Source: the human T2T-CHM13v2.0 reference genome, Homo sapiens
Assembly (NCBI RefSeq): GCF_009914755.1
Contig: NC_060935.1
Direction: 5' to 3' (one strand)
Length of the DNA stretch: 64,000 bases
Under the pieces are notes generated by a model that was not told the origin of the DNA, made no database searches, and was given only the letters and a program-made list of their open reading frames with translations. Below are positions 1 to 64,000 of this stretch, piece after piece. Numbering within the stretch: position 1 is the first letter of the stretch; every line of letters starts with the position of its first letter. A program made the position numbers and the translations under genes.

Positions 1-339
1 CAAAACAAAACCAAAACAAGGTTCAGAAAGGCTGAATGACATATCCAGAGAAAGTGAATGGCTGAATCAAGATAACAGCCTGAGTTGCCTTACTCCTTGT
101 TCACTCAGCATTCATTCAGAAAATAGTTACGTAACATGGCTAGGGGCAAGATATTTTGCTTGGTGATGGGGGACTACTGTAATAAGACAGACCTGGTTAC
201 TGCACTCCAAGGCATTTAGGATGTAGTGGAGCTGAAGATTTGGTTCCCTGAATGCTGTCTTAGCATACATTGTTTACTGATGCTCAAAAAAAATTGGAAG
301 TACAGCACAGCAACGTAGCTTTCCAAATTGATTCAGTCA

Positions 340-1269
<930 letters not shown>

Positions 1270-2469
1270 TGGTCAACTATTTCTTAAAAACATTTTTTAC
1301 GTTGTTATTTTTTGTCTTGTGTCTGGAAGTTCCAAACTCTAAAGTCCTTAAAGGTCTGAATCTTGTTTGTTTTTTCTACTCTTTTTAACTTCACTTTTCT
1401 GGTGTGTTCATGGTCTTAGATCATGAGCTCCACTTGCTTCATCTTAATCGGTGCTAATCCTGAGAGACTGCTTTAGGGATACTTTTCTCCAACAAGGATT
1501 TACAATTGCTTCTGCCTGAGCTGGGATCATTGCCATCCATCCTCCCTCCCTAGAAGGGACCAATGCTAGCCTCCTTTTGTGTTGGAGGTGAGTGCCTCAG
1601 GTTCAGCCACCTCACCTCGTTCTGTTCCAAGGCTTGATCTCTTCATCAACTGTCAATATGGCGTTTGTTTTCCAGGCCACTTCGCCATTCGTATTTGCTT
1701 ACCTTCAGTATTTTCACCTCTGGTTTCAGCTCATGGTTTTGTTTTAGTTTGCTGAGGTGTGGGGTAGGGGAATAGTCCCTTGGGATTTCCCTGACATCTT
1801 GCAGTTTCACACTGCATTAAAAAGTAGGTTTAATCCTGGACCTCGTCGTTATTGAGTGGGTTGGCCCTTATGAAGATGTAGTCTGCCATCATGCTGGAGG
1901 GAGAAGACTTCATTATTCAGTTGAAAGAATCCTGTTTGTGGATCCCCTGTGCTGCTGTTTTTTGTCCTGATGCCTTCAGGTTTAAAATCCTGTCATCCTC
2001 CTCCTTGAGAGATCTGATGGGCAGAATACCTGAAGAAAGAAACGGATGAGAACCGCAAGTAAAGCTTTGTCTTCACAGAGAGCATTTCTAGATTTTCTCT
2101 TGCTAAAGGAGGTTGTGGCCTGGCTCTTTCTAATCCTGTCTGTCTCTGTCTGTTTTGCTTTTATCCCCTCACATGTTGATAAAAGTCTTCACTTTTCTGG
2201 TGACAGTTCTAGTCTTTTATCTTTGAATAGTGCTTTATAGATTGCAAAAGACATACACACACACACACACAGACTTACCTGATCTTCTCAGCAGCCCTCT
2301 GAGCAAGCATTGTTGTCCCCATTTCAGAAGAGGTCCAGAAAGGTCACCTGAGTTGCTGAAGGACCTAAAGTTTGCTCATCAGGACCTTCACACATACCTC
2401 CTCACTCCAAATCCATTGCTTTTCTCCACTAAACCTGCTCTCCCTTGAGAGAAAGTAAAACACAATCAA

Positions 2470-2900
2470 TGATTCATCCATTTAATCATCTAATATTTAT
2501 TGATCACCTGTTATATACCAGGCACTGTTCCAGGTATAAGGATATCTCTGACAACAAAGCCCTTGCCCTTATTACACTCTAGTTGGTGGCAGATCGTAAA
2601 TAAACAAGCAACCATATAAAGTCAGAGAGTGATCGTTGCCATGATGAAAAATAGATAAATGGGGCTCTAGGGGAGTCTGGGGCTGGATGAATGAAATGAA
2701 GCGTGAAGCCCTGGGAAGAATGGTGAGGAAAGCACCCAGGTGGAAGAAAAGCCCAAGGTGAGACAGAACTTGGCGTGTTCTGAGAATGGTTGGAGGGCCC
2801 TGTAAGTACAGTGGCCCCAGCGAGAGTGGTGGGAGGTGCAGTAGAAGAGATGGCTGGAAACATGTGAGGGAAGATCTTAGAAAAAAGTCTGAGTAAGGAG
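2470..2900. mobile_element. L2 fragment
   Basis: attcatccatt...atatttattga...caggcactgttc L2 terminal motif. Confidence 0.55.
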
Positions 2901-3009
2901 GCAGAGTCTGACCCTTGGAAGTTTGCTTCCTCCTCAAACAAGAGGAACCTGTGTGCTGATCGACCCTGGGTGTTAACAACTCTCCCTGTATTGCTTGTCT
3001 CTTTCACAG

Positions 3010-3107
3010 GCTTACAGGTTTTCCCAGCTTCCTGAGATGGTCATGGGCTCACCGCCTCCACCCGTACCTCCCCGGACTGGTCCTGTGGCTGTCGCTTCTC
3101 TCAGGCG
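3010..3107 (+). CDS. KIAA1549L: KIAA1549L internal coding exon (AYRFSQLPEMVMGSPPPPVPPRTGPVAVASLR-R), phase 0 to 2
   Basis: Pyrimidine tract + cacag acceptor at 3009, donor CG|gtaac at 3108; joins in frame to the exon at 5748. Confidence 0.88.
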
Positions 3108-4475
3108 GTAACACGTTCCTTTCTTTGTTTTGTTTGGAATATTTGGAAAAGGGTCAGTCCTATGTACCCTGACCTGACAACAGCACCGGCAAATTTCCTT
3201 CATGCTCCACCCCATCCAGGGTGTGTCACCTGTACAGACAACCATGCGCCTGTGGCATCCCAAGTACCATGAATGAACAGATCACGGTGCTTTTGTGCTT
3301 TTTAACCAGAAAGTTCTTGAGAATCCACAGTTGAAGAAGCCCAAGGTCAACTGCCCCATACCTGGAAAGCCTCAGACCGTGACCTTGAACATCTAAAAAT
3401 GACTCCAGCTCAGGCTACCACAACAGCTGCTACCAAAAGTCCCTTGGTTATTTAAGGGTGGTGTCTGAGAAGCCAGGGAGGGGCAGGCATGTCTGGGCAT
3501 CCACCCCAACTCTTGACTTCCAAGAGGGAGAGATTGAAAATGTATGAAGTCAGATATCTCAATTGCAACACATATGTTAAGCATGTTCTTTGCTTTAGGA
3601 AAATCTAACGAGTGCATGTTTTTAATAAGGATGGACAAGAAGAACAAAATCCCTGAGCACTGGGAAAGGCTAGAACTGTGCCCTGGGGTACATGTGGACC
3701 ACTGCCCTGGCCTTCCTACTCCAGCTTCCCCCAACATACAAATCACATCCTATCTGTGAACCATGGGTCTGGGCTTTGTGAATGGGGAAGAAAAATAGGA
3801 GTTTCCCTCGGAATAGGAGGGACCCCGCTCTCATTGCCAGTGGTTTAGAATGCGGAGGGGCGTAGACGTCACTTCTTGCCACCAGCCGAGCCTGGGTGGA
3901 AAGCAGCAGACCCTGACCTGCTGTGCAGCCCCAGCAGTTGGCCTTGCCCCTCCAGCCCCTGTTTCTCTATCTGTAACGTGAGCACAGGGGCCTAGATGAT
4001 CTCAAAAGCTCCAGGGTTCCCCAGAAAGGGGTCTCAGAATTGCTTATCGAGCATAACTCAGAAATTTTCCCAGGAAGGGTTTTCTGAACAAGTAGCAGAT
4101 GCCTGGAACAGTGTGTGGGAAGCCAGGGCTGTGGGAACAAGCAAGCAGAGAGGGAGGGAAGGGAGACCCCACCCTGATGAACGGTCACATCATACAGCCT
4201 CCACATTGGACCTTCCTAGGAGAGTAGCAACGGGCTTCTTGGTTACTCCTGAGAGTCCTGGATTGGAGGGGCCTCATACCAGCAATTTGTGGGAGGTTTG
4301 CTGAAGGCCAGCATCAATTTCTTATTTCTTCTTTCAACCACCTGTCTCCTCCCAGGCCCCTCCACGCCATTTGCTATCTTGCCACATAACGGGGGTGGGG
4401 GGTGCACTGCCCTTCATATAAACTCAGGATTAGACCAGGAAGGAACCTTTGAGATGAGTTTGTCTACCCCTGTCA

Positions 4476-5088
<613 letters not shown>

Positions 5089-5747
5089 CTACAGAGCCTA
5101 GGCTGCCCTCTTCTTACACGGCTTTCTGAGCACTAAGTGGAAATAGGATGTGTTAAATGGGCTTGATTCTCTGATTGCCCGGGGAACAAAAAAAAGTTCT
5201 GTTAGAATGTCCACTGCTCCCTGGGGCAGCCCGAGCTTCCAAGTCTTGGGCTTGGTGCTTCCTGCCAGTTAGGAATAGGGAATGTGGCTCCCCAGCTGTC
5301 CCGGGTCCCCTTTCTGGTGTCGGTGAGAAGGGAGCAACCAGGCACTCCAGAGAGAGCCTTCCCACTGGCTGCTGATGATGTCATCACCCCCTGGGTCGAC
5401 CATCCCCAGCTAATACCCAAGGCTAATTGCTTTTCTTATTTTATGTGGAAATTAAATGTTCTACCACCCAGAGACATGAGAGCCACCCTTAGGGGAGAAC
5501 TGACCTTGAACGTCTAAAAATGATTTCAGCTGAGGCCACCATGACAGCTGCTACAAGTCTGGGTGCCTCCTGCCCTGCTGGTGTTCCTAGAAGTCCGTTT
5601 GTTATCTGGGAATAAATCCAGTCCTGGGGACCTCATGAGGCTTGGAGGCAGCTGTCCATGCCCAAAGGTGACGGGGCGCACTCCTCCTGCTCGGGACGCC
5701 ACCTGAGGTCTGGGTCAGTGCTAACGCAGTCCCTCTGCCCCATCTAG

Positions 5748-5896
5748 ATCCACCTCAGACATCGGCAGCAAGACCAGAATGGCCGAGTCTACAGGGCCCG
5801 AGCCGGCCCAGCTGCACGACAGTGCCTCCTTCACGCAGATGTCCAGAGGCCCTGTGTCCGTGACGCAGTTGGATCAGTCGGCTTTAAATTACTCAG
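5748..5896 (+). CDS. KIAA1549L: KIAA1549L coding exon (STSDIGSKTRMAESTGPEPAQLHDSASFTQMSRGPVSVTQLDQSALNYS-G), phase 2 to 1
   Basis: Branch point ctaac at 5721, ctag acceptor, donor CAG|gtgggc; frame continuous with both neighbouring exons. Confidence 0.9.
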
Positions 5897-7294
5897 GTGG
5901 GCAAGAGAAAAGCCCGAGTGTGCCCCCCACCACTGCTGCTGTGCCCTGTCCTCCCTCAAATCCCCAGTTCCAATCTCCTTTCTACCTACCACCCTCAGGA
6001 ATCACAGCCACTGCATTTCTGGATCCCCTCATAACTTCAGGAGCCCCAACTAAAAGAGCTGCTGGTTTTCTTTCTTTTAAAGATCTGAAATTGGGCAAAA
6101 TCCCAAGTTATGCTAAAGTCAGCATGTATGTTAACATTTTGCCAGACTTCAGTTCAATTTTTCTGGTTTTGTCTTTAAAGCATTCCAGATACAGCCATCC
6201 ACCCCCATTTCATTCCCCTTCTCTCAAAAGGTGATCCCGGGCCTCAGGTGATAGGTTTTAATCCTTTGCCACATATGTATGTTTATATAACAGTATATAT
6301 TAATGTTTAATGTATTTGAAATTTACATAAATGATATCATGGCATACATTTCCTTTTGTACTTTCTCTATTTAACAGTGTTTTAAAAAATTTCTCCAGAT
6401 TGCTATACACATACTATATAGATCTAGTTCATTCATTTAAACTGCCATGTGGTATTCTATGATAAGCCACAGTTTATACTTTTCCCTATTGATGGACATA
6501 ATGGTAGTTTCCAGTTTTTTGCTATAACAAACAATGCTGAAATGAACATTGAGGTTTGTACATGACGTAATTGGTTTCTTAGTTTATCCAAACCATACCT
6601 TTTAGGCTAAAACTGCAAGCACTCAGTTGCCAGCACTTAGTAAAGCATTCATGGTGTCTAGAAATTCCACCAGTGAAGTCCATTTCTTTTGGTTCTTTTT
6701 CTTGGGGCTTTAAAAATACACATTCTCCTGGGAGGAAAACACCTGACCACCAAGGTGTTATTTCCTCTTGCTGGCAGGTCAGGGGTGTTGGGATGGGGAT
6801 GGGGGAGTTGGACCACCACTTCTGTAGAAAGCCAGGTCTGAGTCCCAGCAGATGATGCCCTTTCATTCTGACTGCGAGGGTGAGTGGGGCTGCATGGCAG
6901 GTGGAGGTCTGCTGCTCCCCCAACCCCTGGAGACCTTTGTCCTCTCATCCCCTAGCCACGGCCAATCCCAGAGTCCTCCTCTGCTTCCCTAGATTCCCCA
7001 GGCCTGGGCAGATGCAGGCCTAGTGGGCGGGGTGCTGGCTGGGCCCACAACTCCCTCTTTAGGGGATGAGAAGAAGGGAAAATTCCAGAGCACTACTAGT
7101 GCATGCTGCATTTGGTGAAGTTGGAAAAAGACTTTCCTTCCCCAGGTGAGTACAGACTCCACCCCTGGCAAAGGGAATACTGTCTGGACTTTAGGCCCAC
7201 TTGGCCTCTAGGCCAGATGCTCTTGAGCAGTGCACCATCTGCCCAGCTGTGCACAGTGGCTCTAGAAGAGGTCCACAAAGAAAGAAGACCAGGT

Positions 7295-7575
7295 GGCCTG
7301 GCGCGGTGGCTCATGTCTGTAATCCCAACACTTTGGGAGGCCGAGGCAGGCGGATCACAAGGTCAGGAGTTCGAGACCACGGTGAAACCCCATCTCTACT
7401 AAAAATACAAAAAATTAGCCAGGCACGGTGGCAGGCGCTTGTAGTTCCAGCTACTCAGGAGGCTGACGCAGGAGAGTGGCGTGAACCCAGGAGGAGGAGT
7501 TTGCAGTGAGCCAAGATCGCGACACTGCACTCCAGCCTGGGTGACAGAGCGAGACTCCGTCTCAAAAAAAAAAAG
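7295..7575 (+). mobile_element. AluSc/Y-like with ~12 nt internal deletion
   Basis: Alu consensus; perfect 18 bp TSD aaagaaagaagaccaggt (7277, 7576). Confidence 0.95.
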
Positions 7576-7864
7576 AAAGAAAGAAGACCAGGTTTCCTCC
7601 ATCGCATCCCACCTGCCTCTGTTGCTACATCACCTGGGATCTTAGCCATCATGGCCAGGTCCACTGCACCTTAAATGAAACTAAATTCCCCAGCAAATGT
7701 TACAGCCCAGAGCAAGCTCCCCTCAGCTCAGACCTGATTTAATGAGACTTCAAATCCAGCAGCCAGCCAGGGAGCCAATGAAACTGACTTTATTTGGCTC
7801 TTGGGTGGCTGGATCCCTCAGACCAGCCTCTCTTAACCTCCCTCCTCCATTTCCTCCATGCCAG

Positions 7865-8016
7865 GTAATACGGTGCCAGCAGTGTTCGCCATCCCAGCTG
7901 CCAACAGACCTGGCTTCACCGGCTACTTCATCCCAACGCCTCCCTCATCCTATAGGAACCAGGCCTGGATGTCCTATGCAGGAGAGAATGAGCTCCCGAG
8001 CCAGTGGGCAGATTCG
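7865..8016 (+). CDS. KIAA1549L: KIAA1549L penultimate coding exon (NTVPAVFAIPAANRPGFTGYFIPTPPSSYRNQAWMSYAGENELPSQWADS), phase 1 to 0
   Basis: Pyrimidine-rich acceptor ccag, donor TCG|gtgaga; in frame with ORF 7858-8043. Confidence 0.9.
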
Positions 8017-8284
8017 GTGAGACCCTTGCTCTTCACCTCATAAAACTTTACCTGCTTAACACATGCCAAAAAGTAAATTAGATAAAAGGTTGAGACTGAA
8101 GGTTTTGTTATCTCAGCCTCCTCACAGTACCCGGATGACTAAAGTCAGCCATTTTAAAGGAGACAGATGGTGTGGTGAGAGGGGATGTCCCCTTGACAGA
8201 GGACCTTGAGACCTGCCTTCTAGTCCAGCTCCCACCTCTTCCTAGCAGGACGACCTTAATCAAGTACATTTTTATAATAATAAC

Positions 8285-8961
<677 letters not shown>

Positions 8962-11489
8962 TTAATTTCCAAAACATTTAAAAATATATGCAGCTTGGCA
9001 TAAAAATATTTCTGAAATGAATGCTATCTTCCCTCTCCTCCGTTAAAAGAGTATACAATGTAATTTGCCTTTTATGAATGATTCAGTATCCTTATGATGC
9101 CTCATTATACTAAAATGGCATTTGTAGGATGAACTCTCATGGCTTGTAGGATTATTGACCTTATATTGTGAAATATCTCCAAACTACTATAATTTTTGGA
9201 GTTACTATCATGGCCCAGTATATTTTTTTTCTGACTTTGCTTCTAGTGGCCACTCAATATTGCTGTTAATGTCCCCACATCTAGTAATATGCCCACCCTT
9301 AAGTGTGCTTTGCATCATGTGCCATTATCTGCAAATGAGGCTTATCTGTGCTCATTAGAATTGTTTGTAAACTTGGAGTAAATAAGCTCTAAGAGAGGAA
9401 CTAGAGGGATCCCCTGCTGTTCAGTCTGTGAATCTGAATGTGGGACTTTACGGCATCTGTTTGTATTGTTTGGGGGCCTTTTTTGTGTCCTTTGTCATTC
9501 TCTGCTATTCCACATGGCTGATACCACTGGATATGATTTGAGCAATTCAGAGGTTATTGATTTTGTAATTCCACTTCATCTGAAAGTTATGCAGACTTTT
9601 CAGAAAGTAGATGATGTTTAACTTGAACTACTTAGGCAGTAATTCCCTTACGCCTGCAGCTTTGACACTTCACCTGTTGTGTGGAGTGTAACCCTGGGCA
9701 CCAACTGGAGTTGGTGAAAGTATTTTCCAAAACCTTGACCCCTGTGTTCAAGACACTTAAAATGATAATTTAGCCAGGCTTATAACTACATCTAGATGCC
9801 TTTGGGCTCATAATTGCCTTAAAGATGAAGAGAAAGGAACCAAGCAAATGGAAACGTAACCTTCCTGCCATGATGACTGTACTGGACCCTTCTGGGCTCA
9901 TCTCCCAGTGTGAAGGAGAACCAATGTCCTATTAGTTGTTTTAAATTAAGAGGAAGATGATTGCTGCAGCCTAATTGGGCCTTTCCTGGAGCCCAACTAT
10001 CACCTGCAATTAAGCAGGGAGGCGTGCCCATGAAAGGAGCAAGGTGAAACGGGTGATTTATAGCATATGAAAATAAGTGCAGGAGGCTCAGAGAGACCAG
10101 TTGTCAGCTTGAAAAGGGTCCAGGAATAATGCACACCTTCCACATCTATGTGAGAAAGCAAAGTCCCTCACCAGCATTTGGATGTCTGACCTTCCTGATC
10201 CCAGCAGCTAGCTTGGATAAAATCACCTGGACCTGGGATAACAAATAGGTTTCATCCTTGGTGCCAGATGGAGAAGGATTGGGAGGGGCTTCCAGGCTCA
10301 GCAGGAAACTGTGCTGTGATAAAGTTGGTGATGTCTGCCATGGGCACTGGCTAGGGAAGTAGTAGTATTTGCCAGCCCTGAATTTTGGCAGGAAGGGCAT
10401 GATGGCTCCAGCCTGCATCTACTATAAGGGAGGAAGAGTTTCTCATGTCATCTTCCCTGCTTCTGCCCTGCTGCTGAATATTGCCCTGAGGATACTCCAG
10501 TGGGATCAGGTATCCCTTGCCTGTCCCAGCCACCAGCACCAACAAGCTTGATACCATAGAGCTGAGGGGTCTCAGGAGTTGGACATTGGCTCTCTCAGCC
10601 ACAGCAAGTACAGTTAGCTGAATTTGAAATGCAGGGAAAGGGAATGTGGTAGCTTCCTTCTCAAAAATTTGACCCCAGCCAATCATTCTTCAGTGATTTT
10701 CAGACTGTGCTCCTCAGAACCCCAGGTTCTGAGAGACTCCCTGCTCTTGCTCTGCACAATTCTGAGCACTGGTGTACAGCAATAAGCAAGTGAGGCACTC
10801 TCCACCTTCATGGAGTTGACAGCCTGAGACAGGCAATGGCATCAGGAGCAATAACTGTTACGCTGGAGAAAGTGCAAGGAAACATTTAACAGGGACCCCT
10901 AGGCAATTGTTGGGCTGGGAAAGGTCTCCTGAAAGAAAGGAAATTTGAGCTGAGATCTGAAATACGTACCCCATGTCCTGGTCTTGGTTCTTTGGTGAGC
11001 CCAATAACCTGTACCTTCCCAGCTCATGTGGCCCAAGGACTCAGACAGCCCAACTCTGGTTTTCCTCTAAGATACAAATGAAACATATCAGTGCTTGTAT
11101 ATAAAGACCCACTCTTAGTGCCATTTTGTCTATCTTTGCTGGGTCTTGTGGGGAAATCAAAGTCCCAACTTGTAACTTGGGACATCTGTTCTGTTACTTC
11201 TTTCCTGGCTTGGGTCCTCATCAGTTCTCATCCGACCCATTGAGAAAGCCTTAGAACTTGTCTGCTCCCTACCTCCAGTGGGTCCACCTCCAGGTGTCCT
11301 TTCCAAATATAGACTCCCCCTCTGCCTGACACCCATCCGTGGCTCCCAGCCCAGGCGTCAGCCGCACATCTCAGGAACCTGCCTTCTCAGGAGGGATCAC
11401 CGGAACATCCAGCAGGGAGGAGAGGGGGCTGCTTTCCTACCACACATCCCCCATCTAGAGTTTCTGAGTCATCACCCCATCCAATTGGT

Positions 11490-11845
11490 GATGTCCCACT
11501 CGATTCATATGTTCAAATCCTAACCCCCAAGGTGATGGTATTAGGACATGGGACCTTTGGGAGGTGATTAGGTCATGAGGGCGAACCCCCTAATGAATGG
11601 GATTAGTGCCCTTAGAAAAGAGGCGTGAGAGAGACCCCTGACCTTTCCTGCCATGTGAGAGGATAGTGAAAAGAAAGACAGCTGTCTCTGAACCAGAAAG
11701 TGGGCCCTCACCAGATAGATACAGAATCTGCCGGCACTTTGATCTCGGACTTTGCAGCCTCTAGAACTGTGAGAAAGAAATTTCTGTTGTTTATAAGCTC
11801 CCCAGCTTATGGTATTTCAGCATAGCAGCCAGAACAGACTAGGAC
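11490..11845 (+). mobile_element. MLT1A-type MaLR LTR
   Basis: aaatcctaacccccaaggtgatggtattag...catagcagccagaacagactaggac. Confidence 0.8.
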
Positions 11846-12094
11846 TTCCTGCTCCATCCTCCCTTAGGAGCCAGATGAGCATTGCTGTTAAGCATGGGAA
11901 CAGGCTGTATTTCTCAGAAGTGTGACATTGAAAACGGGTAGATCAAACGGGACATGCAGACTCTGTAGCCTGATATTCAGCAGCTTATGAATCCAGTCCT
12001 GTCTGTCTTGCCTGAGCTCCTCCCACACTAAACACACCCTCTCTGGTCAGCCTGAAGTCACTGATGCTTCCTGGGGACACTCTTCTTTTTGTAC

Positions 12095-13351
12095 TGTTAT
12101 GGGATCTTTGGGGTATCAGTTTTCTTCCTGGAAACCTCTGTGGCCGGTGGTGCTTTTGCCCGAGTTCTTGTCCTGGGTCCAGGAAGAATAAGGTATGCAG
12201 ACACATGAAAGGTGAAGAAGGTGAAAAGGAGGTTTATTTAGTGTTAGAACAGCTCAGAGGAGACCCACAGTGGGTAGCTTCTCTCTGTAGGCAGGTCATC
12301 CCATGGAGTGTTCAGCTTTCAGCAAAGAGGTGGCCCTGGGGAGGGTGGCTCCTCTCTGCCCACTGCTCATTCCACTGTCTGCTGCTCTCAGCAGAGAGGA
12401 GGCCCTGGAGAGCGTGGCTCCTCTCCGCAGCAACTTGTTCAGACATCTCTGCATGTCTCTGAAGCTCTCAGCAGGGAGGGTAGTTCCTCTCTGCTGCTGG
12501 TTGTCCCATAGTCTCTCTCTCTTCTGCCCTGCTCTGACTGAGCCCCAGGGCTTTTATGGACCTCAGAGGGGAGGAAGTGTGTGCTGATTGGTCCATGGGT
12601 GGGACCAGAAGAGGTACCACGAGTCCCCACTCCAGCCTGAGGACTGGCAGGTGGCCCCCAACCTTCAGGCCCCCCCTGGCCTTCTGAAGGTAGGGCCTTG
12701 TGGGAGACCCGCCCTCTTCCACCCAGGAGTCTGTCTGTCCGCCCCACCCCTTGCCATTCATGGCCCTGGGGGCTTGTCCCCAACCCCACTCAGAAATCAG
12801 AGCCCCTACAGGGGGAAGAGAGAGGCCAGGCAGCAGAAGCAGACACCCCCAAGCCAGCAGGGAGGGGGGCACCTTCCCAAGATGCTGAGGATGCAGGCTG
12901 ATGCCCAGTCTTGTGCCTGGGAGGGTGGCTGCAGCTGCACCCAGGGAGCTCCAGACCTGCCAACTCTGAAGGGGTGGAGTTCCAACTTGTCTCTGGCTCC
13001 TGCCTGCTCCGTGGAGGGGGAAGGCCAGGTCTGCAGCTATGGGTGGGGTGGTTGTAGCAGTACCCAGGGCAGATCCTGCCTGCTTCTGGCCCCCTCCAAA
13101 TCCACAGGGAGGCTCGAATCCACAGCACAATTTGGGTGGCTGTAGCCCCACCCAGGAGGGCAGGGCTCCTGCCTGCTCCATAGAGCAGGAGGCCTGGGTC
13201 TGCAGTCATGGTTTGGGTGGCTGCAGCAGCATCCAGGGGAGCTCCTGCTCCAACTCAGAAGGGGCAGGGCTCCCACTGGCTCTATGGAGTGTGCAGCCCT
13301 AGCCACGCATCCCTGCTGCAGCCAGTATGATGGCAGCAGCCTCTGCCATCA
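12095..13351 (-). mobile_element. MER52-type ERV1 solo LTR
   Basis: TG...CA termini, exact 4 bp TSD GTAC (12091, 13352), GC-rich internal repeats, minus-strand AATAAA at 12233. Confidence 0.8.
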
Positions 13352-14048
13352 GTACGCCCATACATTTTGATTTGATGATTTACATTTGATTTTCCCTTTG
13401 CCCAGAATCCCCCTCCCACTGCATCTTCCTGGAGGGACCCTGTTCAACTTCCAAACTCATCTAAGCTGCCGAGTCCTCCCACACATACTTCATTCGCCAT
13501 AGCACCCTGTGCCTCTGTTGTCTGTGGGTGCTTATTCTATAGTGTTCCAATTAACATCATGGGGTATGTGGACTATCCTGAAACAGCATCCCTGTATGTG
13601 CCACTGTTTCTGTGGGAGAATCGACTCTAAATTCAAAATTACTTACTTGTCCTTATTCCTAGAAGTTTACATATTTTAAGCATAGGACTCTGTGTCTTCC
13701 ACTTTTGATGAAGAGAGAAAAATGTTTCAAGAAACTAAAATCATATCCCAGATCCAAGACGTTGTAATGCAGTGATTAATTCCAGCCCTTAAAGCAGACA
13801 GACCTCTGCAAAGAGTGTCTTGGTAGCTTGTCGCCTTAGACCGTGGCACTCTTCAGTTTCCTCATCTGCAAGGTAAGGCTAATACCGACCTCCTAGCTTA
13901 TTGCTTTGAGAACTAAATGAGATAATGTGTGGAAAACCCTTAGCAAAGGGCTCAGTCGATGTTGTTATTAATCAACCCCTGGGTTCCTCTGGGGTACATA
14001 AACAGTTCTGTTTGCTGGATTGTACTTATATGAATAAGGTAACTAAGT

Positions 14049-14220
14049 GCTGGGCATGGTGGTACCCACCTGTAGTCCCAGCTACTCAGGAGGCTGAGGC
14101 AGGAGAATCACTCGAGCCCCAGAGTTCAAGACTGCAGTGAGCTATGATTGTACCACTGCACTACAGCCTGGATGACAGAGTGAGACATCATCACTAAAAA
14201 TAATAATAGTAATAAAAATA
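14049..14220 (+). mobile_element. Alu right monomer (FRAM/AluJ)
   Basis: Single Alu arm with A-rich tail. Confidence 0.85.
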
Positions 14221-14252
14221 AGGTAGCCAGGTAGATTCAAATATAGACTCAG

Positions 14253-14336
14253 ATATATATTCCTAAGGTTTTTCAGCAAAATATATCTTCCTAAGGTTTT
14301 TCAGCAAAATATATATTCCTAAGGTTTTTCAGCAAA
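14253..14336. repeat. Minisatellite, 3 x 28 bp (atatatattcctaaggtttttcagcaaa)
   Basis: Three copies, one mismatch in total. Confidence 0.95.
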
Positions 14337-14355
14337 GTTTAAAACGCCTATTTAA

Positions 14356-14682
<327 letters not shown>

Positions 14683-14870
14683 AAATTACCTATTTTCTAA
14701 ACAAACTGACTCTGAGTTTTATATCTATACAATGGTATGTGGCTTCCATTTTCTTCTAAGTTCTCTTCCATGTCCTCAGCCCCCTCCTGCTTCCAGTGTC
14801 AAGTGTGTCCTGTGACTTGAGCTCCTTCCTCATGCCAGGCCCTGTCCTTCTCTCCCCACGCCCTCTGCAG

Positions 14871-15152
14871 GTGCCCCTCCCAGGGTACATCGAGGCCTAC
14901 CCCCGATCACGGTACCCCCAGAGCTCTCCCTCCAGGCTTCCTCGTCAGTACAGCCAGCCAGCCAACCTGCACCCCAGCCTGGAGCAGGCCCCGGCGCCCT
15001 CCACAGCGGCCTCGCAGCAGAGCCTGGCAGAAAACGACCCGTCTGACGCTCCCCTGACCAACATCTCCACTGCGGCCCTTGTGAAGGCCATCCGGGAGGA
15101 GGTGGCCAAGCTGGCCAAAAAACAGACAGACATGTTTGAGTTCCAGGTCTAA
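14871..15152 (+). CDS. KIAA1549L: KIAA1549L last coding exon (VPLPGYIEAYPRS...TAALVKAIREEVAKLAKKQTDMFEFQV*)
   Basis: Strong acceptor ccctctgcag; TAA at 15150-15152; C-terminal helix typical of the KIAA1549/UPF0606 family. Confidence 0.92.
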   Translation: MPLPGYIEAYPRSRYPQSSPSRLPRQYSQPANLHPSLEQAPAPSTAASQQSLAENDPSDAPLTNISTAALVKAIREEVAKLAKKQTDMFEFQV

Positions 15153-18100
15153 CGCCTTAGCCCCGTGGGACTCTGGACTTCCAAACTCTGAGGACTCAGC
15201 CTTTGGGTTTCCCATGCCTACGTGTTAGGACTTGAGACATAGCAATGGGTGAGTCTTTCTCACCCTCCATTTCTGAAAAGGTGAACTATGGGGCTTCTGG
15301 GAACAGGAAACTCTTGAACGACTAGATTCTTGGCTCATCCAACTGATTGTGGGTCAAGTCCCTGGCTTGGGGCCTTATGTTTGATACTCTCTCATGTCAA
15401 ATGTTTGAACTTTGGGCATGTGCCCTATGGAAGCTTAGTCACAAGAGGCACTAGCTAATCTACAGATTCCTATCCAATGCCACATTTTAATAAATCACCG
15501 GAAGCGGGAGAATGTAGCTCTTATCTTCGGTGACCTCTGCATGTTAACTCTGTTTCTGTGTTAAAGGCAATGCAGGAGTGTGGATTAAGCACCAGACTGT
15601 ATTCTCATTCAACCATGACCGTGCGCATTAAAATCAGTTTGTAAGGGAGACACTGACTCCAGCCAAGAAACCTGAGCCCCTTTTTTTTAGGTTCATATTC
15701 AAAGTCAAATGAACTGGATGAAAGTCAGTACCAATGGCTGTGCCTATAAATAGACCTGATTCTTTGTTTCCCTCGTCAATTAAACAAAGGCCAAGAAAGA
15801 GAGAAGATGAGAGGGAATGGTGGATTTGCGTTGACAGATTTTTTAAAAGGTGTTGCCATTTTGGAAATAAAAGTCCCCTACAAGTTAGGATCTAACTGAA
15901 AGAGAATCGGTGCTAAGAGCTTTTAGGATCCTACAAAAGAAACACAGTTATTTGTGAAGGTTTTTCTTTGCCTTGTTTTGAAGGTGGCCTGAGAATGGAG
16001 CTTCTCTTTTTCTTGGGATAATAGATACATCAACTTTTACAAGAAAATCTCTGTCTCTTCAACAATGATGTCCAGTGTGTGCTGCTGAGTGGTACAAAAG
16101 GAAATAGTACTTGATTCCTGTTAGAAACAGGAGTGGTAGAACCACAGTCTTCCCAGGCCGCAGCCTCTGTTTATAGAAGCTTCTGAATGTAGAAAAGCTG
16201 TTGAATTTCATTTAAATGTAAATAACCTTTTAAAAAGCGTATGGAGTTAGCCAGTTCCCCCTAGTTAATGGACATAGGAAGACATTTGCTGAAATGGTAG
16301 GGTGGCCACTTTGTGACCATGATGTTGCAAGTTGCCCTCCCTGGCATGGTGAGTTGGCTTCCAGAGCTGTGGGTAGAGGACATCGCCTCACGGCACTGAG
16401 GCACCAGCCGCTGCCTACCCATCAATGCAAGCAAAACAGCTACTGACTTTGTGTAGCAGGGAGATTGGGGACTCTGGTTCCCTCGCCAAGTGTGGCAGCC
16501 TGTGCAGTGTTGGGGGCTTACTTGGTATCTGTTGGAGAATGAGGTCCTGTCCTGCTTTCACCCATGACCCATCTAGCTTCAGCTGTATCCATTTTCTTCT
16601 GAGCCCATCTTCCATTGTCCTCAACGAGTTTCTTTGGTCTTTACTGAAAGAAGATAGTAGAAATTTAAAAGTTGAGAGAAGACTAGAAATGGAACTGATT
16701 AGAAGGGGAGGTTCAAACTGTCAATGCACAGACTTTTCAAAGAAGTTGTTTATATTTTCCAATGGCAAACTGCCCTTTCTGGAATGTTCAGAGATGATGT
16801 GTCATGGAACCTTCAAACAAGTCTCTTGTTCGGATGATAATAGGTAGTGTCCTTTTAGTATGCTGGTTGATCTTTCATAGTGTTAGTGTTTTGTTACTTA
16901 AAAAGGAAATCAGCTATAAATAAAATGTATTTTTGTAATTCCCGTGTGTATATATGGTATATTTCTATCAATGGCCAGTTGTTGTAGTCCAAAACCTAAA
17001 TCAGTTTGCAAAACACTGTGGACAGTGCGAGATTTTATTGACAGGTTAACACAATGCCTACGTCTATCCACATAGGCATTCAATGCACTTGAATGAACAA
17101 AGAGCCAAAGAAACTCAGCCTGTTCATGCAAATGGTATGAGTCTGATAAAATCAGCTACATTGTCCTGCTTTATCAATAATAATATTTCATTAGTGCAAT
17201 GATATCAACCAGTACTTTGTCTACTTGGTAAATGCCTGGAAATACTGTATGTGAAAATGATGTTTCAAGATCTTACTGTAATTGAAGTATACGTAAATGT
17301 TTCAGAAGACAGTGTCTGAAATTTGGCTGTTTCAATGACTTACAGAGACTGAGTCTACAGTTTGCAGAGCTATGGCTCCAGAGTGCTAAGAGGGTGGAGT
17401 CACAAATCACTGTGGTCTTTACAGAGCCCCAGGAAATACTGAGTGAGTCAACTGAGACGACTAAAAAGATAGCATGCTAAATCAGATACTGTCTTAAACT
17501 AGACACCATGGGTTCAAGAATAGTATTAATAGATGAGAGGAAAACCTTAAGTTGGAAAGAAATCAGTCTGTTCATGTTATCCCACTCATGGGGAGACAGA
17601 GCCACTCTGGTCAGATTTTCTGTGAGTGAGATGTGGTCCCTTCCCTGAAGAATCTCCTAACCTCATAGAGGTGAGAGAGATGACTGGACAGCTGACTCTA
17701 AGAGATGGTCAAAAGTGCCTCAAGGAATTGAAATAAGGTTCCCAGAGAGCCCTGAGGAGGCAGCAAGGAACAAACACCCTGTTCATCAGAACCCTCTAGA
17801 TAGTCACAGAAGCCACAAAAGGACCTTGGTTGACCTTGGAGGAGGAAGCAGAAGTACCACGAAGTGGAGTGACCGGCCCAGTGATTCAGTCCCAACCTCC
17901 TGGTTCACGAACCTGCTTGCTTTCCATCTCGCCATGTGGCCTGCAGGCTTGTCAGTAACACATTTCTTTAGCTGTGCCTAGAGGTTTAAAAAAAAGATAA
18001 GGGTCATATGAAGAACTCCATAATGTTCTTGCCAAGAAAAAAGATGATTGAGTATATAACGAACTTCAGATACAGTGTATAGAGGATGATGCATTTGTGG

Positions 18101-18581
18101 CATAATAAATAGTTTTCAGTGCTGGTTTTGATATGAGTTTTCTGCATTCATGAAAAAGAAATGCATTTTGGCTTTTTCCAGAAAGAGTACCATCAAGGAA
18201 ACGGAGACCTCAACTGCTGTTCTAGACTGTGGGGGTGCATTCCTGTCTCAGCACCAAGGATCCCAACAGGCAGGCAGGGAGGCCCTTGACTTTGTGTCAC
18301 TGTGAGGCAGCAGAGTCCATGCTCTGCATCAGGGGAGGTGCAGTAAAGGTCCATTGTGTGGCTTGAGACCTATGATCTGAGGCTTGTGCATAATAAGATG
18401 GCAGCTGTTACCTACAGAGCAAGGAGTTTCCTCTTTCAGGGTAGATTATGTAAGAATCAATTCCCTGGTCCCAGGAGAAGTTTTATTGTGAGTTTGTTAA
18501 TTTAATTTAAGAACTCACTCAGCAGAAGGACATGTAATGTCTGAGTAATCTTGATGGAAGAAAGGAAATAGATCTGTGATT

Positions 18582-18631
<50 letters not shown>

Positions 18632-21105
18632 ACTTCGGAGAGAGAATGTAGAATGGAGGAGGTGAGGAATTTAACTAATAGAGATGCTTTTTCTAACAGG
18701 CAGAAATTAGAGAAATGGATCAAAAGATTTAAACATTGATTACATATAAACGAGTTTCCTTTTTTTCTACATAGCACACAGGTGCTCAACATTTAATGAA
18801 TAATATAACAGATACTGTCTTAAAAGTTTAAAAACAGGATTTGTACTTAATCCTAAATTCCTCTTATCACACACCAGAAAATAATTTGGATTTTATTTAC
18901 AAACTACATCCAAATACTCTTAAGGAAAGAGTGTCATTTAGCTTGGAGTAGGGACTGACTGGGGTCTAAGTGTTGGAAATTAAATTCTGCCATTCAGTCC
19001 AACCTCAAAGGTCTTCCAGGCAAGGAGTTTTGCAAGGACTAGAAACCCTTTCACACTTGAAGTGCAGGTGTTGGCTGAAAGAATAGAGGGACATTTCACA
19101 AACACAGAACACGGCTCCCCTACAGGAAAGGGATGGAGACAGCTACCTTTGCTCTTGCTCTCACATTCTCTGTCCTCATGGACTTTCTTCTCTGTTTCCC
19201 TCTGCCTATCTATCTGCCTGGTTCTCTTGCTTCTCCTGGCCAACCAGCTTTCTCATTAGTGCATATGTAGCTGAAAAATCCACCCCTCAAGAACCCACTC
19301 CACACAACCTTTCCTTTTCAGTACCCACCACGCTCTGACTAGCATCTCTGTGACGCCTAAGGCAAATTTTTGAGGATCTGATTGGTTTAGTTCATCTGCC
19401 TATGGGTGAGCCACCCTGGGGTCAGGTGCCTGTCCAATCACCTGTTACCAAGGAGGCAGGGCCGTGTCATTTAAGCATGGCCCCATGGACTGACCCTTTC
19501 AGCAGGGACTTTTATTGGGGGCTGGTACCCAGAAGAAGGAGCATGAGTGGGCAAGACCTTCAAAAAGAACCTACTACACACTGGAACTGACTAGTACTCC
19601 TGGGATGCCATGCCACGCAGCAGCCAGCACTCGGAGAGCAGTCCCCTGGATACTACCACACAGAGAAAAGGGGCATCTTCACTTGCACATCAGGTGAGGG
19701 TGCACACACTTGAAACTCTGCTAGACTGGCCAGAGCTGCCCCAGCCACTTCTCACCCCACCACCAGTTATTGATACAGCCGCTGGGTCTAGGAAGCGATT
19801 TCTGAACAAGGCCCAGTTAGCACAATGTCTTGCTCAGCAGACAATAAATACTTGTAAATTGAATTGCATGATCTTAGCTCAGGTGCTACTAATGTGGCTC
19901 ACGGCCACACACTTGCATGGATAAGAAAACCAATGAGCCCCTCAACAGAGTCTTTTGAAACAAAATTGGTTTCAAGTGAAACTTACATTATTTTTTGGCT
20001 GTGACCTTCTGAATATAATAACTTAGTGTCCTGAGAATTGAAAGGCCTCTTGATTTCTTAGGTGAACTGTTACAGAATCCTAGCCTGTGGTAAATGCTAA
20101 AATGTAAGGCGTTTCTGAGAAGGAATATTTAGGAAATATAATTGTGCCACACACACATTACTTTAGAAGATATGCAGTTGCTCTGATTCTGCAGGTTTAA
20201 AAAAAATGGGAAGTTTGTGATATGGCAGAATCTGTCTCCATTGGTCAAACCATACTTCAGTGAGAGCCATTATAAGTGAAATCTAAAAATTGATCGTTTT
20301 CATTCTCTGACTTTGGTCAGACTTTTGCAAATTATGGAGAGAGGCCATCAACATATTTTACATAAATTACTGTGGCCCCATCTTATTTCTCCTCATTTCT
20401 TCCTTATGTTTAAACACGCCCCCATCTCACACACAAACTGAGAAAAGATTTGTATCAAACAGAATCAGAGGCATATGAATGGACTGGAAATTGTGAAAAA
20501 GGTATAAATATCCTAGACCTTGATCAACTCACTTTAAACTGGTCTCTGATTCCTCATCTGTCAAATGAGTATAAGACCCTCTGTACTTCCCATGGTGATT
20601 TTGAGGAGCACATGCATAATGTATCTGAAAATGGCTTGACAAGCACTTGAAGCCATTCTTACTAAATTATTAGTTTTGTAATTCGGTTTTATCCAGGAAA
20701 ATATTTTAGCTCCTCCTATCTGCTGAATTAATTTATACAGTCACATGTTCCATGACACCATGTTTTGCCAAGGAAAAATAAAGAAATTCCTAAATTTGAA
20801 ATTGCCCACAAGATCTAGCCTCATCTGGAGTTGCTGTTATTGTCCTTGTTGTCTATGATTTGGAGGATATGTAAGTACTTGTACATGTGCTTTAACTCTG
20901 GGTGAAAAACCCCAACCGGTGAGTCTTTAAAACCATATTAGACACATTGGGCAAAGTACTGAGCAGAAGCTTTGAATGTAGCTGTTGTTATTTTAATGCT
21001 TCGCTTTCTAATGAACTTTGTACGTCCTTAGCCTCTGCCGGGAACAGAGTGTTCATATGCTGTTAGAATTTTTTATTGTAAAATAAAATGACAAAGGCTT
21101 TCATA
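15153..21105 (+). other. KIAA1549L: KIAA1549L long 3'UTR with alternative poly(A) signals
   Basis: Alu-free stretch after the stop; AATAAA at 15489, 15866, 16919 and 21082 (the last preceded by U-rich/TGTA and followed by a U-rich tract). Confidence 0.7.
18585..18628. repeat. (AC)22 microsatellite in KIAA1549L 3'UTR
   Basis: Direct reading. Confidence 0.97.
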
Positions 21106-22654
21106 CCCCAAAACCTGCCTGTTTCTCATTCTACCTCCTCCAGATGGTGAGATGGAATCCCTTTCACAAGCCAGCCACAAAACAGTGCCTGTTGGGGGTT
21201 GCTAAAGAGCCATTCCAGTCCTGGAGACCACATTCCAGTGTGGTCTCAGGAGCCATCCCAGCTTGGGTGATGAGCTCATGGGCCAAAAAAATGCTCACCC
21301 CTGGCCATCCACAGGCCTCAGAGAAGCAGTTTCAGCCTACCCATGACTTAGCAGCTAAAGAAAGATGTATTCCTGGGGCCAACAGGACCCAAGGGAGAAG
21401 AAGCCAATGTCCACTTAGGTGCCATTCTCAGAGCATAAAGAAGTCTCATCCAGGTCAGTGGCTCCCAAGGAGTCCAAGAATGACAGTGGTATGGGACACC
21501 AGCTCCCCAGACCACCCATCTGTCCTACCCTATGTGAGTCCCAGCAGTCCTGATGCCTGCCTTATGTTCAGCCCTATCCAGAGAACATATGTGGTGCCGC
21601 CTGCTCTGCCCTCTGGCTTCCGCCTATTGGACAGGAGAGATATCGACCCAGGAGTCACAAGCTCACAGGCTGACCAGCCACAAAAATGTGGCTCAACACA
21701 TGGGCTAGGCCAACTGGATTCTCTCTCTAGGAAATACCAAGAGACAGAGTCTGTTATCAGTAGATGTTGAAATTGGGTGGTCAAGACTCAGAGAGGCCAT
21801 GATGGACCATATTCAAAGCAAAGTTCTAAGAAGGCAGAATATTGAGTAAGAAGTGGCCTTGAGGCCAAGGAGATTTCAAAGGTAAGAAAGCCTGTCTCTT
21901 GTAATGAAAACAGACAAACCAACCAATTTCTGAGGCATCCCTGTGCCCTGGTGGTCAGTCACAACCCTGGGACTCTTATGGATCCATTGAGCTTGGGCAG
22001 CAACATGGTGCTGCTTCTCACTGAAGCCTAATTTGCTCCAGTTCTCTCCATGTACTTAGAAAGTACTTAAGAGACTGGAGGAGCAACTTTTTTACTCCAC
22101 TCTCTGCTTCTCTGTAAAGAGGACTCAAATACGCACAAAAGACATTTCCAAAGCCACTATCTTGCTACAGTGAGAAATAAACTTGGAGCCCCTATGAAAT
22201 GCTTTTTGTGAGGCTCACCGTGGGGTGAAGGCCATTGCAGAGAATAGTACAAGTAGGTCCAAGAACTGATGGGTTCCCTACTCTTCCATTTTTTTTCCTT
22301 CCTCCTGGACCCTGGTTGCTCTTGGCTTTCAAGGCAAATGAAATAATCAAGTAAAAGGAAGTGGTGGTGCCTATGTCAGTACCAGGAGTAGGAGGCAGAC
22401 ACAGGCACAGGAAGCTGGAAAAGGCATATTGCAAGCCCAGCTTCGCCTTGCTAAGTCTCCATCATAAACAGGAGAACATACTTCTTCCAAAGGACATTCT
22501 GTAGACTTCTGAGTAAATGTCATGCATCCAACTCATGAGCTCTGCTGGCCACTAGAAACCAGAAAGAATGTGCCTACGAAGGAGTGTGGAACCAAGTAAT
22601 GGAAACATCGTTGAGGGTCAACCACTGGTAAAGTGTACACGGATGAGTAGTAGG

Positions 22655-22979
22655 TGCTACAGACTGCATGTTTGTGTCACCCCCACTCCCCAGTTCATGT
22701 CTTAAAACCTAATCCCCAATGTGAAGGTATCTGGAGGTGGGGTCTTTGGGAGTTGATTAGGTCATGAACCTTCATTAATGAGATTAGTGCTGTTATATGT
22801 AATAAAGGCCCCAAAGAGACCCCTCATCTCTTCTGCCATCTATGAACCAGGAAGCGGGTCCTCACAGACACCAAATCTGCTGGTACCTTGAATTTGGACT
22901 TCCCAGATTAGAACTGTGAGAAATAAGTTACCATCCAGTTTATGGTATTTTGTTATAGCAGCCTGAACAGACTAAGACA
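22655..22979 (+). mobile_element. MLT1A-type MaLR LTR
   Basis: tgctacagactg...ttgttatagcagcctgaacagactaagaca. Confidence 0.8.
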
Positions 22980-23864
22980 GTAAGAAACAATTGCTTTGGG
23001 TCTCTCTGTAACCACTTGGAGGTATGGTTATGATCAACACTGGCTTGCACAGTTCAGCACTTCATTTTTAACATTTCAGTGTTAATATTTGCACATGCAC
23101 AAACTCACATTTGGGCAGAGGCCATGGGACTCATTGGAATTGAAATAGTCTCATTAGCGTAACAGTTTCACCACCAATCTGTCCCCCAAGCCCCTGGACT
23201 CTGATGAATCTTCACTCAACATATATGAGAGCTTGCTTTTTCTTTTGGTGCCCACTTCATCACTCAGCTCCTCAGTCCTGGTGGGAGAGGCCTTTGGGAG
23301 ACCTACAGGTCCTGTGAAAGCCACACCCCTTGAGGCTGTATCCCCATGATGTCAACACAACCCAGTGAAAAATCAGGCAACCACCAGATGCCTTGCCTAG
23401 GGAAGCTTTGAGAACAGCTGGATTTGGGGCACAGGATCTCCCAATAGGCTGGATGTTGCACTGGATTTCTCATGGTTTATCCTACTCTGCTGGGATTGGG
23501 AGACAAAGCCAGGGGCTGATTGCATGCCCCTTGGGATGTCCATTTTCTAGGTCAAGTTTCAGCAGCATCAAGAGAGGTTCTGGACAGTCTTACAACTAGG
23601 AAAACAAAGGGCCAGAATGCCCAAGTTGCTTCATGTATTAATGTTCAGGGGCTTTGGGAACTAGAAGTTTGCTTCTCTGTGAGATTTTATCCCTAAAACT
23701 GGTTGGTCCTGAACACACTTTGTGTGCCACAGTGACCAACTCTTTTAGAATGGGTCCAGGTAAAAGAGAACCAAAGGCTGAGACCAGAAACCAGATGCCA
23801 CAACTGAGAAGGCATTAGCCCTGGAGAAGTGGGCATGCATATCTGGGTATGGTTTTATCCTGTT

Positions 23865-26800
23865 TTTTATTATTTCCATAGGTTTTTGGGGAACAGGTAG
23901 TATTTGCTTACATAAGTTCTTTAGTGGTTTGTGAGATTTTGGTGCGCCTGTCACCCAAGCAGTATACACTGAACCCAGTTTGTAGCCTTTTTCCCCTCAC
24001 CCCCTTCCCACCCTTTCCTCATGAGTCCTTGAAGTCTATTGTATCATCCTTATGCCTTTGCATTCTCATAGCTTAGCTCCCACTTACGAGTGAGAACATA
24101 CAATGTTCGGTTTTTCATTCCTGAGTTACTTCGCTTAGAATAATAGTCTCCAATCCCATCTTGTTTGCTGCAAATGCCATTAATTCATTGCTTTTTATGG
24201 CTGAGTAGTATTCCATTATACATATATACCACAATTTCTTTATCCACTCATTGATTGATGGGCATTTGGGCTAGTTCCACATTTTTGTAATTACAAATTG
24301 TGCTGCTATAAACATGCGTGTGCAAGTATCTTTTTTGTATAATGACTTCTTTTCCTCTGGGTAGATACCCATTAGTGGATCAAATGGTAGTTCTGCTTTT
24401 AGATCTTTAAAGAATCTCCAGACTGTTTTCCATAGTGGTTGTACTGGTTTACATTCCTACCAGCAGTGTAGAAGTGTTCCCTTGTCAGCACATCCATGCC
24501 AACATCTATTTTTTTTTTTTTTGATAATGGTCATTCTTGAGGGAGTAGGGTGGTATCACATTGTGGTTTTGATTTGCATTTCTGTGATCATTAGTTATGT
24601 TGAGCATTTTTTCATATGTTTGATGGCCATTTGTATATCTTATTTTGAGCAATTTCTATTCATGCTCTTAGCCCACTTTTTGATGGGATTGTTTATTTCT
24701 TGCTAATTTGTTAGAGTTCCTTGTAGATTCTGGATATTATTCCTTTGTCAGGTGTATAGATTGTGAAGATTTTCCCCCACTCTGTGGGTTGTCTGTTTAC
24801 TCTGCTGACTGTTCCTTTTGCTCTGCAAAAGCTCTTTAGTTTAATTTAAAGTCCCAAGTATGTATCTTTGTTTTGTTTTTGTTGCATTTGCTTTTGGGTT
24901 CTTTTGGTCATGAAACCTTTGCCTAAGCCAATGTCTAGAAGGGTTTTTCCAATGTTATCTTCTAGAATTTGTATAGTTTTAGGTCTTAGATTTAAGTCCT
25001 TGATCCATCTGGAGTTGACTTTTGTACAAGGTGAGAGATGAGGATCCAGTTTCATTCTCCTACATGTGGCTTGCCAATTATCCCAGCACCATTTGTTGAA
25101 TAGGGTGTCCTTTCCCCACTTTATGTTTTTGTTTGCTTTGTTGAAGATCAGTTGGCTGTAAGTATTTGGATTTATTTCTTGGTTCTCTGTTCTGTTCCAC
25201 TGGTCTATGTGCCTATTTTTATACCAGTACCATGCTGTTTTGGTGACTGTGGCTTTATAATATAGTTTGAAATCAGGTAATGTGATGCCTCCAGATTTGT
25301 TCTTTTTGCTTAGTCTTGCTTTGGCTAGGTAGACTCTTTTCAGTTCCATGTGAATTTTAGGAATGTTTTTTCTAGTTCTGTGAAGAATGATGGTGGTATT
25401 TTGATGGGAATTGCATTGAATTTATAGATTGCTTTTGGCAATATGATTATTTTCACAATGTTAATTTTACCCATCCATGAGCATGACATGTGTTTTCCAT
25501 TTGTTTGTGTCTATGATTTCTTTCAGCAGTGTTTTGTAGTTGTCCTTGCAGAGGTCTTTCACCTCCTTGGTTAGATATATTCCTAAGTATTTTATTTTAT
25601 TTGTAAAAAAGAAAAGCTTATTGTAAAAAAAGGTTGAGTTCTTCATTTGATTCTTAGCTTGATCACTGTTGGTGTATAGCAGAGCTACTGACTTGTGTAC
25701 ATTAACTTTGTATCCTGAAACTTTGCTGAATTCATTAATCAGTTCTAGGAGCTTTTTGGAGGAGTCTTTAGGGTTTTCTAGGTATACAGTCATACCATGA
25801 GCAAACAGCAACAGTTTGACTTCCTCTTTAGTGATTTGAATGCCCTTTATTTTTTTTCTCTTGCCTGATTGCTCTGACTAGGACTTCCAATACTACGTTG
25901 AATAGAAGTGGTGAGAGTGGGCATCCTTGTCTTGTTCCAGTTCTCAGAGGGAATGCTTTCAACTTTTCCCAGTTCAGTATTATGTTGGCTGTGGGTTGTG
26001 ATAGATGGCTTTTATTTCATTGAGGTATGTCCCTTGTATGCCGATTTTGCTGAGAGTTGTAATCATAAAAGTGATGCTGGATTTTGTCACATGCTTTTTC
26101 TGTGTCTATTGAGATGATCATGTGATGTGATTTTTGTTGTTAATTGTTTAAGTAGTGTGTCATATTTATTGACTTGCATATGTTAAACTATCCCTACATC
26201 CCTAGTATGAAACCTACTTGATAATGGTGTATTATCCTTTTTGATATGCTGTTGAATTTGGTTAGCTAGTATTTTGGTGGGGATTTTTGCATCTATGTTC
26301 AACAGGAATATTGGTGTGTAATTTTCTTTTTTTGTTATGTCCTTTCCCAGTTTTGGTGTTAGGGTGATACTAGCTTCATAGAATGATTTAGGGAGGATTC
26401 CCTCTTTCTCTATCTTATGGAATAGTGTCAATAGGATTGGTACCAATTCTTCTTTGAATGCCTGGTTTCAGCTGTGAATCCATCTGGTCCTGGACTTTTT
26501 CTGTTGGTATTTTTTTTAATTACCATTTCATTTTCACTGTTTGTTTTGGGTCTCTTCAGGGTTTCTAATTCTTCCTGATTTAAGCTAAGAGAATTGTATC
26601 TTTCCAGGAATTTATGCATCTCCTCTAGGTTTTATAGTTTATGTTCATAAAGGTGTTCATAGTAGCCTTGAATGATCTTTTGTATTTCTGTGGTGTTGGT
26701 TGTAATATCTCCCATTTTGTTTCTAATTGAGCTTATTTGGATCTTCTCTCTTTTTGGTTAATCTTGCTAATGGTCTATCAGTTTTATTTATCTTTTCAAA

Positions 26801-29800
26801 GAACCAGCTTTTTGTTTCATTTATCTTTTGTATTGTTTCTCTTGCTTCAATTTCATTTAGTTCTGCTCTGATCTTTGTTATTTCTTTTCCTCTGCTGGGT
26901 TGGGGTTTGGATTGTTCTTGTTTCTCCAGTTCCATGAGGTGTGACCTTAGATTGTCTATTTGTGCTCTTTCAGACTTTTTGATGTAGGCGTTTAATGCTA
27001 TGAAGTTTCCTCTTAGCATCACTTTTGCTGTGTCTCAAAAGTTTTGATAGGTTGTGTCACTATTATTGTTCAGTTCAAAGAACTTTTTAATTTCCATCTT
27101 GATTTCATTGTTGACCCAACGATCATTCAAGAGCAGGTTATTTAATTTCCATGTATATATGGTTTTGAGGATTCCATTTGGAGTTGATTTCCAATTTTAT
27201 TGCACTGTGGTCTGAGACAGTACTTGATATAGTTTCAGTTTTCTTAAATTTATTGAGACTTGTTTTGTGACCTATCATATGGTCTATCTTGGAGAAAATT
27301 CCATGCACTGATGAATAGAATGTATATTCTGCAGTTGTTGGGTAGAATGTTCTTAAATATTTGTCAAGTCCATTTGTTCCAGGGTATAGTTTAAATCCAT
27401 TGTTTCTTTGTTGAAGTTCTGTCTTGAAGACCTGTCTAGTGCTGTCAGTGGAGTATTGAAGTCCCCTAGTATTATTGTGTTGCTGTCTATCTCATTTCTT
27501 AGGTCCAGTAGTAATTGTTTTATAAATTTGGGAGCTCTGGTGTTAGGTGCGTATATATTTAGGATTGTGATATTTTCCTGTTGGACAAAGCCTTTTATCA
27601 TTATATAATATCCTGCTTTGTCTTTTTAAACTGCTGTTGCTTTAAAGTTTGTTTTGTCTGATATAAGAATAGCTACTTCTGCTCGCTTTTGGTGTCCATT
27701 TGTGTAGAATGTCTTTTTCCACCTCTACCTTAAGTTTATGTGAGTCTTTATGTGTCAGGTGAGTCTCTTGAAGGCAGCAGGTACTTGGTTGGCGAATTCT
27801 TGTCCATTCTGCAATTCTGTATCTTCTAAGTGGAGCATTTAGGCTATTTGCATTCAACATTAGTATTGAAATGTGAGGTACTATTCCATTCATCATGCTA
27901 TTTGTTGCCTGTATACCTTGGGTTTTTAAAAAAAATTTTTATAGGTCCTGTGAGATTTATGCTTTAAAGAGATTCTGTTTTGATGTGTTTCTGGGATTTG
28001 TTTCAAGATTTAGAGCTCCTTTTAGTAGTTCTTGTAGTGGTGGTTTGGTAGTGGCAAATTCTCTTAGCATTTGTTTGTCTGAAAAAGACTATCATCTTTC
28101 CTTCATTTATGGAGCTTAGTTTCACTGGATACCAAATTCTTGGCTATTTACGGAGGTTGAAGATAGGGTCCCAATCCCTTCTAGCTTGTAGGGTTTCTGC
28201 TGACAAATCTGCTGTTAATCTGATAGGTTTTCCTTTATAGGTTACCTGGTGCTTTTGCCTCACAGCTCTCAAGATTCTTTCCTTCATCTTGACTTTAGAT
28301 AACCTGATGACAGTGTGCCTAGGTGATGATCTTTTGCAGTAAATTTCCCAGGTGTTCTTTGAGCTTCTTGTATTTGGATGTCTAGGTTTCTAGCAAGGCT
28401 GGGGAAGTTTTCCTCAATTATTCCCCCAAATATGTTTTCCAAACTTTTAGATTTCTCTTCTTCCTTAGGAATGCCAATTATTCTTAGGTTTGGTCATTTA
28501 ACATAATCCCAAACTTCTTGGAGGCTTTGTTCATTTTTTAAAAATTCTTTTGTCTTTGTTGGATTGGGTTAAATCAAAAACCTTGTCTTCGAGTCTGAAG
28601 TTCTTTCTGCTGCTTGTTCGATTCTATTGCTGAGATTTTCCGGTACATTTTGCATTTCTCTAAGTGTGTCCTTTATTTCCTGAAGTTGTGATTGTTTTTT
28701 ATTTATGCTATTTCACTGAAGATTTCTTCCCTCATATCTTGTATCATTTTTTTACTTCCTTAAATTGGACTTCATCTTTCTCTGGTGCCTCCTTGATTAG
28801 TTTAATAATCAACCTTCTAAATTCTTTTTTTAGGTAAATCAGGGATTTCTTCTTCATTTGGATCCATTGCAGGTGAGCTAGTGTGACTTTTTGGGGGTGT
28901 TAAAGAACCTTGTTTTGTCATGTTACCAGTATTTTTTTTCCGGGTTCCTTCTCATTTGGGTAGGCTATGTGAGAGGGAAGATCTGGGGCTCAAGGCTGCC
29001 ATGCAGATTCTTTTGTCCCATGGGGTGTTCCCTTGATGTGGTACGCTCCCCCTTTTCCTAGAAATGTGGCTTCCTGAGAGCTGAACTGTAGTGATTATTA
29101 TTTCCCTTCAGGATCTAACCACCCAGCAGGACTACCAGGCCCCGGGCTGGTACTGAGGGGTGTTTGCACAGAATCCTGTGATGTGAACCATCTTCAGGTC
29201 TCTCCATTGTGGATACCAGCACCTGTTCCAGTGGAGGTGGCAGAGGGGGTGAAATGGACTCTGTGAGGGTTCTTAGCTTTGGTGGTTTAATGCACTAGTT
29301 TTGTGCTGGTTGGCCTCCTCCCAGGAAGTGGCGTTTTCAAGACAGCATCAGCTGTGGTAGTAGAGGGAGGATCAAGCAGTGGGCAGGGCCCTAGAACTCC
29401 TAAAAGAATATGCCCTTTCTCTTCTGCTACCAGGGCGGGTAGGAAAGGACCATCAGGTAAGGGCAAGGCTAGGTATGTCTGAGCTCAGACTCTCCTTGGG
29501 TGGGGCTTGCTGCCACTACTATGGGGGATGGAGGTGTGATTCCTATGTCAATGGAGTTATGCTCCCAGGAGGATTATGGCTCCCTCTGCTGTGTCAGGCA
29601 GGTTGTCAGGGAAGTGGGGGAAAGCCAGCAGTTACAGGCCTCACCCAGCTCCTACGCAACCCAAAAGGCCAGTCTCACTCCCACTGTGCACTCCCCCAGC
29701 AGCACCGAACTTGTTTCCAGGCAGTGGATGAGCAAGGCTGAGAACTTGCTCCAGGCTACCAGCCTCCCAGCTGAGAAAACAAGAAGGGCTTTCATGCCTC

Positions 29801-30376
29801 GCCACCTCTGGAGTCTACACACCAGATTCATGCCCTCTTTCGAGTTCTGGCCAGGAGACCTCGTGTTTGGTTGGAATTGTTACAGAGTTCACCTGGAGGT
29901 TTCCTTCTGTCTGTGGTCTTTTCCCAGTTCCTCTGGCAGCCCTCCCTAAGGACCCCTGTGAGACAAGTCAGAAATGGCTTCCTTAGGGACCCAGAGAGCC
30001 CACAGGGCTTTTCCTGCTGCTTCCTCTACCCCTGTATTTCACTCAGCTCTCTCAATTAACTCAGCTCCAGGTAAGGTTCAGTCCTTCTCCTGTGATCTAG
30101 ACCTTCAGGTTCCCCAGTGAGGGTGTGTGTTTGGGGGCGGATGATTCCCCTTTCCCACTGTCACAGCTTGGGCACTCACAGTATTTGGGCTGCCTCCCAG
30201 GCCCTGCAGGAGCAATCCACTTCCTTCAGAGCGTCTATGGATTCGCTCAGCATTCCTGGTATATTCCTGCAGTAGTTCTGGAGCAAAAGTTAATGATGTG
30301 AGTCTCCACATGCTGCTCTATTTGTCGAAGCTGGAGCTGCAAGTTAGTCCTGCCTTCTATCTGCCATCTTCCTTCT
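23865..30376 (-). mobile_element. Near full-length decayed L1 (L1PB-like) with 5'UTR, ORF1, ORF2 and 3'UTR
   Basis: ORF2 EN/RT fragments ([49 protein letters not shown]); 5' end aagatggcag; TSD ggtttt(t)atcctgtt at 23851 and ~30389; many frameshifts and stops. Confidence 0.93.
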
Positions 30377-32449
30377 AAAAAAAAAGCTGGTTTTTATCCT
30401 GTTAATCATTAATCTTTCATTTAACTGGAAACTGGAACTATCTAGAAGCACTGATAGAACCTTCCCCATAGCCATCCCTTCAGTCCTTCATAGGTTGAGG
30501 AGATGTTTCCTGAGCACCTGCTGTGTTTCAGACACTGTGCCAGGAGACAGGGACTCAGTGAATGGGACACAGCTCCTGCCCCTCACAAAGCTCACAGTCA
30601 AGGAAGATTGATCCTTGAGACACAAAGCCCAACCTATTAAGGGCTCACCATTCATTCAGTGCCATTTCTTCCTCATAAAAGCCAAATGAAAACTGACATC
30701 TTCTTTCTGGAAGCGTTTAAGTCTAGAAAAGGACAGGCTCTACTGTTGCATCTTCCAATTATGTGACACAGCTTTCCTTCCCAATTATCTTTAACCAATT
30801 AGTAAGATGTCCACAGTATCCCCAGGGGGAAGAGAGAAAATTGCCAATGCGAAGAAGCAACAAGCGTTACAAACCCAAATTTCAGAGCTGTCACCACCAA
30901 ATGAAATCAGGAACCCAAGTGTAAAGAAGAAATAACCAATTTGCGAACTATACATGCAATCCAAATGAAAATTCAGGAACCATGTACTTTATGAATGAAG
31001 CCACAGTACACTGAACACTCTCATTTTGAATTGCTCATATCAATAAAATGCCATTCAGAATGTACCAGATTATTAATGTATGGGTTTTGGTTTTTATCCA
31101 TCCTCTCAAATATAGTGCTCTGTGGAGCAAATCTAAATAGGCGAACCAAGTAGCGCTTTGCAGTGATACCATTCTTTGCTGCCTTAGTCTGTGTAGCTTA
31201 GTTGGCATTGTGTTGGGTTTTTCTTGCCACATTTGCATATGAAATAAAGCACATTGTCTCACTGGTAATTCGCCTTCCAAGGTGTAAGCAGATATTTGTG
31301 TTCACAGTTTGTCTTTTCCCTTAATACTTCTTTCTCCATTCCTCATAAGGAAGAGATTTTAACAAGTGTTTACAATATTCTCAGAATATTAGACATTGCC
31401 ACATGATGAAGTGATATATCTTGCTGTTTTTGAAGTGATAGAATCCCAGACTCTGAGTTGAAAGGGAATCTAGTGAAGATTCTGTCCTTCACACTCCAGT
31501 CATCACAGGATAAACCTCATGACCTCTGTACACAATGTTACTCCCCTCGTCAGAGATTAAGCAGGACTAGAGCTTCGGAAAAGCAGACAGTCAAAATGAG
31601 AGGAAGTGGAGCAGAGAGAGGAGAAGATCAGGAAAAGAGAGCTTTTGAATGCAATTTAATAGAGAAAAAGAAAAAGGCACTATAGTTACCCTGGGATGGG
31701 GGCTGGGGGGTTACAAGTTTGTTGTGCTTTTTTAATACTTTATAGTTTAGGATTGTTTTCATTTTTAATTACATATAGGAAAAGAGGGCACTAAAATCTT
31801 TTCAGTTTGGGGCCTGATAAGGTTTTACTGTAGCTCCGAATCTATGTCATGACCACTGTTATTACACTTTAAAGGGATCCCAATCTTGGGATTTGACATC
31901 ATCCAGACCTAGGTTTAGAACCTTGCCTTTACTACATTCTAGCTGTGTTACTTTGGGCAATTCATGTCCCCTCTCTGAGCCTTATCTGTGAAATGTGCAG
32001 TCAATGAGGTGACTGTAGAAGGGGAAGGAGAGAGTGCACCATTCACAACTGCATGGCACTCAACAAGTATGATGAATTATTGTTATTTATGGAGCCTCTG
32101 TTTGAATACTTGTACACAATGTTGCTCCCCTCGTCAGAGATTAAGCAGGACTAGAACTCACTTTCTCACCACAGCCAATGCATCACCCATTGATCACCCA
32201 GAAGGAGTGACTCCTCTACTCAGCCTCATCCGACTCATCTGCTATGGACAACCTCCCTTTTCAACAGCCTCCAGCACAGTGGGCTCAGGACACCTAGGGA
32301 GAGATGAATGGTGCTGTGAAAGGAAGAGCCCTTCATCATCCGGCCATGATGAGACAAGCTGGAACCAGCTGGAGCTGTGCTGCAGATTCCACATGCTCTT
32401 TTGGTTACAGCCTCATCATGCCTAGGAATCATTCTGAGTAACCAGCTCA

Positions 32450-32853
<404 letters not shown>

Positions 32854-34020
32854 TGACATGGAACTCACTCCTAGAATCATATGGTAAGCTCATGGAAAAT
32901 AAGATTATATTTGGGGAAAATCCATAAGTCTCCTCCTGTACCAGCTCAAGGACAGTGTCGTTAAAGTGATGCATGTGCATGATTTGCATGTGATGAAATC
33001 AGGAGGGAACTTGCCCGTCCCCACTCTGGAGTCCATACCCTTGGCAATTAAGACGTTTGCCCACACAAACATTCTCCATATCAGCTGGCTGCTGTGGGCT
33101 AAAGGACAACAGGGAAAATATAATAGTTTGAAGCCAGTCACTGAAGAAAAGAGCTAAGAGTTTAAGACTTCAGGCTTTGGAGTGGCTCAGCCACATCCTA
33201 GCTAGATGCCTCTCGATGCCTCTATAAAATGGGGGCTGGGGCCATTTTCCTCATGTGTTGGGATGTAAATATTGATGAGATGCTGTATGTAGGGTGCTGA
33301 GCCCAGGGCCTGGCACTTGGCAATTCCTCAGTAGCTGGCAATTGCTAGCTGGCAGGGCTTGGGAGAAGCTCCAAGGGTGTCTCTAACCCCCTGACTGGAC
33401 TCTCCTGTGCTCAGACACCACCACATCTTTTCCAGTGCTCTAACGGGCCCGTTAGAATGGTTGCATTAAACAGACTATAAAATGACATCAGTCCCTGAAA
33501 TGCACCTAAAATAAACAGTTATTATGGACTGGATTGGGGAGGGCGCAGTGGACAATTCATATTTGCACATCATCCTTGTTTCTGTGTAGCAGGTTACACA
33601 ATCTCTGCCAAGAGCCTGCTCATATACACGCATGCATACACCCAAACACGCATACTCACATGCCACACACTGGACAAGTGGGCCTATTCTGATTGTCCAG
33701 TGACTCTTCCTAAGTCACCTCCAAGAGAGAGAAGAAGGGACCTGGATTCCTGGAGGACTGCACAGAAGAAGAAGCTGCCAGCTGGAGCCTTGCAGGGAGG
33801 GAATAGGCTCAGCCATTGACCCCCTGTGTCAGCTTCAGCAGTGACTTCATTTCCCTGAGCCTATTTCTTCATTTATAAAGATGTGCCATTTTGCCTGCCC
33901 CCACAACAGTTAACTCTGGAAATCAAGCCTGCATGAAATCCCAAATATTACCTCTTCCCAGACTCAACACAATCTAATCAATTAAGAGGGGAAACTGCAG
34001 ATATATTCTTCTATTCAGAT

Positions 34021-34234
34021 CTGAGCTGTCCACTATGGTAGTTACCAATAGCCACGTGCCTATTTCAAGTTAAATTTAAATAACTAAAGTGAAATAAAGT
34101 TTAAAATTCACTTTCCCAGTTGCACTAGCCACATGTTAAAAACTCAATAGCTACATGTGTCTGATGGTCACCATAGTAAATGGCACTGATATAGAACATT
34201 TCTGCCATTTCAGAAAGTTCTATTGGACAGTGCT
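34021..34234. mobile_element. MER3 (hAT-Charlie MITE)
   Basis: gctgtcca...agaaagttctattggacagtgct termini. Confidence 0.75.
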
Positions 34235-34381
34235 AAGATCATCCCAACATTAATGGCTAGTAATAACGACAGACAATAAAAAGATAAACAATAGTCTATA
34301 TAAATAGATATATGTCTGAATAATAGGAACTAGGTAGACAAACAGAAGAGTACACAAAAACTAGAAATACATTGTAGATAA

Positions 34382-34752
34382 TGCTATGAACTGAATTGTG
34401 TCCCCCGCTAAATTCATATATTGAAGCCCTAACCCCCAAAGTGATGGGATTTGGAGACAGAAACCTTAGACAGAGAATTATGTTTAAATGAGGTCATGAG
34501 GGTGGGGCCTTCATCATGGGATTAGTGCCCTTATAAGAAGAGAAAGAGACACCAGAGCTCTCTCTTTGCCATATGAGGACTCATGAAGAAGGTAGCCATC
34601 TCCAAGCCAGAAAGAGTCCTCAAGAGGAACCAAATCAGCCAGCAGGTTAATCTTGGACTTCCCGGCTTCCAGAACAGTGAGAAATGAATGTCTGTTTTTT
34701 AAGCCACCCAGTCTGTGGCATTTGGTTACAGCAGCCCGAGCAGACCAATACA
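34382..34752 (+). mobile_element. MLT1A-type MaLR LTR
   Basis: tgctatgaactgaattgtgtccc...cagcagcccgagcagaccaataca. Confidence 0.8.
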
Positions 34753-35083
34753 CATAGTAAGAGTCAATGAGTTCAGCCCAGCTTCTCTTGTTCATGTGAA
34801 CTGAACTTTTCATCTTGAAACCAGTTCTACAAAGAGCAGATTTTCCCTGGGTGAGTAAGATGTGGCTCTCAGCAGACAGCCACCTGCAGGCCTCTGGGAA
34901 AGGCCAGGTGCTGTGCCTGTTTATTTTTGCAATGAAAGCCTTCAATGGCTGTAGTGTCTCCTCCTCCCAAAAGGTTTCTAAATTGGATTTTTCCCTAGGT
35001 TATAATGAACAGGCTAATAAATGTCAGCCCTGGATGTGAGAGGACTAGAAAGGGGAGACCGTTTCATCCCATGTCTAAATCCA

Positions 35084-35100
35084 TGCTGCCACCTGGTGGA
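35084..35100 (-). promoter_or_regulatory. CTCF motif candidate (TCCACCAGGTGGCAGCA)
   Basis: Close match to the CTCF core CCASYAGRKGGCRS. Confidence 0.55.
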
Positions 35101-36398
35101 TCCCACTATAAGAGAAATGTGGGGATTTTGTGTTAATGACCAGAAACCTTGTTGCAAATTGCCCAGTGAACCCAAAGAGGCAAAGATGATGGTGAGCATT
35201 AGCTGTTTGTCACATCATGAGCTGAGCAGTTTACATACATATCTCAGGTAACTGGCAACAACCCCAGGCTGGGGGAATTATTGTGCGCCTTTTCCAGATG
35301 AGAAAAAGGGCCTAGAGAGTTAAGAATCTATTTTTTTTTTGAAAGAACAATTGGATGAATAAATGAGTAAACAAAGGAGTAAATGAATGCAGGCTTAGTT
35401 TATATGCATTGTTTTCAGAGTTACAGAATGTTTGTACTGGATTCAGGTAAACTCTGAAATGACAGTGATAATCCTGGCTGACTCTGTGAATGAGTAGATG
35501 GAATAATTAACATCTATTGAGTACTGGCTTTGGACTATGCATTGTTCTGAGTACTTCATACATATTAACTTACTTCAACCTTATAGCAACCTATGAAGTG
35601 GGGGTACTATATAATCTCCTCATTTTATAAATGACGAAACAAAGACACAAAGGTTAAGCAGTTTGTCCAAAGTCACACAGCTGGTGTGTGCTGGGATTTC
35701 AACCCAGGCAGTATGACCCCAGATCCAGCAATTATATACCACTTCTCAGATAAAAAGAGCTGTCTTAGGCCTGTCTCTGAATCTTGGTAAAGAACTCAAG
35801 GTACATCTTGACCCCATCCCCAAGCCTGTCATAAAGGCACTTGGCCCAGATGAGTCCCAGGATATTGCATCTAGATCATCCTTTCTTATCATTTTATGCA
35901 ATTGACGTTTCCACCATAAGTCAAACCACAAGGCTGAGACTGCATTTTCCCCTCTATCCGCAGCCAGCAACGTGCTCCTTAAGCACATGGAGTGTCCACT
36001 TTGTGCAAAACCGTGTGCTCAGGATGACGATGATGACAACACAGGCCCTACCCTTAAGAAGATCGCAGTCGAGCTAGGGAGACATACTGATGGGCTATTA
36101 TAATCCAGGTAGTAAGTCCCAGGAAAGGGGATGCCCAGAGTACAAAGGGAGCTCAGAGAAGGGACACATAGCCCAGACTGGGGACTGGAATCAGGGAAGG
36201 CTTCCTGGAGGAAGTGACATCCATGCTGTTGGGAGAGGAGCACTTCCCTTCAGCTTCCTTCCAAGAGCAGTACGGGAGTCCTGGCCTCTTCCTGCCTCTT
36301 TACCCGCCCAATGCCCAGTGATGGATGGGGACTTGTGATTCATAATTTGGGGAAGAATAAACTGGGCATACTTAGCCACACCCTGCCATTCCTCCTGG

Positions 36399-37072
36399 CT
36401 TAAGTAAAGAGAGTGACTGGCAATGGGTGTCTTTGATAATGAGCAACAGAAACTAAACTAAGGGAAACTAAGAAAGGTGTCGTCCGAACATTTAGAAGGA
36501 AAGGAATGAGGTGTTGCCACTGGACAACTCAGCTCCAACTACCATTTCTTGGGGAGAAAATATGAGAGACGGAGAGCAGCCTGCTCGCGATCATGTGTAC
36601 TTGGAGCCTGATGCCACTCTTGTGAGTTCCCTGGGAGCCAAGTTGGAAGGAAGCTGACTGCAAAAGGCAGGAGGATGCAGTGAAAAAGAGATGGGAGGGG
36701 AGCTGCCTGGGCTCCTGGTGGCTTCCAGGCCCTGGTGCCAATTGCGCGAGGCCCATGAGGGAGCCATGTATCTTTGGCAGCCAGGGTCCTTCTTTTGGGA
36801 AGCAGCTGCTCCACAGTTCCAAGTGGTTCTGGTGGGGATGCAACCACAGGACCCTGGCCACCTCCTCCGCAACATGGACAGAGATGGAAACGTAGCCCGA
36901 GCTGGGCCAATCACATTTTCTAAGAACTGGTAGTTGGAGCTGAGTTGTCCAGTGGCAGCACCTCATTCCTTTGCTTTCCTTGTTCAGATGATGCCTTTTT
37001 AAATTTCCCTTAGTTTAGTTTCTATTGCTTGTGATCCAAGAAGCCCATTGCCAGTCACTCTCTTTACTCAAG
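36399..37072. repeat. Inverted repeat with ~150 bp arms (36399-36550 / 36922-37072) and a 371 bp spacer
   Basis: Manual alignment gives ~85% identity with long perfect blocks. Confidence 0.9.
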
Positions 37073-37187
37073 TAAGTCAGTTTGAGTGGCCTGTTTCCCC
37101 CCAAAACCAAAGAGCACCTGGAATAGGTGATACTTCAGCTTTGCATCATAGATTTTCTGGATTCCTATTGTCGATTGAAATTACAGC

Positions 37188-37650
37188 TGTTTCACCAGAA
37201 ATAACTTGATAAATGTTTATTGGAAGCCAAATGTGAGGATCGACCCAGGAAGACACACCAACAAAGCTGGGAGTGTCCTAGAGTCTGTTACAAGTTAGAA
37301 AGCTTTTATGGGAAGGTTTAGAAGAGGGGAGGAGGACTCTTCATACAAAGAGTTGTCTTTTTGTTATTGGAAGGTATAATAGAGAGATTAGTCACTGGCT
37401 ACAGATGACAACCTACAGGCTAAAATGTCTACGGGCAAGACAGCAAAGTTTCATGATTCAGAAACAAATCAGCAAAACTTCATGATTCAGAAGCAAATCA
37501 GCATCCTTTTCCATGTCAGGCATGCATTAACCACTATGTCAACAGTTTAAGGAAATCACGATAAGATTCCTTACTCAGAAACAGGATGTCCTCATGAATC
37601 ACAAAACTTCTGCTAGGTGGGAAGTCTGACAAATGCAAGTTATTACTATT
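37188..37650 (-). mobile_element. Probable ERV1-class LTR remnant containing a 2 x 29 bp tandem (37441-37503)
   Basis: gtttattggaagccaaatgtgaggat LTR-like end; family uncertain. Confidence 0.45.
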
Positions 37651-38727
37651 TAGTCACTTTCATGGCAGCTCGGCACAGATATGTTCTCGGATATGCTCAT
37701 GCGCTGGTGTGGACAGAATGACAGGATTGGGTGGTGACCATCCACCCTTCCTTTTGGGGACTGCCTACAGAGAGGCCATGCCCTTGGCCTTGTCTGTTGG
37801 GTGTGGGCCATGTGATACTGCCTGGGAGGAATGTGGTTGGCTCCCTCTAGAAAACAAACCCCTCTTCCCCAAACTGCTTCCCAGCCATATTCACCCCCTT
37901 TGTCGCTGCTTATGGGGCTGAGCTCCAGGGCCTGCGCATTGAATGCTTCTCCCTCCCTGTGGACTGGGCCTCCCTCCAGCTCACATCTCGTGGCCACCAC
38001 CACTTCCAGCACCAGTGACTCAACAATGAGGGCTGTGTACTACACAAACAGGAAAATAATATTAAAATGATTCCCAGTTTGGGGCAGTTTCACATCTGTC
38101 ATTTTTTGTTGTTGTCCCCACTCCCAGCCCCCATCCTGTGAAAGCAGCGTCTCCATTTGCCTGATGTGGAAAGAGGCTGTGAGAGGCTGGGTAACTTTCC
38201 CAAGGTCGCAGATCTGGTTAATGTCAGAATCAGGACAGAGTTCAAAGGAAAAGGCCAATATTCCCTGAGGCACCAACAAGGTATTTACCTCCAGTGAGAA
38301 CAAAAGCCGTAAAGCAGTAATTAAATGTCTCTTCCTTCTGTTCCCAGCTGACTTCCACTGAACCCTGCCTGACCGCTTTGGCACAGAGGGTGGGCACAGG
38401 TGACTTGGATAAGGTAGCAGGAGGTCTTCCCATCACACTTGAAGTCTATATTTCTCTCAGGAGTAATAAGCTTATGATGAAAGGATCATGATATAAAGAG
38501 CTGGTTATCTGTTCTATCAGGTTTCATGCTTCATCTTGCCCAAACAGTCAGCACTGCAGAAGGCCTTCAGCCTCCATCTACAGGCCTCTACCTCAGCTTT
38601 CCCTCTACCCTAGTTTCTTGAAAGTAAAGATCGCTAATTGATCTGACTGGCCAGAGTCCAGGACAATTCCTTTGACCCCACTTTCCCAGTGGATAGGTTT
38701 ACTACATCTTAAAGGTCAGGACATGGG

Positions 38728-39012
<285 letters not shown>

Positions 39013-39259
39013 AAGTCAGCACGTTGGGCTTTCCTTCTTCCCTGAGTTCATGCAATAGTCAGACCCAGGACAAGCCTGCCTCCACGGACGGGTGAATCAG
39101 GCTCTTGTCTGCCTCTTTCCTGTCTGGCACTGAGTGGGCAAATCAAGCCAGAGGAAGCAGCGAGCTTCATTTATACCATCATCCCAGCTTTGAATGCTCC
39201 AAAACAGCTTTCCTTCTAGCTCAGCCACAAATAAAGCGGGGCTTTTGTTTTTCATGTCG

Positions 39260-39688
39260 CTGGTGGCGTGCTGGTAAACTCTTTTCAACCAGCTCTTCTC
39301 AGTGGAGGTCCGAGGGAGCCAACCCTGATTTGTACATTTGCCAATTTCCTTGTTGTAAATACACTCCCCGTGGCCAGTTTAAAAAAACCCCACATGACAT
39401 CATTCAGAAGATATGCACATTAGCACACCATTATGTAGTATTTCGACCACACAGACACAACAGGCATAAATGAGCTCAGGAGTACAGATGATAGAGAACT
39501 GTAGCAAAATAATTAGGAAGTGATGAATTGTGAATATTTGTTACCTTCGTCTTAAATATGATTTAATTAAAAGTTGATATGGTTAAATTTTTAATAATGG
39601 TTGTATTTAATAACCAGCTCATAACATTCCTGAAAATTTGGCAATTAGTTCTCGTGAGCCCATAGAAACTGGCTCCGGCACACCACTG
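39260..39688. mobile_element. MER63-like hAT DNA transposon
   Basis: Imperfect TIRs ctggtggcgtgctgg / ccggcacaccactg. Confidence 0.6.
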
Positions 39689-40293
39689 CATTTATCTATT
39701 ATTCCTTGCATGTGGTGTTCTCTCAATCAAGCTCTCTATTGCTTTCCTCTGCCAAGCGCCCTTTTCTTTGAGGAACAGCCTCTTTTGTTTCATTTTGTTC
39801 TGAGGGGCTGTCAATTACATGACAATTACATCCCACCAACCGACGGTAACAGGACCTGTGCCCAAAGTTAGTCCAAGCCATGGGGTGACTGGGGAGGTGG
39901 CAGGCCTGAGTGTGGGCATTTCTGGGACCTTGGCTGTAATACTACCAAACTATCAACCCCATTCTCTCTTGCCAAGTTGTGGGAAGCAACCTAGCCAACA
40001 CCAAAACCACCCCCTACCAGTATTTACATGTATTGGAAGACCTGACCTCACTGTGCTCCCCATCTGTCTCTTGCAGGGGCTCCCTCCCTGCAGGGGCTCC
40101 CCCTCGGCAGGGTCACTGTGGGCTACCTGTGGCCCTAGACAAGGGTCACACTTATGAAGGACCCTTTCCACACAGCCCTGTCTGTTCTCAGGTTCTGGCA
40201 ACCACTCCCTCCTCTCACACCTACCCGCCTAGGGTTAGCAACAGCTCGGTGGGTGATAATCCGCATTCCCTGCCTGCACCTTTGTAAACACTC

Positions 40294-40625
40294 TGTCTTA
40301 GTCCATTCAGACTGATATAACAAAATACCATAGACGGGGTGGTGTCTAAACAATAGAAATTTCTCATAGTTCTGGATGCTGGGAAGTCCGAGATCAATAT
40401 GCCAGCAGATTCGGTGGCTGGTAAGAGCCAGCTTCCTAGTTCATAGAAGGTAGGAGTGGTGAATAAGCTTGCTGGGCCTCTTTTATAAAGGCACTAATCT
40501 CATTCCACCCTCCACCCTCATAACCTAATCACCTCTCAAACATCCCACCTCCTAATACTATTGCACAGGGGATTAGGTTTCAACATATGAATTTTGGAAG
40601 GACACAAACATTCAGTTTATAGCAT
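40294..40625 (-). mobile_element. MaLR LTR (MLT1A/MST)
   Basis: tgtcttagtccattcag...aacattcagtttatagca. Confidence 0.75.
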
Positions 40626-42757
40626 AATCCCTTTATTAAACGCTCTTCAAATTAGCCAATTTGGGTGTTCCACGCATTTCCTGCAGGAACCTGGTGGACC
40701 TCCCTCTGTACTCCCCACACTGCTCTGTTCATTATGCTCACAGGAGGCTTTGTGGGCCCAGCGGACCAGAACACAAGCTCTGGAGTCAGCCCTGAGTTTG
40801 AATTCTACCTCTCCTATTTACTAGCTGCAATACCAGACTCACATTACTTTACCTCTTTGTGCCTCCATGTTAGTCACCTGTAAAATGAGGACAGCAGTCC
40901 CCACCTCGAAAGGTCATTATAAGGATGGAGTGAGATGGTCCATGTAAAAAACCTAATATAATATGTGATACCTACAAACTGCCAGTAAGTGTTGATGACT
41001 TTTATTACATTGCTTTTTAAAAGTATGCAACAATTATTAACTATATTCATCATGCTGCAGGTAGAGCTCCAGAACTTATTCATCGTAAGTGAAACTATTT
41101 TGATTATATTTCCCTTAGTGTATTGTGAACTCTTCTTTGTTCTTTTCCAGATTTTTCTCTCTATAACTGGAGACCCAGAAGCTAAACCTGGATTAAAAGG
41201 ACTTGTACCACAGGAATGGCACATGGGCCCCCATACCCCCATGATGGTACTGGTTTCCATTGAGCTCAGTTAAGGTCTCCAGTTCTCCACAAGAGCTCCC
41301 AAGTGCAGATGGGAGTTAGTACTTGCGATATGAACCTATGTATCTTCTCTGGCTTGGGTCTGCAGGAAATGAGAAAGTTGTCGGTTGATGTGAATAGTGT
41401 CTAGTGGTGGCAGCCTGGTGCAGCCATCTCCAGAAGACTTGGTCTCAGCTGCCACAGGGGATTCAGGACAGGAGACTGTACCTACTGCAGGTGTTCCCCG
41501 CCCCCTCCACCCACAGGTGTGTGTGTGAGCACTGAGGGGTCAGGGGCAAGCAAGTGTTGCGTCATCATCCCCAATGGTCCTGCCCTGCCACCCACCATTT
41601 TAAGGGCATCAAGAGGACACCTGATAGCTCCAAGGGGATGAGAGTTCCTGGAAGAAATGCTGGATGCTTCTTTTTTATGGCTCACCTCAAGCTTCTCCTG
41701 TATTGGCACCTCACTGTGGAAGGAGAGGTTGGGGTAGCCTTGATAGACCTGAGTTCTAAACCCAACCCTGCAACATCCTAGCCATGTGCCTGTGGGTAAG
41801 CCACTTTCCCTCTCTGAGCCTCTGCTTCCTCATTTGTAAAACATGCCAAGAACAGTATCTGTTTCACCAGCTGGCAGTGAGAATTAAATTATTCAACTCC
41901 ACCGACTCCCTTAGTGCCCAGCACATGGCTTGCACTTAGCAGTTGGGCACTTTTAAGGAATATGGCCTAGGGAGGGCTGTTGGGACTCTGGGGAAAGAAA
42001 CAAGGCCATGCCAGACATCTCTGTCTCCATCTGAGCTCTGCACTTGGTTTTCCTGATGCCTGGTTTGTTCCCATTTATTCTTATTAAGATTCTCCACCCC
42101 CACCCTGCGCCCTTCACTGCCCTCTGGCCTGGCCAGCCTGAAGTTTTCTGGGAGAACAAAGGAGCTTCTCTGGTAGCAACCAGCCTAGGGCTCAAATCTG
42201 GCTTCTTCCTGGGGAGATATTGATTCCTGGAATCAATATCTGGATTCCAGAAGGGCCTGGAATCTCTGCCTGGAGTAGGAGGGTTTCTGTGTGTAAAGCA
42301 GAGGTTAACATGTCTGGGGACTTTCCACCTTTATTTTACTTGGCCTGCCTAGTGTTTTGGAAACATTTGAATTCATTGTTAAGATTTAGAAACCAGCAGC
42401 TTTCACCTGGCCCTGTGCTCACACTGCTGCCCTGGCAACAACAAGCTGGAGCTGGGTGTCCGCTGCCCCTGTAGTGGGGGCACGAGCTCTGTGACTTGCC
42501 AGTTTCCACCTGGCTTCCTGGCCGCTGTTCCAGGTTTCCAGCCTGACCTTGTAGGCATGTGCCTCTGTGTCCTCAAGATAGAGGTAGCTAGACAAACTTT
42601 TGTGTATGTGTACGCAACTTCTAGGGTTCCCACCTCCCCGTTTACCCATCTACCGGCATCTGCACCCCCATGCCACAGATGTAACTCCTGTTACTACAAA
42701 TGAGCCATCTCGGCTCCCCTCAAAAGCCAATCTCTTTACTGTAAACTAGATACCCCC

Positions 42758-43239
42758 TGCTGTGGTTTGAATGTTTTTGTCCCTTCCAAAATGCATGTGT
42801 TGGGAACTTAATCCTCAGTGTAACACTACTGGGAGGAGAGACCTAAGAAGAGGTGTTTAGAATCTAGGCAGAGCCCTCATGAATAAATTCATGTCGCTAT
42901 TAAAAGCGTGAGCTTGCAGTGAGCCGAGATTGCGCCACTGCACTCCAGCCTGGGCGACAGACCGAGACTCCATCTCAAAAAAAAAAAAAAAAAATTGCTT
43001 GCTGGAGTGGGTTCCCTCTTCTCTCCTGCTCTTCTGCCATGAGAAGACAGAGCTAACTGTTCCTCCCCTCTGGAAGACATAGCATTCAAGGCGTCATCTT
43101 GGAAGCAGAGACATCACGATCCAAACTGTTGGTGCTTTAATCTCCACCTTACTTGCCTCCAGAACTGTGAGAATAAATTTCTGTTCTTTATAGATACTCC
43201 AGTCTGTGGAGTTATAGCAGCACAAAACAGACTAAGACA
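42758..43239 (+). mobile_element. MST-type MaLR LTR interrupted by a 5'-truncated AluY-like tail (~42910-42994)
   Basis: tgctgtggtttgaatg...atagcagcacaaaacagactaagaca; inserted gagcttgcagtgagccgagat...poly(A). Confidence 0.8.
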
Positions 43240-43259
43240 CCACCTCTCTTGACCACTCA

Positions 43260-44890
43260 AGGACACGATTCCAGCAATTTCCCAGATCTCTTCTACATCA
43301 TCACTTTTTCTCTCTCTATTGGGTCATTTCTCTCAGGCCATGGTTATTTCTCCCATCTTAATAAAAACCTTCTCTTATCCCCACTTGCCCTACCAGCTAC
43401 TGCTCTCATTCTCTGTGATCTTCTGCAGCTTAACTCCTCTAAAGAGTGAGCTACACCCATTGTCTCCAAATCATCCCCTTTCATTCACTTTTAATACCAC
43501 TCCAGTCAGGCATTACCCCTATCACTCAACCAAAACTGTTCTGGCAAGATCAGTACTAACATGCGGCAAAATCCAAGGGCAAATTCTCAGGCTCACCTTA
43601 CTTGGCCTGTCGGCACAGTCTGTCAGAGGCGACCACTTCCTCCTTTGGCTGCCGAGACACCTGACTCCACTCCTTTTCATTCTCCTTTGCAGGTTCCTCC
43701 TGTTCTCCCCATCTTCTTAAGTGAGAGTGCCTCCACCCTCAATATTTGGTTCTCTTTCTCCCTACCCTCACTCCCTCAGTGATTTCATTTGACTTCGTTT
43801 TTTAAATAAACCTACCTGTCAGCAACTCCCCAACGTGTACCTCCAGCCCAGGCTTTCTCCTGAACTCCAGGCTTATATGGGCCCCTGCTACACAGCTTCT
43901 CCACCAGGAGGTCTACCAGACACCAAAAACTTCACATATCCCAAATAAAACTGCTGATTGTCTCCCCAAAAGCTGTTCCACCTGTGCTCCTCCTTCTCAC
44001 CAAAACCTGTTCCACCTGTGTTCTCCTATCTTAGATTACCACTCTGTGCTTCAATTGCCTGATACTTCTCACCACACCCACTGCTACCCGCATGATCTTT
44101 TACTTGGTTAATTTTTAGAGACAGGGTCTTGCTCTGTTGCCCAAGCTGGCATGCCAGTGGCATGGTCATAGCTCACTGTAACTTTGAACACCTGGGGTCA
44201 AGCGATCCTTCCCACCCCAGCCTCCTGAGTAGCTGGGACTACAGGTGTGCACCACCACGCCGGGCTCAGCATGGTCTTTTTAGCTGGAATATTAATTACT
44301 ACAGCCTCCTGACTGCTCTCCCTGCCTCCTTGCTTGCACCCCGGTAGTCTATTCATATCACAGCAGCACAAGTCAGATCCTGTCACTCCCCAGAAGGCTG
44401 TCTAATGACTCTGTCCCACTTGGAGTAAAGCCCAGAGTCCTTACTGTGACTATAAGGCTCTATACAAATGGGCCCCCTGTGTATTCACCCCTACCACTCT
44501 CCCCTCACTCCTCCTGCTCCAGCCATCTGGACTGTTTGCTGGTTCTCAAAAATGCTGCCATGCTCCCATCTTTGAAGCAGCCTTTGCACTGGCCCTTCTA
44601 CCTGGCACATTCCCTAGGGTGTCACGTGGCTATGACCCTCAACCTCCTTCAGACCTTGTTTAAATAATACGTCTTCAAGAAACCCCATGTGAAATTCTGC
44701 CCTGCCTTCCTCTGACCCACCCTGGCAATCCTTACTCTGCTTTTTTTTCCCCCTTAGCATGTCATCTTCTATGATACCATATTATGATTTACTTATTTAT
44801 AATATTTATTGTCTGTCTCTCCCCCACCCCCAATCCCAAGTGCCTAGGCACAAAATAAGCACTCAATAAATATTTCTTGAATATATGAAT
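43260..44890. mobile_element. L2 fragments, interrupted by an Alu monomer at ~44110-44268
   Basis: L2 motifs ending in actcaataaatatttcttgaat; FLAM/AluJ arm inside. Confidence 0.6.
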
Positions 44891-45439
44891 TTCTAGGAAG
44901 GTCCAGGGCTTTGATAAGATTATCAGAGAGTTTGTGGTCCAAAAAACATTTTAAAAAAAATGAAAACACCAACCACTTCCAAGGAGTAAATATGTTTGGG
45001 AAAAAAAACAAACCACACACCAAACCTCCACTATTCCAGTCCTCAAAGAACCTTTCTGAGCAGAGACACAGCAGTAGAACCAATATATACATTGCCCTTG
45101 GTTTCTCCCGATTCCTTCCTGATAATCTGTTGTTCTGGTTTGCATGACTGTGGTAGTGTTGGGGGTTCCCTCCCTGGTCTCGGGAGACCTTGAATGCTGG
45201 CTGGACAGCAGCTTCTAGACACCATGAGAGAGCTCCCTCAGCAGCACATAGAGAGGAGAGAGACCATGAGATTTACCACACAAAGTGGGCACTGTATGTG
45301 AAGTACATGCTGGTAGCAACAAGAACAGCGGTAAATACAGAACAGAAAATAACCATCTTTGAAATGACAACAAATGGGACACATTATCTAAGCACTAACA
45401 CCTAAGGAGGTGGCTGCCCAAGCTCTGGTAGGCAGCTCC

Positions 45440-45525
45440 TCAGGAGAGAGAGGCCGACTTCTTTCCAGGTTGCTTGGTCTTCAGTCCTTGTAACTTTTCG
45501 TCTTTTAGCGCCTTCAGGAATGTGT
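45440..45525 (-). CDS. C11orf91: C11orf91 exon 2 (YTFLKALKDEKLQGLKTKQPGKKSASLS*); total protein 193 aa
   Basis: Acceptor tttgctctcctgcag|AC, phase 1 matches exon 1; TGA at 45440-45442. Confidence 0.88.
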
Positions 45526-45775
45526 CTGCAGGAGAGCAAAACAAACTTAGCCGTAATAGAGATAAGGGCTTTTCCTAACACTTCCAAAGCAAACTCTTGG
45601 GAAGCAACTGTGCTTCCTCGACCCTAAAACTCCATTTGTGATCCAAGATGGGAGAGAAAAAAACAAAAAACTGAAAACTCTGACTGTAAAAACATGTAAC
45701 TGGTTCTGACTGTACATGCAACACATCCAGTTACATGTGTTTTTACAGTCAGAGTTGCTAAGTCCTGGATTTCTT

Positions 45776-46112
45776 CTTCTTCTAATTTTTTTTTTTTTTT
45801 TTTTTTTTTTGAGAGGGAGTCTCACTCTTTCACCCAGGTTGGAGTGCAGTGGCACAATCTTGGCTTACTGCAACCTCGGCCTCCTGGGTTCAAGCGATTC
45901 TCCTGCCTCATCCTCCCGAGTAGATGAGATTACAAATGCGTGCCACCAAGCCCGGCTCATTTTTGTATTTTAGTAGAGACAGGGTTTTACCATGTTGGTC
46001 AGGCTGGTCCTCAATGATCCTCTTGTTGGTCAGGCTCCTGACCTCAAATGATCCACCCGCATTGGCCCCCCCAAAGTGCTGAGATTACAAGTGCCAGCCA
46101 CCACACCCGGCC
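45776..46112 (-). mobile_element. AluSx with small internal duplication, in C11orf91 intron
   Basis: Alu consensus; TSD cctggatttctt (45764, 46113). Confidence 0.93.
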
Positions 46113-47169
46113 CCTGGATTTCTTAACTATGTATTCGGTTAAGATTTCTTAACTATGAATACATAGTATTATGTATGTATTCATAGTTAAGAAATCCAGG
46201 ACTTAGCAAAGCCCAGTTTTTCTAGGGACTGTCTTCCTTCCATGGCTATGAGAAAGGGTGCATTACAGTGTGTCTGATGAACTGAAGACCATTTCCATGG
46301 CCACACGGACCTAAGCATTTAGGTTATTTCATACTTCCCTTCTCTGTGTGGCAGGGGAAGCCAACTTAAGCCGTTATATACGATAGTTGGAATGATCTTT
46401 TTAGAACTATCTGCCCTTCTCCAGTGGTCAAGGACAAGCCTTAGCCAAAACAAGTGATGGGAAAGACAAAGTCTGCAGGACAACCTACCGCTACTGAAAG
46501 TTCTACTTTGCAATAGGTCCTTCTTGGAGTACAAGGCATTTAACAACTTTACCCTCCAACAGGGAGGAGTCATTCAGCTCGTAGGCTGAGGGATCCTGCC
46601 CGCATCAGCACACGTGGTCCAGAGCCCTAAGACTTCAGACGTAAGACCAGATATCAGCCCAGGATCCTGGTGAGAGAACTACCGGCGCCAAGGCCACAGA
46701 GTCCCAGGGGGGCTGCCCCCCAGCATTGAGAAGTGGAGTGTCCCAAAGCTGCCCTGGAAACGGCCTTGGGCCTTGTGGTTCTTGCACAACTCCCACCTCC
46801 CCCTACAGACAACTGACAGTCACCTTACTTCACCTTCCCCCCATGGAGAGCCCCGGTTTAGGACCGAACATTAAAGCTTAGGGACTGTCTGTGGTGGGTG
46901 GAGCTCCAGAGTACAGGGTAGGAGGATGACTGTGCAGGAGGATTAAAGTTCAGGACGGGGTGGTGGCGGATGGAGTTCCAGGTGTGGAGGCTCAGAGTCC
47001 AGATGACCCAAAGGGTTTAGGATGGAGGGAGGATGGAGTTTGGGACTAAGAGGCTCATGAAGTTCAGATCTGTGGTGGGGGGAGGAGTCGGTTAAGTCCA
47101 GGATAAGGGAGTCTGGGTGCTAGGGGATAGATTTTGGATCTGGGACTACTGGGGGCTGGAGTCAAACCA

Positions 47170-48070
47170 GGCTACATTTCGGGTCGGGGCACGGAGCCAA
47201 GGAGGGAGCTAGGGCAGGCTAAGGCTGGGCTCGGTGGCCCTGGCGAGGTCACGCACAGCTCTGGGAGTCGAAGCCGTCCCCAGTGATGGTGAGCAACTCC
47301 AGCTCCTTAATCCGGATCTCCAGCTCGCAGAGCTCCTCCGGGTGGGAGGCAGAGGCGAGCCTGGGGGTCGAGGGGCAGGGGACCAGGGGCGAGGCAACCA
47401 CCTCAGGCCCCGGCGGCGGTGAGTAGAAGAAGCGCAGAGGCTCGTAGGGGATGGAGGCCAGGCCGGAGGGCCAGGGCGAGGGCCAGGGGCGCTCGCTGGA
47501 GGGACCCAGGCCGGGTGGTGGCGGGGGCGGGGGCGCCGGGGCGGGGAGCGCCTGGGACAGGGACCGGGCCCCCGCCGCCCCGCCCACTGGCGCCCCGCCC
47601 GCCTTCAGCGGCACGAAGAGCTTCTTCCAGATGTTGAAGTCGCTGAGCGGGGACGAGGAGATGCCGCGGTCGTACAGGGACGGGAAATAGAGGGGCGGAG
47701 CCGACCGCTGGCTCATGGTGGGGCTGTGGCTGCCGCGCCGCCCCTTTGGCATCGTTTGAATGAGGGTCTGCGTGGGAGGAACCCCGCGCCGGGAGACGCG
47801 CGCTCAGGCCCCGAGTCGCCGGGGTTTCGAGGTTCCACAAGCCCCGCCCCGATGGAGCGCGGCCCCACCCTTTCGCCTCAGCCCGGCCCCTAACAGGCGG
47901 GGTTCCAAAGCCCGGACGACCACGTCCCGGAACGCGGCCCCGCCCACCTGCGGCTGGCCGCACCCCGCAGTTAGAAAGCCACGCCCCCTGGCTCGCCTCG
48001 CCTCGCCTCCCGTCCCTCGACTCCGCCCACCGCCTCGCTCTTGCTCTGCGACCCCGCTGGCTTCCGTTGT
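47170..48070. promoter_or_regulatory. CpG island / C11orf91 promoter and exon 1 with GC boxes
   Basis: Very high GC and CpG density; CCCCGCCC Sp/KLF boxes near 47842 and 47938. Confidence 0.85.
47257..47752 (-). CDS. C11orf91: C11orf91 exon 1 (MPKGRRGSHSPTMSQRSAPPLYFPSLYDRG...ELEIRIKELELLTITGDGFDSQS), proline-rich
   Basis: ATG with A at -3, 165 codons + 1 nt, donor T|gtgcgt at 47256; lies in the CpG island. Confidence 0.9.
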
Positions 48071-48767
48071 CATATCCCAGCATACCCTCATCCAGAACAG
48101 GCAGCGGGCCAGGGCTGCAGAAGAAAGCTTACTTCAGGCTTCCTCTCTTTCTCCCATGAGGGAGAAAAGTATTTCCTAGAAACCTGGCCCCTGCACCAGC
48201 AGACTTACCTCATTGCCTCACTGGCCGCGCCCACAGCAAAGAAGTCTGAGAAAATCAGTGTCTGATTTTTCATCCACTACTGTGGGAGGCAGACAAAGGA
48301 GAAGAGGATTGATTGGGAATGGCTGTTAGAGCCAACCTATGTATCTGCCAAACGTTAGCAGTGTTGAGGAAGATTCTAGAAAAGGGGATCCTCATCTGGT
48401 TTGTAATAGACCTGAAGGAGTGTTTTCAGTGAAATGCAGTTTAGTTCTCTTCCAAACACAGATATCACCAGGAGCTAACAGGCAACGAGCTAACCACCAA
48501 AAGGAAATCCTGTCCGCCCTACCTCAAATACTTCACCCATTGCTTATGAGCGATTTGGACATTTTGTCCAAAGGACATGACAGCTCATTTATGTGAGTAA
48601 CCTGTATTAGCCATAGACTGAGGGGAAATAACTAATACATTTTCTTGAGAGCCTCTGCCTAATGATCACTGGTATGACTAGTGATGGGTGGAGGGCAGTT
48701 AAAGAGTCAGTATCAGCTTCACAAGTTAAATATATATATGCATATGTATCTGCACACACAGTGCAAA

Positions 48768-48795
48768 GTGTGTGTGTGTGTGTGTGTGTGTGTGT
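48768..48795. repeat. (GT)14 microsatellite
   Basis: Direct reading. Confidence 0.95.
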
Positions 48796-49180
48796 AGCAG
48801 CAAAGTGGAGAGAGTCAGATATTCAAGCTGGGTAGCCTTGGACAAGTTGCTTGACTTTTAAGTAGGTTTTCCATAAAATAGAAATAAGAAAACCAGGCTG
48901 CCTCATAGGGTTGTGATCAAACAGAAGACGGAACAGTGTGTGTGTGAAACACTTGAACTTGGACACTTTGTCCAAACACAAGAGGCAGCTGTCCCTACTA
49001 AGGGGCATGTCTGAAACTGGGAAGCTTTTTCTTCCCACACTGAGCTTCCCACACTTAGTTGTCACACGCAGTATTTGCTCTCTGACTTTGGCAGCCACCC
49101 ATCATTGTTTATTCATACAAGTGATCACTAGGCTGAGGCTCTCAAGAAAATGTATTTCCCCTCAGTCTATGGCTAATACA

Positions 49181-49497
49181 GGCCATGTGCGATAGCTCAG
49201 CACCCAGCCTGTAATCCCAGCACTCTGGGAGTCTGAGGTGGGATCTCTTGAGGCCAAGAGTTTGAGAACAGCCAGGGGCAACATAGCGAGATTCTGTCTC
49301 TATAAAATAATTTAAAAAATTAACCAGGTGTGGTGGCATTTGCCTGGAGCCACTCAGGAGCTGAAGTGGGAGGATTTCTTGAACCAAGGAGGCTGAGGTT
49401 GAGGCTGCAGTGAGCCACAATCATAGCACTGCACTCCAGCCTGGGTGACAAGGCAGGACCCTGTCTCAAAATAAATAAAATAAAATAAAATAAAAAA
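49181..49497 (+). mobile_element. AluJ with (AAAAT)n tail
   Basis: Diverged Alu consensus. Confidence 0.88.
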
Positions 49498-49786
49498 TAC
49501 CCTTATCTTCCATTAGTTTCCCCCACATATTTAACTTCCCATAATTTACTGCCCAAGAAGCTCAAACCTCTTTTCCTTTGTCTTATCACTTTTCTACAAT
49601 CGCCCATTGTTAAAATTGTATATAAGCTCTCAAGCCACTTCTTTGGGTTTTCACTTTGTTTCTGTAAGAACCCCATGTACCTGCGTAATAAACTTTGTCT
49701 TCTGTTAATCTGTCTTTGTCAGTTTAATTCTCAGGCCCCAGGCTCTGAACCTAAGAGATTAGAAGAAAAATTTTTTCACCCCTACA
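49498..49786 (+). mobile_element. MER39/MER34-like ERV1 LTR 3' part
   Basis: TATAA near 49621, AATAAA 49687, terminal gaacctaagag...cccctaca. Confidence 0.6.
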
Positions 49787-50510
49787 GAACCACAGTAATG
49801 GTAAGAACCAGGGTTTTGGACTCAAGACTTGGGACCAAACCCTGGATCCACTATGTATTTGGCTGTGCGGCTGAACCTTTCTCAACCTCATTTTTTCATC
49901 AATATAATGGGAATAGTAATGGCATCTACTTGCTTAGGTTGGCAAGACTAAGTGAGACAGTTTAAGTACCTGGCAATGGCTTGTGTTCAACATTAGCTCT
50001 TGTTATTACATATTAAAGGCCCTTAGAAGGAAAAGAGATTTTGCGTTATATTTTTTAAATGAAGCAATACAATCATTTTTTATGTATATATCTAGTTGAG
50101 GAGAAAAAATTACAGATTTTTTCCCCCTTACTCCAAGATAATCTAAACAGATTTTACTCTGGATGGCTTAATTATAACATAATCCATGAAGTTATAGCCA
50201 GGGGGTTAAATAAGAAGTTGATGACAAACTTGGTTTCTCTAACAAGTATGCAAGAAAACTCAAGTGCCACAATGAACACCCATAAACTGCTGTCAGGAGG
50301 CAAAGTCCCTATGAGGTAATAATAAACCCACGAGGTTAAGGCAAAACCCTACGGTTGTTTCTGCAAACAAATGTCCAGGAAACTCAAGTTTGTGATGAAA
50401 GAACAGTCTTGAATTCAACTTCAGCAGAACCTTTCCCTCCCTGGGCTCCAAAGCACTATGTCACCTACCTCTCCACTCAAATGCCCCATTAAGTACCATC
50501 CTGTTGGAGC

Positions 50511-50975
50511 TTCCTAACGCCCCTGCTCCCTGGTTTCATTTGGAACCAACTGAGAGACACAAGTCCCTCTTCGTTGATCAGGGTCAGTTGAAAGATGTAG
50601 CTGTCGGCCTGGTAGCCAGGTGGGCTTGCTAATCCTGCACCTCTACCTTAAGCTTACCCAGCGTGAGGCCAGGTTAGAAAGTCACAGGCCTTGGCAGCAG
50701 GCAGAGAGCCTTTACTGTCATAGTGAAGAGCTTGCCAAGGACAGGACTGATTCTTCCTCCAGCCTCACCTATCGGGGCAGTCATTGTTCCGCTGTCAGGA
50801 GGAGAGGGGCCAGAAGGGTCACACTGAAGAAATGTGACATGAGGGTGGAGGTTCCTGTCCAGCATTCTTCACTCTCTATTTAACCGAGGCTGACTCATTG
50901 CAGTTGGCACTAATTTTCCATTGCCACAGCCCTCTCCAGCCAGGAGGGCCTGGAGTACCTGAGGTGCTGTTTGCC
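50511..50975 (+). repeat. Copy 1 of ~465 bp direct duplication
   Basis: ~96-97% identical to 54660-55129. Confidence 0.95.
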
Positions 50976-52469
50976 GGGTTCCCTTGGTCCTCAGACTGCT
51001 CCCTTCAGAGAAAGCACAGAAAGCCTTCTCTGTCCCAAGGAGCCCCCCTTCCCCTCCCCCACTCCAGCTCTGCATCTGGACACACTGTCAGCCATCAGAT
51101 CCTGACCAGGTGCTCAGCCTCTTTAGGGATATGTCACAATTTGCCGTGCCCGGTGGCTCTGGGCAGCCTTTGGACATGTAGTGGTTGTGTCTTGGAATAC
51201 AAGAGTTGTGCCTGAATCTGGGACTCTCTGTGACCCTGGGAAAATCACATCAGCTCTCTGAACCCCAATTGTCTCTGATCTATAAAATGAAGACAGTATC
51301 TACTTCATAGGATTGATTTGATGGACATATGTATAAGCAGTGCCAGGGACAACTAGTAGGTGGTCATTGGAGTGTGGCTACAGTTATTATACAGTTACAC
51401 ATGGATTCCTTGATTCCCCATTAAGCCCTGGTGGATGAATGAGGAAAATGCAGCAGGGGGTCCATCCTAGAAAACCCAACCCACTCCAGATAATCGCGCC
51501 AGCCTCACACCTGAGAAGCTGCTTCTACGACCTGCTGAGGACATAATGATAAACACACACAAGAGGCTACTGTGTCCCAGGCACTTGTCTTAACTCATTT
51601 AACTTTTCTAACAACCCTAAACCTAGGGTTCTCATTTTCCAGATGAGAAAACTGAGGCATGTAAGGTTAAGTAACTTGCCTGAGGGTCGCCGATTAGCAT
51701 CAGAGCCGGCATTTCAAATAGACAGGCCAGCTCTAGAGGCCAGGGTGTTTGGACAGCCTCCAAATTGTCACCCTAGCCTTCAGGGCAAGGCTGCACACAC
51801 GGCCTCTAGTCTCCTACCCCTCTTCCTGGCAGGAGGCTGGCTCTGACAGGAGGTTGTTTGTGCCACAATTTAAGGACCAAGCTATTCTGGGAAGCCCAGA
51901 ACAGTCTTTCCTTTATTATTCATCTCAATTAACCATTGTGTTGGTCTGGACTTGGGGGTGCAGGCATTCCCATCTCCCTTTCAAAAAAGTTTCTAAAAAA
52001 TGCAGAGCAGCCTTTATTCTTGTTTTCCCAGGTAAATGTGGTCCTATGTACTTGCAGAGTAAGAATTTAAAAAAATAAACCTGAGAGGTAGTTTAGTGGA
52101 ATAGGGAGTACAGAGGCCTGGAAGATGAGGGAGCTGGGTTTAAGCCCCATCAACCGGCATCAACTAGCCATGCTACCTTGGGCAAAATAACCGTAGCTAA
52201 CACTTAGTGACCACTTACTGTTGTGCGTTCTCATGTTATCCTGACAGTAACACTTATAGGGTAGGTCTGTCAGAATTTTCTGTCCACAAGCAACAGAAGC
52301 TTACACTGAGAATTTATTGGAGGGCTTTGAGACAGCTCATGTAATGGAAAGCTCTTAAGAACTAGGTTTAGAAGGTGCAGAGACCAGGGCAACTTCAGGG
52401 ATCCAGGTAGCAGGAAGGAATCGGTAGCCTCTTTGGTATGGCCACTATGGTGGTAGACACTGTCTACCT

Positions 52470-52810
52470 TGTTTGCTGAGTCTTCTGGCTTTCTTCCACT
52501 CTTCCTGCTCTTGGACATCAGACTCCAGGTTCTTCAGCCTTTGGAATCTAGGACTTGCACCAGTGGGTTGGTTGCCAGGGGCTCTTGGGCCTTTGGCCAC
52601 AGACTGAAGGCTGGCTGCACTGTCAGCTTCCCCAGTTTTGAGGTTTTTGAACTCAGGCTGAGCCACTACTGGCTTCTCTCTAACCCAGCTTGCAGACGGC
52701 CTATTGTGCGACTTCGCCTTCTAACTGTGGGAGCCAGTTCTCCCTAATAACCTCCCTTTCATATATACATATATCCTACTAATTCTGTCCCTCTGGAGAA
52801 CCCTAATACA
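52470..52810 (+). mobile_element. MLT2 (ERVL) LTR 3' part
   Basis: ggacatcagactccaggttcttcagcctttgga...ctctggagaaccctaataca. Confidence 0.75.
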
Positions 52811-54659
52811 TGAATTATAACTCTAAGTTTCAGTTCTGGCCATAGCATTATGTCACACCAACACCAGCATCAATATTTTAGGTTGCCTAATTAATGTATC
52901 TGTAAACCTATAGCCAGCTTGGGTGGGGCTATTGAGAGTCAGCACCAGCACTGATCATATATAGGATCAGCCTACTGGGGTTGGCCACGTTGTATGTAGC
53001 TGCGAATAGCAAGGAGGGGAACAGCAACATCCCTAGGGAAACCGATCACAGAAAGGCAGCTCACTACCCCACAGTAAAAAGAACCTTGAGTTTCCCAGTT
53101 CAGTCCCCTGCTGGGTGCATGCTACCCCCCTCCTCTCCCAGAGGCTCTGGACCTACACAGCTGCTGAAAAAGAGAAAATGTCCTTACCTACAATGAACCA
53201 TCACAGGCACCCACCTAGAAATTAAGGTACTGTGGTCATTTATCTTATCCCAGAATAACAGGAGTGTGTATAAACAGGAAGCTTTAGTTTAGATAAATAA
53301 GATTATCCATTACAAAAATTTTATATTGAATAACCTGTAAGTAATTTGAAAAAGAGACTTCTGGCTAGTTTTCACTTATGTCCAAGTCAGTGGGGGTAAA
53401 TGCATTGTGATTCACTGTAGGTTTTAGACTCTTACAGCCTTAACAACCTTGTAAATCCATAACTAGCATCTTCCTATCTGGCAGACCCTTTACAAATGCA
53501 TTATCTCAAGCCTCACAACAATTCTTTGAGGTAGACATAGAAAGTGAAAGTTCAGAAAGGGTTTAAAAAAAAAAAAAAAAAAAAACTTGTCCAGAGACAT
53601 AGCCAATTAGTGGAAGAGGGTTTGAACCCAGGTTCCTAACTACAAAATCCACGGGTTTAACTGCTGCTCTCCTGAAATGAAATATCTACAAGAAGTAGCA
53701 GGCATTGAGAAACAGATGGGAAGATAGTGTTTTGATATGATTTTCTGTTTACAGGAAGGCCTAACTACGTCCTGTTCACCTCATGCTATTGGGTAACTTT
53801 CCAGTAAAAAACAATTGCACTTTGTTTTCTTTTCCAAAAAGAGGCAGAAACTGATTTCTTCAAAGTAAAAAGGCACCAGGGACCCATTCTAGACTTTCCA
53901 AAGCTAGGCACATATTAAAGAGAGTATACAAAATAGGCAGAGAAGTAGACTTGCTGACCTGAGGAGCTGAGTGGGAAGCATGGACTTGCCAACTTACCTA
54001 AGTGACCTTGAGCGATCCAGCTAACTTTGCATAGTTTCCTCTTGTGTAAAGTGAGGTGCAAGTACAGATGAAAATGTATATAAAACATAGAGCTTAGAAT
54101 CCTGTACCAGAAAGCTGCCCTCATCACAATGAATGTCAGTCAGTACTAGCTCCAGCCAGCTGCTCAGCCCATCAAGAATCCCTCAGGGGGATCTGTTAGC
54201 ATTAGTTCAGATCTGTTGGCAGCAACAGAAACTAATGCGAGCTAGTAGACTTTGAACACTGCTAAAGAACTTACCAAGAGAACTCAGATGTATAAAAGTG
54301 GTTAATTCTGTCAAGAGGCCCAAAGTCTTGGGCAGGCTCTTATTTTTTCAGGACACACATAAGACATGGGGGCTAACTGCAAGGACACAAGAAAAATATA
54401 CCCATACCTTGAAGCCCCCAGTACATTCAAGACCAAGTTTGGCAAATAGATTAGCATCTTTCAGGAAATACCATGAGCTCCACTTATCTACTCATCAGGT
54501 GTTCCTTGCACCCCTAGCTCATCCCCCCAAGGGGACAATCCAATGGGCTTATCACCACCCAATACTGAACACTATGACAGTTCCTGTAAATCCAGATGAG
54601 TGGAGGGCACAGGGTATTGGCTCTCGAGCAGAGAGCCAGTAGGCATGACTGGTGTTCGA

Positions 54660-55129
54660 TTCCTAACTCCCCTGCTCCCTGGTTTCATTTGGAACCAACT
54701 GAGACAGACACATGAATCCCTCTTCGTTGATCAGGGTCAGTTGGAGGATGTAGCTGTCGGCCTGGTAGCCAGGTGGGCTTGCTAATCCTGCACCTCTACC
54801 TTAAGCTTACCCAGCGTGAGGCCAGGTTAGAAAGTCACAGGCCTTGGCAGCAGGCAGAGAGCCTTTACTGTCATAGTGAAGAGCTTGCCAAGGACAGGAC
54901 TGATTCTTCCTCCAGCCTCACCTATCGGGGCAGTCATTGTTCCGCTGTCAGGAGGAGAGGGGCCAGAAGGGTCACATTGAAGAAATGTGACATGAGGGTG
55001 GAGGTTCCTGTCCAGCACTCTTACACTCTCTATTTAACCTAGGCTGACTCACTGCAGTTGGCACTAATTTTCTATTGCCACAGCCCTCTCCAGCCAGGAG
55101 GGCCTGGAGTACCTGGGGTGCTGTTTGCC
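54660..55129 (+). repeat. Copy 2 of ~465 bp direct duplication (in CD59 3'UTR)
   Basis: Identical ORF-track peptides at 50674-50865 and 54827-55018. Confidence 0.95.
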
Positions 55130-57138
55130 TAGTACTATAAATGTCTTTACATTACAGTATTGCCTTTGGGTCCAGGCACTCAACCTTGTCTATGGCATGA
55201 GTCACAGCAACTTTTTGCAGAAAGCAACCCCAAAGTTTAAGGCCATTTATATGACCCTTGTTGATTTGGACAGCTTAACAGCCCCATCTCCCCATTTAGT
55301 GGCACTCAGATTTTGCTTTAGAGGACTACCTTCTTCCCAGTGTAGTCTGGCCAAAAAGTGGGTACATGACACAAGATAGCAGTAAGCCAATCTCATCCTA
55401 GAATCTCAATCCTGAGAGAGGCTTCCAAAACTGTCGACTCCTGGCTTTCTGGAGTGTGGCTGAATTCCCCACCCCCCCGCCCCCAAAAAAGTTCCCAGAA
55501 ATTCATTTTCTGCTTAAATTCATCAAAATTGTTTCTCATTCCTTAGAACTCACATGAAATGAGCTTCTTTGCTCAGCCGGTGGCTGTGGGCATGGTCAGT
55601 ACTTCCTCAGGCCAAAAAAAAAAAAAAAAACCTATTGATGTAAGGAAAGACACTGAGCTAACAGAGAACACAGAGCACCAAGGTAATGCTAAGTTTTGAT
55701 AAGCAAGTTTCTATTTTCCTATGTTCAGGGAACGGCATCAACAGAAGAAAGCTGGCACTGCTCAGGATGTCTTCTTTCAGTTGCTACCATTAAGCATACT
55801 GCATATCCTTTTCGGCCATAACCACATTCACCCACTTGTTATATTTCATTTTCAGAAAAGCATCATTCATTGCACTCGGTTTGTCCAACAGAGTATAATC
55901 AAGGGTTTTTTTTCAACATTAATCAAGAAATTCCTCCATCTGCAAAAGTCAGCCTATGCCATTAAATACAGCCAAGATCATAAAATACAAATGTCATTAG
56001 GTCTACTGAATCTTGAGATTCATTCACTAGAATACACAGGGAAAAGGAAAAAGTTTGCCCTTGTGAAAGGTGTGTATCATTTTTTAGAAGAGCTTCTGAA
56101 AGCCTCAAACATCTGTGAGTGTGCTAAGAGCCGTTACAAAGGTATTTTATACAATCTATGCTGAGTCAGCTAGGAGTTAGCAGGAGGCTGGATGCAGATG
56201 GTAAAACATACCCCTGCAGATCTGTTGTTATTAAGGATGACCTTTGGAAGTCTCAAACTGTAACCACAAAGGGTGTCCCCACTGCATTCATACTATATAC
56301 ACACATACCTGAACTGCCTTTCTACCAGTAACATTTAAAATAAGCACACTTAATACTGCCAGTCACATGTAGTAGAGTGTTCACTCTGTAACTGTGTGTG
56401 GCAAAGCCAAGATATCCTACCATTCCAATAAAAAAAAGGCAAGGAAATAGCTTTAACACACCATTGATGTATGCTATTACACTTTTCCAGTGGAAGATAA
56501 CAAAGCCCATATAAAATTTAAAGACAGAGGAAAAACTCGATTTTCAGCCACTTGTACCTCTCTAAGTTTTCATGCCCTGCTATCTGGAACACTTCCCCAC
56601 TTCCCTGCCAGAAGTCCTCTAGCTCTGCATTAAGGATCTTGTTGTCCCTGACTGACACCCACATATGGAACATTTGGCATGCCTCCATGGCAACACGGGA
56701 TCCCTGAAGTTTATGAAAGCGTTCCATGTGAGAGAGGATGCTCATATACTCCTGCCCCACCCTCCAAAGATGTACTAATGATGCTAACTGACTACATCCA
56801 AGGAGCCAGAGGAAAAATAATCTGAGGGCTGCAGAGAACCCACTCAAGCTGTCACTGCAAAGCTGGTCTTCCCAAGAGCAAAGGAGGAAGCATGCAATCT
56901 AGTTCAAGTCACACCTACTTCACTCTTAGACTTCTTCCTTCAAGTGGGGCTTCCCTGCAAACAGGACTGGTCTTCAAAGTCTCCCAGAGCCCCTCTATCT
57001 TAGCCAGGTTGCTCAAGCTAATTTTATTCTTTCCCAACAGGATCCATTTGGAAAATATCAAGCCTTTAGAATGTGGCAGCAAGAGAAAGCGGACTACGCA
57101 GGAACGGGGAGTTTGGGAGAAGCTCTCCTGGTGTTGAC

Positions 57139-57356
57139 TTAGGGATGAAGGCTCCAGGCTGCTGCCAGAAATGGAGTCACCAGCAGAAGAACTGTTTTCT
57201 CTGATAAGGATGTCCCACCATTTTCAAGCTGTTCGTTAAAGTTACACAGGTCCTTCTTGCAGCAGTAGTACGTTAGCTCATTTTCCCTCAAGCGGGTTGT
57301 GACGTCGTTGAAATTGCAATGCTCAAACTTCCAACACTTGTTATACACTTGTAACC
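57139..57356 (-). CDS. CD59: CD59 terminal coding exon (G-LQVYNKCWKFEHCNFNDVTTRLRENELTYYCCKKDLCNFNEQLEN-GGTSLSEKTVLLLVTPFLAAAWSLHP*): end of Ly6/uPAR domain plus GPI signal
   Basis: Recognised CD59 sequence; CCxxDLCN LU motif; acceptor tctccccacag, phase 1; TAA at 57139-57141; upstream exons lie beyond the window. Confidence 0.97.
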
Positions 57357-57719
57357 CTGTGGGGAGACACACACAAGGGTAAGAAAGTAAGTGGGAAGAG
57401 TTCTGTATCTGCTTTTGAATCCTCAATTCTATTTCGTATGTATCCTGTGCAAGTAGAGACTTCTAGGCAAGATGCTCATCCCAGGTGGGTTGTAAAGGAG
57501 AACAATTAAGTAAATAATGATACACCTCTAAATAGAGCTTTTACAGAAAACCAAGGTCTCATCAGAGCCAGTATAGTTATGGGGGTGGGACGGAGGAGGA
57601 ACAGGCATTTATACTGTTAAGAGGGAAATTTGGTAATATCTGCCAAGATTTTAAACACATGCCCCCTTTGATCCAGCAATTCCACTTTTAGAATTTACGC
57701 TATGAAGTTACTTGGGGAT

Positions 57720-57870
57720 TTTTTCCTTTTCTTTTCTTTTTTTTTTTTAGAGAGATAAGGTCTCACTTTCTTGCCCGGTCATCTGGTCTTGAACTCCTGG
57801 GCTCAAGTGGTCCTCCTGCTTCAGCCTCCCAAAGTGATAGAATTATAGGGGTGAGCCACCATGCCCAGCC
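57720..57870 (-). mobile_element. Alu monomer (FLAM)
   Basis: Left-arm Alu with poly-T. Confidence 0.85.
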
Positions 57871-58396
57871 AAAGCTATGTATAAGATATATGCTCAAGAA
57901 TGGTCAGAAAAAAACCTGAAAAACCCAGTCCATTAATTTTTAAAAAGTGTTAAAGAAATTACAATAGAATTCCTTACAATGCAAGTTCCATGCAGATAAG
58001 AAATGACGTGGGCCTTCAAGTGCTAACATGGAAGGAGCTTGATTTAAAAAAAAAAAAATAAAGGTGGGGGGGGGGCAGAAAAATAGGTAAACTGGACTCC
58101 ATCAAAATTTAAAACTTTTGTGCTTCAAAGGACATTATCAAAAAATAAAAAGATAACTCACAGAAAGGGAGAAAATGTTTGCAAATCACATGTAAACCAC
58201 CAGGTGCGGTGGCTCACACCTGTAATCCCAACACTTTGGGAGGCTGAGATGGGAGAATTGTTTGAGGCGGGAAGTTTCAGACCAGCCTGGTCAACATGGC
58301 AAGACCCCCTCTCTATTTCTTTTTTAAAGTCATATGTAAGAGCATAGTATCCAGGATATAGAAAACATTCTTAAACTCTACAATAAAAAGACTAAC

Positions 58397-58518
58397 CCAA
58401 TTAAAATATGGACAATGAGGCCAGTGTGATGGCTCACACCTGTAATCCCAGCACTTTAGGAGGCTGAAGTGAGAGGATTGCCTGCGGCCAGCCTGGGCAA
58501 CATAGTGATATCCCAACT
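58397..58518 (-). CDS. CD59: Candidate Alu-derived alternative CD59 cassette exon ([41 protein letters not shown])
   Basis: Poly-U acceptor from the antisense Alu linker (ttttgtag|AG), donor TGG|gttagt; open frame from phase 1. Confidence 0.6.
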
Positions 58519-58700
58519 CTACAAAAATAAAAAATAAAAAAATTAGCCAGGCAGGGTGTTGCGCCTTTAGTCTTAGCTACTTGGGAGGCTGAGGCAGGAG
58601 GATCACTTGGACTCAGGACTTTAAGGCTGCAGTGAGCTATGATTGTACTGCTGCATTCCAGCCTAGGCAACAAAGCAAGACCTTGCCTCTTTAAAAAAAA
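58419..58700 (+). mobile_element. AluJ (antisense to CD59)
   Basis: Alu consensus with a left-arm deletion. Confidence 0.9.
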
Positions 58701-59037
58701 ATGGGCAAAGGATTTGAATAAACATTTCTCCAAAGAAGATTCTCAAATGGCCAATAAGTACATGAAAAGATGCTTGATATCATTAGTCATTAGGAACATG
58801 CAAATGAAAATCACAGTGAGATACCACTTTATACTCACTAGGATGGCTAAGATCAAGAAAATGGTAAATAGCAAATGTTGCAAGGAAGTGGAAAAAATTG
58901 GAACCCTCAAACATTGCTGGTGGGAATGTAAAATGGTGTAGATACTCTGGACAAATTTGGCATTTCTGCAAAAAGTTAAAGATAGAGTTATCCATTTGAC
59001 TGAGCAATTCCACTCACAAGTGTATATACTTCTGCCA

Positions 59038-60169
59038 TTCTCTGGAAGGATTCCCAAGTAATTTAATACTGTTATCATCATGGAAGAATACACTTCGTTT
59101 ATGTTTCTATTGAGTTTTTCAAATTTGCCACATGGATAATTTTTAAAATATTTGAAACTTCATTTTAAAAATCATTAGATTATTCAGTAATACAGGAAAA
59201 GTTTCTATAAGAACATGCTATCATGGTCTCATTTTTGGAAAAATAGCCTTGGGCACACAGGAAAATAAAGGCCAGATGTATACACTCCAAGTATCTTATC
59301 GTAGTTTGAATTGAAAACTACGTTCACACACAAGTTTCCACATGAATGTTCATGGCACCATGATTCAAAATTGCTAAAAAGTGGAAACAACCCATATGTC
59401 CATTACTGGTGAATGGATAAACAAAATGTGATATATCCACACAATAGAATACTATGTGGCCACAACAGAATGAAGTACTGATACATGCCACAGCATGAGT
59501 GAACCTTGGAAACATTATGTTTAGTGAAAAAAAAGCTAGTCGCAAAGTGCCACAATACTGTATGATTCCTTGCATATGAAGTGCCCAGGAGAGCCAAATC
59601 TATGAAGACAGAAAGTACATCAGTCACTGCTGGGGCATGCAGGAGGGAGGAATGAGGACTGACTGCTAACAGGTTTCTTTTCAAGGTGACAGAAAGATCC
59701 TGGAATTAGACAGTTGCGATAAGTCATACAACCTTGTAAATATACTAAGAGCCACTGAATTATACACTTTAAAATGTAAACGTTCTGGTCTGTGAATTAT
59801 ATCTCAATAAAAACCCTAGATGCAGAACAGTGTATAGAATGTGACCCATTTGTGGAAATAAAGCACATATACATTGAGGTAAGTGCATTTATTTTTCTCT
59901 GGAAGGATTCCCAAGTAATTTAATAGTGTTATCATCATGGAAGAATACACTTCGTTTATGTTTCTATTGAGTTTTTTTAATTTGCCACATGGATGATTTA
60001 TTTTTAAAATATTTGAAACTTCATTTTAAAAATCATTAGATTATTCAGTAATACTGGAAAAGTTTCTACAAAAAACACGCCATCATGGTCCCATTTTTGG
60101 AAAAATAGCCTTGGGCACACAGGAAAATAAAGGCCAGAAGTATATACTCCAAGTATCTTATCACAGTTT
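59038..60169 (+). repeat. Direct duplication of ~270 bp (59038-59307 and 59895-60169)
   Basis: Manual alignment, >90% identical. Confidence 0.93.
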
Positions 60170-61187
60170 TTTTAATATTCAGAAAAAGCATGTTAGGTGA
60201 AAAATGTATTAGTTGAGAGAGTGGTATTATGGTAGATTTTCTTCTCCAAAAATAACTGAGTGCCTGTGTGCTAGATACTGGGGTATAAGAAGGTATTTGT
60301 CCTTGCCCTGAAAGTGGTTTCTTATCTTCTGTGCTGGAAAGAAAAAAACGCAGATGCATACTTCCTTATTTCAGGCTTGTAGCTAATTTACCCAATTCCA
60401 TGCAGAGCTTGGAACACAACACTTCTCAGTTTATAACTGCAGGCATAACTGTCCTGTCCTCCTCCTCTGAGGGGATGGGTATCTGGATTGGAATTTAATG
60501 AAGTTTAGTCAAGTGGCAGAGTCCACATAGAGTATTCCAGAAATGGCTCTAGTTGCTGAAGTCTTAACTAAATAACTGGAAGCTTCTAATATTGTACTAG
60601 AGGCTGCTGGTGATTCAGACAAGTTACTGCTTTGTAACAGTAATTACGCATTGGAACTTGAAAAGCTTTAAAGCTATCAGAATTTTAATTAGGGAAGCCT
60701 AGAAGCTTGGGGAGAACAGACAGTAATTTATGAATAATTGCTACCAATTAATCATTTACTATGTGTCGTGCAGCGTACCAAAGTGCTTTACTTGAATTAT
60801 CATATTCAAACAACAGCCTTAACGATGGTAATAATCTCACCAAAGCCAGCCTTGGAATTATCCACATAAAAGTGGCTTATATCAGAATCCCTGGAGTGTT
60901 ACAGGTTTTCTCCTCCTCACTCTTTTTGAAGACTTCGGCTCAAGTCTATCTAAAGTCAACAGTCTTCAGCTGTCCTAGGCACCCTTAAATGTGGCCCTTG
61001 TTCAGAACGTCATTACAGCAGTGACCACTTGACACTGTCATCAGAGGCTCCTTCAAGACTAAGTACATTTAACCTTGCTTACACTTCCATGGTTTATACT
61101 GCTAGGATGCCAGTAAATATTGGTTGAATTAGCAGCCAACCTGTCTCTCTTCTAGACTTACTTTGTATAGCACCATCATATCTGTCT

Positions 61188-62240
<1,053 letters not shown>

Positions 62241-62331
62241 TTTTAGTTTTGTAATAAACTACCAAACTGTCATCCACAGTAGCTATACTGGTTTGCATTC
62301 CCACTAGGAATGAATCAAAGTTCCCACTGCT

Positions 62332-62638
62332 GCTGGGCGTGGTAGCTCACGCCTGTAATCCCAGCACTTTGGGAGGCCGAGGCAGGCAGATCACTTGAGG
62401 CCAGGAGTTTGAGATGAGCCTGGGCAAAATAGTGAAACCCCGTCTCTACTAAAAATACAAAAATTAGCTGGGCATGGTGGCTTATGCCTGTAATCCCAAT
62501 TACTCAGGAGGCTGAGGCATGAGAATCACTTGAACCCTGGAGGCAGAGGTTGCAGTGAGCCAAGATTGCACCACTGCCCTCTAGCCTAGGTGACAGAGCA
62601 AGACCTTGTCTCAAAAAAGAAAAAAAAAACCAGAAAAA
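62332..62638 (+). mobile_element. AluS
   Basis: Full Alu; TSD caaagttccca(c/t)tg. Confidence 0.95.
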
Positions 62639-64000
62639 CAAAGTTCCCATTGTTCCACATCCTCACCAGCATCTGGAGTTGTCAGAGTTTTGGAGTTTGG
62701 CCATTTTAATAGGTGTGTCTCATTTTTGTTTACATTAACCATTTATAAGAAATTTTGGGATTTAAGAGCTGGAAAAAGATCTTGGCTTTGACCTCCTTTC
62801 CTCTCCTCCCTACCTCTGCTGTCCAACACATACATTTCATAAATGAAAAACAGAGGTGGAGAGAGCTAGCTGGTGGCAGGACAGAAGTCAGAGCTCTAAT
62901 TGCTGCTGTAATATTCATTCAACACATAGTAATTGCCCTTATCGTCTCATTTGGAAACTATACTTAGTTTAATTATACTTAGTAGTGAGGAGTCCAAGAG
63001 ACACAGTTGATCAAGCTAAAGAGCCAAGTCTTCTGTGCTCGTACATAATGACCATGTTCTCGCTAGGGGCCTTACTACGCTTCCTACATTAACAGTGAAT
63101 GAATATGGTCTTCCAGTGGGGGCAGAGGGACTGGTGCCCTACAGAATCAAGAGCTCTGAATGGAAGGTTTGGAGTTTTAGCTGCAATCCAGCTAAACTAT
63201 ATCAAATTTATCAAATCCAGCTAAATATATCAAAATTATCAGATGCCCCTGTTTTTTTAGACAGGGTAACTATAATTTGTCTTTAGTTATTGAGGGATTT
63301 CTCCTTTCTGGGGAAGTTAATCATCTTTATCTCAGGTTTTTCTGAACATGTGGGTGTCCCAAGGCTTTTCTGAGTTTACCTGACATGTTCACCATTTCTT
63401 GATGTTGACACTGGGGGGAGCTGGTGTAGAAGGTCTAAGAGTACAAATAACCTTGTGGAGTGTTTTTATTATTAATCTCTTAGAAATCTAAGCCTGAGGG
63501 TTTTACCTTGGACACTAAGAACATTCTGAAACTGCCATTCCTCGCTGGCATCATTTGCACACATCGATTCTATCCAGAACCACACCCCAGCAAGAACAGA
63601 GGGCATGTCTTTGCTGGTTTCTTTCCTCTGTCTACCACTTCCTAAACTCTATTTTAACAGGGTGATGGAGGTGAATATTCTGTAGTCTAACAAATTTGGA
63701 AAATGCAGACTGGACAGGACTTGTGCATGTTAGCATTGCCCATCCCCAAATTCATGAGCACCTTGCTCTGAGGCTACCGAGCCCTGGCACCTGCTGTTGC
63801 CCCTCCCAGGCACACCCTTCCCTTCTTAGCCCTCTTACCTCCTACGTGTCCTTTGAGCTCAGCTTGAGTCTCCTCAGGACTCTGAATATACCAGATACCC
63901 CATGGAATGAGACAGAGGCATATATAATGACATTTAGGACAGCCAAACAGGCCTTTGTCATAATTTTAATTGTATGTGTCCTTTCTTTATCTTTGCATCC

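What the first reader, a model, noticed from the sequence alone, without database searches (positions are those of the whole stretch)
57288..58518. Antisense Alu exonisation that frameshifts the CD59 last exon into a non-GPI C-terminus
Seen: a 122 nt candidate exon (58518-58397) with its acceptor in the Alu A-rich linker and its donor (TGG|gttagt) in flanking L1 sequence. It enters in phase 1 and exits in phase 0. The last exon is then read as GYKCITSVGSLSIAISTTSQPA* (TGA at 57288-57290), so the terminal exon is dual-coding. The stop lies in the last exon and would escape EJC-dependent NMD. Known: antisense Alus are a classic source of primate-specific exons. From memory this matches the reported IRIS-2 tail.
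Basis: partly seen in the sequence, partly recalled or inferred. Interest (0 to 1): 0.7.

Follow-up and report, generated by a model that had tools for sequence, protein, structure and literature searches.

The report
CD59 IRIS-2 exon is Alu-derived
The 122-base exon is real and already published as the extra exon of the non-GPI CD59 isoform IRIS-2; it is built from an old antisense Alu plus a scrap of L1, a fact catalogued elsewhere but apparently never connected to IRIS-2.

Summary
On the minus strand, 58518-58397 is a 122-nt exon with acceptor tttttgtag|AG and donor TGG|gttagt. Only the frame fixed by phase-1 entry is open. The last exon is then read as GYKCITSVGSLSIAISTTSQPA*, with TGA at 57290-57288.

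It is the published IRIS-2 exon of CD59 (ENST00000643183.1, Golec 2022). The IRIS-2 forward primer equals 58518-58495 exactly. The antibody antigen ELGYHYVAQAGRRQ equals the junction codon plus the first 13 codons.

The same 122-nt interval is Aluexon:4778 in Attig 2016. That table calls it 'cryptic', from an AluJr in the highest substitution group. Acceptor MaxEnt is 8.4 in human, chimp and gibbon and 6.34 in rhesus; marmoset has no orthologue.

I mapped the exon as 100 nt of antisense Alu left arm plus 22 nt of antisense L1 ORF2 / target-site duplication.

The exon, the isoform and its Alu origin are therefore all in print. What I did not find in print is the link: no paper in the library holds CD59, IRIS-2 and Alu together. 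That link implies the human tail is primate-restricted and cannot be orthologous to mouse 'IRIS-2'. Whether the product is functional or low-level cryptic splicing stays open. Interest is low to moderate.

The parts
58397..58518 (-). 122-nt alternative exon of CD59 (IRIS-2 exon; Aluexon:4778)
   Evidence: Sequence and frames. The IRIS-2 forward primer matches 58518-58495 exactly and uniquely. The antigen ELGYHYVAQAGRRQ matches. The hg19 interval chr11:33732930-33733051(-) in Attig 2016 has the same length and the same geometry relative to the Alu.
58419..58518 (-). Alu-derived 100 nt of the exon (antisense left arm)
   Evidence: The Alu 5' end (GGCCAGTG... on the + strand) begins at 58419. Self-BLAST gives 19 further hits, 10 or more of them to ~270-300 bp elements in the window at 67-72 % identity.
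58397..58418 (-). L1-derived 22 nt of the exon (antisense L1 ORF2, mostly the target-site duplication copy)
   Evidence: The left flank aligns to a second, uninterrupted L1 copy at 24560-24860(-). The left and right flanks overlap there by 16-17 bp. The + strand translates as ...KKTNPIKIWTM.
58391..58396 (-). Donor intron bases gttagt (TGG|gttagt); 6 of 9 consensus positions
   Evidence: The boundary matches Attig's exon end.
58519..58546 (-). Acceptor AG (58520-58519), pyrimidine tract T7-A-T6-A-T5 (58542-58522) and candidate branch point CTAAT (A at 58543, 24 nt from the AG)
   Evidence: Sequence. The human 3' splice site has MaxEnt 8.4 in Attig's table. The branch point is inferred from the yUnAy consensus (established knowledge) and was not tested.
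58419..58701 (+). Full-length dimeric Alu (AluJr per RepeatMasker as quoted by Attig), antisense to CD59, with a 9-A tail
   Evidence: The hg19 interval 33732951-33733234(+) corresponds to window 58418-58701.
58702..58938 (+). L1 ORF2 fragment into which the Alu inserted (right flank)
   Evidence: The translation of 58693-58938(+) matches LINE-1 ORF2p residues 1070-1150 with E = 5.4e-27.
58331..58418 (+). L1 ORF2 fragment (left flank); its antisense strand supplies the exon's 3' end and the donor
57288..57356 (-). Start of the CD59 last exon read in the shifted frame (22 codons + TGA at 57290-57288)
   Evidence: It lies within the last annotated exon 50023-57356 (hub table).
57139..57356 (-). 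Canonical coding part of the last exon (GPI signal; not read in IRIS-2)
   Evidence: Frame 2; hub table.
58435..58443 (-). Rival internal donor CAG|GTGTGA (exon would end at 58440; 79 nt)
   Evidence: It matches 7 of 9 consensus positions. Attig's methods name ACAG|G as the usual Alu 5' splice-site core. I found no evidence that it is used here.
57730..57871 (-). Oppositely oriented Alu monomer about 550 nt downstream in the same intron; potential dsRNA partner of the exon's Alu part and acceptor
   Evidence: BLAST hits in reverse orientation. duplexfold gives -125.8 kcal/mol against -60.6 +/- 6.0 for 100 mononucleotide shuffles. A regulatory role is inference only.

Best explanation
What it is. 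This is the IRIS-2-specific cassette exon of human CD59, in the intron before the last exon. It is made entirely of transposon sequence.

How the exon arose (shown).
- An AluJr inserted, antisense to CD59, into an old L1 ORF2 fragment that is also antisense.
- In the pre-mRNA, the antisense copy of the A-rich linker between the two Alu arms gives a U-rich tract (T7-A-T6-A-T5) ending in tag|AG.
- The exon runs through the whole antisense left arm (100 nt).
- It then continues 22 nt into the target-site duplication / L1, where TGG|gttagt serves as donor.

How it is spliced (inferred). A CTAAT 24 nt upstream of the AG is a likely branch point.

What it does to the reading frame (shown). 122 is not a multiple of 3. 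Translation entering in phase 1 adds E plus 40 Alu/L1-encoded residues. It then reads the first 66 nt of the last exon one base out of frame (22 residues) and stops at TGA 57290-57288.

Consequence for the protein (follows from the sequence and established rules). The product keeps only the part of CD59 encoded upstream. It loses the C-terminal half of the Ly6/uPAR domain and the whole GPI-attachment signal, so it cannot be GPI-anchored. The stop is in the last exon, so the mRNA should escape EJC-dependent NMD.

What stays open. Regulation by U-tract binders such as hnRNPC, or by pairing with the inverted Alu downstream, is inferred. Whether the protein is a selected, functional product is not shown by anything I computed.
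For: Sequence and frames.

Identity with IRIS-2:
- It gives the antigen as ELGYHYVAQAGRRQ.
- The IRIS-2 forward primer (PMC11705862; the primer list is also in the Golec SI) matches 58518-58495 with 0 mismatches. It is the only match in the window at up to 2 mismatches.
- The reverse primer maps to 57123-57144 in the last exon.

Independent exon boundaries and Alu origin (Attig 2016, Fig 5-source data 1, row 3884):
- chr11:33732930-33733051(-).
- Alu 33732951-33733234(+), AluJr, substitution group 'highest'.
- Class 'cryptic'; group 'Evolving Exon'; furthest species rheMac3.
- 3'ss MaxEnt / longest U-tract: human 8.4/9, chimp 8.4/9, gibbon 8.4/13, rhesus 6.34/6, marmoset NA.

Repeat anatomy.

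Length check: 56 upstream codons + 1 + 40 + 22 = 119, and 56/119 = 47.1 %. This matches the paper's 'about 47 % similarity'. The 56 rests on my recalled canonical length of 128 aa.
Against: - I saw no reads. All transcript evidence is second-hand.
- The full IRIS-2 protein sequence and the ENST exon coordinates are not printed in the texts I could read. The donor at 58397 therefore rests on Attig's Cufflinks-derived interval and on the 47 % arithmetic.
- The link between hg19 and the window rests on a recalled hg19 gene start plus offsets. It was borne out by an exact hit on both ends and by matching exon-to-Alu geometry.
- The donor is weak by consensus (6/9; T at +3). A better-looking site (7/9) lies inside the exon.
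- The RefSeq table supplied with the finding lists no CD59 exon here.
- Attig calls the exon 'cryptic', and it is absent from their GTEx table of 889 well-covered Alu-exons.
Confidence: 0.9

Rival explanations
1. The exon is real, but it is low-level cryptic splicing of an intronic Alu. The encoded protein is a misfolded by-product and not a selected, functional isoform. On this view, the reported IRIS-2 activities reflect over-expression or properties of the shared N-terminal part.
For: - Attig classifies it as 'cryptic'. It was found by Cufflinks in cell lines that included hnRNPC/UPF1-depleted samples.
- It is not among the 889 Alu-exons with enough GTEx junction coverage.
- It is not in the RefSeq table supplied.
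- The frameshift removes everything encoded by the last exon, including the C-terminal half of the disulfide-rich domain.
- The Alu has no orthologous position in marmoset and a weaker acceptor in rhesus. Yet the CD59 requirement for insulin secretion was shown in rat and mouse cells. The ancestral function therefore cannot depend on this tail.
Against: - Golec 2022 reports RT-PCR in islets and several tissues.
- It reports detection of protein with an antibody to the junction peptide, with peptide blocking.
- It reports binding to VAMP2/SNAP25, rescue of secretion in CD59-KO INS-1 cells, and lower levels in T2D islets.
- The 2025 paper reports the protein in neurons (abstract).
- Absence from a coverage-filtered table is weak evidence.
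Confidence: 0.4
2. A different splice-site pair in the same Alu is the main one used. One option is the internal donor CAG|GTGTGA at 58440. It would give a 79-nt exon with tail ...R-VTSV*. The other is the second AG of tag|AG. It would give a 120-nt exon that keeps the frame but contains TGA.
For: - The internal donor matches 7/9 consensus positions against 6/9 for the donor at 58397.
- It is the ACAG|G core that Attig names as the usual Alu donor.
- Attig kept only the larger of any overlapping exons, so a shorter form would be hidden.
- Frame 1 shows the stop that the 120-nt version would meet.
Against: - Attig's interval is 122 nt.
- The 47 % figure fits a 119-aa product. By my arithmetic the 79-nt version would give 87 aa and 64 %.
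- The published primer begins exactly at 58518, and the antigen begins with E (G+AG). That requires the first AG.
Confidence: 0.07
3. It is a chance arrangement of AG, GT and an open frame in repeat DNA, with no splicing at all.
For: Antisense Alus carry many splice-like motifs. One search lists 20 GT sites in 420 nt.
Against: Two independent published data sets use exactly these boundaries.
Confidence: 0.02

Closest known systems
CD59 IRIS-2 (ENST00000643183.1; Golec et al. 2022, PMC9214515)
   Same: It is the same exon. The primer and the antigen peptide match exactly. It lies between exon 3 and the last exon. It frameshifts the reading frame and the product has no GPI signal.
   Different: Nothing differs in the sequence. 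The papers do not say that the exon is transposon-derived. 'Alu' occurs 0 times in either main text. In the 2022 main text 'primate', 'retrotranspos' and 'transposable' each occur 0 times.
Aluexon:4778 in Attig et al. 2016 (PMC5115870), a catalogue of 6,309 exonising antisense Alus
   Same: It has the same 122-nt interval, the same Alu and the same strand. The acceptor lies inside the Alu.
   Different: The catalogue gives coordinates only. The word CD59 is absent from its 3 held supplement files. It assigns no coding consequence and makes no link to IRIS-2.
Classical antisense Alu exons (right-arm type, Lev-Maor 2003 / Sorek 2004, as summarised in Attig's methods)
   Same: An antisense Alu supplies a U-rich tract, an AG acceptor and most of the exon body. 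Inclusion is low or alternative. The exon is primate-restricted.
   Different: The usual type uses the tail-derived U-tract with the TGAG|AnGG / GAGAnAG| acceptors and the ACAG|G donor within the Alu. This exon uses the linker-derived U-tract and the left arm. It skips the internal ACAG|G site and takes its donor from flanking L1.
CD59 IRIS-1 (ENST00000534312.5)
   Same: It is another non-GPI CD59 isoform made by alternative 3' exon choice in the same window.
   Different: It uses the last exon of the neighbouring gene C11orf91 (primer at 45439-45458; peptide QGLKTKQPGKKSAS in its translation). It does not use a transposon exon, and Golec describes its exon as conserved across mammals.
Mouse CD59B 'IRIS-2' (Golec 2022)
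   Same: It is also a non-GPI splice form of a CD59 gene, and is reported to support insulin secretion.
   Different: It lacks exon 4 and has a 34-aa tail of different origin. Alu elements are primate-specific (established knowledge). The two tails therefore cannot be orthologous, and the shared name is functional only.

Membership tests
CD59 IRIS-2 isoform | [quoted passage not shown] | tested here: met
   The exon lies 1,041 nt upstream of the last exon (57356), within the intron. The hub table puts only the last of the 4 exons in the window (description).
CD59 IRIS-2 isoform | Published IRIS-2-specific primer lies in the exon | tested here: met
   There are 0 mismatches at 58518-58495. It is the only match in 64 kb, and no match appeared in 100 shuffles.
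CD59 IRIS-2 isoform | Published unique peptide ELGYHYVAQAGRRQ is encoded | tested here: met
   LGYHYVAQAGRRQ equals the first 13 codons. E = G (exon 3, not in the window) + AG. The peptide is given.
CD59 IRIS-2 isoform | Frameshift at the C-terminus, no GPI signal | tested here: met
   122 mod 3 = 2. The shifted frame stops after 22 codons, and the hydrophobic canonical tail is not read.
CD59 IRIS-2 isoform | Exact exon coordinates and full protein sequence of ENST00000643183.1 | not testable with these tools
   No Ensembl access. The sequence is not printed in the texts searched. The only support is indirect: the 122-nt interval and 56/119 = 47 %.
Antisense Alu exon | Overlaps an Alu lying antisense to the host gene | tested here: met
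   The Alu at 58419-58701 is on the + strand, with its A-tail at the high end. CD59 is on the - strand. Attig's table names it AluJr(+).
Antisense Alu exon | At least one splice site inside the Alu | tested here: met
   The acceptor at 58520-58519 lies within 58419-58701. The donor at 58396-58395 lies outside, in L1.
Antisense Alu exon | Transcript evidence of inclusion | tested here: met
   From print only. Attig required a multi-exon Cufflinks model with a junction read, or prior HeLa evidence. Golec reports RT-PCR. I examined no reads.
Antisense Alu exon | Restricted to primates; age of splice sites | tested here: inconclusive
   Attig's table gives the acceptor as present in chimp, gibbon and rhesus, weaker in rhesus (6.34 against 8.4), with no marmoset orthologue. 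Conservation of the donor and the frame was not available, and no primate genomes are in the tools.
NMD-escaping transcript (stop in last exon) | No exon junction more than ~50 nt downstream of the stop | tested here: met
   TGA 57290-57288 lies inside the last annotated exon 50023-57356 (hub table). The rule itself is established knowledge. mRNA stability was not measured.

The most novel reading that the evidence does not exclude
Human IRIS-2 is a true catarrhine-specific coding innovation. Its 63-residue C-terminal module is assembled from an antisense AluJr arm, 22 nt of antisense L1 and an out-of-frame reading of the ancestral GPI-signal exon. On this reading the module was recruited into regulated exocytosis independently of the rodent 'IRIS-2' forms. 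Its tissue-specific inclusion would be set by the linker U-tracts (hnRNPC / U2AF65 competition) and by dsRNA formation with the inverted Alu 550 nt downstream.
Probability: 0.2. Interest if true: 0.55.

Novelty: already known. Interest (0 to 1): 0.3.

Why it matters
CD59 IRIS-2 is being put forward as a player in insulin secretion, type 2 diabetes and Alzheimer's disease. Knowing that its defining exon is an AluJr/L1 exon changes how that work should be read and designed.
- The human tail cannot exist in rodents, so mouse 'IRIS-2' models test a different protein.
- Regulators of Alu exons (hnRNPC, U-tract length, inverted-Alu pairing, possibly editing) become candidate causes of its reported down-regulation in disease.
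- The exon offers a clean target for an endogenous loss-of-function test, which has not been reported in the texts I read.
- The exon, the isoform and its Alu origin are each in print, so the gain here is a link, not a discovery.

Tried and rejected
- Pfam scan of the L1 flank translations: only 2 sub-threshold chance hits for the first piece and none for the second. L1 identity was shown through solved ORF2p structures instead.
- PDB sequence searches with the short left-flank translation (26 aa) and with the 58089-58202 piece read with X at stops: no L1 hit, and one chance tau hit. They were replaced by a DNA alignment to the second L1 copy in the window.
- Self-BLAST of the left flank alone: only the self hit.
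- Searches for the exon in other catalogues. 'CD59' is absent from Attig's 3 files (which are coordinate-based) and from Lin 2016 Genome Biology's 5 held files. Ensembl gene identifiers and CD55 are absent from Attig's files. The exon is not in Attig's GTEx PSI table. Neither CD59 nor the coordinates appear in Zarnack 2013's 6 held files.
- Literature searches: CD59 + 'Alu exon' gave 1 paper, on 3'UTR Alus and unrelated. CD59 + exonization gave 3 papers and CD59 + exonisation gave 1; none concerns this exon, judged from the listings.
- Idea that the antibody epitope is a generic Alu peptide: rejected as a serious worry within this window. No other 13-mer in six frames exceeds 7/13 identity. 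There are 9 with 6-7 matches, and by position about 5 lie in Alus.
- I did not fold the IRIS-2 protein, because its N-terminal exons lie outside the window and joined sequences may not be typed.

Full report
**1. The observation**

Read on the minus strand, the sequence ...ctggctaatttttttattttttatttttgtag is followed at 58518 by AGTTGGGATATCAC.... The stretch runs to ...ATATTTTAATTGG at 58397 and is followed by gttagt.
- The exon is 122 nt long.
- Of its three frames, only the third is open, giving [40 protein letters not shown]. The other two frames hold one and two stops.
- The annotated coding part of the last exon (57139-57356, 218 nt = 2 + 72 codons) shows that the preceding exon ends in phase 1. 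The open frame is therefore exactly the one that is used.
- The exon exits in phase 0. The last exon is then read as GYKCITSVGSLSIAISTTSQPA*, with TGA at 57290-57288.
- The canonical frame of the same bases gives the known C-terminus ending in the hydrophobic GPI signal ...LLLVTPFLAAAWSLHP*.

**2. Identity with IRIS-2**

Golec et al. 2022 (PMC9214515) describe IRIS-2, ENST00000643183.1. I read the outline and abstract, and searched passages of the main text and the SI. [quoted passage not shown] They give it 'about 47 % similarity' to CD59 and no GPI anchor.
- The IRIS-2-specific forward primer is printed in the 2025 follow-up (PMC11705862); the Golec SI also lists the primers. It matches 58518-58495 without mismatch. 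It is the only match in the window at up to two mismatches, and it starts on the first base of the exon.
- The common reverse primer maps to 57123-57144.
- The antigen for the anti-IRIS-2 antibody is ELGYHYVAQAGRRQ, with a cysteine added for coupling. This is the junction codon G|AG followed by the first 13 codons of the exon.
- The full protein is not printed in the texts I could search. Its length can still be checked. If the canonical precursor is 128 aa (my recollection), 56 codons lie upstream. The product would then be 56 + 1 + 40 + 22 = 119 aa, and 56/119 = 47.1 %, which is the published figure.

**3. Independent confirmation of both boundaries, and of the Alu origin**

Attig et al. 2016 (PMC5115870; passages and supplements searched) list 6,309 exonising antisense Alus. 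I predicted the hg19 coordinates from a recalled gene start plus window offsets and searched their Figure 5-source data 1. Row 3884 reads as follows (column meanings):
- Aluexon:4778, chr11:33732930:33733051:-
- 'cryptic', rheMac3, 'Evolving Exon'
- Alu chr11:33732951:33733234:+, AluJr, substitution group 'highest'
- 3' splice site MaxEnt / longest U-tract: human 8.4/9, chimp 8.4/9, gibbon 8.4/13, rhesus 6.34/6, marmoset NA

The length is 122 nt. The exon-to-Alu geometry is that of the window: the exon starts 21 nt before the Alu and ends 183 nt before the Alu's other end, which corresponds to 58397/58418 and 58518/58701.

'Cryptic' means that the exon was absent from the UCSC hg19 annotation. 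It was predicted by Cufflinks from RNA-seq of cell lines that included hnRNPC- and UPF1-depleted samples, with junction support or earlier HeLa evidence.

The exon is not in their table of 889 Alu-exons with sufficient GTEx coverage.

**4. Anatomy**

Alu.
- The interval 58415-58705 gives 19 further BLAST hits in the window. Ten or more are to elements of about 270-300 bp at 67-72 % identity, in both orientations. That is the picture of an old, full-length dimeric Alu.
- Its 5' end is at 58419, and its tail of nine A's ends at 58701 on the + strand. It is therefore antisense to CD59.

L1.
- The + strand just beyond the tail (58693-58938) translates to a sequence matching human LINE-1 ORF2p residues 1070-1150 at E = 5.4e-27.
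- The other flank reads ...KKTNPIKIWTM.
- Both flanks align to a second, uninterrupted L1 copy at 24560-24860(-). They overlap there by 16-17 bp, which is the target-site duplication.

The exon is thus 100 nt of antisense Alu left arm (58518-58419) plus 22 nt of antisense L1 / duplication (58418-58397), with its donor in L1. In the one other L1 copy available, the homologous position carries no GT.

Splice signals.
- The acceptor sits at the end of the antisense linker. This forms a T7-A-T6-A-T5 tract, with a CTAAT 24 nt upstream of the AG as a plausible branch point (sequence; the branch point is inference).
- The donor matches 6 of 9 consensus positions.
- A 7-of-9 site, CAG|GTGTGA, lies inside the exon at 58440. 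It is the usual Alu donor core.

**5. How it works**

Shown:
- Inclusion shifts the frame.
- It replaces everything encoded by the last exon with 63 new residues.
- It removes the GPI signal.

Follows from the standard rule:
- The stop is in the last exon, so EJC-dependent NMD should not act.

Inferred:
- The U-tracts at the acceptor may make the exon a target of hnRNPC / U2AF65 competition. They are shorter than the 9-10 U that Attig cites for cooperative hnRNPC binding.
- The acceptor plus the whole Alu part of the exon (58540-58418) can pair with an oppositely oriented Alu monomer at 57871-57730 in the same intron. duplexfold gives -125.8 kcal/mol against -60.6 +/- 6.0 for 100 mononucleotide shuffles. 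This could mask the exon or attract editing.

**6. Real protein or noise?**

For function, Golec reports:
- RT-PCR in islets and other tissues;
- detection with the junction-peptide antibody, with peptide blocking;
- binding to VAMP2 and SNAP25;
- rescue of secretion in CD59-knockout rat INS-1 cells;
- lower levels in diabetic islets.

Against:
- The exon is classed 'cryptic', is missing from RefSeq as supplied, and is missing from the GTEx table.
- The C-terminal half of the disulfide-rich domain is lost.
- The ancestral CD59 role in secretion exists in rodents, which cannot have this tail.

I leave this open, with about 0.4 for 'non-selected by-product'.

**7. Novelty**

The isoform (2022) and the Alu-exon (2016) are both in print, so the feature is already known. 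What I could not find is the connection between them.
- 'Alu' occurs 0 times in either IRIS main text.
- 'primate', 'retrotranspos' and 'transposable' occur 0 times in the 2022 main text.
- 'primate' occurs 0 times in the 2025 main text and in the 2022 SI.
- ENST00000643183 occurs in only those two papers.
- No paper in the searched library holds CD59, IRIS-2 and Alu together.
- Attig's files do not contain the word CD59.

The library does not cover most subscription journals. 'Not in print' therefore means not found in these searches.

The practical consequence is that human IRIS-2 is restricted to primates: at least catarrhines by Attig's table, possibly older given that the element is an AluJr. 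It cannot be orthologous to mouse CD59B 'IRIS-2', whose tail has a different origin.

Noticed in passing
45272-45525 (-), C11orf91 last exon: The IRIS-1 reverse primer maps to 45439-45458, and the IRIS-1 antigen QGLKTKQPGKKSAS is encoded here (translation TFLKALKDEKLQGLKTKQPGKKSASLS*). C11orf91's first coding part is 496 nt, so this exon is entered in phase 1. CD59 exon 3 also ends in phase 1, so the IRIS-1 tail would be identical to the C-terminus of C11orf91 itself (hub table arithmetic).
   Followed up: partly
57730-57871 (-) and 58418-58540 (-): An inverted Alu pair lies within the same intron. The exon's Alu part and its acceptor can form a long duplex with a downstream Alu monomer of opposite orientation: -125.8 kcal/mol against -60.6 +/- 6.0 for shuffles. 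This is possible masking of the exon or an editing substrate.
   Followed up: partly
58517-58520 (-): Tandem acceptor tag|AG. Use of the second AG would give a 120-nt exon that keeps the frame but meets a TGA about 40 nt before the exon's end (frame 1).
   Followed up: no
59038-59200 and 59895-60061 (+): A direct repeat of about 165 bp at 94.6 % identity, about 860 bp apart in the CD59 intron. Matching ORF translations appear. Its origin was not examined.
   Followed up: no
58204-58330 (+): A second antisense Alu monomer, also inserted into the same L1 fragment, lies about 70-190 nt downstream of the exon's donor. Its antisense reading is open (..[39 protein letters not shown]..), but I saw no evidence of exon use.
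   Followed up: no
24448-24860 (-): A second old L1 ORF2 fragment covers the same part of ORF2 without an Alu insertion. It was useful as the 'empty site' comparison.
   Followed up: partly
58478-58516 (-): The antibody epitope is encoded by Alu sequence. Related 13-mers from other Alus in the window reach only 6/13 identity, for example [13 protein letters not shown] and [13 protein letters not shown]. Cross-reaction with other Alu-exon products genome-wide was not assessed.
   Followed up: partly
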